From assembly GCA_944391965.1 (NCBI GenBank), contig CALXVH010000006.1:1-63808 (forward strand): a stretch of 63,808 nucleotides of DNA, in the 5' to 3' direction. The position numbers and the translations under genes are program-made. Shown here piece after piece: positions 1 to 63,808 of the stretch. Within the stretch, counting starts at the first letter, position 1. The number at the start of each line of letters is the position of its first letter. The notes under the pieces are model-generated. The model searched no databases and was not told where the DNA came from. It saw nothing but the letters and a program-made list of their open reading frames with translations. Origin of the DNA: an uncultured Clostridia bacterium (GTDB lineage Bacteria > Bacillota > Clostridia > TANB77 > CAG-508).

Positions 1-3
1 AAT

Positions 4-77
<74 letters not shown>

Positions 78-109
78 GACAATATAATCTAAAATTTTCA
101 TGAACAAAC

Positions 110-183
<74 letters not shown>

Positions 184-189
184 TTAATT

Positions 190-219
190 AGCAACAACTG
201 ACTTAGTTGTTGCTTTTTT
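190..219 (+). terminator. Intrinsic terminator after the tRNA-Gly pair
   Basis: agcaacaact-gactt-agttgttgct followed by a T run. Confidence 0.85.
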
Positions 220-242
220 ACTACATTCTAAACACTTAATTT

Positions 243-316
243 GCGGGTATATTTTAATGGTAGAATTTCGTGCTTCCGACCCGAAGGTGTGGGTTCGATT
301 CCCACTACCCGCTCCA
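243..316 (+). tRNA. Atypical tRNA-Gly (nominal anticodon TCC; loop CTTCCGA, G37, mismatched anticodon stem)
   Basis: Acceptor gcgggta/tacccgc, U73 and CCA (Gly identity); perfect T arm gtggg/cccac; weak D stem tttt/gaat; anticodon stem tcgtg/cccga with U30-C40 mismatch. Confidence 0.85.
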
Positions 317-582
317 ATATATATTATTACATTAAATAATTTAACTCCCTAAATATATATTTTTTTGATAAATTAACAAATTGTTCTTTATATATGTTTT
401 CAACATTCTTTTATTTTATAAAACTTTGCAAAATATAAATTATATAAAATTTTTATCACATAATATTAGATCTAAAAACTATTGGATTTGAATCATATAA
501 TAAAACTCTAAAAACTTAATAAATGTAATATCTTATTTTTCCTCTAATAATTAGAATCACATTAAAAATAAATATATTTTCA

Positions 583-611
583 TTGAAATTTAACAATAAA
601 TTAGATATAAT
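583..611 (+). promoter_or_regulatory. Putative sigma-A promoter for the 621 ORF
   Basis: TTGAAA-17 nt-TATAAT, ending 9 nt before the ATG. Confidence 0.45.
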
Positions 612-620
612 TAAATTATT

Positions 621-1697
621 ATGAATAATTTAGTTATGTTTATAAAAAATAAATTAATTGAACTAACTTTAAAGAAAAATAAATTGTTAGATCATTTAGG
701 ATTGCTATCAACAAGTTCAGAAAGTTTTGGATCTATCCATGATATATTAAAAAACTTAAACTCTTCTAAAATTAATTTACAATTACATAAAGAAGATTCA
801 AAAGATAAAGACTATATCTTTTCTATAATAAACACTCTAGAAAAAAATGGAATACAAGTTACTTTAACAGAATTTGATAAAATTTTTTCTAATGAAGATG
901 TTAAAAATATTAGTCAATTTTGTAAAACAGCCAAAATAGATTTTAGGTATGTATATCCTAATTTTTGGGGTGCAACCAATATTAATACTAAAATGGATAT
1001 CAAATCTTATCTTAAAATATTAAAAAAAATTGAATATTTAACTAAAGTTGCAACTTCAAATTTTATTCGAAAAGAAGAACAAATAATATTCATTGCTAAT
1101 CAAATATCGGAATACGTAACTTATGATTTTGAAAATGAAAAAAAGTCAGAAGAAGAATATCTTAAACTTTCTAGTTTACAAGGATGTTTAGAAGACAGAA
1201 ATACAGTCTGTGCCGGAATTGCCTTTGCTTTTGAACGATGTATGACAGAAATGGGAATTAAAAACATCCTTATTCTTGGTTACAGTGGAAAAAAGGATAA
1301 CCCATCAGGAATAGATAACAACCACGTTTGGAATAAAGTTTATATTGATGGTAAGTGGTACAATGTTGATATTACTAACATACTTAAAAATCCGAACACT
1401 ACTCTTTCTAAAGAAGAAAGAGTAAATATTTTTATATTATCAAGTGACAAAAGTTTAAGTAAAGTAGGCAATGTGATAACTGATTACAGCAATATCCCTG
1501 ACTCTAATGAGAATTTTGCAGAAACATTAGATATATATAGAAAAATAAATAAAGTCAAAAATGTTTTAAAAGATTATGATAATGGAAATAGAAATCTGTT
1601 TTTAAAATATAAAGTTGAATATACTAATACTTCTAATTCAATTGAACAATTATCAAAAACAAGAAACAATAATAAAAAAGATGGAAAAACTAGATAA
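621..1697 (+). CDS. Transglutaminase-like (papain-fold) domain protein
   Basis: Cys-His-Asp motifs VCAGIAFAF ... NHVWNKVYIDGKWYNVDIT. Confidence 0.8.
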   Translation: MNNLVMFIKNKLIELTLKKNKLLDHLGLLSTSSESFGSIHDILKNLNSSKINLQLHKEDSKDKDYIFSIINTLEKNGIQVTLTEFDKIFSNEDVKNISQFCKTAKIDFRYVYPNFWGATNINTKMDIKSYLKILKKIEYLTKVATSNFIRKEEQIIFIANQISEYVTYDFENEKKSEEEYLKLSSLQGCLEDRNTVCAGIAFAFERCMTEMGIKNILILGYSGKKDNPSGIDNNHVWNKVYIDGKWYNVDITNILKNPNTTLSKEERVNIFILSSDKSLSKVGNVITDYSNIPDSNENFAETLDIYRKINKVKNVLKDYDNGNRNLFLKYKVEYTNTSNSIEQLSKTRNNNKKDGKTR

Positions 1698-1958
1698 AAA
1701 TCTTATAATTATAGTGAGAAAGAAATTATTGACTTTCTCATTATTACCCTTATTTGAACTTATTACTGCATAAATCTCTATCCAGTAATATTATTAACAT
1801 TCTATAATAGTTAGTGTAACATATATAATTCAAAAAATTGTCGGATTAAAATTGACGGAACTTTTGATTGGGCACATGCATATGATTACGCAACTCGCCA
1901 GCCAGGTATGGATGATCTGTATCCTCCAACTAAGTAGTATATGAAGACTTCTTTAAGT

Positions 1959-1995
1959 AAACAACGCTAAGTATTTATAAAACTTAGCGTTGTTT
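1959..1995. terminator. Bidirectional terminator-like hairpin
   Basis: aaacaacgctaagt ... acttagcgttgttt between convergent genes. Confidence 0.7.
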
Positions 1996-2108
1996 GCATT
2001 TTAATTATTAATCATATTTAAAAATTATATCAAATCATTACAAATTATCATCTTCTTCAATTATTCTTTTTCATTTTATATTTTCCATATTACATCTCCA
2101 ACCATTGT

Positions 2109-2756
2109 TTATCCTTTATCAATTATCCACTTAATATCTTCTATAGCTTTGTCAATATTAAATCTTCCATTTCCCACAGGATAATAAACTGAATAAAATT
2201 TATATTTATTACCATTAATTTCTTTTTCAAAACATTTTTTCCTAACTTGTGATACTGATATTTTTTCTTCTAACACAATGGAACTAACTTGATTTCCAAA
2301 TAAAATAATAACTTTAGGTTTAACTATATTTATTTCTTGTTTAAACAATTCTAAATATTCTTTATAGATTGAATCTGGTAATTCTCTGGCATCAATTTGA
2401 GTACACTTTCCCAAATTTGTTATAAAATATTTATGTTTCTTTACATTATCATAGACTTCTTCTGCAAATTCTTCTGTCCATTCGCTCCCCTTTATAGCTC
2501 TTATTTTTTCATATATATCATTATCTAATAAATTTATTTTAAAAAACAAATCCCAAATGTTTTTTGTTCCAATCCAAGGAGCCTTTAAGCCTTTCCATTC
2601 TTTTGATGATGCTATATTTCTTCCTGTTGGATTCATAAAAACAAAACATATTTCTGGGTTAATAGCACATCCTCCATTATAAATTGAATCTAATTCTTTA
2701 GCACCATATTTTTTCTGAAGCTTATCATATTCTTTAGCTAAATCTTTTAATTTCAT
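2109..2756 (-). CDS. Uracil-DNA glycosylase superfamily protein
   Basis: CFVFMNPT motif A-like, FITNLGKC, EINIVKPKVIILFG and YYP motif B-like. Confidence 0.75.
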   Translation of the reverse strand: MKLKDLAKEYDKLQKKYGAKELDSIYNGGCAINPEICFVFMNPTGRNIASSKEWKGLKAPWIGTKNIWDLFFKINLLDNDIYEKIRAIKGSEWTEEFAEEVYDNVKKHKYFITNLGKCTQIDARELPDSIYKEYLELFKQEINIVKPKVIILFGNQVSSIVLEEKISVSQVRKKCFEKEINGNKYKFYSVYYPVGNGRFNIDKAIEDIKWIIDKG

Positions 2757-2780
2757 TTTATTCTCCTATTACTTTTATTT

Positions 2781-3479
2781 TTATTGGCTTTCAATTATAT
2801 AATATTTACAGTCCCTATATTTATATTTTGGATCTCTTGCATTAATATTGATTATTTTACAATCTTTCCATTGGAATGGGTATTTTTTATCTTGCAAATC
2901 AATTATATATTTTTCTCTACCAGTTGGTTTTAATATTTTCCCTGTAAGTAATTCTTTATAATCTCCACGAAAATATTTATAAATATCTATTCCTCTATTT
3001 CCTTCATGGTTACCTTTATAAAAAGACCTTCCTCTTCCTCGTGCCCACACTAATGTTATGCAATATGTTTTTTGAAATTTTTTTTGATTTACTAATTCTT
3101 GCATAAATCTAACATCTTTTACACAACTAAACATTTGCTCAGGGTACTGCCCATTTAATGGAAATTTTAATTCTATGGCATACTGCTGTGAATGATCATA
3201 TTTATAAATTGAAATATCAATCTCTTTTTTTAATACTTTACTATTAATAAAACTATAATTGATATTAAAGTACTTCTTTGCATTTCTTTCGAATTCAATT
3301 TTATATTCTTTTCCATCGTCACATTCTTTTCTTAATTTATACCTTAAAAATATACCTAATTCGTGTTGAAAACTAAACTCGTTATATATTTCAAGTTCAT
3401 TTTCACAAAGGTATTCAAAAAATTCTTCAATCATTTTTTCAAATCTTTCTTTATTTTCGAAATAATCGGAAACTTTCAT
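2781..3479 (-). CDS. Hypothetical protein, PD-(D/E)XK nuclease-like
   Basis: NEFSFQHEL helix, then EIDISI ... AIELK pattern typical of the restriction-endonuclease fold. Confidence 0.55.
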   Translation of the reverse strand: MKVSDYFENKERFEKMIEEFFEYLCENELEIYNEFSFQHELGIFLRYKLRKECDDGKEYKIEFERNAKKYFNINYSFINSKVLKKEIDISIYKYDHSQQYAIELKFPLNGQYPEQMFSCVKDVRFMQELVNQKKFQKTYCITLVWARGRGRSFYKGNHEGNRGIDIYKYFRGDYKELLTGKILKPTGREKYIIDLQDKKYPFQWKDCKIININARDPKYKYRDCKYYIIESQ

Positions 3480-3647
3480 ATATTACTCCACAATTTATAT
3501 TAATTATACCTACTATATCATTTACTTAAAATATAATCTACAATATTTTTGGATTTCTATTAACTTTTAGGCCTATCTTGTAAAAAAATATAATTTATGC
3601 TATAGATAATTATAAATATTATTACAATTTTAAGAAGGGAAATTTTT

Positions 3648-4361
3648 ATGACTAGCTTTGGATTAAAAATAATAGCAATAATTAGTATGTTTATAGATCA
3701 TTTAGGAGATGCTTGGTTTAAAAGAACTACAGGAATGAATTTAATTGGTAGATTTGCATTTCCTATTTTTGCCTTTCAAATTTCTGAAGGATATATTCAT
3801 ACCAAAAATTTAAAAAAATATTTTTTGAGACTTTTTATTTTTGCATTAATATCTCAAATCCCATTTATGCTTTTTCGCTCTACATTTACAACAGGATTCT
3901 CTCTTAATATATTTTTTACTTTATTTTTGGGATTATTTACAATATTTTTATATGATAAATTTACAAATAATTCTTATCCCTTAACAAAAGTCAAAAAAAT
4001 AGATAATTTTTTAAAATATTTTTTTGCATTCTGTTGTTTTCTTTTAATTGGGTTATTAGCAGAAGTCGCAAAGTTTGATTATGGTTTTTTTGGTATTTTT
4101 ATAATATTTTCATTTTATGTTTTTAGAAATAAAAAAATTTTTATGTATATATCTTTTATTATTGCATCTATACTAAGACATGGATTAATGATTTATACTA
4201 ATGGTTACCATTATTTATATATTTTATTAACTATTTTTACTATATTGCCACTTCTTCTTATTAATATTTATAATGGAAAACAGGGAAGAAAAGTTAAATA
4301 TTTTATTTATGCTTTCTATCCAATTCATTTACTAATATTATATTTTATTTTTAGGACTTAA
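3648..4361 (+). CDS. TraX-family membrane acyltransferase
   Basis: LKIIAIISMFIDH ... GRFAFPIFAFQISEGYIHT ... YNGKQG ... FYPIHL signature; multiple TM segments. Confidence 0.85.
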   Translation: MTSFGLKIIAIISMFIDHLGDAWFKRTTGMNLIGRFAFPIFAFQISEGYIHTKNLKKYFLRLFIFALISQIPFMLFRSTFTTGFSLNIFFTLFLGLFTIFLYDKFTNNSYPLTKVKKIDNFLKYFFAFCCFLLIGLLAEVAKFDYGFFGIFIIFSFYVFRNKKIFMYISFIIASILRHGLMIYTNGYHYLYILLTIFTILPLLLINIYNGKQGRKVKYFIYAFYPIHLLILYFIFRT

Positions 4362-4407
4362 ACTTTCCATTACTAAATAACAGTCTTCTAATTTATAACA
4401 AACTTGT

Positions 4408-4437
4408 TAATGAGTGCAAAAGAATTCGCACTCATTA
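4408..4437. terminator. Bidirectional terminator
   Basis: taatgagtgc ... gcactcatta between convergent genes. Confidence 0.7.
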
Positions 4438-4531
4438 TTTAGTTTGCTCTGCTTAGTGATGATCCACCAAACATTTTAGTACTAGCTTATTTATATATTT
4501 TATTTTAATAAGATTAATTTAGTAATACTGA

Positions 4532-5209
4532 TTAAAATTTGTATTCGCTTAATATTTCATCATATTTTTCGTATTTAGGAAAATATTTTTGTAATAATTT
4601 ATAAAAACTTTTTGCATGTGTTTTAAATTTTAAATGGCATAATTCATGTATTATTATATATCTTATACAATTTTCATCTAATTCCATTATTTTTGAATTA
4701 ATATAAATTTCTTTTTTATCAAAGTCAAATTTAGCAATTTCTTTTGAATCTTGAATAATACTATAATCTTCTGGAACTAAACCAGTTTCGATTCTGATTT
4801 CTTCAAAAACATTTTCTAGATGTCTTTCTGCTAATTTTGCATACATTTTATTTAATATAACATCTATTATTTTTTTGTTATTTCTTCCTTCCAATTTTAC
4901 TGGTAATTTTATTTCTATATAATTATTGTTTAAATTTAATTCTGGAGTCTTAATGTTTGCATATATAACTTTTACTGCATAATTAATCCCCAATATTTTT
5001 GCACTATTATATAATGATACTTCTTCCATCTCATTTAACTTCTTTATTATCCAGTTTTTGTTTTCTTTTATAGCATCTTGTATTCTTTGTTTAGAAAAAT
5101 ACCAAGGAGCTTTTACTACTACTTCTCCATTATTTACTAAGATAGAGAAATTCCCAAATATAGCTTTATCTATTGTATATGAAATTATATTTTCTTTTAC
5201 TTTTTTCAT
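4532..5209 (-). CDS. YgjP/DUF45-like (M48-type) zinc metallohydrolase
   Basis: VVVKAPW N-terminus; YIIIHELCHLK..H...FY motif. Confidence 0.8.
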   Translation of the reverse strand: MKKVKENIISYTIDKAIFGNFSILVNNGEVVVKAPWYFSKQRIQDAIKENKNWIIKKLNEMEEVSLYNSAKILGINYAVKVIYANIKTPELNLNNNYIEIKLPVKLEGRNNKKIIDVILNKMYAKLAERHLENVFEEIRIETGLVPEDYSIIQDSKEIAKFDFDKKEIYINSKIMELDENCIRYIIIHELCHLKFKTHAKSFYKLLQKYFPKYEKYDEILSEYKF

Positions 5210-5232
5210 AATAAACCTCCTTAATATTTTTT

Positions 5233-5312
5233 CGAACTCTTGTTTGCTTTTGTTGAATGTATTTTATATTCTTATATAAATTTTGTCAATAGTTTTTTCG
5301 AAATTTTGTTCG
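5233..5312 (-). promoter_or_regulatory. Sigma-A promoter flanked by two putative LexA boxes
   Basis: CGAACtcttGTTTG (5233-5246) and CGAAAttttGTTCG (5299-5312) resemble CGAAC-N4-GTTCG; minus-strand TTGACA-17-TAAAAT lies between them. Confidence 0.6.
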
Positions 5313-5368
5313 GTTTTTTACAAAAAAATTTTATCCCTCCGTAAAATGGCTCTACAAAGGGATTTTTA

Positions 5369-5442
5369 TGGTTCGGGTAGTTAGATTCGAACTAACGATC
5401 GTAGGGTCAGAGCCTACTGCCTTACCGCTTGGCCATACCCGA
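5369..5442 (-). tRNA. tRNA-Gln(CTG)
   Basis: Reverse-strand cloverleaf tcgggta...gtagg-ctctgac-cctac...ttcgaat...tacccga-a-cca; U1-A72. Confidence 0.95.
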
Positions 5443-5447
5443 ATATT

Positions 5448-5484
5448 AAGCTAGATATATAATAATATATATCTAGCTTTTTTT
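5448..5484. terminator. Terminator-like hairpin after plsC
   Basis: aagctagatatat ... atatatctagctt. Confidence 0.5.
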
Positions 5485-5487
5485 CAA

Positions 5488-6084
5488 CTATTTCTTTTTA
5501 ATTTCTTGTTCTAAATCATAAATTATATTTATCATCTTTTTCGAATATTCTCGTATTTTTTCTTTATTGTCCTTTATCTCTGTGGGTATTTCTATTATAT
5601 CACCTATTACTACATAAACTTTTTGAAAAAGATGTGGTCTTCTTGTAATAAATACTGGTAATATTGGTACTCCACTTTCTGCCGCAAAATATACTGCACC
5701 ATTTTTTACTTTATTTCTTAAATCTTCTTTTTTCTTTAATATTCCACCTTCTGGAAACATTAGAAGTTTCGAATTTTCTTCTAAATTCAAACATTCTATA
5801 GCATGAAGAGTACTTTTTACATCTCTTTTTTCTCTGTTTACTGGAAATACTCTATATCTTCTAAATAATTTAGCTAATAGTTTATTCTTAAATATCTCAG
5901 ACTTTGCCATTATAGATAAATTATCTACTATTGGAAATATAAATGTTGGATCTAAAACGTTTGAATGATTTGGACAGATAATATATTTCTTATTATTATC
6001 TATCTTTTCCAAGCCTATATATCTAACTCTATATATAAAATGACAACAAAGTCCTTTTACTAATGCCTTCATTATTTTATACAT
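5488..6084 (-). CDS. plsC: 1-acyl-sn-glycerol-3-phosphate acyltransferase
   Basis: NHSNVLD (NHxxxxD) and FPEG motifs. Confidence 0.88.
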   Translation of the reverse strand: MYKIMKALVKGLCCHFIYRVRYIGLEKIDNNKKYIICPNHSNVLDPTFIFPIVDNLSIMAKSEIFKNKLLAKLFRRYRVFPVNREKRDVKSTLHAIECLNLEENSKLLMFPEGGILKKKEDLRNKVKNGAVYFAAESGVPILPVFITRRPHLFQKVYVVIGDIIEIPTEIKDNKEKIREYSKKMINIIYDLEQEIKKK

Positions 6085-6113
6085 ATAAAATATCTCCTTT
6101 TCCTTTAAAAAGT

Positions 6114-8129
6114 CTATTTAAATATTTGTGTTACTTTAGGAAATAGATAATGACTTCCTCCTACTGAATTTGCATCTTCTACCATACTTACTACAACTAA
6201 TTGCTTAGCTGCTGTTTCATCAGCTGTAAATGCATTAAACCAACCAATAACCTCTCCTTCTTCATCTTTACTTGCTTTTAGTTCTGCTGTTCCTGTTTTT
6301 GCACCAATTGTTAATCCTTCTATTTTTGCATCATGTGCGGTTCCATTTGGATTTTCGACAACTTGTATTAAATCTTCTTTTATTGTATTTGCTGCCTCTT
6401 CTGATATAGCATTTTCCTTTAAATATTCTGGTTGTTTATTTTCTTCATATATTATTGTAGGTTTTATCATATTTCCATTATTTACAAATGCAGAATATAT
6501 TGATGCCATATGTATTGGATTTACTAAGATTTGTCCTTGGCCATATCCACTATCTGCGAGTTGAACTTCATCATCTATCTTTCCATCTGTATCATATGTT
6601 GATTTTGATGTAGAAAGTTCAAAACTTATATCTTCATTAAAGCCTAACTTATTAAGACCTTCCATAAATCCATCATATCCTATTTTTAAAGCTGCTTTTG
6701 CAAAATATATATTATCTGATCTTATTAATGCATTTTGCATATTTGCTGTTTCATTATATGGGGTTAATGTTGTTACCATATAATTTCCCCAACTAGAATC
6801 TTTTTGCCAGCTAAGTCCACTTCTTCCAAAATCCTCATTAGGATCAATCTTTCCTTCTGTTATTCCAATTGCTCCTGTTACTGGCTTAAAAGTTGAGCCT
6901 GGTGACCACGTTCCAGTAAATCTATTTAATAATGGTTTATTTTCATCTTGATTTAATGAATTCCATTCATCTGTACTCATTCCTAGAACAAAATCATTAG
7001 AATCATATGATGGTGTACTTACTAAGGCTAAGATTTCTCCTGTTTTGGAATCCATTGCTACATATGCACCCTTATTTTCGTCTAGGCTATCATAAACTTG
7101 CTTTTGTGTAGCTGCATCTATTGTTAATTTTACATCTTTACCATTTTCCAACTCTTGTTTGGCTATTGTTTTTACTTTATCTCCATCTTCATTTTCTATA
7201 TAAATTTCTTTTCCATCTTTTCCTCTTAATGTTTCTTCATAAGCTTTTTCTATTCCTGCTTTACCTATTAAACTATTGCTATTATAACCTTTTCCTGCAT
7301 TTTCTTCTAATTCTTCTGCACTTATGGCTTGTACATAACCAATAAGTTGTGAAGCTTCTTTTCCTAAAGTATATACTCTTGAGCTTTCTGTAGTAATTTT
7401 TACGCCAGGAATTGTTAATGCTTGCTCTTTTATTTGAGATTCTGTCGTTGCAACATTTTTTATTGGTACAAAAGTATCGTCTTTAACATATGACATGTTC
7501 AATTTATTATTTATTGAATCTACTGACACTCCTAAAATTGTTGATAATTTCTGTATATCCTCATCTTTATTAGCACTCATCTTCCCTGGTACAAGTCCTA
7601 TTGATGAAATATTTCCCTTCCCTGCTAACAAAACATTATTTCTATCATATATATTTCCACGTTCAGCTTCTAATGTTTTAACTCTTACTTTATCATTATC
7701 ACCTAACTCAGGAAAGATTATACTATTTGACCAATTAAGTTTATATTCTTTATCTTCTTTTACAAGTGTCGCTGTATTTGTAAAGTTAACCTCGCCTGCT
7801 GAAGTATTCATTTTTTGTGTATATGTAATTTGTTCTCCATTATCTACTTTTTCTACATTTGTAATTTCTGTTGATAAATTTGTCATATCTATTCCGCTAT
7901 ATATTGAATCATTTTTGTTTACAAATGTCTCTTTGGCAGTCTTGTCTTGACTTGATGAACTTATTAGCTCATATGCTTCTTCATATTTTTGCTCACTTAT
8001 TTTTGAGAAGTAATTATTTAACGCATCTTCTGGTTTTTCTGTCTTATTTAAGATAAAAAAAGCTATAATTGCTACAATTATAATTACTAATATTATTAAC
8101 GTCCCTATTAATACCTTTTTATTTTTCAT
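6114..8129 (-). CDS. Class B penicillin-binding protein with NTF2-like (MecA_N) domain
   Basis: N-terminal TM anchor, RGNIYDRN dimerisation domain, transpeptidase motifs STFK, SDN, KTG. Confidence 0.9.
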   Translation of the reverse strand: MKNKKVLIGTLIILVIIIVAIIAFFILNKTEKPEDALNNYFSKISEQKYEEAYELISSSSQDKTAKETFVNKNDSIYSGIDMTNLSTEITNVEKVDNGEQITYTQKMNTSAGEVNFTNTATLVKEDKEYKLNWSNSIIFPELGDNDKVRVKTLEAERGNIYDRNNVLLAGKGNISSIGLVPGKMSANKDEDIQKLSTILGVSVDSINNKLNMSYVKDDTFVPIKNVATTESQIKEQALTIPGVKITTESSRVYTLGKEASQLIGYVQAISAEELEENAGKGYNSNSLIGKAGIEKAYEETLRGKDGKEIYIENEDGDKVKTIAKQELENGKDVKLTIDAATQKQVYDSLDENKGAYVAMDSKTGEILALVSTPSYDSNDFVLGMSTDEWNSLNQDENKPLLNRFTGTWSPGSTFKPVTGAIGITEGKIDPNEDFGRSGLSWQKDSSWGNYMVTTLTPYNETANMQNALIRSDNIYFAKAALKIGYDGFMEGLNKLGFNEDISFELSTSKSTYDTDGKIDDEVQLADSGYGQGQILVNPIHMASIYSAFVNNGNMIKPTIIYEENKQPEYLKENAISEEAANTIKEDLIQVVENPNGTAHDAKIEGLTIGAKTGTAELKASKDEEGEVIGWFNAFTADETAAKQLVVVSMVEDANSVGGSHYLFPKVTQIFK

Positions 8130-8177
8130 ATACTCCCCTCCTTTCGGTATAATATATCATTTTTTTACAAAAGTAAA

Positions 8178-8202
8178 TAGAGTCATTATTTAAATGACTC
8201 TA
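8178..8202 (-). terminator. Terminator-like hairpin after ABC transporter
   Basis: tagagtcatt ... aatgactcta. Confidence 0.55.
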
Positions 8203-8210
8203 CTCTTAGT

Positions 8211-10769
8211 TTACTCTGTTCTTAAAGCCTCTACTGGGTCTTTTTTACTTGCCATCCTTGATGGAATTAATCCTGCAATTATAGTAAGAACCATGCTAAT
8301 TACAACTAAAATTATTGCTGCATTTACTGGCAATACAGCATTTACTGTATTCATCTGAGTTAATGAATGGATAATGCTATTAATAGGAATGTTAAGTAAT
8401 AATGTTACAACTATTCCTAAAATACCTGCAATTAATCCTACTATAAATGTTTCCGCATTAAATACTCTTGATATATCTTTTTTAGATGCACCTATTGCTC
8501 TTAAAATTCCAATTTCTTTTGTTCTCTCTAATACTGATATATATGTTATTATTCCTATCATTATTGAAGAAACAACTAATGAAATTGCAACAAATGCTAT
8601 TAATACATAACTTATTGTATCAACAATTTGAGTTACAGATTTCATTAATAAACCAACTGTATCTGTATAATTTACTTCATTTTCTTCTTTGCCATCTGCA
8701 ATTTGTTTATTATTATATTCTGTTATTGCATCTGTAATTCTATTCTTTGCTTCGAAATCTTTTGGATATATACTTATAGCTGATGGTTTTGCTAAATCTA
8801 CCACACCTAAAGTTTCTAAATTTGTTTCATATGATGCATTTTCATTTTGTTCATATGCTTCCATCATTAACTGTATTTGATTAGCATCTAACCTAGAAAG
8901 CATTGCTCTTTGTTCTTCTGTTAAAGAATTATAATCGAACTTTCCATCTTCACCTTTTTTTGGAAATTCCAATCCATTAAATACATTAATCTCTGGATTT
9001 TCTTTTTGCTCTTTTACTATCTCTTGTTCATTTATTTTATTAATAACATGTTCTTTTAAAGTTTTTAAATAACCTATTTCTCCAGCTGTTTGAGTAGATA
9101 TGCTTCCTTCTTTTTGTTTTATAATTCCTACTACTTTTATTTCTTCTGCATTATCTACTTTTTCCTTCATATATTCTTCATCATCACTTTTATCTATCCA
9201 CATATTATTTGCTTTTTCATAATAGTCTGTATTTAATAAAACTTTATAAGATAGATTTAGTAAATCATCATAGGTATATGAAGTTTGTTCATCCTCTTCT
9301 ATTTTTTCATCATTCTGTATTGCATCCATTTTTTCTTCTAATTCTTTTTGATCTTTTATTCCTAAAGTATATAATGTATAATCACTAATTTTATTATTTT
9401 CATCAACTATTAAAACAACTTCATTATAATTTTGTGGCCAATTACCTGCAACTACATCATATTGTGAATCATTTAATTCTTGATTATCTAATAATTCTGT
9501 AAAGCAATCTGTTCCCATTGCCATTCCTGTTTGTTGCATCCCTAATTTTTCCATAACAGTACTTGGATTTACTTGTACTACTCCATTTGAAGTATCTGTT
9601 TTATATAAATTCAAATTCAAATTATAATCATATTTTATAGCATTTGCATTATCAGATATTCCATTATTACCCTCATCTATATATTTTTTTAGTTCTTCTA
9701 AATTGTTTGTTTGCTTTTTGTCGGCTAATACTGTTAACATATCTGTCATAATATTATTAGAATATATCTTTCCATCTTCATGGACTTCTTCTCCTTCTGC
9801 CATTTCGCCCATCATTCTTTCCATCATACTAGTTAAATCTACTGTAGTCTCTTGAATTTGAATTGGATAACTTGATAAAGTATCTTCTTGAACTTTATTT
9901 ATATAGTTCTGAACACCTGTAGATAATGATAAGATTAATGCAATTCCTATAATACCTATACTTCCTGCAAAAGATGTTAGAATTGTTCTTCCTTTTTTAG
10001 TCATTAAATTGTTTAAACTTAAAGATATTGCTGTAAAAAAGCTCATTGCAGTCTTTCCTGTTTTTGGTTTTTTCTTTTCCTCCTTTTCACCATCAAAAGG
10101 ATTTGTATCATCTTGAACAACTCCATCTAATACACGGATTACTCTAGTAGAATATTTTTCTGCAAGTTCTGGATTATGTGTTACCATTATTATTAATTTA
10201 TCTTTTGAAATACTTTTTAATAATTCCATAATTTGAACACTTGTCTTTGTGTCTAGAGCTCCTGTTGGCTCATCTGCAAGTATTATATCCGGATCATTTA
10301 CCAATGCTCTTGCTATTGCAACTCTTTGCATTTGACCACCAGATAATTGATTTGGTCTTTTATGTATTTGTTCTTTTAATCCAACTTTTTCTAAAGCTTC
10401 TATAGCACGTTTTTTTCTTTCTTCTCTAGATACACCAGAAAGTGTTAATGCTAATTCTACGTTTGATAATACACTTTGGTGTGGAATCAAATTATAGTTT
10501 TGAAATACGAAACCAACAGAATAATTTCTATAAGCATCCCAATCTCTGTCCTTAAATTCTTTTGTTGATTTTCCATTTATAATTAAATCTCCTGATGTAT
10601 ACCTATCTAGTCCACCAATTATATTTAATAATGTTGTTTTTCCACATCCACTTGGACCTAATATAGATACAAATTCATTACTCCTAAATTCTAAATTTAT
10701 TCCTTTTAATGCTTTAACTACTTCATCCCCTGATTTATAATTTTTTGTAATATTCGCTAATTTAAGCAT
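8211..10769 (-). CDS. MacB-like fused ABC ATPase/permease (FtsX domain)
   Basis: Walker A GPSGCGKT, LSGGQ, DEPT; C-terminal SVLERTKEIGILRAIGA ... KKDPVEALRTE. Confidence 0.93.
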   Translation of the reverse strand: MLKLANITKNYKSGDEVVKALKGINLEFRSNEFVSILGPSGCGKTTLLNIIGGLDRYTSGDLIINGKSTKEFKDRDWDAYRNYSVGFVFQNYNLIPHQSVLSNVELALTLSGVSREERKKRAIEALEKVGLKEQIHKRPNQLSGGQMQRVAIARALVNDPDIILADEPTGALDTKTSVQIMELLKSISKDKLIIMVTHNPELAEKYSTRVIRVLDGVVQDDTNPFDGEKEEKKKPKTGKTAMSFFTAISLSLNNLMTKKGRTILTSFAGSIGIIGIALILSLSTGVQNYINKVQEDTLSSYPIQIQETTVDLTSMMERMMGEMAEGEEVHEDGKIYSNNIMTDMLTVLADKKQTNNLEELKKYIDEGNNGISDNANAIKYDYNLNLNLYKTDTSNGVVQVNPSTVMEKLGMQQTGMAMGTDCFTELLDNQELNDSQYDVVAGNWPQNYNEVVLIVDENNKISDYTLYTLGIKDQKELEEKMDAIQNDEKIEEDEQTSYTYDDLLNLSYKVLLNTDYYEKANNMWIDKSDDEEYMKEKVDNAEEIKVVGIIKQKEGSISTQTAGEIGYLKTLKEHVINKINEQEIVKEQKENPEINVFNGLEFPKKGEDGKFDYNSLTEEQRAMLSRLDANQIQLMMEAYEQNENASYETNLETLGVVDLAKPSAISIYPKDFEAKNRITDAITEYNNKQIADGKEENEVNYTDTVGLLMKSVTQIVDTISYVLIAFVAISLVVSSIMIGIITYISVLERTKEIGILRAIGASKKDISRVFNAETFIVGLIAGILGIVVTLLLNIPINSIIHSLTQMNTVNAVLPVNAAIILVVISMVLTIIAGLIPSRMASKKDPVEALRTE

Positions 10770-10778
10770 CTTTTCCTC

Positions 10779-11417
10779 CTATGCATTTGATTGAATTTTG
10801 TTAATGTCAAAGAAACTGTTAGTTATCATATTTCTTACATTAAATTTAATTTCTGATTCTTTTTGAACTATAAACATTCCCATATCGGTTCTTTCCTTAG
10901 ATACTCCATTTACCTTTTGTGAATCGTAATACAACATAATAGTATATATCTCATGTCCTTCTGTTCCATAATCTATATTACCATTATTCTGAAGTGCTCC
11001 TGGTGTTATACTATAAGTTCCTTTATAATAATTATTGTCTTTTGTATATTGTGATTGATACCAATAAAATGACTTATCCTTATTAAATTCAAAATATCCT
11101 ATATCTTCACTATCCCCTAACCAGTTTCCAATTATAGGATTATTTTTGATTTCTTCCTCTTCTGTAACTTGACTTGAATTACCTATTTTCTCATCTTCTT
11201 GTAAGGAAAAGATAAATTTTACCCCAACAATTGTAATAGATATGATTATTAGTATTATTCCAATTATAGACATATACGAAATTTTTGATTTATTAATTAA
11301 TAAACCTACTATTCCTAATACAAAACCAATTGCTCCAAATATAATAGTTAAAAGTGAATGTCCTGTTAAAACTAATACAACACTTACAATTCCCAAAATC
11401 AAACTAGCTATGCTCAT
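10779..11417 (-). CDS. Hypothetical membrane protein (N-terminal TMs plus extracellular beta domain)
   Basis: SIASLILGIVS TM segments followed by a NPIIGNW soluble domain; RBS present. Confidence 0.7.
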   Translation of the reverse strand: MSIASLILGIVSVVLVLTGHSLLTIIFGAIGFVLGIVGLLINKSKISYMSIIGIILIIISITIVGVKFIFSLQEDEKIGNSSQVTEEEEIKNNPIIGNWLGDSEDIGYFEFNKDKSFYWYQSQYTKDNNYYKGTYSITPGALQNNGNIDYGTEGHEIYTIMLYYDSQKVNGVSKERTDMGMFIVQKESEIKFNVRNMITNSFFDINKIQSNA

Positions 11418-11496
11418 AAATATATCCCCCTTTATTTATATTAATATATAATATAAATAAAAAAAATACTTGTCAATTATTTTGGCATATATTATT

Positions 11497-11543
11497 TTCT
11501 CCCCATACTTGTATTATTTTTAATACTTTAAGTATGGGGAGAA
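11497..11543 (-). terminator. Terminator-like hairpin
   Basis: ttctccccatactt ... aagtatggggagaa. Confidence 0.65.
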
Positions 11544-11553
11544 TTCGGAAAGC

Positions 11554-11913
11554 TTAGCGTTCATTGAACCACCTTTTCGGAGTTCTATGAATATGAAAAT
11601 ACGTTGTCACCGAAGCGATCTCTTTTTGCTCTGTTTCTTCGGAATTTAATTCCGATTTTATTTCATAGTTTAAAAAAGTCTTTTCACAAACAATTAATCC
11701 TTCTTTTCTGCAACATTTCTTGAATTTTTGTATTTCTTCATCTGTTGATAAGGAATCTTTTTCCAACAACGTTGCTAACAACAATGATAAATCATTTGTT
11801 TTTTCTTCTGGGATATACCCGGTTGTTACCAGCCGAAAGCCATATTTTGTTGTACAATCTGACATTTCTACTTTTTTAACCTTTTTATCCCCTACAACCA
11901 TTCTACAATTCAT
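11554..11913 (-). CDS. Hypothetical protein, paralog of 13371-13691
   Basis: RBS aggag; shares TGYIPEE and a C-terminal F...RT...W..E motif with the ORF on the other side of eno. Confidence 0.7.
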   Translation of the reverse strand: MNCRMVVGDKKVKKVEMSDCTTKYGFRLVTTGYIPEEKTNDLSLLLATLLEKDSLSTDEEIQKFKKCCRKEGLIVCEKTFLNYEIKSELNSEETEQKEIASVTTYFHIHRTPKRWFNER

Positions 11914-11993
11914 ACTTTACTCCTTCCTTAATTGAAACAACTTGTGTCTTATATAGAATATCATAATTTACATTTTTTAGCAATTCAAATTAC

Positions 11994-13259
11994 CTATTTT
12001 AACTCATTTTCTATATTTAATAATCTATTATATTTAGCAACTCTATCTGTTCTGCATGGTGCTCCTGTTTTTATTTGTCCAGCATTCACTGCTACTGCAA
12101 TGTCTGCTATAGTTGTATCTTCTGTTTCGCCTGATCTATGAGATATTACAGTTGTATAGCCTGCTTTTTGCGCCATTTCTATTGCATCTAAAGTTTCTGT
12201 TAATGTTCCTATTTGATTTGGTTTTATTAATATGCTATTGGCTACTTTATTTTTTATTCCTTTTCTTAATCTATCTGTATTTGTAACAAATAAATCATCA
12301 CCAACTAATTGAATTTTACTACCTAATTTTTGAGTAAGTTTTTTCCATGAATTCCAATCTTCTTCTGCTAAGCCATCTTCTATTGAAACTATTGGATATT
12401 TTTGTACCAACTCTTCTAAATAATCTATCATTTCATCACTAGTTTTAAATGTTCCTGTCTTCCAAAATAGATATCCATTTTTACCTACTTTTTTTGCCTC
12501 ATCATACATTTCTGTACTTGCAACATCTAATGCTATTGAAATATCTTTTCCTGGAATATATCCTGCTTTTTTTATTGCTTCTTCAATTACATCTAATGCT
12601 TCTTCTTCACTTTGTAAGTTTGGAGCAAATCCTCCTTCATCTCCTACAGCAACAGAATATCCTTTTGATTTTAGGACTTTTTTTAGATTATGGTATGTTT
12701 CAACTCCCATTTGTAAGTTTTCTGCAAAATCTTTTCCTGAAGTTGGCATTATCATAAATTCTTGTGAACTAATATTATTATCAGAGTGTTTTCCACCATT
12801 TAATATATTCATCATTGGAGTTGGCAATTTTTTTGCATTTATTCCTCCGATGTAATTATATAGTGTCATTCCTAATGAATTCGCTGCTGCTTTCGCTACT
12901 GCAAGTGATACTCCTAAAGTTGCATTTGCACCTAATTTTTCTTTATTATCTGTACCATCAATATCAATCAATTTTTGATCTATTTTTAACTGATCATATA
13001 CATTCATACCCGTTATTTTTTTTGCAATCATTCTATTTACATTCTCTACTGCTTTTTTTACTCCTTTTCCCATATAACGTTCTTCATCATTATCTCTTAA
13101 TTCTACTGCTTCAAAACTTCCTGTAGATGCTCCTGATGGTACTTTTGCCACACCACAAAATCCTCCATCTGTTATAACTTCAACCTGAACAGTTGGATTT
13201 CCTCTTGAATCTAGCACTTCTAGTGCTTCTAAACTTTCTATTTTCAAATAATCTTTCAT
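11994..13259 (-). CDS. eno: Enolase
   Basis: [33 protein letters not shown] motifs. Confidence 0.98.
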
Positions 13260-13278
13260 AACATACCTCCATTTATAT

Positions 13279-13308
13279 TATTATTGCCAATTATTTGAAA
13301 ATATATCC
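13279..13308 (-). promoter_or_regulatory. Possible sigma-F/G-type promoter for eno
   Basis: Minus strand GGATA-N15-GGCAATAATA, just upstream of the eno RBS. Confidence 0.35.
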
Positions 13309-13370
13309 AATTAATTAAGAAAAGAGCCGAATGCGTTTTAAATTTTCCGCATTCAGCCCTATTTTGCAAC

Positions 13371-13691
13371 TTAAATAGTTTCTTTGAGCCATTTTATAAA
13401 AGTTCTTCTCATCTGAAATATTATTGTTACTTTCCTATCTAGTCCAAATTCTCCTACGGGATAACTTTCAAAATTAATATGGAAATTTATTACCAGTCCA
13501 TTTGATCTTTTATGGTATCTTATAAATCCCATTATTTCTTCATAGATTTCCTCAATTAATAAATGGTCTTTTTGTATAAAATTTTCTGCCATATTCTCGA
13601 AGTCTTCTTTAAGTTCTTCCGGAATATATCCAGTTACTTGTAGGATATATTCATCCTTCGCATTTGACCGCTTAACTATAAACTCTGTCAT
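13371..13691 (-). CDS. Hypothetical protein, paralog of 11554-11913
   Basis: Likely start MTEFIV; TGYIPEE motif and shared C-terminal motif. Confidence 0.65.
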   Translation of the reverse strand: MTEFIVKRSNAKDEYILQVTGYIPEELKEDFENMAENFIQKDHLLIEEIYEEIMGFIRYHKRSNGLVINFHINFESYPVGEFGLDRKVTIIFQMRRTFIKWLKETI

Positions 13692-13860
13692 CTTTTTCTT
13701 CCTCGCTTTCAACTGTTTTTTCGATTATTATATTATACACCATTTTCTATTTTTTTGCATTATTTTTTACAGATTAATAAAAAGTCCCCTACTCGTTAAT
13801 TTTGTTTAACAAGTAGGGGAAATATTTTATTTTTTATTAAATGTTGTTCTAAATCATAGA

Positions 13861-14865
13861 TTAAGCCTTCATAGCTTCTTCTACTGCAACTGCTACTGCA
13901 ACTGAAGCACCAACCATTGGGTTGTTACCCATTCCGATTAATCCCATCATTTCAACGTGAGCTGGAACTGAAGAGCTTCCTGCGAATTGTGCATCTGAAT
14001 GCATTCTTCCCATTGTATCTGTCATACCATATGAAGCTGGTCCAGCAGCCATATTGTCTGGGTGTAATGTTCTTCCTGTTCCACCACCTGATGCAACAGA
14101 GAAGTATTTTTTACCTGCTTCTATTCTTTCTTTCTTATATGTACCTGCAACTGGATGTTGGAATCTTGTTGGGTTTGTTGAGTTTCCTGTAATAGATACA
14201 TCAACATCTTCTAGCCACATTATAGCTACACCTTCTCTAACATCATTTGCACCATAACATCTAACTTCTGCTCTTTCTCCGTTTGAATATGGTATTTCTT
14301 CTACTACATTAACTTTTCCTGTGAAGAAATCAAATTCTGTTTTTACATATGTAAATCCATTAATTCTTGAAATAACTTGAGCAGCATCTTTTCCCAAACC
14401 ATTTAAGATAACTCTTAATGGTTCTTTTCTTACTTTGTTTGCAGATTTAGCTATACCAATAGCTCCTTCTGCTGCTGCAAAGCTTTCATGTCCTGCTAAG
14501 AATGCAAAACATTTTGTATCTTCAGAAAGTAACATAGATGCTAAGTTTCCATGTCCTAATCCAACCTTTCTATCATCTGCAACTGAACCAGGAATACAGA
14601 AAGCTTGTAATCCTTCTCCAATAGCTTTTGCTGCATCTGCTGCTTTAGTACATCCTTTTTTAATTGCTATTGCAGCACCTAATGTATATGCCCAAGCTGC
14701 ATTTTCGAAACATATTGGTTGTACTCCTTTTACTATTTCATATGGATTAAATCCTTTATCTGTACATATTTTTAATGCATCTTCAAAATCTTTTATTCCG
14801 TATTTTTCCATTACTGGTTTGATTTGGTCTATTCTTCTTTCATAACTTTCAAATGTTACTGCCAT
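13861..14865 (-). CDS. GGGtGRT family protein
   Basis: Contains the eponymous SGGGTGRTLHPDN motif. Confidence 0.93.
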   Translation of the reverse strand: MAVTFESYERRIDQIKPVMEKYGIKDFEDALKICTDKGFNPYEIVKGVQPICFENAAWAYTLGAAIAIKKGCTKAADAAKAIGEGLQAFCIPGSVADDRKVGLGHGNLASMLLSEDTKCFAFLAGHESFAAAEGAIGIAKSANKVRKEPLRVILNGLGKDAAQVISRINGFTYVKTEFDFFTGKVNVVEEIPYSNGERAEVRCYGANDVREGVAIMWLEDVDVSITGNSTNPTRFQHPVAGTYKKERIEAGKKYFSVASGGGTGRTLHPDNMAAGPASYGMTDTMGRMHSDAQFAGSSSVPAHVEMMGLIGMGNNPMVGASVAVAVAVEEAMKA

Positions 14866-15282
14866 TTAATCTTCCTCCTTTAATATATTCTCCAAATTGT
14901 TTATTATTTCATTTATATCTGTATATGGAATAATTTTTAATCTATTATTACCTCTAAGCATTGTTGTAATTTTTGGTGTTATGGTTTTATCATAAACACA
15001 TATTATTCTTTTATTGTGGCTATCTGCATAACCAAGTTCATATCCAACTCCTAATGATGGAACAGTTACCTCTGCAAAAACTAAATCTGCTTGACTTAAT
15101 CTATTTACTAAACTTTCGAAAACATCGTTATCTGAAATGCTCTCTTCACGAATTAATACATTATCATCCGCTACTTCTTCATCTAAGACATTGCCAAACT
15201 TTGTTAGCTCTTTTACTAACTTTTTATATGATTCTAATTTTTGTCTTCCACCATATATTGAACCAGAAAAATAAATATTCAT
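14866..15282 (-). CDS. Nucleoside 2-deoxyribosyltransferase family / DNPH1(Rcl)-like N-hydrolase
   Basis: IYFSGSIYGGR and AEVTVPSLGVGYELGYA motifs. Confidence 0.82.
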   Translation of the reverse strand: MNIYFSGSIYGGRQKLESYKKLVKELTKFGNVLDEEVADDNVLIREESISDNDVFESLVNRLSQADLVFAEVTVPSLGVGYELGYADSHNKRIICVYDKTITPKITTMLRGNNRLKIIPYTDINEIINNLENILKEED

Positions 15283-15296
15283 ACTTTACCTTCTTA

Positions 15297-15989
15297 TTAT
15301 TGTTTTCTTGGATCTATTTTCTTAACAGCTTCGTCAAATCTTCCATATGTTCCTGAAGCTTTTTCGATAGCTTCCATTGGATCCATTCCTTTTTTGATGT
15401 TATCCATCATTTTTCCCATATGAACATATTTATAACCAATTATTTGATCATCTTTATCTAATCCAAGTTCTACTATGTATCCTTCTGTTAATTGTAAATA
15501 TCTTGGTCCTTTTAATGTACTTGAATAAATTGTTCCAACTTGAGATGTATGTCCTTTTCCTAAATCTTCAAGTCCAGCTCCTACTGGAAGTCCACCTTCT
15601 GAGAAAGCTGTTTGTGTTCTTCCATATACTATTTGTAAGAATAATTCTCTCATAGCTGTATTTATGGCATCACATACTAAGTCTGTATTTAATGCTTCTA
15701 ATATTGTTTTTCCTGTTAAAATTTCTCCTGCCATAGCAGCTGAATGTGTCATTCCTGAACATCCAATTGTTTCAATTAAAGCTTCTTGAATTACACCATC
15801 TTTTACATTTAATGTTAATTTACAAGCTCCTTGTTGTGGTGCACACCATCCAATACCATGTGTTAAACCAGATATATCTTTTATTTCTTTTGCTTTAACC
15901 CATTTACCTTCTTCTGGTATTGGTGCTGGTCCATGGTTTACTCCTTTTGCAACTGTGCACATTTCTTCTAATTCCTTTGAATATATCAT
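15297..15989 (-). CDS. IscU/NifU-like Fe-S scaffold family protein (usual GGGtGRT partner)
   Basis: Cys motifs GWCAPQQGACKLTL, IGCSGMTHSA, DLVCDA; start MIYSKE after RBS. Confidence 0.85.
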   Translation of the reverse strand: MIYSKELEEMCTVAKGVNHGPAPIPEEGKWVKAKEIKDISGLTHGIGWCAPQQGACKLTLNVKDGVIQEALIETIGCSGMTHSAAMAGEILTGKTILEALNTDLVCDAINTAMRELFLQIVYGRTQTAFSEGGLPVGAGLEDLGKGHTSQVGTIYSSTLKGPRYLQLTEGYIVELGLDKDDQIIGYKYVHMGKMMDNIKKGMDPMEAIEKASGTYGRFDEAVKKIDPRKQ

Positions 15990-16013
15990 TTCTATTTCTC
16001 CTTTCACATTTTA

Positions 16014-16763
16014 TTAGTATCTTTTTTTGGTATTTATAATTTGATTTTTACTTTTTGGTTTACTTTCTACAATTATATATTTTTTGTCATGTGGCCAAAA
16101 CTCGCTTTCCTTTTCTAGTTCGTAAAGCTCTTCCATTCTTTCTTCTTTTCTAGATTTTGTTGGCGCATCTTTTTCGAAATTTACTAAATTCTTATTTGGT
16201 GTTGCATATAAAGATTCTTCATACACATCTACCTTTCTATTAGAATTTTCTTCTTTATCTATATAATCTAAAACCATTTGTTTTTCTCTTTTACTGTATG
16301 CATTTAATCCTGTTTTTAGGTATTTATATCTAAAAACTAAATGTCTATCATAATTACTATATGGGGAAGTTGCCAAGTTTTCAAAGCCATATTCTACTTT
16401 AAAAGTATAATCAGCTATCGAAATTACAATATTGGTCCATAAAGCTCCATTTATTGCTATATATTCTTTTCTTAACTTTTTAATAATTCCATACAAATCG
16501 TCAGCCATTTTAAAGTATGAATTTTCTTCTAAGTTAAACTTATTTGGTACTTCATATACATTAACAGGCTCTCTTTTTAATATTCCTTTTGGAATATAAT
16601 AAAAGTACATTTCTCCAGTTTCTAAGCTATTTCTTCCATCTATTACTGATGCATATAAAAATATCTTATTCCATTTTTCTGGTATCATGTCAAATAGACT
16701 ATGTTGTATTTCTTTATATAGTTCTTTCATCCTGGCCGAAGTTGACACTGTATTTCCCCCCAT
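16014..16763 (-). CDS. YezG/DUF600-like immunity family protein with C-terminal extension
   Basis: LYKEIQ..L.DMIPEKWNKIFLYASV ... EMYFYY ... LWTNIVI ... FKVEYG pattern; exact start uncertain. Confidence 0.7.
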   Translation of the reverse strand: MGGNTVSTSARMKELYKEIQHSLFDMIPEKWNKIFLYASVIDGRNSLETGEMYFYYIPKGILKREPVNVYEVPNKFNLEENSYFKMADDLYGIIKKLRKEYIAINGALWTNIVISIADYTFKVEYGFENLATSPYSNYDRHLVFRYKYLKTGLNAYSKREKQMVLDYIDKEENSNRKVDVYEESLYATPNKNLVNFEKDAPTKSRKEERMEELYELEKESEFWPHDKKYIIVESKPKSKNQIINTKKRY

Positions 16764-16776
16764 AAGTTTTCATATT

Positions 16777-18309
16777 TTATTCTTTTACAATTAAACTTTC
16801 TCCAGTCATTTCAGCTGGCTTCTCTAGTCCCATAATTTCCAACATTGTTGGTGCTAAATCTGCAAGCTTTCCTTCTTTTAATTTTACGTCTTTCATTCCA
16901 ACTAAAACTAATGGAACTAAATTTGTTGTATGAGCAGTATGTGGCTCACCAGTTTTATAATCTATCATTTGTTCTGCATTACCATGGTCTGCAGTAATTA
17001 TTAATACTCCATTTTGTGCTTCTACCGCATCAACTACTCTTTTTACACAAGTATCTATTGTTTCTATTGCTTTTATAGCAGCATCTAGATTTCCTGTATG
17101 TCCTACCATATCTGGATTTGCATAATTTAAAATGATTGTATCATATTTTTTAGAGTTTATCGCATCAACAACTTTATCTGTAACTTCTATTGCACTCATT
17201 TCTGGTTTCATATCATATGTTTCTACTTTTGGTGAAGGAACTAATATTCTATCTTCTCCTGGATATTGTTTTTCTTCTCCACCATTAAAGAAAAATGTAA
17301 CATGTGCATATTTTTCTGTTTCTGCAATTCTTAATTGATTTAAACCTTGTTTGCTTACATATTCTCCAAATGTATTTACTAATCTTTCTGGTTTAAATGC
17401 AACTTTTACATTTGGCATTGTTTCATCATATTGTGTAAAGCAAACATAATCTAAATTCATTTTCTTTGTTTCAAATTCATTAAAATCTGGGTCTACTAAT
17501 GTTCTTGTTATTTCTCTTGCTCTATCTGGTCTAAAGTTAAAGAATATAACAGAATCATTATCTTCTATTGTTGCAACAGGTGTATCTCCATTGCAAATAA
17601 CTGTTGGTTCTATAAATTCATCAAAAACTTCTTTTTGATATGAACTTTCTACTGCTGCTATTGCACTTGTTGCTTTTATACCATTTCCATTTACCATTGC
17701 ATCATATGCTTTTTGAATTCTGTTCCATCTTTTATCTCTATCCATCGCATAGAATCTACCAGAAATAGTAGCAATTTTTCCTACACCTTTTTCTTTCATT
17801 TTTTCTTCTAATTGTGCAATATAGCTTTCTCCAGAAGTTGGTGCTGTATCCCTACCATCTGTAAAGCAGTGTACATACACATTTTCGAAGTCTTTTCTTT
17901 TTGCTAATTCTAAAATTGCAAATAAATGACGAATATGGCTATGAACTCCTCCATCTGATACAAGTCCTAATATATGCAATTTTGAATTGTTTTTCTTACA
18001 ATTTTCTATTGCTTCTACTAGTTCTGGTATTGTGAAAAAGTCACCATCTTCTATTGATTTAGTAATTTTAGTTAATTCTTGATAAACTATTCTACCAGCA
18101 CCTATGTTTGTGTGACCTACTTCAGAATTTCCCATTTGTCCTTCTGGAAGTCCTACACTTAGTTCACTTGCATGAATATCTGTTGTTGGCCATATTTTCA
18201 TTAGTCTATCTATATTAGGTGTATTTGCAAGTTCAACAGCATTTCCGTCTTTATTACTGTTTTCGCCAAATCCATCTAATATCATTAGCATTGTTAGCTT
18301 ATCTTTCAT
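16777..18309 (-). CDS. gpmI: 2,3-bisphosphoglycerate-independent phosphoglycerate mutase
   Basis: ILDGFG, GNSEVGH, DGRD, TADHGN motifs. Confidence 0.98.
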
Positions 18310-18324
18310 ACTTTGTTACCATCC

Positions 18325-19077
18325 TTACTTATCAAAATTTACTATTTTAGCGAATTCGTCAGCTTTTAAACTTGCTCCACCAACTAATCCACCATCAATG
18401 TCTGATGTTGTAAATAGTTCTTTTGCATTTCCTGACTTAACGCTTCCGCCATATTGTATTATAACCCTATCTGCTACTTCTTGTCCATAATTTTTTGCTA
18501 TCTCTTTTCTAATTTCTTTTATAGAGTTGTTAGCATCTTCTGATGTTGCTGTTTTTCCTGTTCCTATAGCCCAAATTGGTTCGTATGCTATTATTGTTCC
18601 TTCTACTTGTTCTTTAGAAAGTCCGTCTAATGCTAATCTTGTTTGTGTTGTTATTACATTAGTTGTTTCTCCAGCTTCTTTTTGTTCTAAAGTTTCTCCA
18701 ACACATACTATTGGTTTTAATCCATATTTATGTGCTGCTTTTACTTTTTTATTTACAGTTTCATCTGTTTCTGCAAAATATTGTCTTCTTTCTGAATGTC
18801 CTATAATAACATATTCTACACCAATAGATTTAAGCATTGGTCCAGAAACTTCACCTGTATATGCTCCTTTTTCTTCAAAGTGCATATTTTGTGCTCCTAT
18901 TTTTATATTTGTATTTTGTGCAGTTAATAGTGCATAAAATAAATCTGTATATGGAACACATAAGATAACTTCATTTTCTGTGTCTTTTACTAGTTTTGCT
19001 AATTCGTCTACACATGATATTGCTTCATTTGGAAGCATATTCATTTTCCAGTTACCAGCAATTACTTTTCTACGCAT
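18325..19077 (-). CDS. tpiA: Triosephosphate isomerase
   Basis: AGNWKMN, GHSERR, AYEPIWAIGTG, VGGASL. Confidence 0.98.
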   Translation of the reverse strand: MRRKVIAGNWKMNMLPNEAISCVDELAKLVKDTENEVILCVPYTDLFYALLTAQNTNIKIGAQNMHFEEKGAYTGEVSGPMLKSIGVEYVIIGHSERRQYFAETDETVNKKVKAAHKYGLKPIVCVGETLEQKEAGETTNVITTQTRLALDGLSKEQVEGTIIAYEPIWAIGTGKTATSEDANNSIKEIRKEIAKNYGQEVADRVIIQYGGSVKSGNAKELFTTSDIDGGLVGGASLKADEFAKIVNFDK

Positions 19078-19622
19078 AACTTTTCTCTCCTCTCTTTTAA
19101 ATAAGGTAAAACTTTTTGCATATATTTCTTTGTTGAAAATACATAATTTTCATCTTTATTTTCTATTATTTTTTCAATTTCTTCTATTGAAAAATATTTA
19201 ACTTCTGACAGTTCTGATAGCTGTATTTTATAATCTGATATTTTATATGGAACTATAGTAAAATAATGTTCTGTAAATCTAGCATTTATTGTATTTGATT
19301 CTGGCGAAAAAATTTTTTCCTTTTCTACCAATATTTTAGAAAATTTTTCTTTTTCTACATTAACTCCCAATTCTTCTTGTATTTCTCTTACCATTGTATC
19401 AATAGGTTCTTCACCAACATCTACATGACCTGCTGTTAATGCCCATTTATTAGGATTTTGCTTTTTTGAAGCCGCTCTTTTTTGAAATAACATTTCTCCA
19501 TTTTCATTCATAATCCATATTGCAGATTCCCTATGCCATAATCCTTTTTGGTGGATAATTTCTTTATCTTCTTTTATTCCTGTTAGATTGTTGTTTTCAT
19601 CTACTACATCTAATAGTTCCAT
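19062..19622 (-). CDS. NUDIX hydrolase (IDI-like subgroup)
   Basis: Nudix box GHVDVGE...REIQEELG; HQKGLWHR. Confidence 0.88.
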   Translation of the reverse strand: MELLDVVDENNNLTGIKEDKEIIHQKGLWHRESAIWIMNENGEMLFQKRAASKKQNPNKWALTAGHVDVGEEPIDTMVREIQEELGVNVEKEKFSKILVEKEKIFSPESNTINARFTEHYFTIVPYKISDYKIQLSELSEVKYFSIEEIEKIIENKDENYVFSTKKYMQKVLPYLKERREKLCVEK

Positions 19623-19661
19623 AAGTACTCCTTATAAAATTATATTATTTCTACCTCTTAA

Positions 19662-20192
19662 TTATATCTTTTTTAATATTTTTAATATATCTTGCATAAT
19701 TTCTTTATTAGCAAAAACATAATTCTCGTCTTTTTCATTTATTACACGTACTATTTCATTAAAAGATATATACTTTATTTCACTTAATTCTTCTAATTGT
19801 ATTGTATAATCTTCTACCTTTTTATTAGTTTTATAAAAATAATACTTCATAAAACTGTTATTTATCGCCTTACCACTTTTAACACTTTGCTTAAATATTC
19901 CTAAAGGTGTTAATTCTTCTTCTTTTATTTCTATTCCAAGCTCTTCTTTTACTTCTCTTATTGCTGCTTTATCATATTCTTCTCCTAGTTCCACATGGCC
20001 TGTTGTCAAGCACCATTTATTAGGTGCTTGCTTTTTATTTGCAGACCTTTTTTGAATTAAAAACTCACCTTTTTCATTTTGGATAAAAACAGCTATCTCC
20101 CTGTGTAATAATCCTTTTTCATGAATTATATCTTTATTTTCTTGCATTCCTGTTAAATTATTATTTTCGTCTACTACATCTAATAATTCCAT
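19662..20192 (-). CDS. NUDIX hydrolase (IDI-like), tandem paralog
   Basis: Nudix box GHVELGE...REVKEELG; N-terminus MELLDVVDENNNLTG identical to its neighbour. Confidence 0.88.
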   Translation of the reverse strand: MELLDVVDENNNLTGMQENKDIIHEKGLLHREIAVFIQNEKGEFLIQKRSANKKQAPNKWCLTTGHVELGEEYDKAAIREVKEELGIEIKEEELTPLGIFKQSVKSGKAINNSFMKYYFYKTNKKVEDYTIQLEELSEIKYISFNEIVRVINEKDENYVFANKEIMQDILKILKKI

Positions 20193-20221
20193 AGATACTC
20201 CTCTATTCAGAAGATTTAGTT

Positions 20222-21406
20222 TTATTTATCCATTAAACATTCTATTCCTGGTAATTTCTTTCCTTCTATAAATTCTAGTGAAGCTCCTCCACCTGTAGAA
20301 ATATGTGTCATTTTATCAGAAAGACCAGCTTTCTTTATAGCTGCAGCTGAATCTCCACCACCAATTACTGTAACAGCATCGATTTCTGCTAAAGTATTAG
20401 CTATAGCATTTGTTCCTACAGCGAATTGATCAAATTCAAATAAACCTACTGGTCCATTCCATAATACTGTTGCTGCATTTTTTAATTCGTCTGTGTACAT
20501 TTTTATTGTTTCTGTACCAATATCGAATCCTTCCCATCCGTCTGGAATTTCTTTATAGCTTACTACTTTACTTTCTGTATCTTCTTTAAATTCTTTTCCT
20601 ACTTTTGTATCTACTGGAAGCATAAATTTAACACCTTTTTCTTCTGCTTTCTTTAATAAGTTTTGTGCTAAATCTAATTTATCTTCTTCACAGATAGAAT
20701 TTCCTACTGTATATCCCATTGATCTGAAGAATGTGTATGCCATTGCTCCACCAATCATTAATGTATCTACTTTTTCTAATAAACTGTCAATTACACCTAT
20801 TTTATCAGAAACTTTCTTTCCTCCTAAAATAGCTACAAATGGTCTTTTTGGATTGTTTATTGCATCTCCTAAGAATTTTAATTCTTTTTCAATCAAGAAT
20901 CCGCTTACTGCTGGTAAATAATCAGCTATTCCTGCTGTTGAAGCATGTGCTCTGTGAGCTGTACCAAATGCATCATTTACAAATACTTCTGCCATATCTG
21001 CAAATTTCTTAGCTAATTCTGGATCATTCTTTTCTTCACCTGGTTCAAATCTTACATTTTCTAGTAACATTACTTCACCTGGTTTTAATTCTTTAGCTAA
21101 TTTTTGAGCATCTTCACCAACTACATCTTTTGCAAGTTTTACTTCTTGCCCTAATAATTTTGATAATTCTTTTGCAACTGGTGCTAAAGACATTTCTGGA
21201 ACAACTTGTCCCTTTGGTCTTCCTAAATGAGAACATAAGATTACTGCACAATTTTGTTCTAATAAATATTTGATTGTTGGTAATGCTGCAACAATTCTTG
21301 TGTTGTCTCTTATTGTTCCATCTTCTAATAATGGTACATTAAAATCACATCTTTCGATTACTTTTTTTCCTTTTAAGTCAATATCTCTAACTGTTTTTTT
21401 ACTCAT
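20222..21406 (-). CDS. pgk: Phosphoglycerate kinase
   Basis: [34 protein letters not shown]; start MSKKTV after RBS aggag. Confidence 0.98.
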
Positions 21407-21580
21407 AAAAAATTCACTCCTTTTATTTAATAAAACTTTTATGACAAGCACATGCATATATCCCACTCTACCAAATCAAAGATTTGGGCAGTGGATTAAT
21501 TGTAAAGGTTGCATATATGTCTTTTTTAGGCACATATGTAACCTTTACAATTACAATATCTTGCCCATAATATATTAGAC

Positions 21581-21614
21581 TGTTAGAGGTTACTTTAAAA
21601 AGCAACCTCTAACA
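21581..21614 (-). terminator. Terminator/stabilising hairpin after gap
   Basis: tgttagaggtt ... aacctctaaca. Confidence 0.65.
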
Positions 21615-21626
21615 AATCTTAATTAA

Positions 21627-22700
<1,074 letters not shown>

Positions 22701-22762
22701 TCATAGTCATTCTATAACAAAAAAGAATACTTTTCAAGTATTCTTTCTCAATTCTTTACATT

Positions 22763-23563
22763 TTATACATATTTTTCTATTTTCAATATATACCTACCCT
22801 TTTGAGTACTACCTACAATTTCGGTAATTTTAAATCTTCCTTTACCTCTAATAGAGATTAAATCACCTTCAGTAAGTAATTTTGTCTGTTTTATTTCATT
22901 TTTAAAATTTACAAATACCCTCTCTTGATTTATTAGTTCTTTAGCTTGCATCCTAGAACTCTTAGCAAGTTCAGCTATTATATTATCTAATCTTAATGCA
23001 GAAACAATTATATTATATTCTTTTGTTTTTATTTCTACTTTTTCTAATTCGTTAATTTTTATCTCTTTTATGTCTGCTTTTCTTAATCTTGTCAATTCGC
23101 TTAAATTAGTTAATAAATACTTAACTATCTCTGGCATTACAATTACATCTGCTCCACTTTCCTTAACTAAAATATCGCCAACCTTTTCTCGTACAACTCC
23201 TAATTTCATTATCATCCCTAAATAATTTTTATGTGTATATGCACCATATAATTCATTTGGTAAACTTATTCTTATTGCACATAATCTATTTATATATTTT
23301 TTATCTTCTATAATAAATTTAAACTTCTCTGGATAAAATATTATAATTTTTCTTTCAGCTTCTTCATATCCGCCAAAAAAAATATAATTATTAAATTTAA
23401 TTTTATTTAAAATTTCTGTACATATTCTTATTTGATATCCATCTAAGAAATCTGTATTTGTTATTTTGTTTTTTTGTTTCGCTTCTTCCAGCTTATCCAT
23501 CATTTTCGAAATAAGTATTTGTTCTTCTTTATTATGTCCCTCTAATAATTCTTTTTTATTCAT
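22763..23563 (-). CDS. ylmH: YlmH/Sll1252-family S4 RNA-binding protein
   Basis: TDFLD, FGGYEEAER, REKVGDI, SALRLD and GDLISIRGKGRF motifs. Confidence 0.88.
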   Translation of the reverse strand: MNKKELLEGHNKEEQILISKMMDKLEEAKQKNKITNTDFLDGYQIRICTEILNKIKFNNYIFFGGYEEAERKIIIFYPEKFKFIIEDKKYINRLCAIRISLPNELYGAYTHKNYLGMIMKLGVVREKVGDILVKESGADVIVMPEIVKYLLTNLSELTRLRKADIKEIKINELEKVEIKTKEYNIIVSALRLDNIIAELAKSSRMQAKELINQERVFVNFKNEIKQTKLLTEGDLISIRGKGRFKITEIVGSTQKGRYILKIEKYV

Positions 23564-25418
23564 AATTACTCCATTTTCTAATCATATCTAAAATACTTTC
23601 TATATCTAACTTATATTCCTTCTCTATTTCATCTACTGTACCTTGTTTTATAAATTCATCTGGATATCCTAGCATTCTTAATTCATTAGTTTTATTATAT
23701 TTCTTTAATATCTCTAATACAGTACTTCCTAAAGCACCTTTTACAATATTGTCCTCAATTGTTATTACTTTCGAATTTCCTATCCATTTAACAATATTTT
23801 CTTCGTCAAAAGGTTTTAAAAATCTTGCATTTATTACCCCAGCTTCTATGCCTTCTTTTTTTAGAATGTTCGAAATTTCATATGCTCTTTGAACCATCTT
23901 ACCTATTGCAATTATAGTATAATCATTTCCATCTGCTAATTTTTCAGCTTTACCCAACTTAATTTTTTCTTCTTTATCTATCTTTATATTTTCTTCTCCA
24001 CCACGTGGATATCTTATATAAATTAGTCCATCGTAGTCTATAGCAAATTCTAACATATCTTCTAATTCTTTAAAGTTTTTTGGAGCCATAATAACCAAAT
24101 TTGGAACAATATTAAAAAATGATAAATCTAAAATTCCTTGATGTGTTTCGCCATCTGCACCTACAATTCCAGCTCTATCTGAACATAAAACCACATGTAA
24201 ATTTTGCATACATACATCATGAATAACTTGATCATATCCACGTTGATAAAATGATGCATATATTGGAACAACTGGAATAATTCCGTTTGTTGCCATACCT
24301 GCAGCCATTCCTATTGCATGACCTTCTGCTATTCCAACATCAAAAAATCTATCTGTAAATTTTTCTGCAAAATCTTTTAAACCTGTTCCATCTTTCATAG
24401 ATGCGGTTATAGCTACAATTTTTTTATTTTTCTCTGCCAAGCTTACTAATTTATCACCAAAAACCTTTGAATAATCTTTAGACTTAGCTTTTTTAGATTC
24501 TCCTGTTTCTAAATCAAATGGTCCTGTTGAATGAAATTTATCCGGATTCTTTTCGGCTGGTTCATATCCTTTTCCTTTTTTAGTAATAACATGAATTAGT
24601 TTAGGTCCATCAATATTTTTAGCAATTTTTAAAATATTTTCTAATTTTTCTATATTATGTCCATCAACTGGTCCTAAATATGTATATCCCATATCTTCGA
24701 AAAACATATTTGATATAAAAATCTTTTTTATACTATATTTTAAATCTTGTACTAGTTTTATTATTTTATTACCAAGCCAAGGAATTTTTGAAACACATTT
24801 TTTTATTACATTATTAGATTTTTTATAAAACCTTTTGCTTCTTATTTTACTTAAGAAGTTTGATATTCCTCCAACATTTTTAGAAATACTCATTTCATTA
24901 TCATTTAAGATAATTATGAAATTTGTCTTAGAACTTCCCCCGTCATTTAACGCTTCTAATGCCATTCCACCTGTTAAAGCTCCATCTCCTATAACTGCAA
25001 CAATTTGATAATTTTCTTTTTTTATATCTCTTGCTCTTGCCATTCCTATTGCAGCAGAAATAGATGTACTACTATGTCCAGTATTAAATGTATCATATTC
25101 TGACTCTTCCCTTTTTGGGAAACCAGCTATTCCATTCTTTTTTCTTAAAGAATTCATTTTATCTTTTCTACCTGTAAGAATTTTATGAACATATGTCTGA
25201 TGTCCTACATCCCAAACTATTTTATCTTTAGGTGCATTAAACACCGAATGTAGTGCTATTGTAAGTTCTACAACTCCTAAATTTGAAGCTAAATGTCCAC
25301 CATTATTAGATACAACATTTATTATTTCTTTTCTTATATCTGCTGATAACTCTTCTTTTTCTTTTATATTAAGTTTTTTTAAATCCCCTGGTAAATTTAT
25401 ATTTTCGATTTCACTCAT
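23556..25418 (-). CDS. dxs: 1-deoxy-D-xylulose-5-phosphate synthase
   Basis: GGHLASNLGVVEL, DVGHQ, GDGALTGG...LNDN ThDP motif, DRAG. Confidence 0.97.
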   Translation of the reverse strand: MSEIENINLPGDLKKLNIKEKEELSADIRKEIINVVSNNGGHLASNLGVVELTIALHSVFNAPKDKIVWDVGHQTYVHKILTGRKDKMNSLRKKNGIAGFPKREESEYDTFNTGHSSTSISAAIGMARARDIKKENYQIVAVIGDGALTGGMALEALNDGGSSKTNFIIILNDNEMSISKNVGGISNFLSKIRSKRFYKKSNNVIKKCVSKIPWLGNKIIKLVQDLKYSIKKIFISNMFFEDMGYTYLGPVDGHNIEKLENILKIAKNIDGPKLIHVITKKGKGYEPAEKNPDKFHSTGPFDLETGESKKAKSKDYSKVFGDKLVSLAEKNKKIVAITASMKDGTGLKDFAEKFTDRFFDVGIAEGHAIGMAAGMATNGIIPVVPIYASFYQRGYDQVIHDVCMQNLHVVLCSDRAGIVGADGETHQGILDLSFFNIVPNLVIMAPKNFKELEDMLEFAIDYDGLIYIRYPRGGEENIKIDKEEKIKLGKAEKLADGNDYTIIAIGKMVQRAYEISNILKKEGIEAGVINARFLKPFDEENIVKWIGNSKVITIEDNIVKGALGSTVLEILKKYNKTNELRMLGYPDEFIKQGTVDEIEKEYKLDIESILDMIRKWSNYE

Positions 25419-25556
25419 AATTTTCTCCTAGTTTCTATTATTTTGCAGTATAAATATAGTATCATATTTTTCTACAAATTTCCATATAATTAGCCTCTGA
25501 TTTTCTTTACAAATGTTTTTGCTTCTTATATAATTAAGAAGCAAAGGAGAAAAAAT

Positions 25557-26003
25557 ATGACAAAATTTATTTCACATTCTGAAGAAGAAACAAAGAAATT
25601 AGCTCAAAAAATCGCTTCTAATTCAAAAAAAGGAGATATCATAGTTTTATGTGGCGAACTTGGTTCTGGAAAAACTAAATTTACAGAGGGTTTTTTAGAA
25701 TATTTTAATTTACAAGACGAATTATCAAGTCCTACTTTTACTATTGTAAATGAATATGATACTCCCGATTTTCCAATATATCATTTTGATGTTTATAGAT
25801 TAGAAGATATAGATGAATTTTATGCAATTGGTGGAGATGAATATTTTCAAGCTGGTATTTGCATAATCGAATGGGGCGAAAAAATAGAGGAAATTTTGCC
25901 CGAATCTTATTTAAAAATTTCTTTTTCGAGAGATTTTGAAGATTCTGACATTCGTATTTTAACAATGGAATGTTTTGGCGAATATAAATTAAAGGAAGTG
26001 TAA
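25557..26003 (+). CDS. tsaE: t6A biosynthesis ATPase
   Basis: GELGSGKT, SPTFT, HFDVYRL, IIEW. Confidence 0.95.
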   Translation: MTKFISHSEEETKKLAQKIASNSKKGDIIVLCGELGSGKTKFTEGFLEYFNLQDELSSPTFTIVNEYDTPDFPIYHFDVYRLEDIDEFYAIGGDEYFQAGICIIEWGEKIEEILPESYLKISFSRDFEDSDIRILTMECFGEYKLKEV

Positions 26004-26005
26004 AA

Positions 26006-26716
26006 ATGAAAACATTAAGTATTGACACATCTAGCAATATTTGTAGCCTTGCGATTTTAGATGATAACAAAATAATATACGAAGACTATATAGCTGATAA
26101 ATTAACTCATTCTGAAAACTTAATGCCAATGATAAAAAAAGCCTTTGACAATTTAACAATCAATTTAGATGATATAGATTTATTTACATGTTCTAAAGGT
26201 CCTGGCTCTTTTACTGGAATTAGAATTGGAGTTGCTACAATATGTGCTTTTAGAGATTACTATAATAAAAAAGCCATTGGTATTTCTTCTTTAGAAGGTT
26301 TAGCATACAATATTGTGCCAAAAGAAAACTCTTTGGTTTGTTCTATGATAGATGCAAAAAATAATAATGTATATGCAGGATTATTCAAATATGAAGATAG
26401 TCATTATTCTTTAATAGATAAATATATATCTGATAATATTAATAACACATTAGATAGTTTAAATCATTATTCTAATAATGAAATTATATTTGTAGGTTCT
26501 GGAGCTATAACCTATTCTGCACAAATTAAAGACTCTTTTAAAAATTGTTTAATAGCAGAAGGAAATACTAACAGTTCTTCTGCAAGTGGAGTAGCTAAAG
26601 CTGCAATCTATAAATATTTTAATTGTACTTCTAAGGAAGATTTAGCTCTTTCCCCACTATATTTAAAAAAATCAAGTGCGGAAATCGAATTAGAAAAAAA
26701 ATTAAATAAAGGATAA
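26006..26716 (+). CDS. tsaB: t6A biosynthesis protein
   Basis: LSIDTS, HSENL, GPGSFTGIRIG. Confidence 0.95.
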   Translation: MKTLSIDTSSNICSLAILDDNKIIYEDYIADKLTHSENLMPMIKKAFDNLTINLDDIDLFTCSKGPGSFTGIRIGVATICAFRDYYNKKAIGISSLEGLAYNIVPKENSLVCSMIDAKNNNVYAGLFKYEDSHYSLIDKYISDNINNTLDSLNHYSNNEIIFVGSGAITYSAQIKDSFKNCLIAEGNTNSSSASGVAKAAIYKYFNCTSKEDLALSPLYLKKSSAEIELEKKLNKG

Positions 26717-26721
26717 TCACT

Positions 26722-27159
26722 ATGAGTTTAGAAATATATAATATGACAGATTATGACTTATCTTTAATAAAAGATATATTAATCGATGATTTTGACGATT
26801 TTTGGACATATGATATCTTACAAGAAGAACTTAATAATCCTAATTCAGAATATTTTGTAGCCAAATTGGAAAATAATATTTTAGGTTTTGCAGGAATTTG
26901 GAAATCTGTAGACGATGTACATATTACAGATATAGTTGTAAAAAAATCTAACAGACAAAATGGTATTGGTAGTAAATTATTGGAGAAACTAATACAAACT
27001 GCAAAGATGCAGAACTTTAAATCAATTACTTTGGAAGTAAATGAACACAATCTGCCTGCAATAAATTTGTATTTAAAATATGGTTTTAAAAATGTTGGCT
27101 TCAGAAAAAAATATTATGGCAATAAAGATAATGCAATTATTATGACAAAAGAATTATAA
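26722..27159 (+). CDS. rimI: Ribosomal-protein alanine N-acetyltransferase
   Basis: GNAT RQNGIG, TLEV...N..AINLY...GF...RKKYY; synteny with tsaB. Confidence 0.88.
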   Translation: MSLEIYNMTDYDLSLIKDILIDDFDDFWTYDILQEELNNPNSEYFVAKLENNILGFAGIWKSVDDVHITDIVVKKSNRQNGIGSKLLEKLIQTAKMQNFKSITLEVNEHNLPAINLYLKYGFKNVGFRKKYYGNKDNAIIMTKEL

Positions 27160-27178
27160 AGAAAGAAGGAAAAAACAA

Positions 27179-29557
27179 ATGAAAAAAAACGAATTAAATT
27201 ACAAAGATTTAAGAGTAATGTGTAATCCAAATATTTTTGATTTTGAAACAACAGAAAATTTAGAGCCTATTACTTCTGGAATTGGTCAAGAACGTGGTAT
27301 TAAATCATTAGAATTTGGTCTTAATGTAAATGTTAAAGGATATAATATCTATCTTGAAGGTCCTAGTGGTGTTGGTAAAACTATGTATACAAAAAATTAT
27401 TTGGATACAATTGCTAAAAAGAAAAAAGTTCCAAATGATTGGTGTTATATATATAATTTTGATAGACCAAATGAACCAATTGCTGTTTCTCTTCCTGCTG
27501 GACAAGGAAAAGAATTTAAAAACACTATGGATTCTTTTATTAAAGATATAAAAGTTGATATAAAAAACACTTTTAATAATGAAGATTTCGAAAAAGAAAA
27601 AACCTTAATTAGACAAGAATTCGAAGAAAAAAGAAATATTTTAATGGAAAATTTAAATAAAAAAGCAATGGAACATGGTTTTTTTGTAAAAAGTGCTCAA
27701 AATGGTATTTACATGATGCCTGTATTAAATGGTAAAACAATAGAAGAAGAAGAATTTGATAAATTAGATGAAAGTATAAAAAAAGAATTCGAAGATAAAT
27801 CTGGAATTGTACAACAACAAATAATAGAAGCAATCAGTGAAATTAAAGCAATTGAAAAAGAATCTGATAAAAAAATAGAAGAATGGCAGTCTAACATTGC
27901 CCTACTTACTATAAATGTTCATATAAATAATGTAAAATCTAAATTTAAAAGAAATAAAAAAATTACTAAATTTTTAAATGATGTAAAAACAGATATTTTA
28001 AAAAATATTTCTGCATTTACAACAGAACCTACAAATAATCAACCTCAAAATGTTCCAAGAATGGAGCCTCCTGCCCCATGGCTAAATTATAGAGTAAATT
28101 TATTTATAGATAATAGCAATTTAGAGGGTGCACCAGTTATAATGGATTCTAATACATCCTATCCAAATTTGTTCGGAAGACTTGAATACGAAAATTACTA
28201 TGGTGCTTTAAAAACTGATCATACCATGTTAAAACCTGGTTTACTTCACATGGCAAATGGCGGATATATTATGTTCCAAGCAGATGATATAATCCAAAAT
28301 AGCTTATGTTATGAATCATTAAAAAAGGCTTTAAAGGTAAAAGAACTAAATATAGAAAATGCTTCTGAACAACATTCTTCTATGGTAATGATTTCTTTAA
28401 AACCTGAGCCAATTCCTTTAGATTTAAAGGTTATTATAATTGGTAATAGCAATATTTATCATACTCTACTTGCTGTGGATAATGATTTTAGAAAACTATT
28501 TAAAATAAAAGTCGAATTTGAAGATGATGCTCCTCGTAATTCTGAAAACATGGTAAAACTTGCTAGGTTTGCACATGGTTTCTGTGAAAAAGAAGGTCTT
28601 CCTCAGTTAGACAGATCTGGAGTTGCAAGTTTAGTTGACTATGCTACTGTTCTTGCAAACGATAAAGAAAAAATTTCGACAAAATTTAATGATTTATCAG
28701 AAATTCTAGGTGAAGCAGCAACTTGGGCAAAACTTAGTCGTTCTAAATTAATTACTGACAAATTCATTCATAAAGCTTTAAAAGAACGAATTGAACGTGT
28801 GAAAAAATATGATGCTCACTATTCAGAAATGATAAAAGAAAATACTTTGTTAATTGATACTAACGGTTATAAAGTCGGACAAATAAATGGACTTACCGTT
28901 TTAACAATAGGTGATTATTCTTTTGGAAAACCTACAAAAATAACTGCAAATACTTATGCTGGGAAGCAAGGAATTGTTAATATAGAACGTGAAGTTGACC
29001 TTTCTGGTTCATCTCATTCTAAAGGTGTATTAATACTTACAGGTTATTTAGGACAAAAATTTGCACAAGATTTCCCTCTTGCTTTAACTGCAAGTATCTG
29101 TTTTGAACAATTATATAATGGTGTTGATGGAGATAGTGCTTCTAGTACAGAGCTATATGCCCTACTTTCTAGTTTATCTGAAATACCAATAAATCAATCT
29201 TTTGCAGTTACAGGTTCTGTAAATCAAAAAGGTGAAATACAACCTATTGGTGGTGTTAATGAAAAAATCGAAGGATTTTTCCAAGTATGTAAAGACAGAG
29301 GATTAGATGGTAGCCATAGTGTTATAATTCCTGTTCAAAATATAAGAAATCTTCATTTAGATGATGAAGTTGTAGAAGCTGTAAAAAATAATTTATTCCA
29401 TATATATGCAATTTCTACAATTGATGAAGGAATAGAATTATTAACAGGTGTACCTGCTGGAACTAAAGATAAAAATGGAAAATTCCCTTCTGGTACAATT
29501 AATTATTTAGTTTATGAAAAATTAAAAAAATATTCTGGATTAGAAAATAAAAAATAA
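27179..29557 (+). CDS. Lon-family (LonB/LonC-like) AAA protease
   Basis: GQER, Walker A GPSGVGKT, HMANGG, Ser-Lys dyad DGDSAS ... GGVNEKIEG. Confidence 0.92.
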   Translation: MKKNELNYKDLRVMCNPNIFDFETTENLEPITSGIGQERGIKSLEFGLNVNVKGYNIYLEGPSGVGKTMYTKNYLDTIAKKKKVPNDWCYIYNFDRPNEPIAVSLPAGQGKEFKNTMDSFIKDIKVDIKNTFNNEDFEKEKTLIRQEFEEKRNILMENLNKKAMEHGFFVKSAQNGIYMMPVLNGKTIEEEEFDKLDESIKKEFEDKSGIVQQQIIEAISEIKAIEKESDKKIEEWQSNIALLTINVHINNVKSKFKRNKKITKFLNDVKTDILKNISAFTTEPTNNQPQNVPRMEPPAPWLNYRVNLFIDNSNLEGAPVIMDSNTSYPNLFGRLEYENYYGALKTDHTMLKPGLLHMANGGYIMFQADDIIQNSLCYESLKKALKVKELNIENASEQHSSMVMISLKPEPIPLDLKVIIIGNSNIYHTLLAVDNDFRKLFKIKVEFEDDAPRNSENMVKLARFAHGFCEKEGLPQLDRSGVASLVDYATVLANDKEKISTKFNDLSEILGEAATWAKLSRSKLITDKFIHKALKERIERVKKYDAHYSEMIKENTLLIDTNGYKVGQINGLTVLTIGDYSFGKPTKITANTYAGKQGIVNIEREVDLSGSSHSKGVLILTGYLGQKFAQDFPLALTASICFEQLYNGVDGDSASSTELYALLSSLSEIPINQSFAVTGSVNQKGEIQPIGGVNEKIEGFFQVCKDRGLDGSHSVIIPVQNIRNLHLDDEVVEAVKNNLFHIYAISTIDEGIELLTGVPAGTKDKNGKFPSGTINYLVYEKLKKYSGLENKK

Positions 29558-29562
29558 ATATT

Positions 29563-29594
29563 AAAAACACTTGATAAAATTATCAAGTGTTTTT
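29563..29594. terminator. Bidirectional terminator
   Basis: aaaaacacttgataa ... ttatcaagtgttttt between convergent genes. Confidence 0.8.
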
Positions 29595-30047
29595 CTTATG
29601 AAATAACTTATTTATAAATTTTATAATTTTTTGAATAAAATTTTCTTTTTTAATTTCTATTGGTAAATTCTTTACTTCATCTTGTTGTTCTGTATTCTTT
29701 TTTCCTCTATTTTCTAATATTTTTTCTGGATTATATTTTTCCTTTATTTCTTCTCTATACTTCCTCTCATTTTCGGCATAAATTTGTTCTAATTCTTTTT
29801 TCTCCTCTTCATCTTCGCATAAATATTTTAGATATAAAATAGCAATTAAATCCCATGTTGCATTTTTTAAATTTTGATTTTCTAAAGATATATCTGTGGT
29901 TAATTCTCGCTTACTGTCTTTGTCCATCTCTTCTTTAAAATATTCTATAATATTTTTGGGGATTTTTTCCTGTTTATCTTGTGGTAACAAATTTATAAAA
30001 CTAATTATTTCTGCATATGCAACTCTAGTTTCTTTATCTCTCCCCAT
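29583..30047 (-). CDS. Hypothetical helical protein
   Basis: ORF overlaps the end of the upstream gene (translational coupling likely, start MGRDKE); no recognised family. Confidence 0.7.
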   Translation of the reverse strand: MGRDKETRVAYAEIISFINLLPQDKQEKIPKNIIEYFKEEMDKDSKRELTTDISLENQNLKNATWDLIAILYLKYLCEDEEEKKELEQIYAENERKYREEIKEKYNPEKILENRGKKNTEQQDEVKNLPIEIKKENFIQKIIKFINKLFHKKNT

Positions 30048-32328
30048 AATTTTCTTTTCCCTTCTCATCTTTCATTGGTAATCCTCTTTTTAATAATCTT
30101 ATCTGTCTCATAAATTCTATCTGCCTATTTATGTTTTCACTTCTTACCCTTTTCTTAGTTCCATCTACAGCATCTTTTAGAAAACTATCACTAGATTTTT
30201 TTCTTCCAACTAATACACCAATATTTTCTTTTTCAGTAGCTTTATCTACTGTAGTATTTAAAATTTCTAAATCGTCACTTATTTTTTTATGTATTTCGTC
30301 AATTTTTTCCTTATTACTTTCTTGTTTTTTTTCTTGTAATAGCATTCTCATATCTCTTATTAAAGCATATTTTTGTTCTTCGTATTCTTCAGCACTTTCA
30401 GATTGTTTTGGTATTAAATGTGGTTCAAATGTTGTATCTATAAGTTCTTCACTTAATTCTATAAAATCGTTCCCTTGTTTATCAACTCCTGGAATTAATT
30501 CTTGAGTTTCTTTATAATCTTCTATAAATTTATCTACATCTATCTTTCTTTCTATTCCACTAATTCTTGCTGTAGTAATTACTTTCTGCTCACTTGATAC
30601 CCCATGTGAATATGAGCAATTTTTAATATCTTTTTTTATTGATTTAAACACCAAAGAGTTTAATGTATCTTCATATATTGAATCTATTCCTATTATTGGC
30701 TTTTCATCGATTTTTCCATTTGTTATTTTTATATCTTTACTATTCGGATTAATTACTATATCTGAAATCTTTTCTCCTTTAACTATAAGACTGCAAGATA
30801 AGTCTTTTTTATTTAATTTTTTATATGTAAACATATTAAAATCTGAGGACTCCTGAAATAATTCATCCAACGATATTCTATCCATTTTTCCCTGTTCTGG
30901 ATCTATTACTATTAAAGCTTGCTTATCTGTACCAAATTCTATAAATGTATTTAGATTATCTAACCCTTCTATATGTACTTTTTTAAATGTTGGTATTTCC
31001 ATTTCGCATTCGTATTGCTGTTCTAATTGTGAAATATTTTCTATGGTTCTTGAAAAGTTTTTTGAATCACCTAATATCGCTAGTGCATTTTTTCTTTGCA
31101 TCTTTTCATCAATTATCTTTATAGTATCTATTATTTCCTCTGTCGAAAAGTCTTTTGTTGCAGCTTGTATATCTGCTATCTTTTTTATTGTTGATACAAA
31201 ATCTTTTCCATCATCATTATATAAAAATGAAACAACTAATTTTCCTGTAGCATTTTCATTTAAGGTTTTATATGGTTCTTCTAGTTCTTGATTTATTTTT
31301 GTTTCTCTTATATCTAAATATTTACCTGTACTTCTATTTGCTATTTTAGAATGTATATCGATTTTTATTTTAGTCATAATTTGATTTTTTTCTTCATCCG
31401 TCTTGTTAAATAATAGGTGGCTATGTTCGACCATTTTTTCTATTAATTTCTCTCTAATAAAAATATTTTGGTCGAATAGCTTTTGAAAATCTTTAGCATA
31501 TGGCACTAATACTTGCAAATACTTACTAATTTTTACTTGTTCATCTATAAATTTATTAAAATCTACTTTACCTTCTTTTATATGTTTAAAGCTTTCAATC
31601 TGCTTTTGATTATACATATAATAAATACTAAGTAATCCTTCTATTCCATTTACTAAATTTTCATTTGCCAACTTAAAATCATCGGGTGTTGGATCTTTTT
31701 TATTATAAATAATATTATGATAACTTTCCAAGTAATTATTCATATGTCTACCTGTTTTCATCATGGCCTGAAATATCGTATTATCTGCTCCTTTAGCCAA
31801 ATGAAAATTAAACTTATCACCTTGTTTTGAAAAGTAATCTTTTAATATAATATTTCCAAACATTGAATATGCCAGAAAAACCATTTCTACATTTTTGGGA
31901 TAACTGTATTGGCTCCTATTATACATTGCTTTTTTACAAAATTCTGTTATTCCTTCACCCCAAAATTGGTTAAATCCTCCAAGTCCATCTACTATAGAAT
32001 GGAATATCTCATGTGCATTTGTATCTTTATTATCTCCTACACCTTTTCTTAATACTATATTTTCTTTTTGACTTAGATCTATGGGGCGCCTATGATAACC
32101 TACAACCCCTCTATTATTTTTTAAATATTCATCTTCTTTTTCTGTTAATGATTTAAATATGATATTTCTAATTCCAACAGTTAACTTTTGCTTATCTACC
32201 CATTTTATAAATCCTGTTCTTCCTAAGTAATTATAAATATCATAATAACATTCATATACAATTTGTCTAATGTCAGCTTGAATATGTTGATTTAATTTTA
32301 AATTTTTTTCTATTTCTGAAAAATTCAT
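30034..32328 (-). CDS. Large hypothetical protein with N-terminal gluzincin-like zinc motif
   Basis: AHEIFHS ... WGEGITEF (HEXXH...E); 764-aa ORF. Confidence 0.7.
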   Translation of the reverse strand: MNFSEIEKNLKLNQHIQADIRQIVYECYYDIYNYLGRTGFIKWVDKQKLTVGIRNIIFKSLTEKEDEYLKNNRGVVGYHRRPIDLSQKENIVLRKGVGDNKDTNAHEIFHSIVDGLGGFNQFWGEGITEFCKKAMYNRSQYSYPKNVEMVFLAYSMFGNIILKDYFSKQGDKFNFHLAKGADNTIFQAMMKTGRHMNNYLESYHNIIYNKKDPTPDDFKLANENLVNGIEGLLSIYYMYNQKQIESFKHIKEGKVDFNKFIDEQVKISKYLQVLVPYAKDFQKLFDQNIFIREKLIEKMVEHSHLLFNKTDEEKNQIMTKIKIDIHSKIANRSTGKYLDIRETKINQELEEPYKTLNENATGKLVVSFLYNDDGKDFVSTIKKIADIQAATKDFSTEEIIDTIKIIDEKMQRKNALAILGDSKNFSRTIENISQLEQQYECEMEIPTFKKVHIEGLDNLNTFIEFGTDKQALIVIDPEQGKMDRISLDELFQESSDFNMFTYKKLNKKDLSCSLIVKGEKISDIVINPNSKDIKITNGKIDEKPIIGIDSIYEDTLNSLVFKSIKKDIKNCSYSHGVSSEQKVITTARISGIERKIDVDKFIEDYKETQELIPGVDKQGNDFIELSEELIDTTFEPHLIPKQSESAEEYEEQKYALIRDMRMLLQEKKQESNKEKIDEIHKKISDDLEILNTTVDKATEKENIGVLVGRKKSSDSFLKDAVDGTKKRVRSENINRQIEFMRQIRLLKRGLPMKDEKGKENYGER

Positions 32329-32367
32329 AAAATATCCCTATCTTTTTATTTTCCTTTTGTATATTGC

Positions 32368-34995
32368 CTATTGTTCATTTATTGCTGCTTGAGCTGCTGC
32401 AAGTTTTGCAATTGGTACTCTATAAGGTGAGCAAGATACATAGTCTAATCCAAGTGAATTACAAAATTCTACAGAAGCTGGATTTCCACCATGCTCACCA
32501 CAAATTCCAATTTTCAAATCTGGTCTTGTCTTTCTTCCTAGCTCTACAGCTATTTTCATTAATTTGCCTACACCTTTTCTATCTATTGTTGCAAATGGAT
32601 CAAAATCATAAATATTTTTAGAATAATATTCATTTAAGAATTTACCTGCATCATCTCTACTAAATCCAAATGTCATTTGTGTTAAGTCATTTGTTCCAAA
32701 TGAGAAAAACTCTGCTTCTTTAGCTATTTCGTCTGCAGTTAAAGCTGCTCTTGGTATTTCTATCATTGTTCCTACATGATATCTCATTTCTATGTTTGCT
32801 TCTTCTAAAATTTTATCTGCTGTTTCTGTAACTATTGATTTTACATATTTCATTTCTTTATATTCCCCAACTAAAGGAATCATTATTTCTGGAATTACAT
32901 TCATTCCTTCTTTATTAACATTTATTGCAGCTTCTATAATCGCTCTTGTTTGCATTTGAGCTATTTCTGGGTATGTTACGTCTAATCTACAACCTCTATG
33001 TCCCATCATTGGATTAAATTCATGTAACTTTTGAATAGTCTCTCTTATTTTTTCTTCTTTTATATTCATTTCTTTTGCTAGATCATATATATCTTTATCT
33101 GTTTTAGGTAAAAATTCATGTAGTGGTGGATCTAATAATCTAATTGTTACTGTATATCCATTCATTGCTTTATATAGTTCTTCAAAGTCAGCTCTTTGCA
33201 TAGGTAATAATTTTGCTAATGCAACTTTTCTTTGTTCTACTGTTTCTGAAAGAATCATTTCTCTTATTGCTTTTACTCTTTCTGGTGCAAAAAACATATG
33301 CTCTGTTCTACATAAACCAATACCTTCTGCTCCAAATTCATATGCTTGTTTTGCATCTCTTGGAGTATCTGCATTTGCTCTAACTTTTAATTTTCTATAT
33401 TGATCTGCCCAGTTCATAAGTTCTGCAAAATTTCCAGAAACAGTTGCAGGTACAGTATCTATTTTTCCATCATATACATTTCCAGTTGAACCATCTAAAG
33501 AAATATAGTCACCTTCCATATATTCTGAACCATCTGGTAATTCAAAATATCCTTCTTCTTCGTTTACAACTATACTAGAACAGCCTGCTACACAGCAAGT
33601 TCCCATTCCTCTTGCAACAACTGCAGCATGTGATGTCATTCCTCCTCTTACAGTTAATATTCCTTTGCAAACATTCATACCATCAATATCATTTGCAGAA
33701 GTTTCTAAACGTACTAAAATTAATTCTTTTTCTCCTGCCTCATGTAGTTGTACTGCTTTTTCTGCACTAAATACAACTTTTCCTGTTGCAGCTCCTGGTG
33801 ATGCTGCTAACCCTTGTGCTATCAATCTTGCATATTTTAATTTTTCTTTATCAAAATTAGGATGCAATAATTGTTCTAATTGCTTTGGTTCTACTCTAAG
33901 TACTGCTTCTCTTTCGTCTATTAACCCTTCCTTTACTAAATCTACAGCTACTTGCAAAGCTGCTTGTGCTGTTCTTTTTCCATTTCTAGTTTGTAAAATA
34001 TATAAACTTCCATGTTCTATGGTAAATTCTAAGTCTTGCATATCTTTATAATGCTTTTCTAATTTTTTCGCACTTCTTACAAACTCATTATATACATCTG
34101 GATTAATTTCTGCTAATTTATCTATTGTCATAGGAGTTCTTATTCCTGCTACAACATCTTCTCCTTGTGCATTCATAAGAAATTCCCCATATATTTTGTT
34201 CTCACCTGTTGCTGGATTTCTAGAAAATGCTACACCTGTACCACAGTCATCTCCCATATTTCCAAATACCATCATTTGAATATTTACTGCTGTTCCCCAA
34301 TCTCCTGGTATATCATTTAATCTTCTATATTTTATTGCTCTTGGGTTGTTCCAAGATTTAAATACAGCTTCTATACATTCTAACAGTAAAGCCTTTACAT
34401 CCTGTGGAAATGCTGCCCCTGTTTGTTCATAATATATTCCTTTAAATACTTTAACTAAATCTTCTAGGTCATTTGCATCCATGTCTATATCTTGAGCAAG
34501 ACCTCTTTGCATTTTTTTAGTATCTATTGCCTTTTCATAAACACTATTAGGAATTCCTTTTACTACATCACTGTACATTTGAATAAATCTTCTATAACTG
34601 TCATATGCAAATCTTCTATTTTTAACTGCTAATGTTTTAACAGTTTCATCATTAATTCCTAAATTTAATATTGTATCCATCATTCCAGGCATAGAAACCC
34701 TAGCACCAGAACGAACAGAAACTAATAATGGTTTTTGAACATCTCCAAACTTTTTGCCAGACATTTCTTCTAGTTTAACTAGAGCTTTTTCTATTTGGCT
34801 TATTATATCTTCTGATATTTTCTCTCCGTCTTCATAATATTTATTACAACATTCTGCAGATATTGTAAAACCTTGTGGAATTGGTAAGCCCAAATTTGTC
34901 ATTTCTGCCAAATTTGCTCCTTTTCCACCAAGAATATCTTTCATTTTTGCATTTCCTTCTTGAAATAAATATACATATTTCTTGTTTTCTTCCAT
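32368..34995 (-). CDS. ppdK: Pyruvate, phosphate dikinase
   Basis: GGKGANLAEM, SVRSGARVSMPGMMDT, TSHAAVVAR, GLCRTEHM; start MEENKK after RBS. Confidence 0.98.
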   Translation of the reverse strand: MEENKKYVYLFQEGNAKMKDILGGKGANLAEMTNLGLPIPQGFTISAECCNKYYEDGEKISEDIISQIEKALVKLEEMSGKKFGDVQKPLLVSVRSGARVSMPGMMDTILNLGINDETVKTLAVKNRRFAYDSYRRFIQMYSDVVKGIPNSVYEKAIDTKKMQRGLAQDIDMDANDLEDLVKVFKGIYYEQTGAAFPQDVKALLLECIEAVFKSWNNPRAIKYRRLNDIPGDWGTAVNIQMMVFGNMGDDCGTGVAFSRNPATGENKIYGEFLMNAQGEDVVAGIRTPMTIDKLAEINPDVYNEFVRSAKKLEKHYKDMQDLEFTIEHGSLYILQTRNGKRTAQAALQVAVDLVKEGLIDEREAVLRVEPKQLEQLLHPNFDKEKLKYARLIAQGLAASPGAATGKVVFSAEKAVQLHEAGEKELILVRLETSANDIDGMNVCKGILTVRGGMTSHAAVVARGMGTCCVAGCSSIVVNEEEGYFELPDGSEYMEGDYISLDGSTGNVYDGKIDTVPATVSGNFAELMNWADQYRKLKVRANADTPRDAKQAYEFGAEGIGLCRTEHMFFAPERVKAIREMILSETVEQRKVALAKLLPMQRADFEELYKAMNGYTVTIRLLDPPLHEFLPKTDKDIYDLAKEMNIKEEKIRETIQKLHEFNPMMGHRGCRLDVTYPEIAQMQTRAIIEAAINVNKEGMNVIPEIMIPLVGEYKEMKYVKSIVTETADKILEEANIEMRYHVGTMIEIPRAALTADEIAKEAEFFSFGTNDLTQMTFGFSRDDAGKFLNEYYSKNIYDFDPFATIDRKGVGKLMKIAVELGRKTRPDLKIGICGEHGGNPASVEFCNSLGLDYVSCSPYRVPIAKLAAAQAAINEQ

Positions 34996-35145
34996 GTATC
35001 TTCTCTCCTTTATCTTTTGAATCATATTTGCTTGTATATCAAGCTTAATTTCGTACAATGCTATTTTTATACCAATATTATATCACTTTATGTCTTTTAG
35101 TAAACCTTTTTTAAAAAATTTAGAGATTTTTGGACAGTCCTTTTC

Positions 35146-35173
35146 GGGATTTGGGGACGGTCCTTTTTTCCCC
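35146..35173. repeat. REP-like imperfect palindrome (copy 1; degenerate partial copy at 35123-35144)
   Basis: gggatttggggacggtcctttttttccc. Confidence 0.7.
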
Positions 35174-35183
35174 TTTTTTGTAT

Positions 35184-35357
35184 TTAATATTTTATCTCTT
35201 TAGGTATTACTATTCTAGAAACATTTACACTTTTAGGTTTAAATAATTCATCTAATTGCTCTTCTAAATAATATGCTTCTTTAAAAAATATTCTGTTAAG
35301 TACTTTTATTATCTTATCAAATTTACTCTCTTTTCTTACTATTAAACTTGTTTCCAT
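35184..35357 (-). CDS. Small hypothetical protein (57 aa), below the ORF-track cutoff
   Basis: METSLIVRKESKFDKIIKVLNRIFFKEAYYLEEQLDELFKPKSVNVSRIVIPKEIKY; RBS agaggtg before the ATG. Confidence 0.6.
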   Translation of the reverse strand: METSLIVRKESKFDKIIKVLNRIFFKEAYYLEEQLDELFKPKSVNVSRIVIPKEIKY

Positions 35358-35508
35358 AAAAACACCTCTTTGGTATCATCTACCGAAATCTTATCATAAG
35401 TTGAGCAAAAGTAAAAGACATTCATCAAACTAATTTCGTTTTAATGAATGTCCTTAATAATTACTTTCTCCTATAAGGCTCTGTATTAACCATAATTAAG
35501 CAATTAAA

Positions 35509-36891
35509 TTAAAATTCTACTTTTTCAGCAATCCAATTTTCTAATTCGTCAATATTTACTCTTACTTGTTCCATTGTATCCCTGTCTCTAATTGTTACAC
35601 AATTATCTTCTAATGTATCAAAATCTATTGTTACACAATAAGGTGTTCCTATTTCGTCTTCTCTTCTATATCTCTTTCCTATACTTCCTGCTTCATCATA
35701 ATCACACATAAATTTCTTTGCTAAATTTGTATATACTTCTGTTGCTTTTTCAGATAATTTTTTAGATAAAGGTAAAACTGCAACTTTATATGGGGCTAAA
35801 GCTGGATGTAAATGTAATACTGTTCTTACATCTCCTTCTGCTATTTCTTCCTCTTCATATGCGTTGCATAAGAAAGCTAATAATACTCTATCTGCTCCTA
35901 GTGATGGTTCTATAACATATGGTACATATTTTTCTCCTGTTTCTGGATCTAAATATGACATATCTTGGTTTGAATGGTTCATATGTTGTGTTAAGTCATA
36001 ATCTGTTCTATCTGCAATTCCCCATAATTCTCCCCATCCAAATGGGAATGCAAATTCTATATCTGTTGTTGCTTTGCTATAGAATACTAATTCTTCTTTT
36101 GAATGATCTCTTAAACGTATATTTTCTTTCTTCATTCCTAGGCTTAATAACCAGTTTTCACAATAATCTTTCCAATATTTATGCCATTCTAAATCTGTTC
36201 CTGGTTTACAGAAGAATTCTAGTTCCATTTGTTCAAATTCTCTTGTTCTAAATATAAAGTTTCCTGGTGTTATCTCATTTCTGAAAGCTTTTCCTATTTG
36301 TGCAATACCCATTGGCATTTTCTTTCTTGATGTTCTTAATACATTTTTAAAATCTACAAATATACCTTGTGCTGTTTCTGGTCTTAGATATATTTCTGCT
36401 GTCTTATCTTCTGTAACACCTTGGAATGTTTTAAACATTAAATTAAATTTACGTATATCTGTAAAATTTGTTTTACCACAATTAGGGCAAGGTATCTTAT
36501 TTTCATTAATAAAGTTTATTAATTGTTCATCACTCATACCATCTGCAATCATATCTTTTCCTTGGTCATGAGCCCATTCTTCTATTAATTTATCTGCTCT
36601 GTGTCTTGTTTTACATTCTTTACAATCAATTAATGGATCTGAGAATCCTCCAACATGACCTGATGCAACCCATGTTTCTGGATTCATTAATATTGCTGCA
36701 TCTAATCCTACAATATTTGGTTGTTCTTGAATAAATTTTTTTCTCCATGCGGCTTTAATATTATTTTTAAGCTCGTTTCCTAAAGGACCATAATCCCATG
36801 TATTTGCAAGTCCTCCATAAATCTCTGAACCTGGATATACATATCCTCTTGATTTGCATAATGCTACGATTTTTTCCATTGAATCTACCAT
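35509..36891 (-). CDS. glyS: Glycine--tRNA ligase (homodimeric type)
   Basis: [41 protein letters not shown]; upstream Gly T-box. Confidence 0.97.
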
Positions 36892-36908
36892 AATAAAAAC
36901 CTCCTATC

Positions 36909-36935
36909 GGGATTAAGGGACGGTCTTTTTTTCCC
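36909..36935. repeat. REP-like palindrome (copy 2)
   Basis: gggattaagggacggtctttttttccc. Confidence 0.65.
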
Positions 36936-37006
36936 TATCCTAAAAAAATAAAACTACTTAAGTACGAAAGTAATAAGCAGTTTTTTTATTTTTTATATTT
37001 GTAATA

Positions 37007-37033
37007 GGGATTTTAGGACCGTCCCCCAATCCC
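37007..37033. repeat. REP-like palindrome (copy 3, inverted relative to copy 2)
   Basis: gggattttaggaccgtcccccaatccc. Confidence 0.7.
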
Positions 37034-37038
37034 TATCT

Positions 37039-37228
37039 AAAAAACTTCCGTACCTAGCATATTAGCTAGGGACGAAAGTTATATTCCGCGGTTCCACCCT
37101 AATTGATAAATTTAATTATCCACTTCGTTAAAATTGTGCTCCAAAGCTCCCCATATTTTTTAGCTATTAGTTTACACCAACCACTAACTCTCTTTTAGCT
37201 TTAAAATACTTTTTCTTTTTCATCGCAC
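37039..37228 (-). promoter_or_regulatory. T-box riboswitch (glycine)
   Basis: Minus strand: stem I with AG box and GGTG apical loop, Gly specifier in ggggag, T-box AGGGTGGAACCGCG, terminator followed by a T run; upstream of glyS. Confidence 0.92.
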
Positions 37229-37279
37229 TTATTAAATTTATATACTTATATCATATTATTTACAAAAAATCAAGGATTA

Positions 37280-37585
37280 TTATTTAATAACACAAAAATA
37301 TATTGCCAAAACAATTTCTGTTATTAGAATTGTAGGAAATCCTATTGTAAATTTTAGCTTTTTAGTCTTATGTCTAAAAGTGTACATTCCAGCAATTCCA
37401 CCAATTCCGCCTCCAAGTAAAACTAATGTAAATAAACCTGCTTCACTTATTCTCCATTCACCTTTTTGCGCTCTTCTTTTATCCCACCACATAGCTGCAA
37501 AAGCTAATAAATTTATAACAATTAAGTATATTATAATATTTTTTGGTGTAAATATTGCTTCTAATAATAATTTATAGTCTAACAT
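37280..37585 (-). CDS. DUF1294 family membrane protein
   Basis: DKRRAQKGEWRISE ... GG..G...GM..FRHKTKK. Confidence 0.9.
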   Translation of the reverse strand: MLDYKLLLEAIFTPKNIIIYLIVINLLAFAAMWWDKRRAQKGEWRISEAGLFTLVLLGGGIGGIAGMYTFRHKTKKLKFTIGFPTILITEIVLAIYFCVIK

Positions 37586-37687
37586 TATTCTCTCCTATAG
37601 TTTTATTGATTAAAATTAAAAACTTACAACAATCTATGAATTTATGCTAAATATTTGAACTTTAAGCTCAATCTCTAAAGTTCAAAA

Positions 37688-40600
37688 CTAAGCAAATAAA
37701 CTCATTTGATTACTTTCTGGCATTCCTTTTAAGCAACCTGCTGTTTTTAGTAATTCTATTACTGAGCTTCCTGCTTTTGCCCTCATTCTTATGTCATCTA
37801 TACACATAAATGGCTCTTCTTCCCTTGCTTTAACTATACTTTCTGCAGCAACAGTTCCAAGCCCAGGAATACTATTTAATGGTGGTCTTATTCCATCTTC
37901 TTCAGCAATAAACTTTGTACTATGAGATTTGTACAAATCAATTGGCAAGAAATTAATCCCTCTTTCATACATTTCTAATACTAGTTCTAGTATAGCATAC
38001 ATATTTTTATCTTTTGTCGTTGCATTATTCCCTGCTAGATCTATTTCTTTCATTTTGTTTAAAACTTTTTCTTTTCCGTGACACATTATATCACTATCAA
38101 ACTCATCTGCTCTTATTGTAAAATATGCAGTATAATATGCCTTTGGTTCGTGAACTTTAAACCATGCTATTCTAAATGCATTTGTAACATATGCTGCTGC
38201 ATGGGCTTTAGGGAACATATATTTTATCTTTTCACAAGATTTTATATACCATTCTGGAACATCCTGTTCCTTCATTAATTCTTTATATTGATCCCACTTA
38301 GGTTCTTTTCCTTTTGCTACCTTTCCTTTACGTACAGATTCCATTATTTTAAATGCATCATTTGGTGGCAAACCTTTTTTAATTAGGTATATCATTATAT
38401 CATCACGACAACATATTGCTTCTGATAATGTAACTGTTCCTGCATCTATTAGACTTTGTGCATTTCCAAGCCACACATCTGTACCATGTGACAATCCAGA
38501 TATACGAATTAATTCATCAAATCTTTTTGGTTTTGTATCTACTAACATTCCTCTAACAAATTTTGTACCAAATTCTGGTATTCCATAACTTCCAACTTCT
38601 GAATGTATTTGTTCTGGAGTTACACCTAATGCTTTAGTAGAACTAAAGATTGACATTGTTTCCTTATCATCTAAAGGTACTTTAGTTGGATCCACTCCTG
38701 TAATATCAAATAACATTCTTATCATTGTAGGATCATCATGACCAAGTATATCTAGTTTTAATAAGTTCTGGTCTATTGAGTGATAATCAAAATGTGTTGT
38801 TATAATGTCAGAATTAGGATCATCTGCTGGATGTTGTACCGGTGTAAATTCATATATTTCTCTACCTTTTGGGACAACTATAATTCCACCTGGGTGTTGT
38901 CCTGTTGTTCTTTTTATTCCTGTACAACCTTGTGAGATTCTTGCAACCTCTGCATTTGCAACTGGTATATTTCTTTCTTCATAATATTTTTTTACATAGC
39001 CAAAAGCTGTTTTATCTGCAACTGTACCAACTGTTCCAGCCTTAAATGTTGTACCCTTTCCAAATATAACTTCTGTATATCTATGTGCTTTTGCTTGATA
39101 TTCTCCAGAGAAGTTTAAATCTATATCAGGCTCTTTATCTCCATTAAATCCAAGGAATGTCTCGAATGGTATATCCATGCCATCTTTTACAAGTTTTGTT
39201 CCACATTTTGGACAATCTTTATCTGGTAAGTCAAATCCATTCTCATACCCATAATCTGTAAAATCAGAATACTTACAATTAGGACATCTATAATGTGGTG
39301 GAAGTGAATTAACTTCTGTTATACCTGTCATATTTGCAACAAATGATGAACCAACAGATCCTCTTGACCCAACGATATATCCATCTTCATTTGACTTCCA
39401 AACCAGTTTTTGTGCAATTATATACATAACGGAGAATCCATTTTTTATAATTGATGTTAATTCTTTATCAAGTCTTTCTTCAACTATAGTTGGAAGTGGA
39501 TCACCATATAATTCATGTGCTTTTGAATATGCAATTTCTTTGATAGTTGTTTCACAACCTGGTATATGTGGCGGACATTTTTCTGGTGATATTGGGCTAA
39601 TCCAATCACACATATCTGCCACTTTATTTGTATTTGTTACAACTACTTCATATGCTTTTTCTTCTCCCAAATATTCGAATTCCTTAAGCATTTCTTCTGT
39701 AGTTCTTAAATATAATGGCGCTTGATCATCTGCATCGTCATATCCTTGACCTGCTTGTAACATTCTTCTATAAATTTCATCAGATGGATCCATAAAGTGT
39801 ACATCACAAGTTGCTACAACTAATTTATTTAATTTTTCACCAATCTCTACAATTTTTCTATTTATATTTTTTAAACCTTCTTCATCTGCTACAGTTCCAT
39901 TTCTAATTAAGAAGTCATTATTTCCTAATGGCTGTATCTCTAAATAATCATAATCTTTTGCAATATCTTCTATTTCTTCGTCTGTTTTTCCCATTTCAAT
40001 TGCTTGATACAATTCTCCTGCTTCACAAGCACTTCCTAATATTAAGCCTTCTGAATATTTCTTATATACTGATTTTAAAATTCTTGGTTTTTTATAAAAA
40101 TAGTCTAAATGAGAAATTGATATTAATTTATATAAATTTTTTAGTCCTACATAATTTGTTGCTAATATTATAGCGTGATATGTAGGTAATTTCTTATAGT
40201 CTGCATCTCCTGAAACTTTTTTTGTAATATCATCTAATGTTTCGCAACCTTTATCTTTTAACATTTTAAGCATTACATTTAACACTTTTACAGTTGTATC
40301 AACATCATCTAATGCTCTATGAGCTACTTCTACTTTTATACCTAAATTTTCCGCAATTTTTCCTAGTTTATATTTCTTATAATCTGGGAATAAATCTTTT
40401 GCTAACCTTAATGTATCTAAATATGTATTTTCTAAGCTTAATCCTAACTCGTTTGCATTATATTTTAAAAATCCAATATCAAAATCTGCATTATGTGCGA
40501 CCAAAACTGAGTCTCCAACAAATTCTAATATTTTAGGCATAACTTTATCTATTGTTTCTGCATCTTTTACCATATCATCTGTAATATTGGTAACTTCTAC

Positions 40601-42445
40601 AACTCTTTGTGGTATTGGCTTTTCTGGATTTACGAAGCAAGAAAATTCATCTATTACCTCACCATTTTTTACTTTCATTATTCCAACTTCTGTAATTTTT
40701 TCTGTTCTAAATGAAAAACCTGTTGTTTCTAAGTCTAATACACAATAAGTTGTATCTATACTTTGTCCTTTAGAGAAAGAAACTGGAGATACTTTGTCTG
40801 GTGCAAGATATGCTTCTACACCATAAATTATTTTTATATCATGATTATCAAAACCTAATAATTTATGTGCTTCTGGGAATGCTTGTACAACACCATGATC
40901 TGTTATTGCAATAGATTTCATTCCCCACTTCATAGCTCTCTTTATTAAGTCGGTTGCAGATGTTATACCATCCATTTGACTCATCTTTGTATGCATATGA
41001 AGTTCTACTCTCTTCTCCTCTGCATTATCCATTCTTTCTTCTTTTTTAGGTGGCTCTATTTCTATAATAGTATATGCCATAACAGTAAGTTCATGAGAGA
41101 AAGAATCCATTTGTGCGGTTCCTGCTATCTTTATTGCTTTAGCACTTTTTATTCTTCCCATAATTTTCTTAGCATTTTTCTTATCCAAAAATGCTTTACA
41201 TGTTAATGTACTTGTTCCATCGTACAAATCAAAGCTATATAAAACTCTACCAGATTTTAATTCTCTATCTTCAGAATTTATTACTTCTCCTTCTAATGAA
41301 ACTTTTTTATCATCTACACCTAAATTTTTAATTTTTACAAGGGGTTCATTAATAGTTAAAGAAGTTCCCATTATTAGAGGTGAGCTATTATCCTCTTCTG
41401 GTAATTCTGGTACTTCTGCATCTGTTTCTATTACTGAATTTGCAATTATATTAACATCTCCAGCATATGTGTCTAATCCTGCTTTTCCTATAATTTTTAT
41501 AGCTTTTACTTTCTCTAGTTTTTCTAAGATACCATCTGCTTCTTCCATAGTTGTAAATGATTTACATGTCATTATACCTGTACCATCATACACATCCATT
41601 ATTATTATTTTCTTTCCAGATTTAGTATCTCTTGAATCTAATTCTACAATTCTTCCTTCTATCGTTACTTTACCAGTGTTTGCATTTATATCTTTTATTT
41701 TTACATGATTTTCTTTTGCTTTAGATGGTTTTCCAATAATGTAATCTAAATTATTATTTTCTATAACTGGTGGTGGCACCATTTCGCCTAATTCCTCTGG
41801 AGGAATATCGCTATCAGAAGGTAATGGTACATAATAGTCTGGTGGTTCCTGCATTTTAGCATTTGCTTTTTCTTCCTCATGTTTTTTCATTTCTTCTATT
41901 CTATTTCTTATTAATGTCTCTTCTAATAGCCTATTATTTTCTTCTTGTCTTGCTAATTCTTCTTTACTTATCTGTTCCTCTAAGTTAATTTTATATTCTT
42001 TTCCTAATAAGTTCTTTATTGTTATTTCTACTTGTTTATCTGTCTTTCTGGTTCGTAAAAAGTCTGCACCTTTTATATGCATCTTTACATTTATATTGTT
42101 ATTTTCTACCTCTATTGTACTTTTCATAAGTAAAATAGGTTTCATTAGTGGATGTTTATGTGCCATATAACATATTATATTTTTCCACTCATCTTTTACA
42201 TCAGGAATCTTTGTTCCGTCTTCATAATTAAATATCATTTCTATATCTTTTATTTGGAATCTCTCCATTAGATATTTTTCAAAATCCCACATATCTTTTA
42301 TTTGAACAAATTTATCTGTATTTAAAATGATAGTTAATTTATTAGTTTTTTTGTTTATCCCTATTTTACTTATATAACATTCTTGCATTTGCGAATTATT
42401 TTTATAGTCACTAAATATTTCCTTTATTTTCTTTAAGTTTTCCAA
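37688..42445 (-). CDS. polC: DNA polymerase III PolC-type (with duplicated OB-fold)
   Basis: PHP ELHMHT, exonuclease DLETTG, GSRGSVGSS, Zn finger CPNC/CPKC, PDIDLNFSG. Confidence 0.98.
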   Translation of the reverse strand: MENLKKIKEIFSDYKNNSQMQECYISKIGINKKTNKLTIILNTDKFVQIKDMWDFEKYLMERFQIKDIEMIFNYEDGTKIPDVKDEWKNIICYMAHKHPLMKPILLMKSTIEVENNNINVKMHIKGADFLRTRKTDKQVEITIKNLLGKEYKINLEEQISKEELARQEENNRLLEETLIRNRIEEMKKHEEEKANAKMQEPPDYYVPLPSDSDIPPEELGEMVPPPVIENNNLDYIIGKPSKAKENHVKIKDINANTGKVTIEGRIVELDSRDTKSGKKIIIMDVYDGTGIMTCKSFTTMEEADGILEKLEKVKAIKIIGKAGLDTYAGDVNIIANSVIETDAEVPELPEEDNSSPLIMGTSLTINEPLVKIKNLGVDDKKVSLEGEVINSEDRELKSGRVLYSFDLYDGTSTLTCKAFLDKKNAKKIMGRIKSAKAIKIAGTAQMDSFSHELTVMAYTIIEIEPPKKEERMDNAEEKRVELHMHTKMSQMDGITSATDLIKRAMKWGMKSIAITDHGVVQAFPEAHKLLGFDNHDIKIIYGVEAYLAPDKVSPVSFSKGQSIDTTYCVLDLETTGFSFRTEKITEVGIMKVKNGEVIDEFSCFVNPEKPIPQRVVEVTNITDDMVKDAETIDKVMPKILEFVGDSVLVAHNADFDIGFLKYNANELGLSLENTYLDTLRLAKDLFPDYKKYKLGKIAENLGIKVEVAHRALDDVDTTVKVLNVMLKMLKDKGCETLDDITKKVSGDADYKKLPTYHAIILATNYVGLKNLYKLISISHLDYFYKKPRILKSVYKKYSEGLILGSACEAGELYQAIEMGKTDEEIEDIAKDYDYLEIQPLGNNDFLIRNGTVADEEGLKNINRKIVEIGEKLNKLVVATCDVHFMDPSDEIYRRMLQAGQGYDDADDQAPLYLRTTEEMLKEFEYLGEEKAYEVVVTNTNKVADMCDWISPISPEKCPPHIPGCETTIKEIAYSKAHELYGDPLPTIVEERLDKELTSIIKNGFSVMYIIAQKLVWKSNEDGYIVGSRGSVGSSFVANMTGITEVNSLPPHYRCPNCKYSDFTDYGYENGFDLPDKDCPKCGTKLVKDGMDIPFETFLGFNGDKEPDIDLNFSGEYQAKAHRYTEVIFGKGTTFKAGTVGTVADKTAFGYVKKYYEERNIPVANAEVARISQGCTGIKRTTGQHPGGIIVVPKGREIYEFTPVQHPADDPNSDIITTHFDYHSIDQNLLKLDILGHDDPTMIRMLFDITGVDPTKVPLDDKETMSIFSSTKALGVTPEQIHSEVGSYGIPEFGTKFVRGMLVDTKPKRFDELIRISGLSHGTDVWLGNAQSLIDAGTVTLSEAICCRDDIMIYLIKKGLPPNDAFKIMESVRKGKVAKGKEPKWDQYKELMKEQDVPEWYIKSCEKIKYMFPKAHAAAYVTNAFRIAWFKVHEPKAYYTAYFTIRADEFDSDIMCHGKEKVLNKMKEIDLAGNNATTKDKNMYAILELVLEMYERGINFLPIDLYKSHSTKFIAEEDGIRPPLNSIPGLGTVAAESIVKAREEEPFMCIDDIRMRAKAGSSVIELLKTAGCLKGMPESNQMSLFA

Positions 42446-42456
42446 TTTAGCATCTC

Positions 42457-42951
42457 CTATTTGTTATCAGTCGTTTTTTCTCCGATTACTTTTAGTATTT
42501 TCTCATATACTACTTTTACATCTTTTACTCCGTTTATAAAAATTATTTTTTGAGTTAATTTTTTATTATTTGTATATATCATTATCGTTCCTAATTTAAA
42601 AACTGTTTGTAAAAATGTTTGTCCATATTTTATCTGTGTAAATTCTGTATATTTTACTTCTTTTTCGTTATCATCTTTAATTTTATTGTTATATATTAAT
42701 TTATCATTGTAAAATTTATAATAGCTATTTCTATATTTTATCTTATTATAAACAGCATTTATTATTAAATATACAATGTATACAACTAATATTGCTACAC
42801 CATACCCTATTAGTTGGTTTTCAGCAATTAATACTGCTAAAATTAAAATAATAATTAATAAAGTTGTTACATGATTATATAAAAAGCTAAATAATACATT
42901 ATATTTTGGTTTTATTGTTAGTTTTGCTTCTTCTTTTTTATCCATTTCCAT
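42457..42951 (-). CDS. Membrane protein with bacterial PH (bPH_2-like) domain
   Basis: Two TMs, then Y.FYNDKL ... QTFLQTVFKLGTI. Confidence 0.7.
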   Translation of the reverse strand: MEMDKKEEAKLTIKPKYNVLFSFLYNHVTTLLIIILILAVLIAENQLIGYGVAILVVYIVYLIINAVYNKIKYRNSYYKFYNDKLIYNNKIKDDNEKEVKYTEFTQIKYGQTFLQTVFKLGTIMIYTNNKKLTQKIIFINGVKDVKVVYEKILKVIGEKTTDNK

Positions 42952-42959
42952 ACCTCTTT

Positions 42960-44228
42960 TTAAAAAATTCTTAAAATATCTTTATATGATATAAATATTG
43001 ATAATGATATTAAAATTACAAATCCTATCATTTGAATTCCAATTTCTAGCTCTTCTTTCATTGGCTTTCTTCTTATAGCTTCTATTAATAATATTAATAA
43101 TTTTCCACCATCCAATGCTGGTATTGGCAATAAATTTGTCACTCCTAGTGAAATAGAAATTATTGCAAGCATATATATAAAATCTACAAAGCCAGTTGTT
43201 TGTGATACCACACTAGAAATTCCAACAGGTCCCATCATTTGGTCTATTCCAACTTTACCAGTAAATAACATTTTTAAATTTTCCACTATTGATCCTAAAA
43301 AATCACCTGTTTTGAAAAATGCATAATAAATATTATTTGCAAAATTACTTTCTGCCATTTTAAAATTTATCCCTAAATAATATGTTGGAATTAAATCTAA
43401 TTGTAAGTTTACGTTAAGTATTTCACCATTTCTTTCTACTTCTACTTCTGCGGTATTGCTTTCACAAGTTTGTATTGCTTCTATCAATTTGTCCGCACTT
43501 TCTCTTACATCTACGCCATTAAATTTTGTGATTACATCATTTGTTTCTATTCCTGCTTTAGCTGCTGCACTCCCTTCGTCTATCTGCACTACTTGTGTTG
43601 CATTTTTGCCATTATTACTACTTGCCACATATATACCTGTACTTTTAGTTTGTTTTTCTGTCGGAGTTAATTTTACTTCTTTTTCTTCGTTATTTCTTTC
43701 TATTTGTATTGTTAGTTCTTCTCCATTTGAATTTTGAAGTATATCGTCTATATCTGTTTTAGTCTTTATATTTTTACCATTAATTTTTTCTATTTTATCT
43801 CCCTCATATATTCCGGCTTGTTCTGCAGCAAAGTCGGTTATAGTAGAATCTACAACTGTAGATACATTATTACCAATTGATGCCATTATTATAAAATATA
43901 CTAATATACCAAAAACAATATTTACTGTTGCACCTGCTGCAACAATAGCCATTCTTTTTGGTATACTAGCATTATTAAAAGCACGCTCATCTTCAGATTT
44001 AGTGTCTTCACCTTCTAATCTTACAAATCCTCCTAATGGGATTAATCTTAATTCATATTTCGTTTCTTTTCCTTGTTTTGTCCAAATCTTTGGTCCAAAA
44101 CCTATTGCAAATTCGTGTACTTTTACTTTAAATAATTTTGCTATAAAGAAATGTCCAGCTTCATGAATTAGTATTAGAAATCCCAATAAGAAAATTATTT
44201 TTATAGCATTTATTATAAAACCTAACAA
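42960..44228 (-). CDS. rseP: RIP metalloprotease with two PDZ domains
   Basis: HEAGH, IPLGGFV, NLLPIPALDGG. Confidence 0.95.
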   Translation of the reverse strand: MLGFIINAIKIIFLLGFLILIHEAGHFFIAKLFKVKVHEFAIGFGPKIWTKQGKETKYELRLIPLGGFVRLEGEDTKSEDERAFNNASIPKRMAIVAAGATVNIVFGILVYFIIMASIGNNVSTVVDSTITDFAAEQAGIYEGDKIEKINGKNIKTKTDIDDILQNSNGEELTIQIERNNEEKEVKLTPTEKQTKSTGIYVASSNNGKNATQVVQIDEGSAAAKAGIETNDVITKFNGVDVRESADKLIEAIQTCESNTAEVEVERNGEILNVNLQLDLIPTYYLGINFKMAESNFANNIYYAFFKTGDFLGSIVENLKMLFTGKVGIDQMMGPVGISSVVSQTTGFVDFIYMLAIISISLGVTNLLPIPALDGGKLLILLIEAIRRKPMKEELEIGIQMIGFVILISLSIFISYKDILRIF

Positions 44229-44244
44229 AGAGCAACCTCCTATT

Positions 44245-45054
44245 TTAAATTAGTACTAATAAAAAATATGCAAATGGAGCTATAAATATTATACTATCTA
44301 TTCTATCTAACATTCCTCCATGTCCTGGGATTAAATGTCCATAATCTTTTATTCCTGTATATCTTTTTATTGAAGATGCTGCAAAATCTCCCATTTGACT
44401 TAATAAACTTAAAATTAATCCAATAACAGTTATTAGTATGTAATTAATATTCATTCCACATAAATTATTTATTATTACAGTATATATTAATATAATTATA
44501 AGTGCTCCTACTGTTCCACCAACACAACCTTCTATTGTTTTATTAGGACTAATTTTACTAAATTTATGTTTTCCTATTAATTTACCACAAACATATGCAA
44601 AAATGTCTGTTCCCCATGATGCAAACATTGCATACCATATTAAAAATACACCATTTTCATCTGCTCTAATAATTGGCATAAACATTAAAAATATTACTAT
44701 ATAACATATTCCAAATAGTGTTACTGCTGCATCTATTACTGTTGTTTTCATTTTTGTTATTAAAATTTGTGCGAAACTTAGTAAAATTGCTATTGGTGCT
44801 ACAGATCCAATTATTAAAATTAAATATTCCTTTGGAAATACATGTATTAAAGCAATTGTTACACATGCTAAATAACCAAGCCATGTTAAAGGATTTGCTT
44901 TATTACTAACTTTAAAAGCATGCGCATATTCATGAAAACTTAAAGCTGCAATAATTGCAAAAGCAATATCAATCACTATTTGATTTCCAAAAATAAGAAT
45001 TAATGCTACTATGGGAAAACCTATTATCCCTGAAATTACTCTTTTTATACTCAT
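44245..45054 (-). CDS. cdsA: Phosphatidate cytidylyltransferase
   Basis: SPNKTIEG ... KR...IKD...PGHGG..DRIDS. Confidence 0.96.
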   Translation of the reverse strand: MSIKRVISGIIGFPIVALILIFGNQIVIDIAFAIIAALSFHEYAHAFKVSNKANPLTWLGYLACVTIALIHVFPKEYLILIIGSVAPIAILLSFAQILITKMKTTVIDAAVTLFGICYIVIFLMFMPIIRADENGVFLIWYAMFASWGTDIFAYVCGKLIGKHKFSKISPNKTIEGCVGGTVGALIIILIYTVIINNLCGMNINYILITVIGLILSLLSQMGDFAASSIKRYTGIKDYGHLIPGHGGMLDRIDSIIFIAPFAYFLLVLI

Positions 45055-45767
45055 TATTTTCCTCCAAATTTTCTATTTCTCTTTTGAAATTCTAAAATTG
45101 CATTATCAATGTCTTCTTCTGTAAAATCTGGCCATAATTTATCTAGAAATAGAAATTCTGAATATACAATTTGCCAAGGTAAGAAATTGCTTGTACGCAA
45201 TTCTCCACTTGTTCTAATAACTAAATCTGGATCTGGTTCTCCTCTAGTGTATAAATTAGCTGAAATAGTTTCCTCTGTAATATTATCTACGTCTAATTCA
45301 CCATTTTTTACTTGTTCTACTATTTTCTTAACTGCTGTCACAATTTCATTTCTTCCACCATAATTTAATGCAATATTAAATGTTACTCCTGTATTATCTT
45401 TAGTTCTCTCTTCGCATTTTCTTATACTCTTTTGCATTGCTTCTGAAAGAACTGATATATCTCCTAATACTTTAACTTTTATATTCTCTGTATCTGCCCT
45501 TTTACTATAGGCATCTAAATAATTTTGAAGAAGTAGCATAAGAGCACTTACTTCCTCTTCTGTCCTTTTCCAATTTTCTGTTGAAAAAGCATAAACTGTA
45601 ATATATCCTAACCCTATTTTATTAGCATATCTAACAATTTTTTCTAATGTTTTTGCACCTTCCTTATGCCCTAACTTTGCAGGAAGTCCTCTTTGTTTTG
45701 CCCACCTTCTATTTCCATCCATAATTATTGCAATATGCTTTGGAAAATTTTCTTTTTCAAATTCCAT
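45054..45767 (-). CDS. uppS: Undecaprenyl diphosphate synthase
   Basis: HIAIIMDGNRRWA, FSTENW, IRTSGE. Confidence 0.97.
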   Translation of the reverse strand: MEFEKENFPKHIAIIMDGNRRWAKQRGLPAKLGHKEGAKTLEKIVRYANKIGLGYITVYAFSTENWKRTEEEVSALMLLLQNYLDAYSKRADTENIKVKVLGDISVLSEAMQKSIRKCEERTKDNTGVTFNIALNYGGRNEIVTAVKKIVEQVKNGELDVDNITEETISANLYTRGEPDPDLVIRTSGELRTSNFLPWQIVYSEFLFLDKLWPDFTEEDIDNAILEFQKRNRKFGGK

Positions 45768-45779
45768 ATTAAACTCCTT

Positions 45780-46328
45780 TTAAACTGTCATTATTTCTTT
45801 TTCTTTTCCCTCTGTTAATTTATCAATTTCATCAATATTTTTATCTGTTATTTTTTGGATGTTATCTTCTGCCATTTTTAATTCGTCTTCTGTTATTTCA
45901 GAATTTTTTTGCATAGCTTTAAACTCATCTATTCCATCTCTTCTTATAGAACGTATTGCAATTTTAGCATCTTCACCCATTTTCTTAACTTCTTTTACTA
46001 ATTCTTTTCTTCTTTCTTCATTTAATTCTGGGAAGTTTAATCTAATTAATTTTCCATCATTATTTGGATTAATTCCTATATCTGATGTTAATATTGCTTT
46101 TTCAATTTCTTTTAACACACTAGCATCCCATGGTTGAATTACTATTAATCTTGCTTCTGGTACAGATATTCCTGCTATTTGATTTATAGGTGTTGGTGTA
46201 CCATAATAATCTATTTTTATTTTATTTAAAACTGCTGGATTGGCTCTTCCAGCTCTTATTTCTGATAAATTTTCCTTATACACACTTATTGTTTTACTCA
46301 TTTTTTCTTCTATTTTACTATAATCCAT
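45780..46328 (-). CDS. frr: Ribosome recycling factor
   Basis: [20 protein letters not shown]. Confidence 0.97.
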
Positions 46329-46439
46329 TTTAATCTCTCCTTTTATTATTTTTAACTTTAGAAACGTAGCTTAAGGTTTAAATTTTGGTTATTTTTCCTC
46401 TAATTACTCTCTTAATAAGTTTTTAATTTTAATTTCTTT

Positions 46440-47150
46440 TTATTTTACTATTGTTCCTATTTTTTCTCCCTTTGCAGCTTTTACAATATTGTTTGGATCA
46501 TCTATTCCAAAAACTACTAATGGTATATTATTATCCCTACATAAAGATGTTGCTGTAGAGTCCATTACTTTTAAATCTTTATTTAAAATATCTAAATATG
46601 TAATTTCATCATATTTTACAGCATTTTTATCTATTTCTGGATCTGCAGAGTAGACAGCATCTATTGATTTTCCAAGTAATATTACATCTGCATCTATTTC
46701 TGCTGCTCTTAAGGCTGCTGCTGTATCTGTTGTAAAATATGGATTGCCTGTACCACAAGCAAATATTACTATTCTTCCTCTTTCTAAATGCTTAATTGCT
46801 TTTCTTTTTATATATGGTTCTGCAATTTCTCTCATTTCTATTGCTGTTTGAACTCTTGTATATACACCTCTTGCTTCTAAAGCATCTTGAAGTGCTAAAC
46901 CATTCATTGCAGTTGCTAACATTCCCATATAATCTGCTGTAGTTCTTTCCATTTCGTGACCATATCTACCTCTCCAGAAGTTTCCTCCACCAACAACTAC
47001 TGCTACTTGTATTCCTAAATCAGAAACTTCTTTTATTGCATCACATAAATTTCCTACTACTTTTGCATCTATTCCTGTTTTCTTTTCACCTGCAAGTACT
47101 TCTCCGCTTAACTTTAGTAGTACTCTTTTGTAGGGTTTATTACTTTCCAA
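46440..47150 (-). CDS. pyrH: Uridylate kinase
   Basis: [23 protein letters not shown]; TTG start with RBS. Confidence 0.97.
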
Positions 47151-47407
47151 CTTTATACACTCTCCTTGCTTATTTAATTGACTTGCCTGTTTCTTTTGGC
47201 AATTATTTTAGCAAGCTTATTCTATCATATAATTTTATGAATTTGTATAATTTTTTAATATTTTCTTAATTTTATTATTAATAAATATTATATGTATGTA
47301 GAAAAATGTAGAATTATATATCTTTTTGTAACTGACTAACTGGTTGTTATATCTTGCTTATTTTATTCAATTGTAATATCATTACATATATAAATTGGGA
47401 GGTATAT

Positions 47408-49144
47408 ATGGGAAAAAAGAGTTTAGCTGAAAAATTAAAGAAAAAATATCATAAAGCTCTAGAAGTTACAGATTTAAAGGATTTATTATATAAGTCTGCT
47501 ACTAGATATACTAGAAGAGCTTCTTTTAAATTAAAAGATAAAATTGGAAATATTTATAAAGTAACATATGAAAAGTTTAAGAAAGATGTTATGGCTTTAG
47601 GAACAGCTTTAATTAATCTTGGCTTAAAAGATGAATATATAGCTGTTACTGGTAAAAACAGTTATAATTGGGCAGTATCATATTTAGCTGCTACAATTGT
47701 TGGAATTGTTGTTCCAATTGATAAAGAATTGAAATCTGAAGAGATTATAAATTTCTTAAATGTATCTTCTTCTAAGGCAATACTTGGTGATGATAAATAT
47801 ATTAATGAATTAATTTCTAAAAAATCAGAAATAACTAATAAAAACACTTTGTTTATCAATTTTAATTCTGAAAAAGATACAAATACTTATATGTCTTATT
47901 CTTTACTTTTGGATGCAGGTTATAACCAATTAGAAGAAGGAAACAAAGATTTCGATAATATAAAAATAGATCCTGATGCAATGAAGATTCTTATTTTTAC
48001 ATCTGGAACTACTGGAAATGCAAAAGGTGTTTGTTTATCACATAAAAATATTGTATCTAATATAATGTCAACATTTGGTATTGTAAAAGTAAAAAGAAGT
48101 GATCAAGTTCTTTCAATCTTGCCTTTACATCATACTTATGAATGTACTTTAGGATTTTTACTTGTAATTTATAGTGGTGGATGTATTAGTTATTGTGAGG
48201 GTCTTCGTCATATAACAAATAACATTCTAGAATTTAAACCAACCGTTATTTTATGTGTGCCTTTACTTTTAGAAAAAATGTATAAAAAAATAGAAGCTAC
48301 GGTTAGAAAATCTTTGCCTGAAAAATATGCTAATATGGAAGGCAACGTAATTGCCAACTTACCTTTAATTATTAAAAAGATAGTTAAAACTAAAGTAAAA
48401 AATTCCCTTGGTGGTAGATTAAGAGCATTTATAGTTGGTGCAGCTCCTTTAAGTCCAGATGTTATAACTTCATTTAAAAATTTAGATATTAAATCTATAC
48501 AAGGTTATGGACTTACAGAATGTTCACCTTTAGTTGCTGGAAATAATGATTTTTATATAAAACCAGATGCTGTAGGCTTACCTATTCCAAATGTTTCATA
48601 TAAAATCTATAAACCAGATAGTTCTAGTGTTGGAGAAATACTTGTAAAAGGACCTAATGTAATGCTTGGTTATTATAAAGATGAGGCTGGAACAGCAAAA
48701 GTATTAAAAGATGGCTGGTTCCATACTGGTGACTTAGGTAGAGTTGATGATGATGGCTGGCTATATATTACTGGCAGACTAAAAACTGTAATAGTTACTC
48801 AAAATGGTAAAAATATTTATCCAGAAGAAATTGAACATTATTTAAATGAAAATCCATTAATTTCCGAATCTTTAGTAACAGGTCTTCCTGATGATAAAGA
48901 TGAAGAAGTATATGTTAATGCACAAATATTCCCAAATATTGATGCTATAAAAGAATATTTAAAAGTTTCTATTCCTCAAAAAGAAGAAATCTTTGCTGTT
49001 ATTAAAGATATCGTTTCTAGTGTTAATAAAAAATTACCAAATTATAAACATATTAAATCTTTTATTATTAAAGACGAAGAATTTGAAAAGACTACTACTC
49101 AAAAGATTAAAAGATTTGGTAAAAATGTTGAAAATAATAAATAA
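47408..49144 (+). CDS. Long-chain fatty acid--CoA ligase (AMP-binding)
   Basis: FTSGTTGNAKG, QGYGLTE, GWFHTGDLG, GR.K; start MGKKS after RBS gggagg. Confidence 0.9.
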   Translation: MGKKSLAEKLKKKYHKALEVTDLKDLLYKSATRYTRRASFKLKDKIGNIYKVTYEKFKKDVMALGTALINLGLKDEYIAVTGKNSYNWAVSYLAATIVGIVVPIDKELKSEEIINFLNVSSSKAILGDDKYINELISKKSEITNKNTLFINFNSEKDTNTYMSYSLLLDAGYNQLEEGNKDFDNIKIDPDAMKILIFTSGTTGNAKGVCLSHKNIVSNIMSTFGIVKVKRSDQVLSILPLHHTYECTLGFLLVIYSGGCISYCEGLRHITNNILEFKPTVILCVPLLLEKMYKKIEATVRKSLPEKYANMEGNVIANLPLIIKKIVKTKVKNSLGGRLRAFIVGAAPLSPDVITSFKNLDIKSIQGYGLTECSPLVAGNNDFYIKPDAVGLPIPNVSYKIYKPDSSSVGEILVKGPNVMLGYYKDEAGTAKVLKDGWFHTGDLGRVDDDGWLYITGRLKTVIVTQNGKNIYPEEIEHYLNENPLISESLVTGLPDDKDEEVYVNAQIFPNIDAIKEYLKVSIPQKEEIFAVIKDIVSSVNKKLPNYKHIKSFIIKDEEFEKTTTQKIKRFGKNVENNK

Positions 49145-49221
49145 ATATTTACAAATATTTATTATGATGATATTTTAGATATGTGTGTTAGACTATTTTT
49201 CATAATGACACACTCCTTTCA

Positions 49222-49248
49222 AAAGCCAACTGCTAAGTAGTTGGCTTT
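49222..49248. terminator. Bidirectional terminator
   Basis: aaagccaact ... agttggcttt. Confidence 0.75.
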
Positions 49249-49264
49249 AATTTTTTTATATTAG

Positions 49265-50131
49265 CTATAAATCTTTAACTATATTTCCTCTTTTTTCTTC
49301 TCGTTCTAATGCCTGCACTACTGCAATATCAAAATTATAAATATTATATAAAGCATGTCTAGGAAATTCTTTTTTTAATTCTTTTGTATAAAGGTTATTC
49401 ATGTCATTTTTTATAATCTTTAAATTAACTTTTTTCAATTCTCTTATATTTAAATGATATCCTCCGACCAATTGTTTTATTTCATCTCCATATGGGTCTA
49501 TTATATCTTTAAACATAATAATTTTTAATTTATCAATTTTTTTTAAATTTACTTTTTCATCTCCTATCCAATTAAAAATTCCAACTAATTCATTTTCATG
49601 ATAATATTTTTCTGGATCTAAATATCCAATTGTATATTTTTCCATTCCCATTACCTTTAGCAAAACATATTTTTGATAATATTTATGTTTTTTTAAATCT
49701 TCATTTAATAATTGATATAATATGACATCTCCAACTTTCCAATTTGGTCTTTCAAATTTCATTTTACTAACTTTCTTTTCTGTTGGTTGCTCAGTATTCA
49801 ATCTCTGTTTTAAATCTTCTAAAACTTTTTTTCTTTTTTCAAATAGTTTTCTATCTTCTTTCCATCTCTCTAAATCTTTTCCGCTATATATTACTTCTAA
49901 CGCCCTATCCCTAATGTCATTTGTTAATCTTCCATACTTCCACTGAGTATCAGCCAATGCTAACCAAAACAAAGGGCCTGTTTCGTCATCTTTTATCATT
50001 TCCTCATTATCACTTATTACTTCTTGTAAAGCTTCTTCATTTGTCTTTCCTATTCTTAAATAATTTAAATATTCTTCCTTTATATCACATGTATCATCAT
50101 CTTGGTACAATCCTGTTCCCCATGTTCCCAT
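49265..50131 (-). CDS. Probable cognate immunity protein of the RHS toxin
   Basis: Starts 10 nt after the RHS stop with RBS ggaggag; MGTWG..L..DD and FWLALADTQWKYG N-terminus resembles DUF4259-type immunity proteins. Confidence 0.7.
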   Translation of the reverse strand: MGTWGTGLYQDDDTCDIKEEYLNYLRIGKTNEEALQEVISDNEEMIKDDETGPLFWLALADTQWKYGRLTNDIRDRALEVIYSGKDLERWKEDRKLFEKRKKVLEDLKQRLNTEQPTEKKVSKMKFERPNWKVGDVILYQLLNEDLKKHKYYQKYVLLKVMGMEKYTIGYLDPEKYYHENELVGIFNWIGDEKVNLKKIDKLKIIMFKDIIDPYGDEIKQLVGGYHLNIRELKKVNLKIIKNDMNNLYTKELKKEFPRHALYNIYNFDIAVVQALEREEKRGNIVKDL

Positions 50132-50141
50132 ATTACTCCTC

Positions 50142-53100
50142 CTATTCTCCTACATATGTTTCATTTTCTGGTACAAACGCACTCAATCCAAACTTAACAT
50201 ATTGTGTAAATTCTGGTGCAAACCACAAACTTTTTCTTAAACCATTAATTTGATTGTTCTTTTTATCTTGTTTATTTAATGTTTCATAATACATAATATA
50301 ATATTGCTCTGCAATTCGTGCTTCCATACGTCCTAAATTAAACTCTATAGGAATTAGATCTAAGTTTTCTCTATATTTATTATGTTTGTGTCTCCATTCA
50401 GTCTTTTTTAAATCAGTAGTTCTGCCCACGTATTGTACTCTTTCATTTTTGTCCTTTAAAACATATATATAATTTGCTTTTTGATTTTTATTTGCATTAG
50501 AAACAGCTTTTTTCACTCCTGAAGTTACACTAGAAGCTACACTTCCAACACCATCTACTATTGAAGAAACTACTCCCGTATTTGATTTATTACTAAATGC
50601 AGATATAACTAAAGCAGCAATGCCTATTACAAGACCTACTATAGCTATAGAAATGTTTCCTGAAGAATCAATTTGATTAATTGGATTATTATTACAATAT
50701 ATATATGTATTATGTTCTAAAATTCCACCACTATTTGCTAGTAAATCATCTGCATTTATAAATCTCCCTATTTCTGGATCATAATACCTACTTTGTAAAT
50801 AATATAATCCTGTTTCTGTATCATACCTATATCCTCTGTATCTATAAGGATTCTTATACCCTATACTATTTTTGTCATTAGTTACATCATTTCCTTGACT
50901 ATCTTCTATTTTTATTAAATTTCCCCAGGTATCATATTCATAAGATATTACTTTTTCTAATTTATCATTTAATATTCCAATTATATCATTTTGTCCATTC
51001 TTTATATAGTAATATTGCTCATCATTATATTTAAAACCTATAAGTTCATTGTTTTCATCATATTCATAGTATAATATATCTTCTCCTTGTATTTCTAATA
51101 TTACAATATTATCATCTAATAAATATTCTGTTTTTATTCCATTTACAATTTTTTCAGTTCTTATTCTGTCATCATTATATTTATAACTGATATTTAGATT
51201 TTTATCATTATTTACTAAGGTTGAAAGTTCTCTTCCATTTTGCCATGTATATTCATTTCCATTATAAGAAATTATATTACCAACAGCATCATAAGATATT
51301 TCCTTTCCATCGTAAGATGTTAACTGCTCTTTCCAATTTGCATTATTATATATATATTCAATGATCTTTGTAGGTTGTATTGTAATTTCTTGTTCTGTAT
51401 AGTCATATTCTTTTTTATTTAGTAAATTTCCTCCTCCATCATATTCATATGTAATTGTTTTGTTTTGTTCTTTATTGTTTTCTCTTATTAATTGATTTAG
51501 TTCATCATAATAATATTTTACCATCATATTATTCCCATTGTAAATTTCGGTTATATTGCCTAATTCATCATAAGTATATCTTATTTCATCTTCATTTCCA
51601 TTTTTTATTGATTCTAATAGTGTTGTAGTCCTATTGGCTTCTTCTGCATTAACATATTTAAATTCTGTTTTATATGTTCCCTCATCATTATTTAAATTTT
51701 TACTTGTTATTCTTAATAATCTGTCATAACTGCTTGTCTGAATAGTATCATCAAATGATAAGCTATTTAAATTATTATCACCATCAAAATTATAACTTAT
51801 AGTATAGTCACTATTGTCATAACTATATTTTACTTGATTAATATTATTATTTAAATCATATCCATAATTTATCTTAAAATTATTACTATAATCTATACTG
51901 GTGACTCTGTCTGCTAGGTCATATGTATAATTAGTTGTAACTCCAATTGAATTATCTGTAACTGTCTTTAAATTAGACCTTGAATCATATACATATTCAA
52001 TATTTCCAGTTATTTTTTCTTTTTTTACAACTCTATTAAATCTGTCATATTGATATTTAACATTCTGACTATTTCCATATATTATTTCTTCTATATTACC
52101 ATTTTTTGCCCCGTATTTCGTTGTTTTCATTAATTGATTTCCAATATATATATCCTTAACATTTCCAAATCCATCATAATTATAAGAATATTGTGTTCCA
52201 TTATGAGTAATAGTTTTTATATTGTCATTTTCATATGTATATGCATTACTATATTCTTTTTCTCCAACTTGTCTAGTTATTTTTTGTAAATTATCGGTTT
52301 TACTATCGTATTCATAATTTGTTGTATTTCCTTTTGCATCAATTTCTTTTAATGTTAATCCTCTATTACTATCATATTCAAAGTGACTCTCATTCCCTAA
52401 CTGGTCTTTCATACTAGTTAAATATCTTCCGTCTTCTGAATATTCGCCTGTTGTCTTTATATATTTTCTTTCTTCTGATGGAATAACTTCTTCTAAATAA
52501 AACTTTTGAGCATCAAAATTATTTATTTCCCAACTCCAAATGTTTCCCCCATCTTCAGTTGAAGCACCTTCTACATCTAGACATCTTTTTCCATATGTAA
52601 GCCTCGATCTAATACTGTAACTTCCATCTCCTGTTGGTACAAATTCAAATTCTTGAGCTATATTTGGTTCACTGCTATTATTATAAATCTTTACATTTGT
52701 ACCTTTTTCTTCATTCATATTATCTATGTCTATTGCATAATTAATATCATTAGCAGACAAAATTTTATAATACCCATTTGTCAACCTTTTTAATTTCCAC
52801 TTTTGTGTATCTAATTCATTAGAATCTTGTTGTTCTACATTTGTTCCATTTATTCCTATGTATTTATTACTGTGTTTAGCTTTTATTTTATATGTACTTC
52901 CAGCATCAATATCAAACATATCCACTTTTTCTAAATAAAATTTCTGACTTTCTTGATTTGTTATATCATAAATTTCACACTTTCCTCCGACTTCTTTCGA
53001 AGCATTCTGTATTGTTAAACATCTATTTCCGTTTTCTAATTTAGTTTTTATAGTAAAAGTTCCATCACTATTTTTATATATTTGCCAGTTTTGAGCTTGA

Positions 53101-56100
53101 TTATTTTCTCCATTTTCATATAACTGTAATAAATTATTATTACTATTTATACCATTTGTAACATCTAATACTTTACCTTCATTACTTGCTAAATTAACTA
53201 CTTTATAAACGCTATCAGAAATTCTAACAATTCTCCATAATTGCCTTTTCTCATTAGCCTTATATTCTTGTTGTGTCACTTCTGACCAATTTGAATTATA
53301 ATCTCCGGAAGCTTCTACATATAAACTACTATTTTTTGCTTTTAATCTATATACTTCTCCTGATTCAATTATCTCTTTGTCTACTAAAGGATAATTACCA
53401 TTCACATCATATAACCTTAGTTTTTGAGTAGATTTACCTTCCCACTTAGCTAATATTATATCCGTTCCATCTGCCGCTGTATCTTCTTTTAACGTAATAC
53501 AATAATCATTACCTTTAGCTTTACTAACAATTCTTATCGTTCCATCACCATTATCTATGGCTTTCCAAAGTTGGTTATCACCCAAATGTTTTTCGTATTG
53601 CTGAATATTTACTTTATTTACATCTACATCAATAACTTTATTAGAATGCTTAGCAGTCAAGAAATAATATCCATCTTTATCACTTTCTGCTATAAATTCT
53701 TTATTTGCATATCCTTCTACGTATTCCCACTGTTGTATAGCCACTCCGTTTCCTGTTTCTACACTTCTTACGTCAAAAACATTATTATTGCTTGCAAATT
53801 GAATATTATATGTTTTTCCATTTTCTAGCATAGTTGCCTTATTAGTTTCTTCTACTTTAGATTCAACTACATTACCATAGTTATTGTATTTATAACTATA
53901 CTTTTGTCCAGAATTATTATATGCTTTATTCAATCTATTTCTATCATTAAAATCATACTCATATGTAAATTTGCCACCCTTTGCATTTAATGATGTAGCA
54001 ATTTTTCCATTTGAACTATAATTATATGTACTATCTTGTTTTGCTTTATCCACAGTGGATACTATATTACCATTACTATCATATTGATAACTTGTTCCTT
54101 TATCATCTTTGAATAATCCAATATTATCCCAGAATGTATCATTTGCACCATAATTATTAATCAAATGAATATCTATAGATTTGTAGTCACTATCAGCTAT
54201 AAGTTCTTTTGACATATATTGCCAATGAGGGGTATCTGTATTTACAAAAGAATCAAACCATTGAGTAGTATTATCATTCCTATTTATTGCAACTGTTACT
54301 CTTACACTTTTTCCTCCTGTACCTTCTTCTTGTAATCCTAATGATTTTACCCAATATGATAGATTATATACATCACCTTTTTTCCCCGAAATGTTTACAG
54401 ATTGAAATAATTTTCTTTCATCATATGCAGTTCCCCAAGTTTTATATACATTATTATTATCAACATTAATAACACAATCATTACCGTCAACATAAGCAAT
54501 TTTACTCCAATTGTCTAAACCATTATCAAAATATGGATTTTGTATCAAATTTCCAGGAGTTTCCCTAACTGATATTAAATTTGATTCTAATAATAATTTG
54601 TTTTTTGTTGTTCCTTCATTTCCATATTCATACATCTTACCATAAGCATTGTTTACATTATTTCCTTCTTTTCCAAAATCTCCTATACTTATATTTTTCC
54701 CTGAATTATTAAATGTATAAACATTTGTATAACCTTCTTCATTAGTAAACTTCGTTGTATTATTTTCATAGTTAATTTCTAATGAAGCTCCTTCTTCATT
54801 ATTATTTCCATATTGTTTTATGTTCTTTACTCTATTTACTTTTTGCCTATAATAATCATATAAAAAATATGAATTGTCTATGTTTTGTGCTTTTGTTAAT
54901 AAATTCAAATAATCATATTCATACCAAGAGCTCTTTCCATCTGGATATTTTATTTGAACCAAATTTCCATTTCCATTATAAAAATATTCTGTTCTTCTTC
55001 CATCTAAATCTTTAATTGCTGTAAGTTTACCATTATTATATTCTAAGTATAAAGTCGCCCACGATGCATCTATTACTGAAGTTATATTTCCGCTTCCATC
55101 AAAATTAATGGTTATTTTTTCCTTATTAGCATCTTCAATTTCATATAATTGCCACCTATCATTTATTTTTCTGAAACGTTGTGATGTTCCTAAATTATCC
55201 ACCATAGTAAAAACATCATTTTCTAGTGTTAATCTTAAATTTAAATTGTCTTCATCTAAATATGTATTATTTGATTTTTTAAAATAATGCTCTGTACCAT
55301 CTTCATCTAAAAATCTAGCATATTCGGTATTATTAATATTAACCAAATTAATCTGCTGTTTATAGTTTAGTTTGAATCCCTTACCAACTTCTGAATCATC
55401 ATTTCTGTTGTTAGTATTATAAATATGAGAAATACTTGCGGTAAGCCTTTCTCCTGGTGTATTTACATCATTGTGTGATAGTGTTACATTTCCATTATAG
55501 TCATTTGTATTTACCGTTCCTGCTCTTCCTATATCTTGTGCATGATAACTCATATTACTCTCTAATCCAGTTTGATTTCTGTATACAATCTGTATCATAG
55601 GTCTTCCTTGCATATATGCCGAATGAGTATTTGCAGACACAAAGTATGCATCTGATTGATTATAATTGTATGTTTCTATATTGTCTTTTAACATAATTCC
55701 ATAATTGTTTCCATTTATATACCAATCTTTTACTATTGATGTTATATTAAAATAATTATATTTAAATGGTGAATTTTCATCATATTTATATTTTATGTAA
55801 TCGGTTATATGAGGATCATAATTATTATTGCAATTATCCCAAGAAGCCCATTCTTCTTGCCAATCTGCAGTCATCTTATGTACATTTATTTGCATTTCAT
55901 TTTTTGATGGTGTCCATTCTTCTGTATCTGGATAGTTACAAATATCTAACATTGCTGCTACTACTTGATCTCCAGCCCTTAATTCTGGCAAATTAAACTT
56001 TATTAATCCTCTTGGTGCATTTTTTAACCTATTATTACTTCCAATCCTTATTATGTGTGCTTTATGTCTATTAGGGGTTCTCGAATCCCCTTTAAATATA

Positions 56101-57272
56101 TACGTATCTTGAATATCGCTATAATCTAACGAAGTATTTATTGTTGGATCTATAATTATTGGAAATTCCCTTTCTTTATCTTCTAACCACTCCATGTTTG
56201 GAATAATTTCAACTAAATATCCATCTCCTTCTTCCTTTAAATTTACTTGAATAGCATTAGACTGCTCTAATTTATTATCAAACATATATGGAGCTTCTAT
56301 TTTATATATTAACTCATTTGTATTTTTATCTTTTACTAATATTTCTTTATTCTCGTTTAATGACATTTTTAAATTATTAGTTTGATATTTAAATACATAT
56401 TTTTCATTAATAGCTTCTTTGTTTTTTATAATTATACTTTCTTTTACAGATTCAGATGTATTAGAATATACTAAATCTGTATCTTCTATAATATTTTCAT
56501 ATTGAATCTCAGAAAAAACTTTTTCTTGATTTATAATTTCTATATTTTTTTCATTTCTACTATTATATAATTCATTTAATTTATTGCTATTTTTTTCGAT
56601 ATTTTTATCTTGATTATTAATTTTTGCTTGTATTTTATTTATTTTACCTATCTCTTTATCAATTTCATAATCATTCTTCATGATATTATTTTCAGTATTA
56701 ATTTTATTTTCTAATAAACTATTACTCATTAACTCCCTATCATTTAGGCTATCCCCATTTTCTATATTATCTTCTTCAGTATTTTTTTCATTTTCCACTA
56801 TCTGCCACTTAAGCTCATAATTTTCTTTTTTTATTGTTGCAATTTCAGAATTCTTTGATATTGATTTTGCATATTCAATACTATATGGACCTTCTCTATT
56901 TTGTATTTTTTCATTGTTTTCAATTAAACTATTGTCTATCTCTTCTAATTTTCCATTCTTTTCATAGTGTATATTTGTTGAATACATCGTAACCATCTTA
57001 CTTCCATCACTCATCAAAAATGTTTTCTCATTTAATGTTCTTTTTGATACATCTTCTCCTAATATTTCTCTTGTGGTTACTTTGTCCGCCTCTCTTTTGT
57101 TTTCTCTTTCGTTTAATTCCTCTGTACTTAATTTTGAACTACTTTTAGCTTGACCAAAATTAAAACTTATAGCATTTACAAAGCTATTATTTGATGTAAC
57201 AGTTACAGTAATTATTAGTAAGATTGCTATTATTTTAATCTTAATCCATTTTGCTTTTTCACTTCCTTTCAT
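50142..57272 (-). CDS. Secreted RHS/YD-repeat polymorphic toxin (WapA-like) with DNRLRE-type domain, ricin-B lectin repeats and GIY-YIG-like C-terminal toxin
   Basis: Signal peptide; FPIIIDPT/DTYI module; QxW repeats; YD repeats; core NPYRYRGYRYDTETGLYYLQSRYYDP; NPINQIDSSG; tip YIYVLKD...YVGRT...R..E...N. Confidence 0.92.
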   Translation of the reverse strand: MKGSEKAKWIKIKIIAILLIITVTVTSNNSFVNAISFNFGQAKSSSKLSTEELNERENKREADKVTTREILGEDVSKRTLNEKTFLMSDGSKMVTMYSTNIHYEKNGKLEEIDNSLIENNEKIQNREGPYSIEYAKSISKNSEIATIKKENYELKWQIVENEKNTEEDNIENGDSLNDRELMSNSLLENKINTENNIMKNDYEIDKEIGKINKIQAKINNQDKNIEKNSNKLNELYNSRNEKNIEIINQEKVFSEIQYENIIEDTDLVYSNTSESVKESIIIKNKEAINEKYVFKYQTNNLKMSLNENKEILVKDKNTNELIYKIEAPYMFDNKLEQSNAIQVNLKEEGDGYLVEIIPNMEWLEDKEREFPIIIDPTINTSLDYSDIQDTYIFKGDSRTPNRHKAHIIRIGSNNRLKNAPRGLIKFNLPELRAGDQVVAAMLDICNYPDTEEWTPSKNEMQINVHKMTADWQEEWASWDNCNNNYDPHITDYIKYKYDENSPFKYNYFNITSIVKDWYINGNNYGIMLKDNIETYNYNQSDAYFVSANTHSAYMQGRPMIQIVYRNQTGLESNMSYHAQDIGRAGTVNTNDYNGNVTLSHNDVNTPGERLTASISHIYNTNNRNDDSEVGKGFKLNYKQQINLVNINNTEYARFLDEDGTEHYFKKSNNTYLDEDNLNLRLTLENDVFTMVDNLGTSQRFRKINDRWQLYEIEDANKEKITINFDGSGNITSVIDASWATLYLEYNNGKLTAIKDLDGRRTEYFYNGNGNLVQIKYPDGKSSWYEYDYLNLLTKAQNIDNSYFLYDYYRQKVNRVKNIKQYGNNNEEGASLEINYENNTTKFTNEEGYTNVYTFNNSGKNISIGDFGKEGNNVNNAYGKMYEYGNEGTTKNKLLLESNLISVRETPGNLIQNPYFDNGLDNWSKIAYVDGNDCVINVDNNNVYKTWGTAYDERKLFQSVNISGKKGDVYNLSYWVKSLGLQEEGTGGKSVRVTVAINRNDNTTQWFDSFVNTDTPHWQYMSKELIADSDYKSIDIHLINNYGANDTFWDNIGLFKDDKGTSYQYDSNGNIVSTVDKAKQDSTYNYSSNGKIATSLNAKGGKFTYEYDFNDRNRLNKAYNNSGQKYSYKYNNYGNVVESKVEETNKATMLENGKTYNIQFASNNNVFDVRSVETGNGVAIQQWEYVEGYANKEFIAESDKDGYYFLTAKHSNKVIDVDVNKVNIQQYEKHLGDNQLWKAIDNGDGTIRIVSKAKGNDYCITLKEDTAADGTDIILAKWEGKSTQKLRLYDVNGNYPLVDKEIIESGEVYRLKAKNSSLYVEASGDYNSNWSEVTQQEYKANEKRQLWRIVRISDSVYKVVNLASNEGKVLDVTNGINSNNNLLQLYENGENNQAQNWQIYKNSDGTFTIKTKLENGNRCLTIQNASKEVGGKCEIYDITNQESQKFYLEKVDMFDIDAGSTYKIKAKHSNKYIGINGTNVEQQDSNELDTQKWKLKRLTNGYYKILSANDINYAIDIDNMNEEKGTNVKIYNNSSEPNIAQEFEFVPTGDGSYSIRSRLTYGKRCLDVEGASTEDGGNIWSWEINNFDAQKFYLEEVIPSEERKYIKTTGEYSEDGRYLTSMKDQLGNESHFEYDSNRGLTLKEIDAKGNTTNYEYDSKTDNLQKITRQVGEKEYSNAYTYENDNIKTITHNGTQYSYNYDGFGNVKDIYIGNQLMKTTKYGAKNGNIEEIIYGNSQNVKYQYDRFNRVVKKEKITGNIEYVYDSRSNLKTVTDNSIGVTTNYTYDLADRVTSIDYSNNFKINYGYDLNNNINQVKYSYDNSDYTISYNFDGDNNLNSLSFDDTIQTSSYDRLLRITSKNLNNDEGTYKTEFKYVNAEEANRTTTLLESIKNGNEDEIRYTYDELGNITEIYNGNNMMVKYYYDELNQLIRENNKEQNKTITYEYDGGGNLLNKKEYDYTEQEITIQPTKIIEYIYNNANWKEQLTSYDGKEISYDAVGNIISYNGNEYTWQNGRELSTLVNNDKNLNISYKYNDDRIRTEKIVNGIKTEYLLDDNIVILEIQGEDILYYEYDENNELIGFKYNDEQYYYIKNGQNDIIGILNDKLEKVISYEYDTWGNLIKIEDSQGNDVTNDKNSIGYKNPYRYRGYRYDTETGLYYLQSRYYDPEIGRFINADDLLANSGGILEHNTYIYCNNNPINQIDSSGNISIAIVGLVIGIAALVISAFSNKSNTGVVSSIVDGVGSVASSVTSGVKKAVSNANKNQKANYIYVLKDKNERVQYVGRTTDLKKTEWRHKHNKYRENLDLIPIEFNLGRMEARIAEQYYIMYYETLNKQDKKNNQINGLRKSLWFAPEFTQYVKFGLSAFVPENETYVGE

Positions 57273-57327
57273 AGTATTACTCCTCCTTTTAATTTATTTA
57301 AAAAGGCAAAAATGTCTTCTTATCATG

Positions 57328-57361
57328 AAAAAACTCGCCAATGTCTTTCACATTAGCGAGT
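57328..57361 (-). terminator. Intrinsic terminator within the RHS gene leader
   Basis: Minus strand actcgctaatgt-gaaag-acattggcgagt followed by a T run, about 55 nt upstream of the RHS start. Confidence 0.7.
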
Positions 57362-57579
57362 CGCACAATAATAAAATGTAGTTTTTTCCTACATTGTTAT
57401 TAAATTTACAATTCTTTAATATCCCCTTAATTTTCATATATTTTCCCTTTATTTCAAATAAATTAATTCATTTTATATATATCATATTTCTACATTTTAA
57501 GCAATAAAATAACCAATAATAGCAAAAATAATTTTACAATTATTGGTTTTAATAAATTCACTACGTCTTCACTAAAAAA

Positions 57580-57606
57580 GGGATTTTAGGACCGTCCCCA
57601 AATCCC
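57580..57606. repeat. REP-like palindrome (copy 4)
   Basis: gggattttaggaccgtccccaaatccc, one mismatch to copy 3. Confidence 0.7.
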
Positions 57607-57635
57607 TGCTAGGAAGGCCCCAACTTCCTATCTTT

Positions 57636-58265
57636 TTATTCAACTTTTCCAAATTTATCAAATGGCCAGAATCTAAAAAGAACTATACTTTCTATCTTAT
57701 CTTGTGGAATGCAACCAAATGCCCTACAATCATGACTTTCTTGTCTATTATCTCCCATTGCAAACACAGTTCCCTCTGGTACTGTAAAATCTACTAATAA
57801 TCCGCCTTCAGCTTCTGTTTTTACACTAGAAGATAAATAATCCTCTTCTAATTCTTCCCCATTTATATATACTTTTCCATTTTGAATTTTAACATGTTCA
57901 CCTGGTAAGGCAATTACTCTTTTTATATAACTTACTTTTCCTATTTCTAATACATTATGAACAAATTTATTATCTGGTTCTTCATACCTTGCAGTTGGAG
58001 ATTCTTCAAACTCTGCCTCTGTTAAATAATCTTCAGTTGGTGCCTCAAAAGTTATAATATCTCCTCTTTCTGGTAGTTTATGAGTTAAACGTATTGTTCT
58101 ATTTAATATCAATCTTTGACCTTCTATTAATGTTGGTTTCATAGAAACAGATTGAACTTGAGTTGGTGTCATTATGTAATATCGTATCCATAGTCCTAAA
58201 ACTACCGCTATAATAATACATATTACCCACTCTAGAATATTTTTTAATTCTTCATTAATATTCAT
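57636..58265 (-). CDS. lepB: Signal peptidase I
   Basis: SM.PTL, YIKRVIALPG, GDNR..S.D.R. Confidence 0.95.
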   Translation of the reverse strand: MNINEELKNILEWVICIIIAVVLGLWIRYYIMTPTQVQSVSMKPTLIEGQRLILNRTIRLTHKLPERGDIITFEAPTEDYLTEAEFEESPTARYEEPDNKFVHNVLEIGKVSYIKRVIALPGEHVKIQNGKVYINGEELEEDYLSSSVKTEAEGGLLVDFTVPEGTVFAMGDNRQESHDCRAFGCIPQDKIESIVLFRFWPFDKFGKVE

Positions 58266-58292
58266 ATTTTAATAATTGCCTCCTAGCTTATA

Positions 58293-59531
58293 CTAGAATT
58301 GCAATGTTTCTTTAATTCTCTTCATTGCTTCTTCTGTATTTTTTCTTTCACCAAATGCTGTTAATCTAAAATATCCTTCACCACTTGGTCCAAAACCAAC
58401 ACCTGGTGTTCCTACAACATTTGCTTTCTCTAATAATAAATCAAAGAAATCCCAAGATTTCATATTGTTTGGTACTTTAAGCCATATATATGGTGAATTA
58501 ATTCCTCCATAATACTCTATACCAACTTCATCTAATCCTTCTCTTATTATTTTCGCATTTTCTAAATAATATTTAATATTTTCTCTTATTTCTTTTTGTC
58601 CTTCTTCTGAATAAACAGCTTCTGCTCCTCTTTGTGTTACATATGATACACCATTAAATTTTGTACATTGTCTTCTGTTCCACATTTTATTTAAGCTAAC
58701 TTCTTCTCCATTACTTGCTTTTACTTTTAATTCTTTTGGAACAATTGTATATGCACATCTTATTCCTGTAAAGCCAGCTGTTTTTGAAAAGCTTTTAAAT
58801 TCTATTGCAACTTCTTTTGCTCCATCAATTTCATAAATAGTATGTGGAATATCATCTTCTGTTATGAAAGCTTCATATGCAGCATCATATAAAATAATAG
58901 AGTTATTTTCTTTAGCATATTTTACCCATTTAGCTAATTCTTCTTTTGATATAACTGTTCCTGTTGGATTATTTGGGAAACATAGATATATCATATCTGG
59001 AACTTCTTTTGGAAGTTCCGGTGTAAAATTATTTTCTGCTGTGCATGGTATGTAAATAATTCCTTCATATTTTCCTGTTTCTTCGTTGTATTTACCTGTT
59101 CTTCCAGACATTATATTCGTATCTAAATATACTGGATATACTGGATCTGTTATTGCAACTTTATTATCTACATCAAATAAATCTACAATATTACCACAAT
59201 CACATTTAGCACCATCTGATACAAAAACTTCATCTGGATCTATTTTTACTCCTCTTTTTTCATAATCATATTTTACTATTGCATTTCTTAAGAAGTCATA
59301 TCCTTGCTCTGGACCATAACCCCTAAAAGTATTGCCTGCTCCTTCTTCTTCTACTGCTTTTTTCATTTGTTCCAATACTTTAGGAACTATAGGTTTTGTT
59401 ACATCTCCTATTCCTAATTTAATAATTTTTTTATCTGGATGTTCCTCCTGATATTTTGCCACTTTCTTAGCTATTGTAGAAAATAAATAGCTATCTTGCA
59501 TTTTTAAAAAATTTTCGTTAATTTTAATCAT
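58293..59531 (-). CDS. dapL: LL-diaminopimelate aminotransferase
   Basis: [41 protein letters not shown]. Confidence 0.96.
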
Positions 59532-59673
59532 TTTTTGCCTCCTAAGAGTCTTTAATTACAGAATTTCTAGTTAGAAATTTCTCTTATTATTTTATATTAT
59601 TTATATGTTTTATTGTCAATAGTATGTACAAAAAAAATAAAAGAGTATATAATTGCTGCAAGAGGTGAAACAA

Positions 59674-61173
59674 ATGAAGATTAAAGAAATTTTTAATAAT
59701 GTAAACATAATTGAATCTGTTGGTAACTTAGATACAGAAATTAATAATATTTCTTCAGATTCAAGAGTTATAGAAAAAAATGATATGTTTTTTGCAATAA
59801 AAGGATATGATTTAGATGGAACTAAATTTATAAATAGTGCTGTTCAAAATGGTGCGTCTGCTATTGTTATTGATGAAACATGCAATATTGCAGATTATGA
59901 AGTACCAGAAAGTGTAACAATACTTAAAGTAGACAATATTCGTCGTACACTTGCAGTAGCTAGTTGTAATTTATATGATAATCCATCAAAGAAATTAAAA
60001 CTTATAGGTGTTACTGGAACAAAAGGAAAAACTACATCTACTTATATGATTAAATCTATACTTCAAAAACACGGACTTAAAGTTGGATTAATTGGAAGTA
60101 TAGCTATATATATTAATGATGAAAAAATCGAAGATTGTGACAGAACAACTGCAGAAAGCTATAAAATCCAAAAGACTTTAGCTATGATGGTTAAAGAAAA
60201 CGTTGACATAGTTGTTTTAGAAGTATCTTCACAAGCAATGAAATTAGATAGAGTTGTTGGTTGTGAATTCGATTCAGTTCTATTCACAAATCTTTCTGAG
60301 GATCATATAAGTCCAAAAGAACACAAAGATATGGAAGACTATTTCGAAGCTAAGCTTTCTTTAGCTAAAATGGCTCCATTTGTAGTGTTTAATTTAGATA
60401 ATGAATATACAGCTAGAATTCCAAATCTTTTACCAGATAAAGAATTAAGAAGTTTCGCAATGGATACTAAAGCTGATGTAATGGCAAAAGATTTAAATTT
60501 AAGTAATACTGGTGTTGATTTTACACTTTGTATGAATGATAAAGAATTTCCTGTAAGAGTTTCTATACCAGGAAAATATATGGTATATAACTGTTTAGGA
60601 GCTATTGGCATTTCTACTTATTTTGGAGCTCATGTTAAAGATATTCAAGAAGCTTTAAAAGATATTAAAGTATTTGGTAGAAGTGAGGTTGTTCCTAACA
60701 AATTAGGTCTAAAAATATTAATAGACTATGCTCATACCCCATCTAGCCTACAATCTATTCTAGAAACTGTTAAACCTTACACTAAAGGTAGAGTTATTTG
60801 TACTTGGGGTGTTGGTGGAGATAGAGATTCTAAAAAACGTCCTATAATGGGAGAAATTTCTGGTAATCTAGCAGATTTAACAATACTTACTTCTGACCAA
60901 GTTCGTACAGAAGATCCTAATAAAATTTTAGATGATATCGAAGTTGGACTTAAAAAATCTGGTGGTGAATATGTACGTATTTTAAATAGAACTGAAGCTA
61001 TAAAATATGCTTTATCAATCGCAACTCCAGATGACATTATTGTACTACCTGGACTTGGAAGTGATTTATATATTGAATATATGCATGTTAAATACCCATA
61101 TGACGAAAGAGTTGTTATTCATGATGCTATAGAAGAAATGATTGCTTCTGGCGAAAGAAAACCAGTAGAATAA
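59674..61173 (+). CDS. murE: UDP-MurNAc-tripeptide synthetase (MurE-like, atypical specificity motif)
   Basis: DSR, GVTGTKGKTT, EVSS, TNLSEDH, DYAHTP, GGDRD; DQVR in place of DNPR. Confidence 0.88.
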   Translation: MKIKEIFNNVNIIESVGNLDTEINNISSDSRVIEKNDMFFAIKGYDLDGTKFINSAVQNGASAIVIDETCNIADYEVPESVTILKVDNIRRTLAVASCNLYDNPSKKLKLIGVTGTKGKTTSTYMIKSILQKHGLKVGLIGSIAIYINDEKIEDCDRTTAESYKIQKTLAMMVKENVDIVVLEVSSQAMKLDRVVGCEFDSVLFTNLSEDHISPKEHKDMEDYFEAKLSLAKMAPFVVFNLDNEYTARIPNLLPDKELRSFAMDTKADVMAKDLNLSNTGVDFTLCMNDKEFPVRVSIPGKYMVYNCLGAIGISTYFGAHVKDIQEALKDIKVFGRSEVVPNKLGLKILIDYAHTPSSLQSILETVKPYTKGRVICTWGVGGDRDSKKRPIMGEISGNLADLTILTSDQVRTEDPNKILDDIEVGLKKSGGEYVRILNRTEAIKYALSIATPDDIIVLPGLGSDLYIEYMHVKYPYDERVVIHDAIEEMIASGERKPVE

Positions 61174-61180
61174 AAAAATT

Positions 61181-61204
61181 AAGCTGCACTTTTTAGTGCA
61201 GCTT
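61181..61204. terminator. Bidirectional terminator
   Basis: aagctgcact-tttt-agtgcagctt. Confidence 0.8.
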
Positions 61205-61209
61205 TTGAA

Positions 61210-62479
61210 TTATTCTTCATTTATATACTTAATTACATCACCATAAATATAAAAACTTCCTACGATGAAAATTGTATAATCTTTATATTCGTGTAAACTC
61301 TTTTTTATAGCTTCATTTAAATCTATGCCACTTACATTTTTTCCATTTAACCTTATAGCTTCTTCACTTAAAACTTTGTTATCCCAGTATCTTTCTTTAC
61401 TATTTCCATTTGTAAATATATAAATATTATCATCATTTTTTACTAATAATTTTAATACAGTTTTATAATCCTTAGATTTTAGTAAAGAAATAATAAATAC
61501 TTTTTTAGTATCCTTATAATACATATTAACCGAATTTATAAAATTTTTTATTGCAAGTTCATTATGTCCTCCGTCATATATAACTGTAGGATTTTCATGT
61601 AGTGTTTCGAATCTACCTTTGTGTACTACTGTTTCTAATGCTTCCCTTACTTTTTCTTCTGGTAAGTTATATCTGTTTTTCAGAATATCTACTGCTTCTA
61701 AACAAATACTTGCATTATATATTTGTGATTTTCCTTTAAGTTTTATCTTTACATTTTTATATTGCTTATAATCAAAAGTTTGAAAATCCTTATTATATGA
61801 ATAATTTTGTATCTCTTTTTTATTTATCAAATGCAATTCATTATTTTCTTTTTTACATTTATCAATAATAACTTTATCAACACTTTCACTTTGGCTTATA
61901 TAAACTGTATTTGAATTTTTCTTTATTATTCCTGCTTTTTGAAAAGCAATTTCTTCTAGTGAATTTCCTAAAACATTCATGTGGTCATATCCTATGGAAT
62001 TAATAATAGAAATTTCAGGATAAATTATATTTGTACAATCATATAACCCTCCCATTCCAACTTCCATAACAACCACATCACATTTTTTGCTTTCAAAATA
62101 CGCTATAGCCATTGTTGTTTCTAACTCGAATAAAGTAACATTTCTCTCATGAGCTACATTATATTCTTTAACTAATGGATCTAATTTAGTTATAATTTCT
62201 TCCATCTCTTTATTAGTAATATTTATGTTATTAACACTTATTCTTTCATTATATCTTATTAAATGTGGTGATATAAATTTTCCGACTTTATATCCGCTTT
62301 TTTAAAAAGATATTTGTCATCATTTCTGTACAACTACCTTTTCCATTTGTTCCAGCTATATGTATAAATTTTAGTTTTTCTTCCGGATGACCTAATTTTT
62401 CCATAAAATATTTCATTGCATCTAATGTTGGTCCTTTAGTTCCAGGAAAAAATCCTTGTAAATATTTTTCTACATTCAT
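61210..62479 (-). CDS. folC: Folylpolyglutamate synthase/dihydrofolate synthase, split by a +1 frameshift at about 62296 (recoded, pseudogene or assembly error)
   Basis: 5' ORF has HIAGTNGKGS; the +1 frame continues GYKVGKFISPHL...NERI...EVGMGG..D.TN...DGGHN...GSFY; joined length about 422 aa with no other lesion seen. Confidence 0.9.
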
Positions 62480-62538
62480 TTTATTTCTCCTATTTTAATA
62501 TCCCATTAGTTTTATCATATTTTAGCAATTTTGTATAG

Positions 62539-63384
62539 CTATATGTTTATATTTCCATCATATACTTTTGTTGCTATACCACTCATAATAATATGTCCAT
62601 TTTGTTTATTATAGTTTAATTTTAATTCTCCACCTCTTAATATAGCTTTAACATAACTAGAGCATATTCCTTTATAATAAGCTATGCAAAATGAGGCACA
62701 AGATCCTGTTCCACACGCATAGGTTTCTCCTACTCCTCTTTCCCATGTTCTAATCTTTAATGTATTTCTACCTAAACATTGAACAAATTCTACATTTATT
62801 TTATTTGGAAAGCATTTCATATTTTCAATTGCTGGTCCGTATTTTTCTATATCAATATTTTCTACATTATTTACAAAAATAACTAAATGTGGATTTCCCA
62901 TAGAAACATAATTTCCTATAAATCTGGTGTCATCCACCTTAATATTAACTGATATTGGAATCCTATAATTATTTTGAACGCTTATATTTTTTATGTCATC
63001 AAAAATTGGTCTTCCCATATCTACTTCGACTTCTTGAACTTCGCCATTTAGTACTTTTAATCTTACCACCTTTACTCCAGCTTTAGTTTCTATGCTTATA
63101 CTCTGTTTATCTATTATTCTGTTATCATAAATATATTTAGCAAAACATCTTATCCCATTTCCACACATTTCAGCTTCTGAGCCATCTTTGTTAAAAATTC
63201 TCATCTTTATATCTGCTACAGTACTTTCTTGTACTAAAATAAGTCCATCTGCCCCAACACCAAAATTTCTGTTACACATATATCTAGCTATTTGTGGCAA
63301 TTTATTTTCTGCTAATATATTTTCCAAACAATTTATACATATGTAATCATTACCTAGTCCATGCATTTTAGTAAAAGTAACCAT
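62539..63384 (-). CDS. dapF: Diaminopimelate epimerase
   Basis: FTKMHGLGND, EMCGNG, GNPH, ERGVGETYACGTG. Confidence 0.97.
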   Translation of the reverse strand: MVTFTKMHGLGNDYICINCLENILAENKLPQIARYMCNRNFGVGADGLILVQESTVADIKMRIFNKDGSEAEMCGNGIRCFAKYIYDNRIIDKQSISIETKAGVKVVRLKVLNGEVQEVEVDMGRPIFDDIKNISVQNNYRIPISVNIKVDDTRFIGNYVSMGNPHLVIFVNNVENIDIEKYGPAIENMKCFPNKINVEFVQCLGRNTLKIRTWERGVGETYACGTGSCASFCIAYYKGICSSYVKAILRGGELKLNYNKQNGHIIMSGIATKVYDGNINI

Positions 63385-63538
63385 ATTTACACCTCCATAC
63401 ATTATACATATGTAAGTTGATGATATTTTGTTACTTTTGACACACTTTTTGACACACTAAATTATAAAAACAAATCACTATATTTTCAGATATTGTGGTT
63501 CGTTTATACACGTCCTTTTTGATTTTTAATATAATTTC

Positions 63539-63752
63539 ACAAAAAAATAGTAGTATCTGATAATTTTTGATACTACTATTTTTGGTGCCTCGAACGGGAA
63601 TCGGCGAGCCGCGTCCTAAAAACAGTCCTCTGACTGTTTTTGCCTTCACTATGTTCAGGCACGTCCTTTTCGATTCCCATTATAATTACAAAAAAATAGT
63701 AGTATCTGATAATTTTTGATACTACTATTTTTGGTGCCTCGAACGGGAATCG
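63539..63752. repeat. 65-bp direct repeat (tRNA-Phe 3' end plus terminator) enclosing a hairpin-rich spacer
   Basis: 63539-63603 is identical to 63688-63752; spacer holds aaaaacagtc-ctct-gactgttttt. Confidence 0.9.
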
Positions 63753-63807
63753 AACCAGTGACACAGGGATTTTCAGTCCCTTGCTCTACCAACTGAGCTA
63801 TCGAGGC
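63732..63807 (-). tRNA. tRNA-Phe(GAA)
   Basis: Reverse-strand cloverleaf gcctcga...aggga-ctgaaaa-tccct...ttcgatt...tcgaggc-a-cca. Confidence 0.96.
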
Positions 63808-63808
63808 T

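Follow-up and report, generated by a model that had tools for sequence, protein, structure and literature searches.

It is proposed, with somewhat better than even confidence, that the gene at positions 243-316 encodes a second tRNA-Gly(UCC) isodecoder, functional and transcribed separately, which is active on the ribosome and not redundant with the canonical tRNA. Genes of this G-type, which have G at position 37 where the canonical A-type has A, are conserved and covary in their stems, usually have what appears to be a promoter of their own and are specific to one order of Clostridia, and phages have copied their anticodon arm. The window, that is, the whole 63,808-nt stretch of DNA analyzed, is contig C6 of a 45-contig draft genome (1.50 Mb, 27.5% G+C, 92% complete). 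Its beginning holds the following features.

4..77, + strand: canonical "A-type" tRNA-Gly(UCC), copy 1 (ARAGORN; Rfam 68.9 bits)
110..183, + strand: canonical tRNA-Gly(UCC), copy 2, identical to copy 1
190..220, + strand: intrinsic-terminator-like hairpin (190-214) and T run, end of the canonical tRNA unit
243..316, + strand: "G-type" tRNA-Gly(UCC), the third copy, with anticodon 275-277 and encoded CCA
268..284, + strand: signature anticodon arm TCGTG-CTTCCGA-CCCGA
271-281, + strand: 11-nt core of the anticodon arm, TGCTTCCGACC, common to families f1, f4 and f5 of the order and to the phage copies

ARAGORN calls all three tRNA-Gly(tcc) genes on the forward strand (4-77, 110-183 and 243-316), and they score 68.9, 68.9 and 59.0 bits against the Rfam tRNA model. 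The original prediction had described two identical canonical copies and, beyond their terminator, a third copy with G37, a U30·C40 mismatch and a weak D stem but with a perfect acceptor stem, a normal T arm, U73 and CCA; ARAGORN, Rfam and the sequence confirm each of these points. The terminator is the hairpin at 190-214, which has an 11-pair stem and is the sole terminator-like site in positions 1-700 (shuffles gave 0.3). Canonical copy 1 has A37 and a fully paired anticodon stem (CCAGC/GCTGG); in the third copy G37 is nucleotide 278, and U30 (271) faces C40 (281). In the Rfam tRNA alignment the pairs 10-25 and 30-40 are the only non-standard ones of the third copy, the D stem of which (TTTT/GAAT) contains U10·U25 and U13·G22. 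Its acceptor stem is GCGGGTA/TACCCGC, its T arm GTGGG-TTCGATT-CCCAC and its D loop AATGGTA, with G18G19 and the T loop TTCGATT kept, and it is 76% identical to the upstream copies. Elsewhere in the genome, among the 24 tRNAs assembled, G37 is found only in tRNA-Pro(tgg) and tRNA-Leu(tag), both of which have G36. In the minimum free energy (MFE) fold of the third copy (-22.2 kcal/mol, z -1.48) neither the D arm nor the anticodon arm is formed; the MFE fold of the canonical tRNA, run on copy 2, is the cloverleaf. The anticodon loop of the third copy has 7 nt in the cloverleaf and its weak lower stem could open to give 9-11 nt, and the alternative fold put forward earlier, a 4-bp stem with an 11-nt loop, is possible if U26-A44 is counted.

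When the 74 nt of the third copy were used as a BLAST query against 60 relatives and its own genome, full-length homologues at 84-100% identity were found in many species, with 100% identity in six other species of the genus. TG-CTTCCGA-CC is kept in all 29 of the fetched loci found in this way, so that the loop and the mismatch are indeed conserved, and because the features of the third copy recur in relatives they are far beyond chance. The stems flanking the mismatch vary by lineage (TCGTG/CCCGA, TCATG/CCTGA, CAGTG/CCCTG, TGGTG/CCCCA and CTGTG/CCCAG). Covariation was assessed in an alignment (A2) of 86 distinct 74-nt G-type sequences, most of which were gathered by a pattern that fixes the core; invariance of the core can therefore be judged without bias in the 29 BLAST-found copies only, and covariation of the free positions is unaffected. 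Paired cells amount to 94.9% in A2 as against 80.9% in shuffles, and none of 500 shuffles reached the observed values. Double changes occur in 15 of 21 pairs, including 38, 25 and 29 at 27-43, 28-42 and 29-41, and compensatory changes are present in all four stems. The 30-40 pair is U·C in 81 of the 86 sequences and G-C in five, the latter being the form of family f3, in which G31·U39 takes the place of the mismatch; A30·C40 occurs in one f1 genome. The Levitt pair 15-48 covaries as well (A15-U48 in 32, G15-C48 in 48). G37 is present in all A2 sequences, unlike the A37 of the other tRNA-Gly in the same genomes, C32 and A38 are invariant, G18G19 and the T loop are invariant or nearly so, and G51-C63 is found in 85 of 86. 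The glycine identity set, given in passages of PMC7826273 as G1-C72, C2-G71, U73, C35 and C36, is complete in the third copy; within A2, G1-C72 occurs in 86/86, C2-G71 in 76 and U2-A71 in 10, and U73, C35 and C36 do not vary.

A scan with one genome per species returned at least 121 matching stretches. Among the 80 matches listed with titles, nearly all are metagenome-assembled genomes of uncultured Clostridia from animal and human guts; other titles among them are Ca. Scatovivens and Ca. Ventrenecus. In a sample of 301 genomes of the window's order, which has five families (f1 to f5), the exact pattern was found in 194 and the reversed-pattern control in none. By family the counts are 156/175 in f1, 31/33 in f5, 3/4 in f4, 3/79 in f3 and 0/9 in f2. 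With a loose pattern that allows any stem (CTTCCGA-N13-T loop) they become 25/25 in f1, 24/25 in f3, 23/25 in f5, 3/4 in f4 and again 0/9 in f2, so that a G37-type tRNA-Gly(UCC) is present in 75 of 88 sampled genomes and in four of the five families. The f3 version has the stem AAAGG/TCTTT or CAAGG/TCTTT, with G30-C40 and G31·U39; judged from the sequences, what the class has in common is G37 and a weakened lower anticodon stem. Outside the order the loose pattern was found in 0 of 107 sampled genomes of other Clostridia families and the exact pattern in 0 of 385 sampled genomes.

The G-type coexists with other glycine tRNAs. The canonical UCC pattern is present in 159/175 f1 genomes, and tRNA-Gly(GCC), absent from this assembly of 24 tRNAs only, adjoins tRNA-Cys in close relatives. 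Glycine codons in 1229 long ORFs are used at 33.1 (GGA), 17.6 (GGT), 3.5 (GGC) and 3.0 (GGG) per 1000 codons, and on paper the third tRNA is dispensable for decoding. In two f5 genomes with incomplete tRNA sets, each lacking several other tRNAs, no detectable A37 tRNA-Gly(UCC) copy was found: the G-type is the only tRNA-Gly among the 30 tRNAs recovered from G044, and tRNA-Gly GCC and the G-type are those among the 33 from G055.

Most G-type copies appear, from their upstream sequences, to have a sigma-70-type promoter of their own. The motif TTGnnn-16..18-TAtAAT, ending 8-20 nt before the gene, occurs in 59 of 140 distinct upstream regions as against 1.6 expected from shuffles, and close relatives with an identical tRNA have TATAAT 10 nt upstream of the gene. 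No sigma-70-type promoter was called before the window's own copy (243-316). In a chicken-gut metatranscriptome, a 78-nt contig with a depth of 19.1 equals 241-316 without a difference, position 278 included, and a 115-nt contig spans 156-270, linking the second canonical copy, through the terminator, to the third copy, so that the latter may here depend on read-through. Positions 601-2100 are uncovered in the metatranscriptome; a DNA-like run covers all 30 bins. These are assembled contigs, which cannot reveal modification-induced misincorporation, and their ends at 243 and 316 are graph branch points, uninformative on RNA ends or levels; as evidence that the third copy is transcribed they are weak.

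The gene may also be read as a pseudo-tRNA or an attachment-site remnant without a function of its own, in line with the lower score of the third copy (59 vs 68.9 bits), its poor MFE fold and its frequent use as an integration site. Of 147 loci, 12 have a large serine recombinase downstream and 5 have a tyrosine integrase as a neighbour of the gene (downstream in 4); only recombinases recur among the 653 ORFs of these loci, in which no consistently adjacent gene was found. Of 47 matches on IMG/VR viral contigs, 11 lie within 300 nt of a contig end. The recombinase neighbours and the viral matches at contig ends indicate that the G-type gene is a common attachment site, but integration into tRNA genes is normal for functional tRNAs. 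Moreover, the gene is full-length with compensatory changes in all four stems, is retained order-wide, usually with a promoter of its own, and is found in an RNA library. A remnant is thus refuted by conservation and covariation, and the probability that we leave to it is negligible. The earlier view that the changes in this copy are not random decay is borne out by the conservation, the covariation, the usual own promoter and the presence in the RNA library, and on comparative grounds the third gene is a selected gene.

Since the features of the third copy are compatible with glycyl-tRNA synthetase (GlyRS), EF-Tu and the ribosome, it would most likely be glycylated and used on the ribosome for GGA and GGG. 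Its acceptor stem, U73 and C35-C36 would suit GlyRS, and the T stem pairs G49-C65, U50-A64 and G51-C63, together with the elbow formed by G18G19 and the T loop, would suit EF-Tu and the ribosome. These T-stem pairs are predicted to be of the high-affinity type for EF-Tu and, in a comparison with passages of PMC7826273, resemble the S. aureus proteogenic combination and not the non-proteogenic one. A synthetase gene and its leader lie further along the window.

35509..36891, - strand: single-chain (alpha2-type) glycyl-tRNA synthetase (an ORF; type from the N-terminal sequence)
37065..37232, - strand: glyS T-box leader with specifier GGA, complementary to the UCC anticodon (Rfam RF00230, 102.1 bits)

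This GlyRS, which was found in 61/61 relatives at E <= 1e-30, is expected to charge all tRNA-Gly species. The G-type arm would consist of the loop CUUCCGA, in which G37 is probably m1G37, and a deliberately non-Watson-Crick 30-40 pair beside the closing pair G31-C39. That G37 is likely to be m1G37 is argued by analogy: passages of PMC6297222 and PMC13443448 describe an m1G-type signature at every examined G37 of four bacteria, and for tRNA-Phe of S. aureus m1G37 also after A36. TrmD normally requires G36 (passages of PMC13443448), so m1G37 after C36 is not assured. Putative MnmE and MnmG, assigned by motifs and operon order, are encoded at C2:109356-112858, so a different U34 chemistry on the two UCC species is conceivable. 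We infer a functional difference between the G-type and the canonical tRNA: the former would be retained beside the A37 tRNA-Gly(UCC) and tRNA-Gly(GCC) since neither UCC species can stand in for the other, possibly on grounds of differing wobble or position-37 modification, or of differing decoding or frame-keeping properties. The weak fold of the arm, the missing promoter at the window's copy and the lack of the tRNA in f2 count against this proposal.

The glyS leader raises the question of a dedicated effector, or "sensor tRNA", of the T-box riboswitch. GGA followed by a purine is invariant in 18/18 aligned glyS T-boxes, which makes GGA the specifier and matches it to UCC. Within 50 genomes a T-box was found upstream of glyS in 31 (23/31 in f1, 4/4 in f4, 4/5 in f5, 0/4 in f2 and 0/6 in f3), hence only in families with the U30·C40 form. 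In genome G001 glyS is followed, 96 nt downstream and on the same strand, by the G-type gene, and the S. aureus glyS T-box responds to non-proteogenic tRNA-Gly too (PMC4574755). Even so, we regard this role as very unlikely. Eight genomes (G027, G025, G026, G007, G033, G030, G044 and G021) have the G-type and no T-box within 1.5 kb upstream of glyS, and f3 has the G37-type tRNA (24/25) without the glyS T-box (0/6), so that the link between tRNA and T-box is not obligatory. The canonical UCC tRNA fits the specifier equally well, the GGA specifier is also known in C. tetani (passages of PMC11404447), and phages would gain nothing from a sensor tRNA. Pairing of the T-box to G37 was considered too and rejected: the base 5' of the GGA specifier varies (G/A/U) and so cannot pair with G37.

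Two mechanisms had been suggested for a specialised third tRNA, and although the tRNA is specialised and selected, neither mechanism is supported. The first was a non-ribosomal role as a glycine donor to a Fem-type peptidoglycan transferase, like the staphylococcal non-proteogenic tRNA-Gly species. The search for Fem- or MprF-like transferases did yield one FemAB-family gene (G000:C21:11342-12313; 148.7 and 91.8 bits, with PF13480 matching the same gene), and decoding would, on paper, not require the third tRNA. The unpaired U10/U25 of the third copy also resembles S. aureus NP3 as described in passages of PMC13443448, but U10·U25 occurs in only 7 of the 86 distinct sequences. No PF09924 (aminoacyl-phosphatidylglycerol synthase domain) or PF03588 (L/F-transferase) gene was found in the genome (92% complete), and no enzyme is a conserved neighbour in the 147 loci. 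FemAB (PF02388) and the tRNA are distributed independently over the 301 genomes, FemAB being present in 107/175 (f1), 8/9 (f2), 79/79 (f3), 4/4 (f4) and 10/33 (f5). Six f1 genera (g23, g24, g12, g4, g28 and g32) have the tRNA in 5/5, 5/6, 9/10, 12/13, 9/11 and 5/6 genomes and FemAB in 0/5, 0/6, 0/10, 1/13, 1/11 and 0/6, most f5 genomes have the tRNA without FemAB, and f2 has FemAB (8/9) and no G37-type tRNA (0/9). Passages of PMC13443448 and PMC7826273 give as hallmarks of the staphylococcal non-proteogenic species the loss of G18G19 and U55, an extra 32-38 pair and a weak T stem (A49-U65/U50-A64/A51-U63), and according to those of PMC7826273 S. aureus and S. epidermidis are so far the only species in which such extra tRNAs have been detected. 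In the third copy these hallmarks are absent: G18G19, U55 and a T stem of the high-affinity type are retained and there is no 32-38 pair. As the tRNA is also encoded by phages, a donor role is highly improbable.

The second suggestion was frameshift or quadruplet decoding. Positions 34-37 (UCCG) complement CGGA, a larger loop could form if the weak lower stem opened, and passages of PMC5009743 describe frameshifting at UGG_A/CGG_A in glass-sponge mitochondria with an enlarged-loop tRNA-Gly. A related possibility is a shifted CCG anticodon that would read CGG as glycine, and tRNA-Arg(CCG) was not seen in three draft tRNA sets, all incomplete. The coding sequences speak against both, which we consider scarcely credible. 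A follows CGG at 0.41 vs 0.40 overall and is not depleted, and candidate +1 junctions are no commoner at CGGA (3/1593) than at the control quadruplet CGGT (3/1028). C precedes GGA in 4.6% of cases, inside the range of other G-starting codons, and the loop of the cloverleaf has 7 nt. CGG itself is rare (112 codons), stands in Arg-like contexts such as MKKR at N termini and aligns with a conserved Arg of adenylosuccinate synthetase; decoding of CGG as glycine is rejected accordingly, CGG being an arginine codon.

That the arm itself is the functional element is indicated most strongly, to judge from sequence, by its survival on diverged tRNA bodies. In eleven IMG/VR loci the same arm (xxxTG-CTTCCGA-CCxxx) is carried on very different tRNA bodies, with unrelated acceptor stems on the uncultured viral contigs including GTGACTA, GTCGATA, GCACCAA and GCAGTAA. 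At L217 the copy is flanked by homing endonucleases, and genes for a major head protein, a maturation protease and an adaptor are adjacent; tRNA arrays are found at L228, L238 and L205, where they are accompanied by HNH or homing endonucleases, a nudix hydrolase and a nucleotidyltransferase. A 193-kb contig (L234) encodes 12 tRNAs and a Thg1-like gene and has G-type and A37-type tRNA-Gly(UCC) 138 nt apart. Among GenBank phages no G-type was found; the best match to the window's tRNA (78%) is an A37-type staphylococcal host tRNA on a phage record, and the divergent copy from L217 has no full-length match there. Phage tRNA arrays serve translation or counter tRNA-directed defence, and a cell-wall or riboswitch role would not explain the presence of the G-type in them.

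The main rival makes the G-type a back-up tRNA, which would be spared by a tRNase, toxin or modifying enzyme directed at the anticodon arm. A defence, toxin-antitoxin or bacteriocin nuclease would attack the canonical tRNA-Gly(UCC), the change from A37 to G together with the altered 30-40 and 31-39 pairs would make the variant a poor substrate, and translation of GGA and GGG would continue; phages would carry the same variant for the same reason. The differences between G-type and canonical tRNA do sit where anticodon nucleases read and cut, on the 3' side of the loop and in the lower stem, and like evading tRNAs the G-type is carried by phages and has an anticodon arm that departs from that of the canonical host tRNA. 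At no fewer than ten divergent phage loci the G-type, and not the A-type, is seen within 3 kb, in a viral scan that queried the G-type pattern only and so did not cover the A-type share in phages. Other tRNAs of the same arrays have odd loops as well, such as a tRNA-Glu with CTTTCTA. There is precedent in passages of PMC10264068, which predict that changes in the anticodon loop let phage tRNAs evade VapC, PrrC and colicins (see also PMC11555353 and PMC12409363). We nevertheless hold this rival to be rather unlikely. The candidate nuclease is hypothetical, the phage arm is identical to the host G-type arm and so does not depart from every host tRNA, and vertical retention across the order, at about 85-100% in four families, would need a very persistent selective agent.

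We return to the proposal that the G-type, conserved order-wide and copied by phages, probably has a job of its own in protein synthesis. A bolder form of it, which we put forward tentatively and would not yet rely on, is that from a single encoded anticodon the order maintains two tRNA-Gly(UCC) species that differ in chemistry and function, with the arm of G37 and mismatch acting as an identity tag for modification or decoding routing, or for escape from a nuclease. The tagged tRNA might have a different wobble or position-37 state, for example as a dedicated GGG or frame-keeping reader, or might be kept away from a tRNA-Gly nuclease. If so, phages must bring their own copy to translate, and a lineage-specific translation rule would be written in the anticodon stem.

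Isodecoders in bacteria are commonly regarded as redundant. In this case a non-Watson-Crick stem pair and an atypical G37 are kept across a whole order of uncultured, small-genome gut Clostridia, which is strong comparative evidence that details of the anticodon arm outside the anticodon carry function, be it in decoding, modification routing or resistance to enzymes. The G-type and the canonical tRNA also make a natural pair on which the influence of position 37 and of base pair 30-40 on glycine decoding can be tested, and the G-type sequence is a marker that links uncultured phages to their host order. An earlier description was not found in full-text searching of the literature, where only staphylococcal and general tRNA work came up; the supplementary tRNA-Gly phylogeny of PMC7826273, which possibly includes Clostridia, was outside the scope of that search.

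The G-type has counterparts in several known systems. The nuclease-evading phage tRNAs in the passages of PMC10264068 likewise combine a host-canonical anticodon, changes confined to the arm and a place in phage tRNA arrays; unlike them, the G-type belongs also to the core chromosomal genes that the host order inherits vertically. Like the G-type, the non-proteogenic tRNA-Gly species of staphylococci are UCC isodecoders that carry GlyRS identity elements and are present in addition to proteogenic GCC and UCC tRNAs; a Fem-family gene and a glyS T-box are common to both cases, and NP3 shares the unpaired U10/U25. Their loss of G18G19 and U55, weak T stem and 32-38 pair are not seen here, where instead the anticodon arm is changed, Fem does not co-occur and phages carry the tRNA. 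With the canonical Firmicute tRNA-Gly(UCC), such as S. aureus P2, the G-type shares its length of 74 nt, G1-C72, C2-G71, U73, C35-C36, C32/A38, G18G19, the TTCGATT T loop and G51-C63. It differs in having G37 and not A37, in the 30-40 pair, which is U·C or rarely A·C (or G31·U39 is present, in f3), in G31-C39 in place of C31-G39, in A7-U66 and in a weaker D stem, and it is a single copy with its own apparent promoter outside the tRNA cluster. A further parallel is the pair tRNA-Ile2(CAU) and tRNA-Met(CAU), in which one encoded anticodon meets a different fate through a dedicated modification. For the G-type a modification enzyme or an altered codon reading is hypothetical; the parallel is that two genes sharing one genomic anticodon persist together, in the case of the G-type presumably also because they are not equivalent.

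The tRNA-Gly genes share the window with two further tRNA genes, with genes for a transglutaminase-like protein and a PBP, and with a glyS gene that stands behind a T-box leader:

621-1697 (+), transglutaminase-like protein, downstream of the tRNA-Gly genes
5369-5442 (-), tRNA-Gln(ctg)
6114-8129 (-), PBP with a MecA_N NTF2-like domain and a transpeptidase domain, likewise downstream of the tRNA-Gly genes
35509-36891 (-), single-chain GlyRS, behind the T-box leader
37065-37232 (-), glyS T-box leader, specifier GGA, upstream of GlyRS
63732-63807 (-), tRNA-Phe, at the contig end

The specifier of this leader is GGA, whereas GGC is the usual specifier of glyS T-boxes. The 18 glyS leaders compared, which come from three families, all carry GGA. 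Families f2 and f3 showed no T-box ahead of glyS (0/4 and 0/6 genomes). One species of the genus has its G-type tRNA gene (tRNA-Gly(UCC) with G37 and U30·C40) 96 nt 3ˊ of glyS on the same strand, and co-transcription of the two genes under T-box control is possible. The locus (L260, G001:C1) comprises:

661-831, T-box, ahead of glyS and the G-type tRNA gene
1501-2880, glyS
2976-3046, G-type tRNA

The window's own genome (G000) holds other unusual tRNAs. In its tRNA-Thr(CGU) (G000:C13:40709-40784), the anticodon stem GCGGA/CCCGA pairs poorly, with mispairs G27·A43 and A31·C39, unlike the fully paired stem of tRNA-Thr(CGU) in the f5 genomes. Small as the genome is, it carries two tRNA-Trp(CCA) genes of quite different sequence, the second of which may be part of a mobile element:

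G000:C3:95201-95275, first tRNA-Trp(CCA) gene
G000:C45:3048-3122, second tRNA-Trp(CCA) gene

tRNA-Arg(CCG) was not found in the tRNA sets of three draft genomes (G000 and the f5 drafts G044 and G055). CGG is nevertheless in use (112 codons) and encodes Arg; the tRNA may sit in an unassembled tRNA cluster.

Unusual loops also occur in the tRNA arrays of large uncultured phages (L234, a 193-kb viral contig, L238 and L228), for example a tRNA-Glu with CTTTCTA, a pyrimidine at position 37. The array of L234 is adjoined by a gene for a Thg1-like tRNA-His guanylyltransferase.

In families f2 and f3, the tRNA-Gly(UCC) with A37 has the T loop TCCGATT (L290, L295, L296, L298 and L300-L304) and the T-stem pairs G49·U65, U50-A64 and G51-C63, and in f2 it is the sole UCC tRNA found. 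Its C55 replaces U55, which is near-universal in tRNA.
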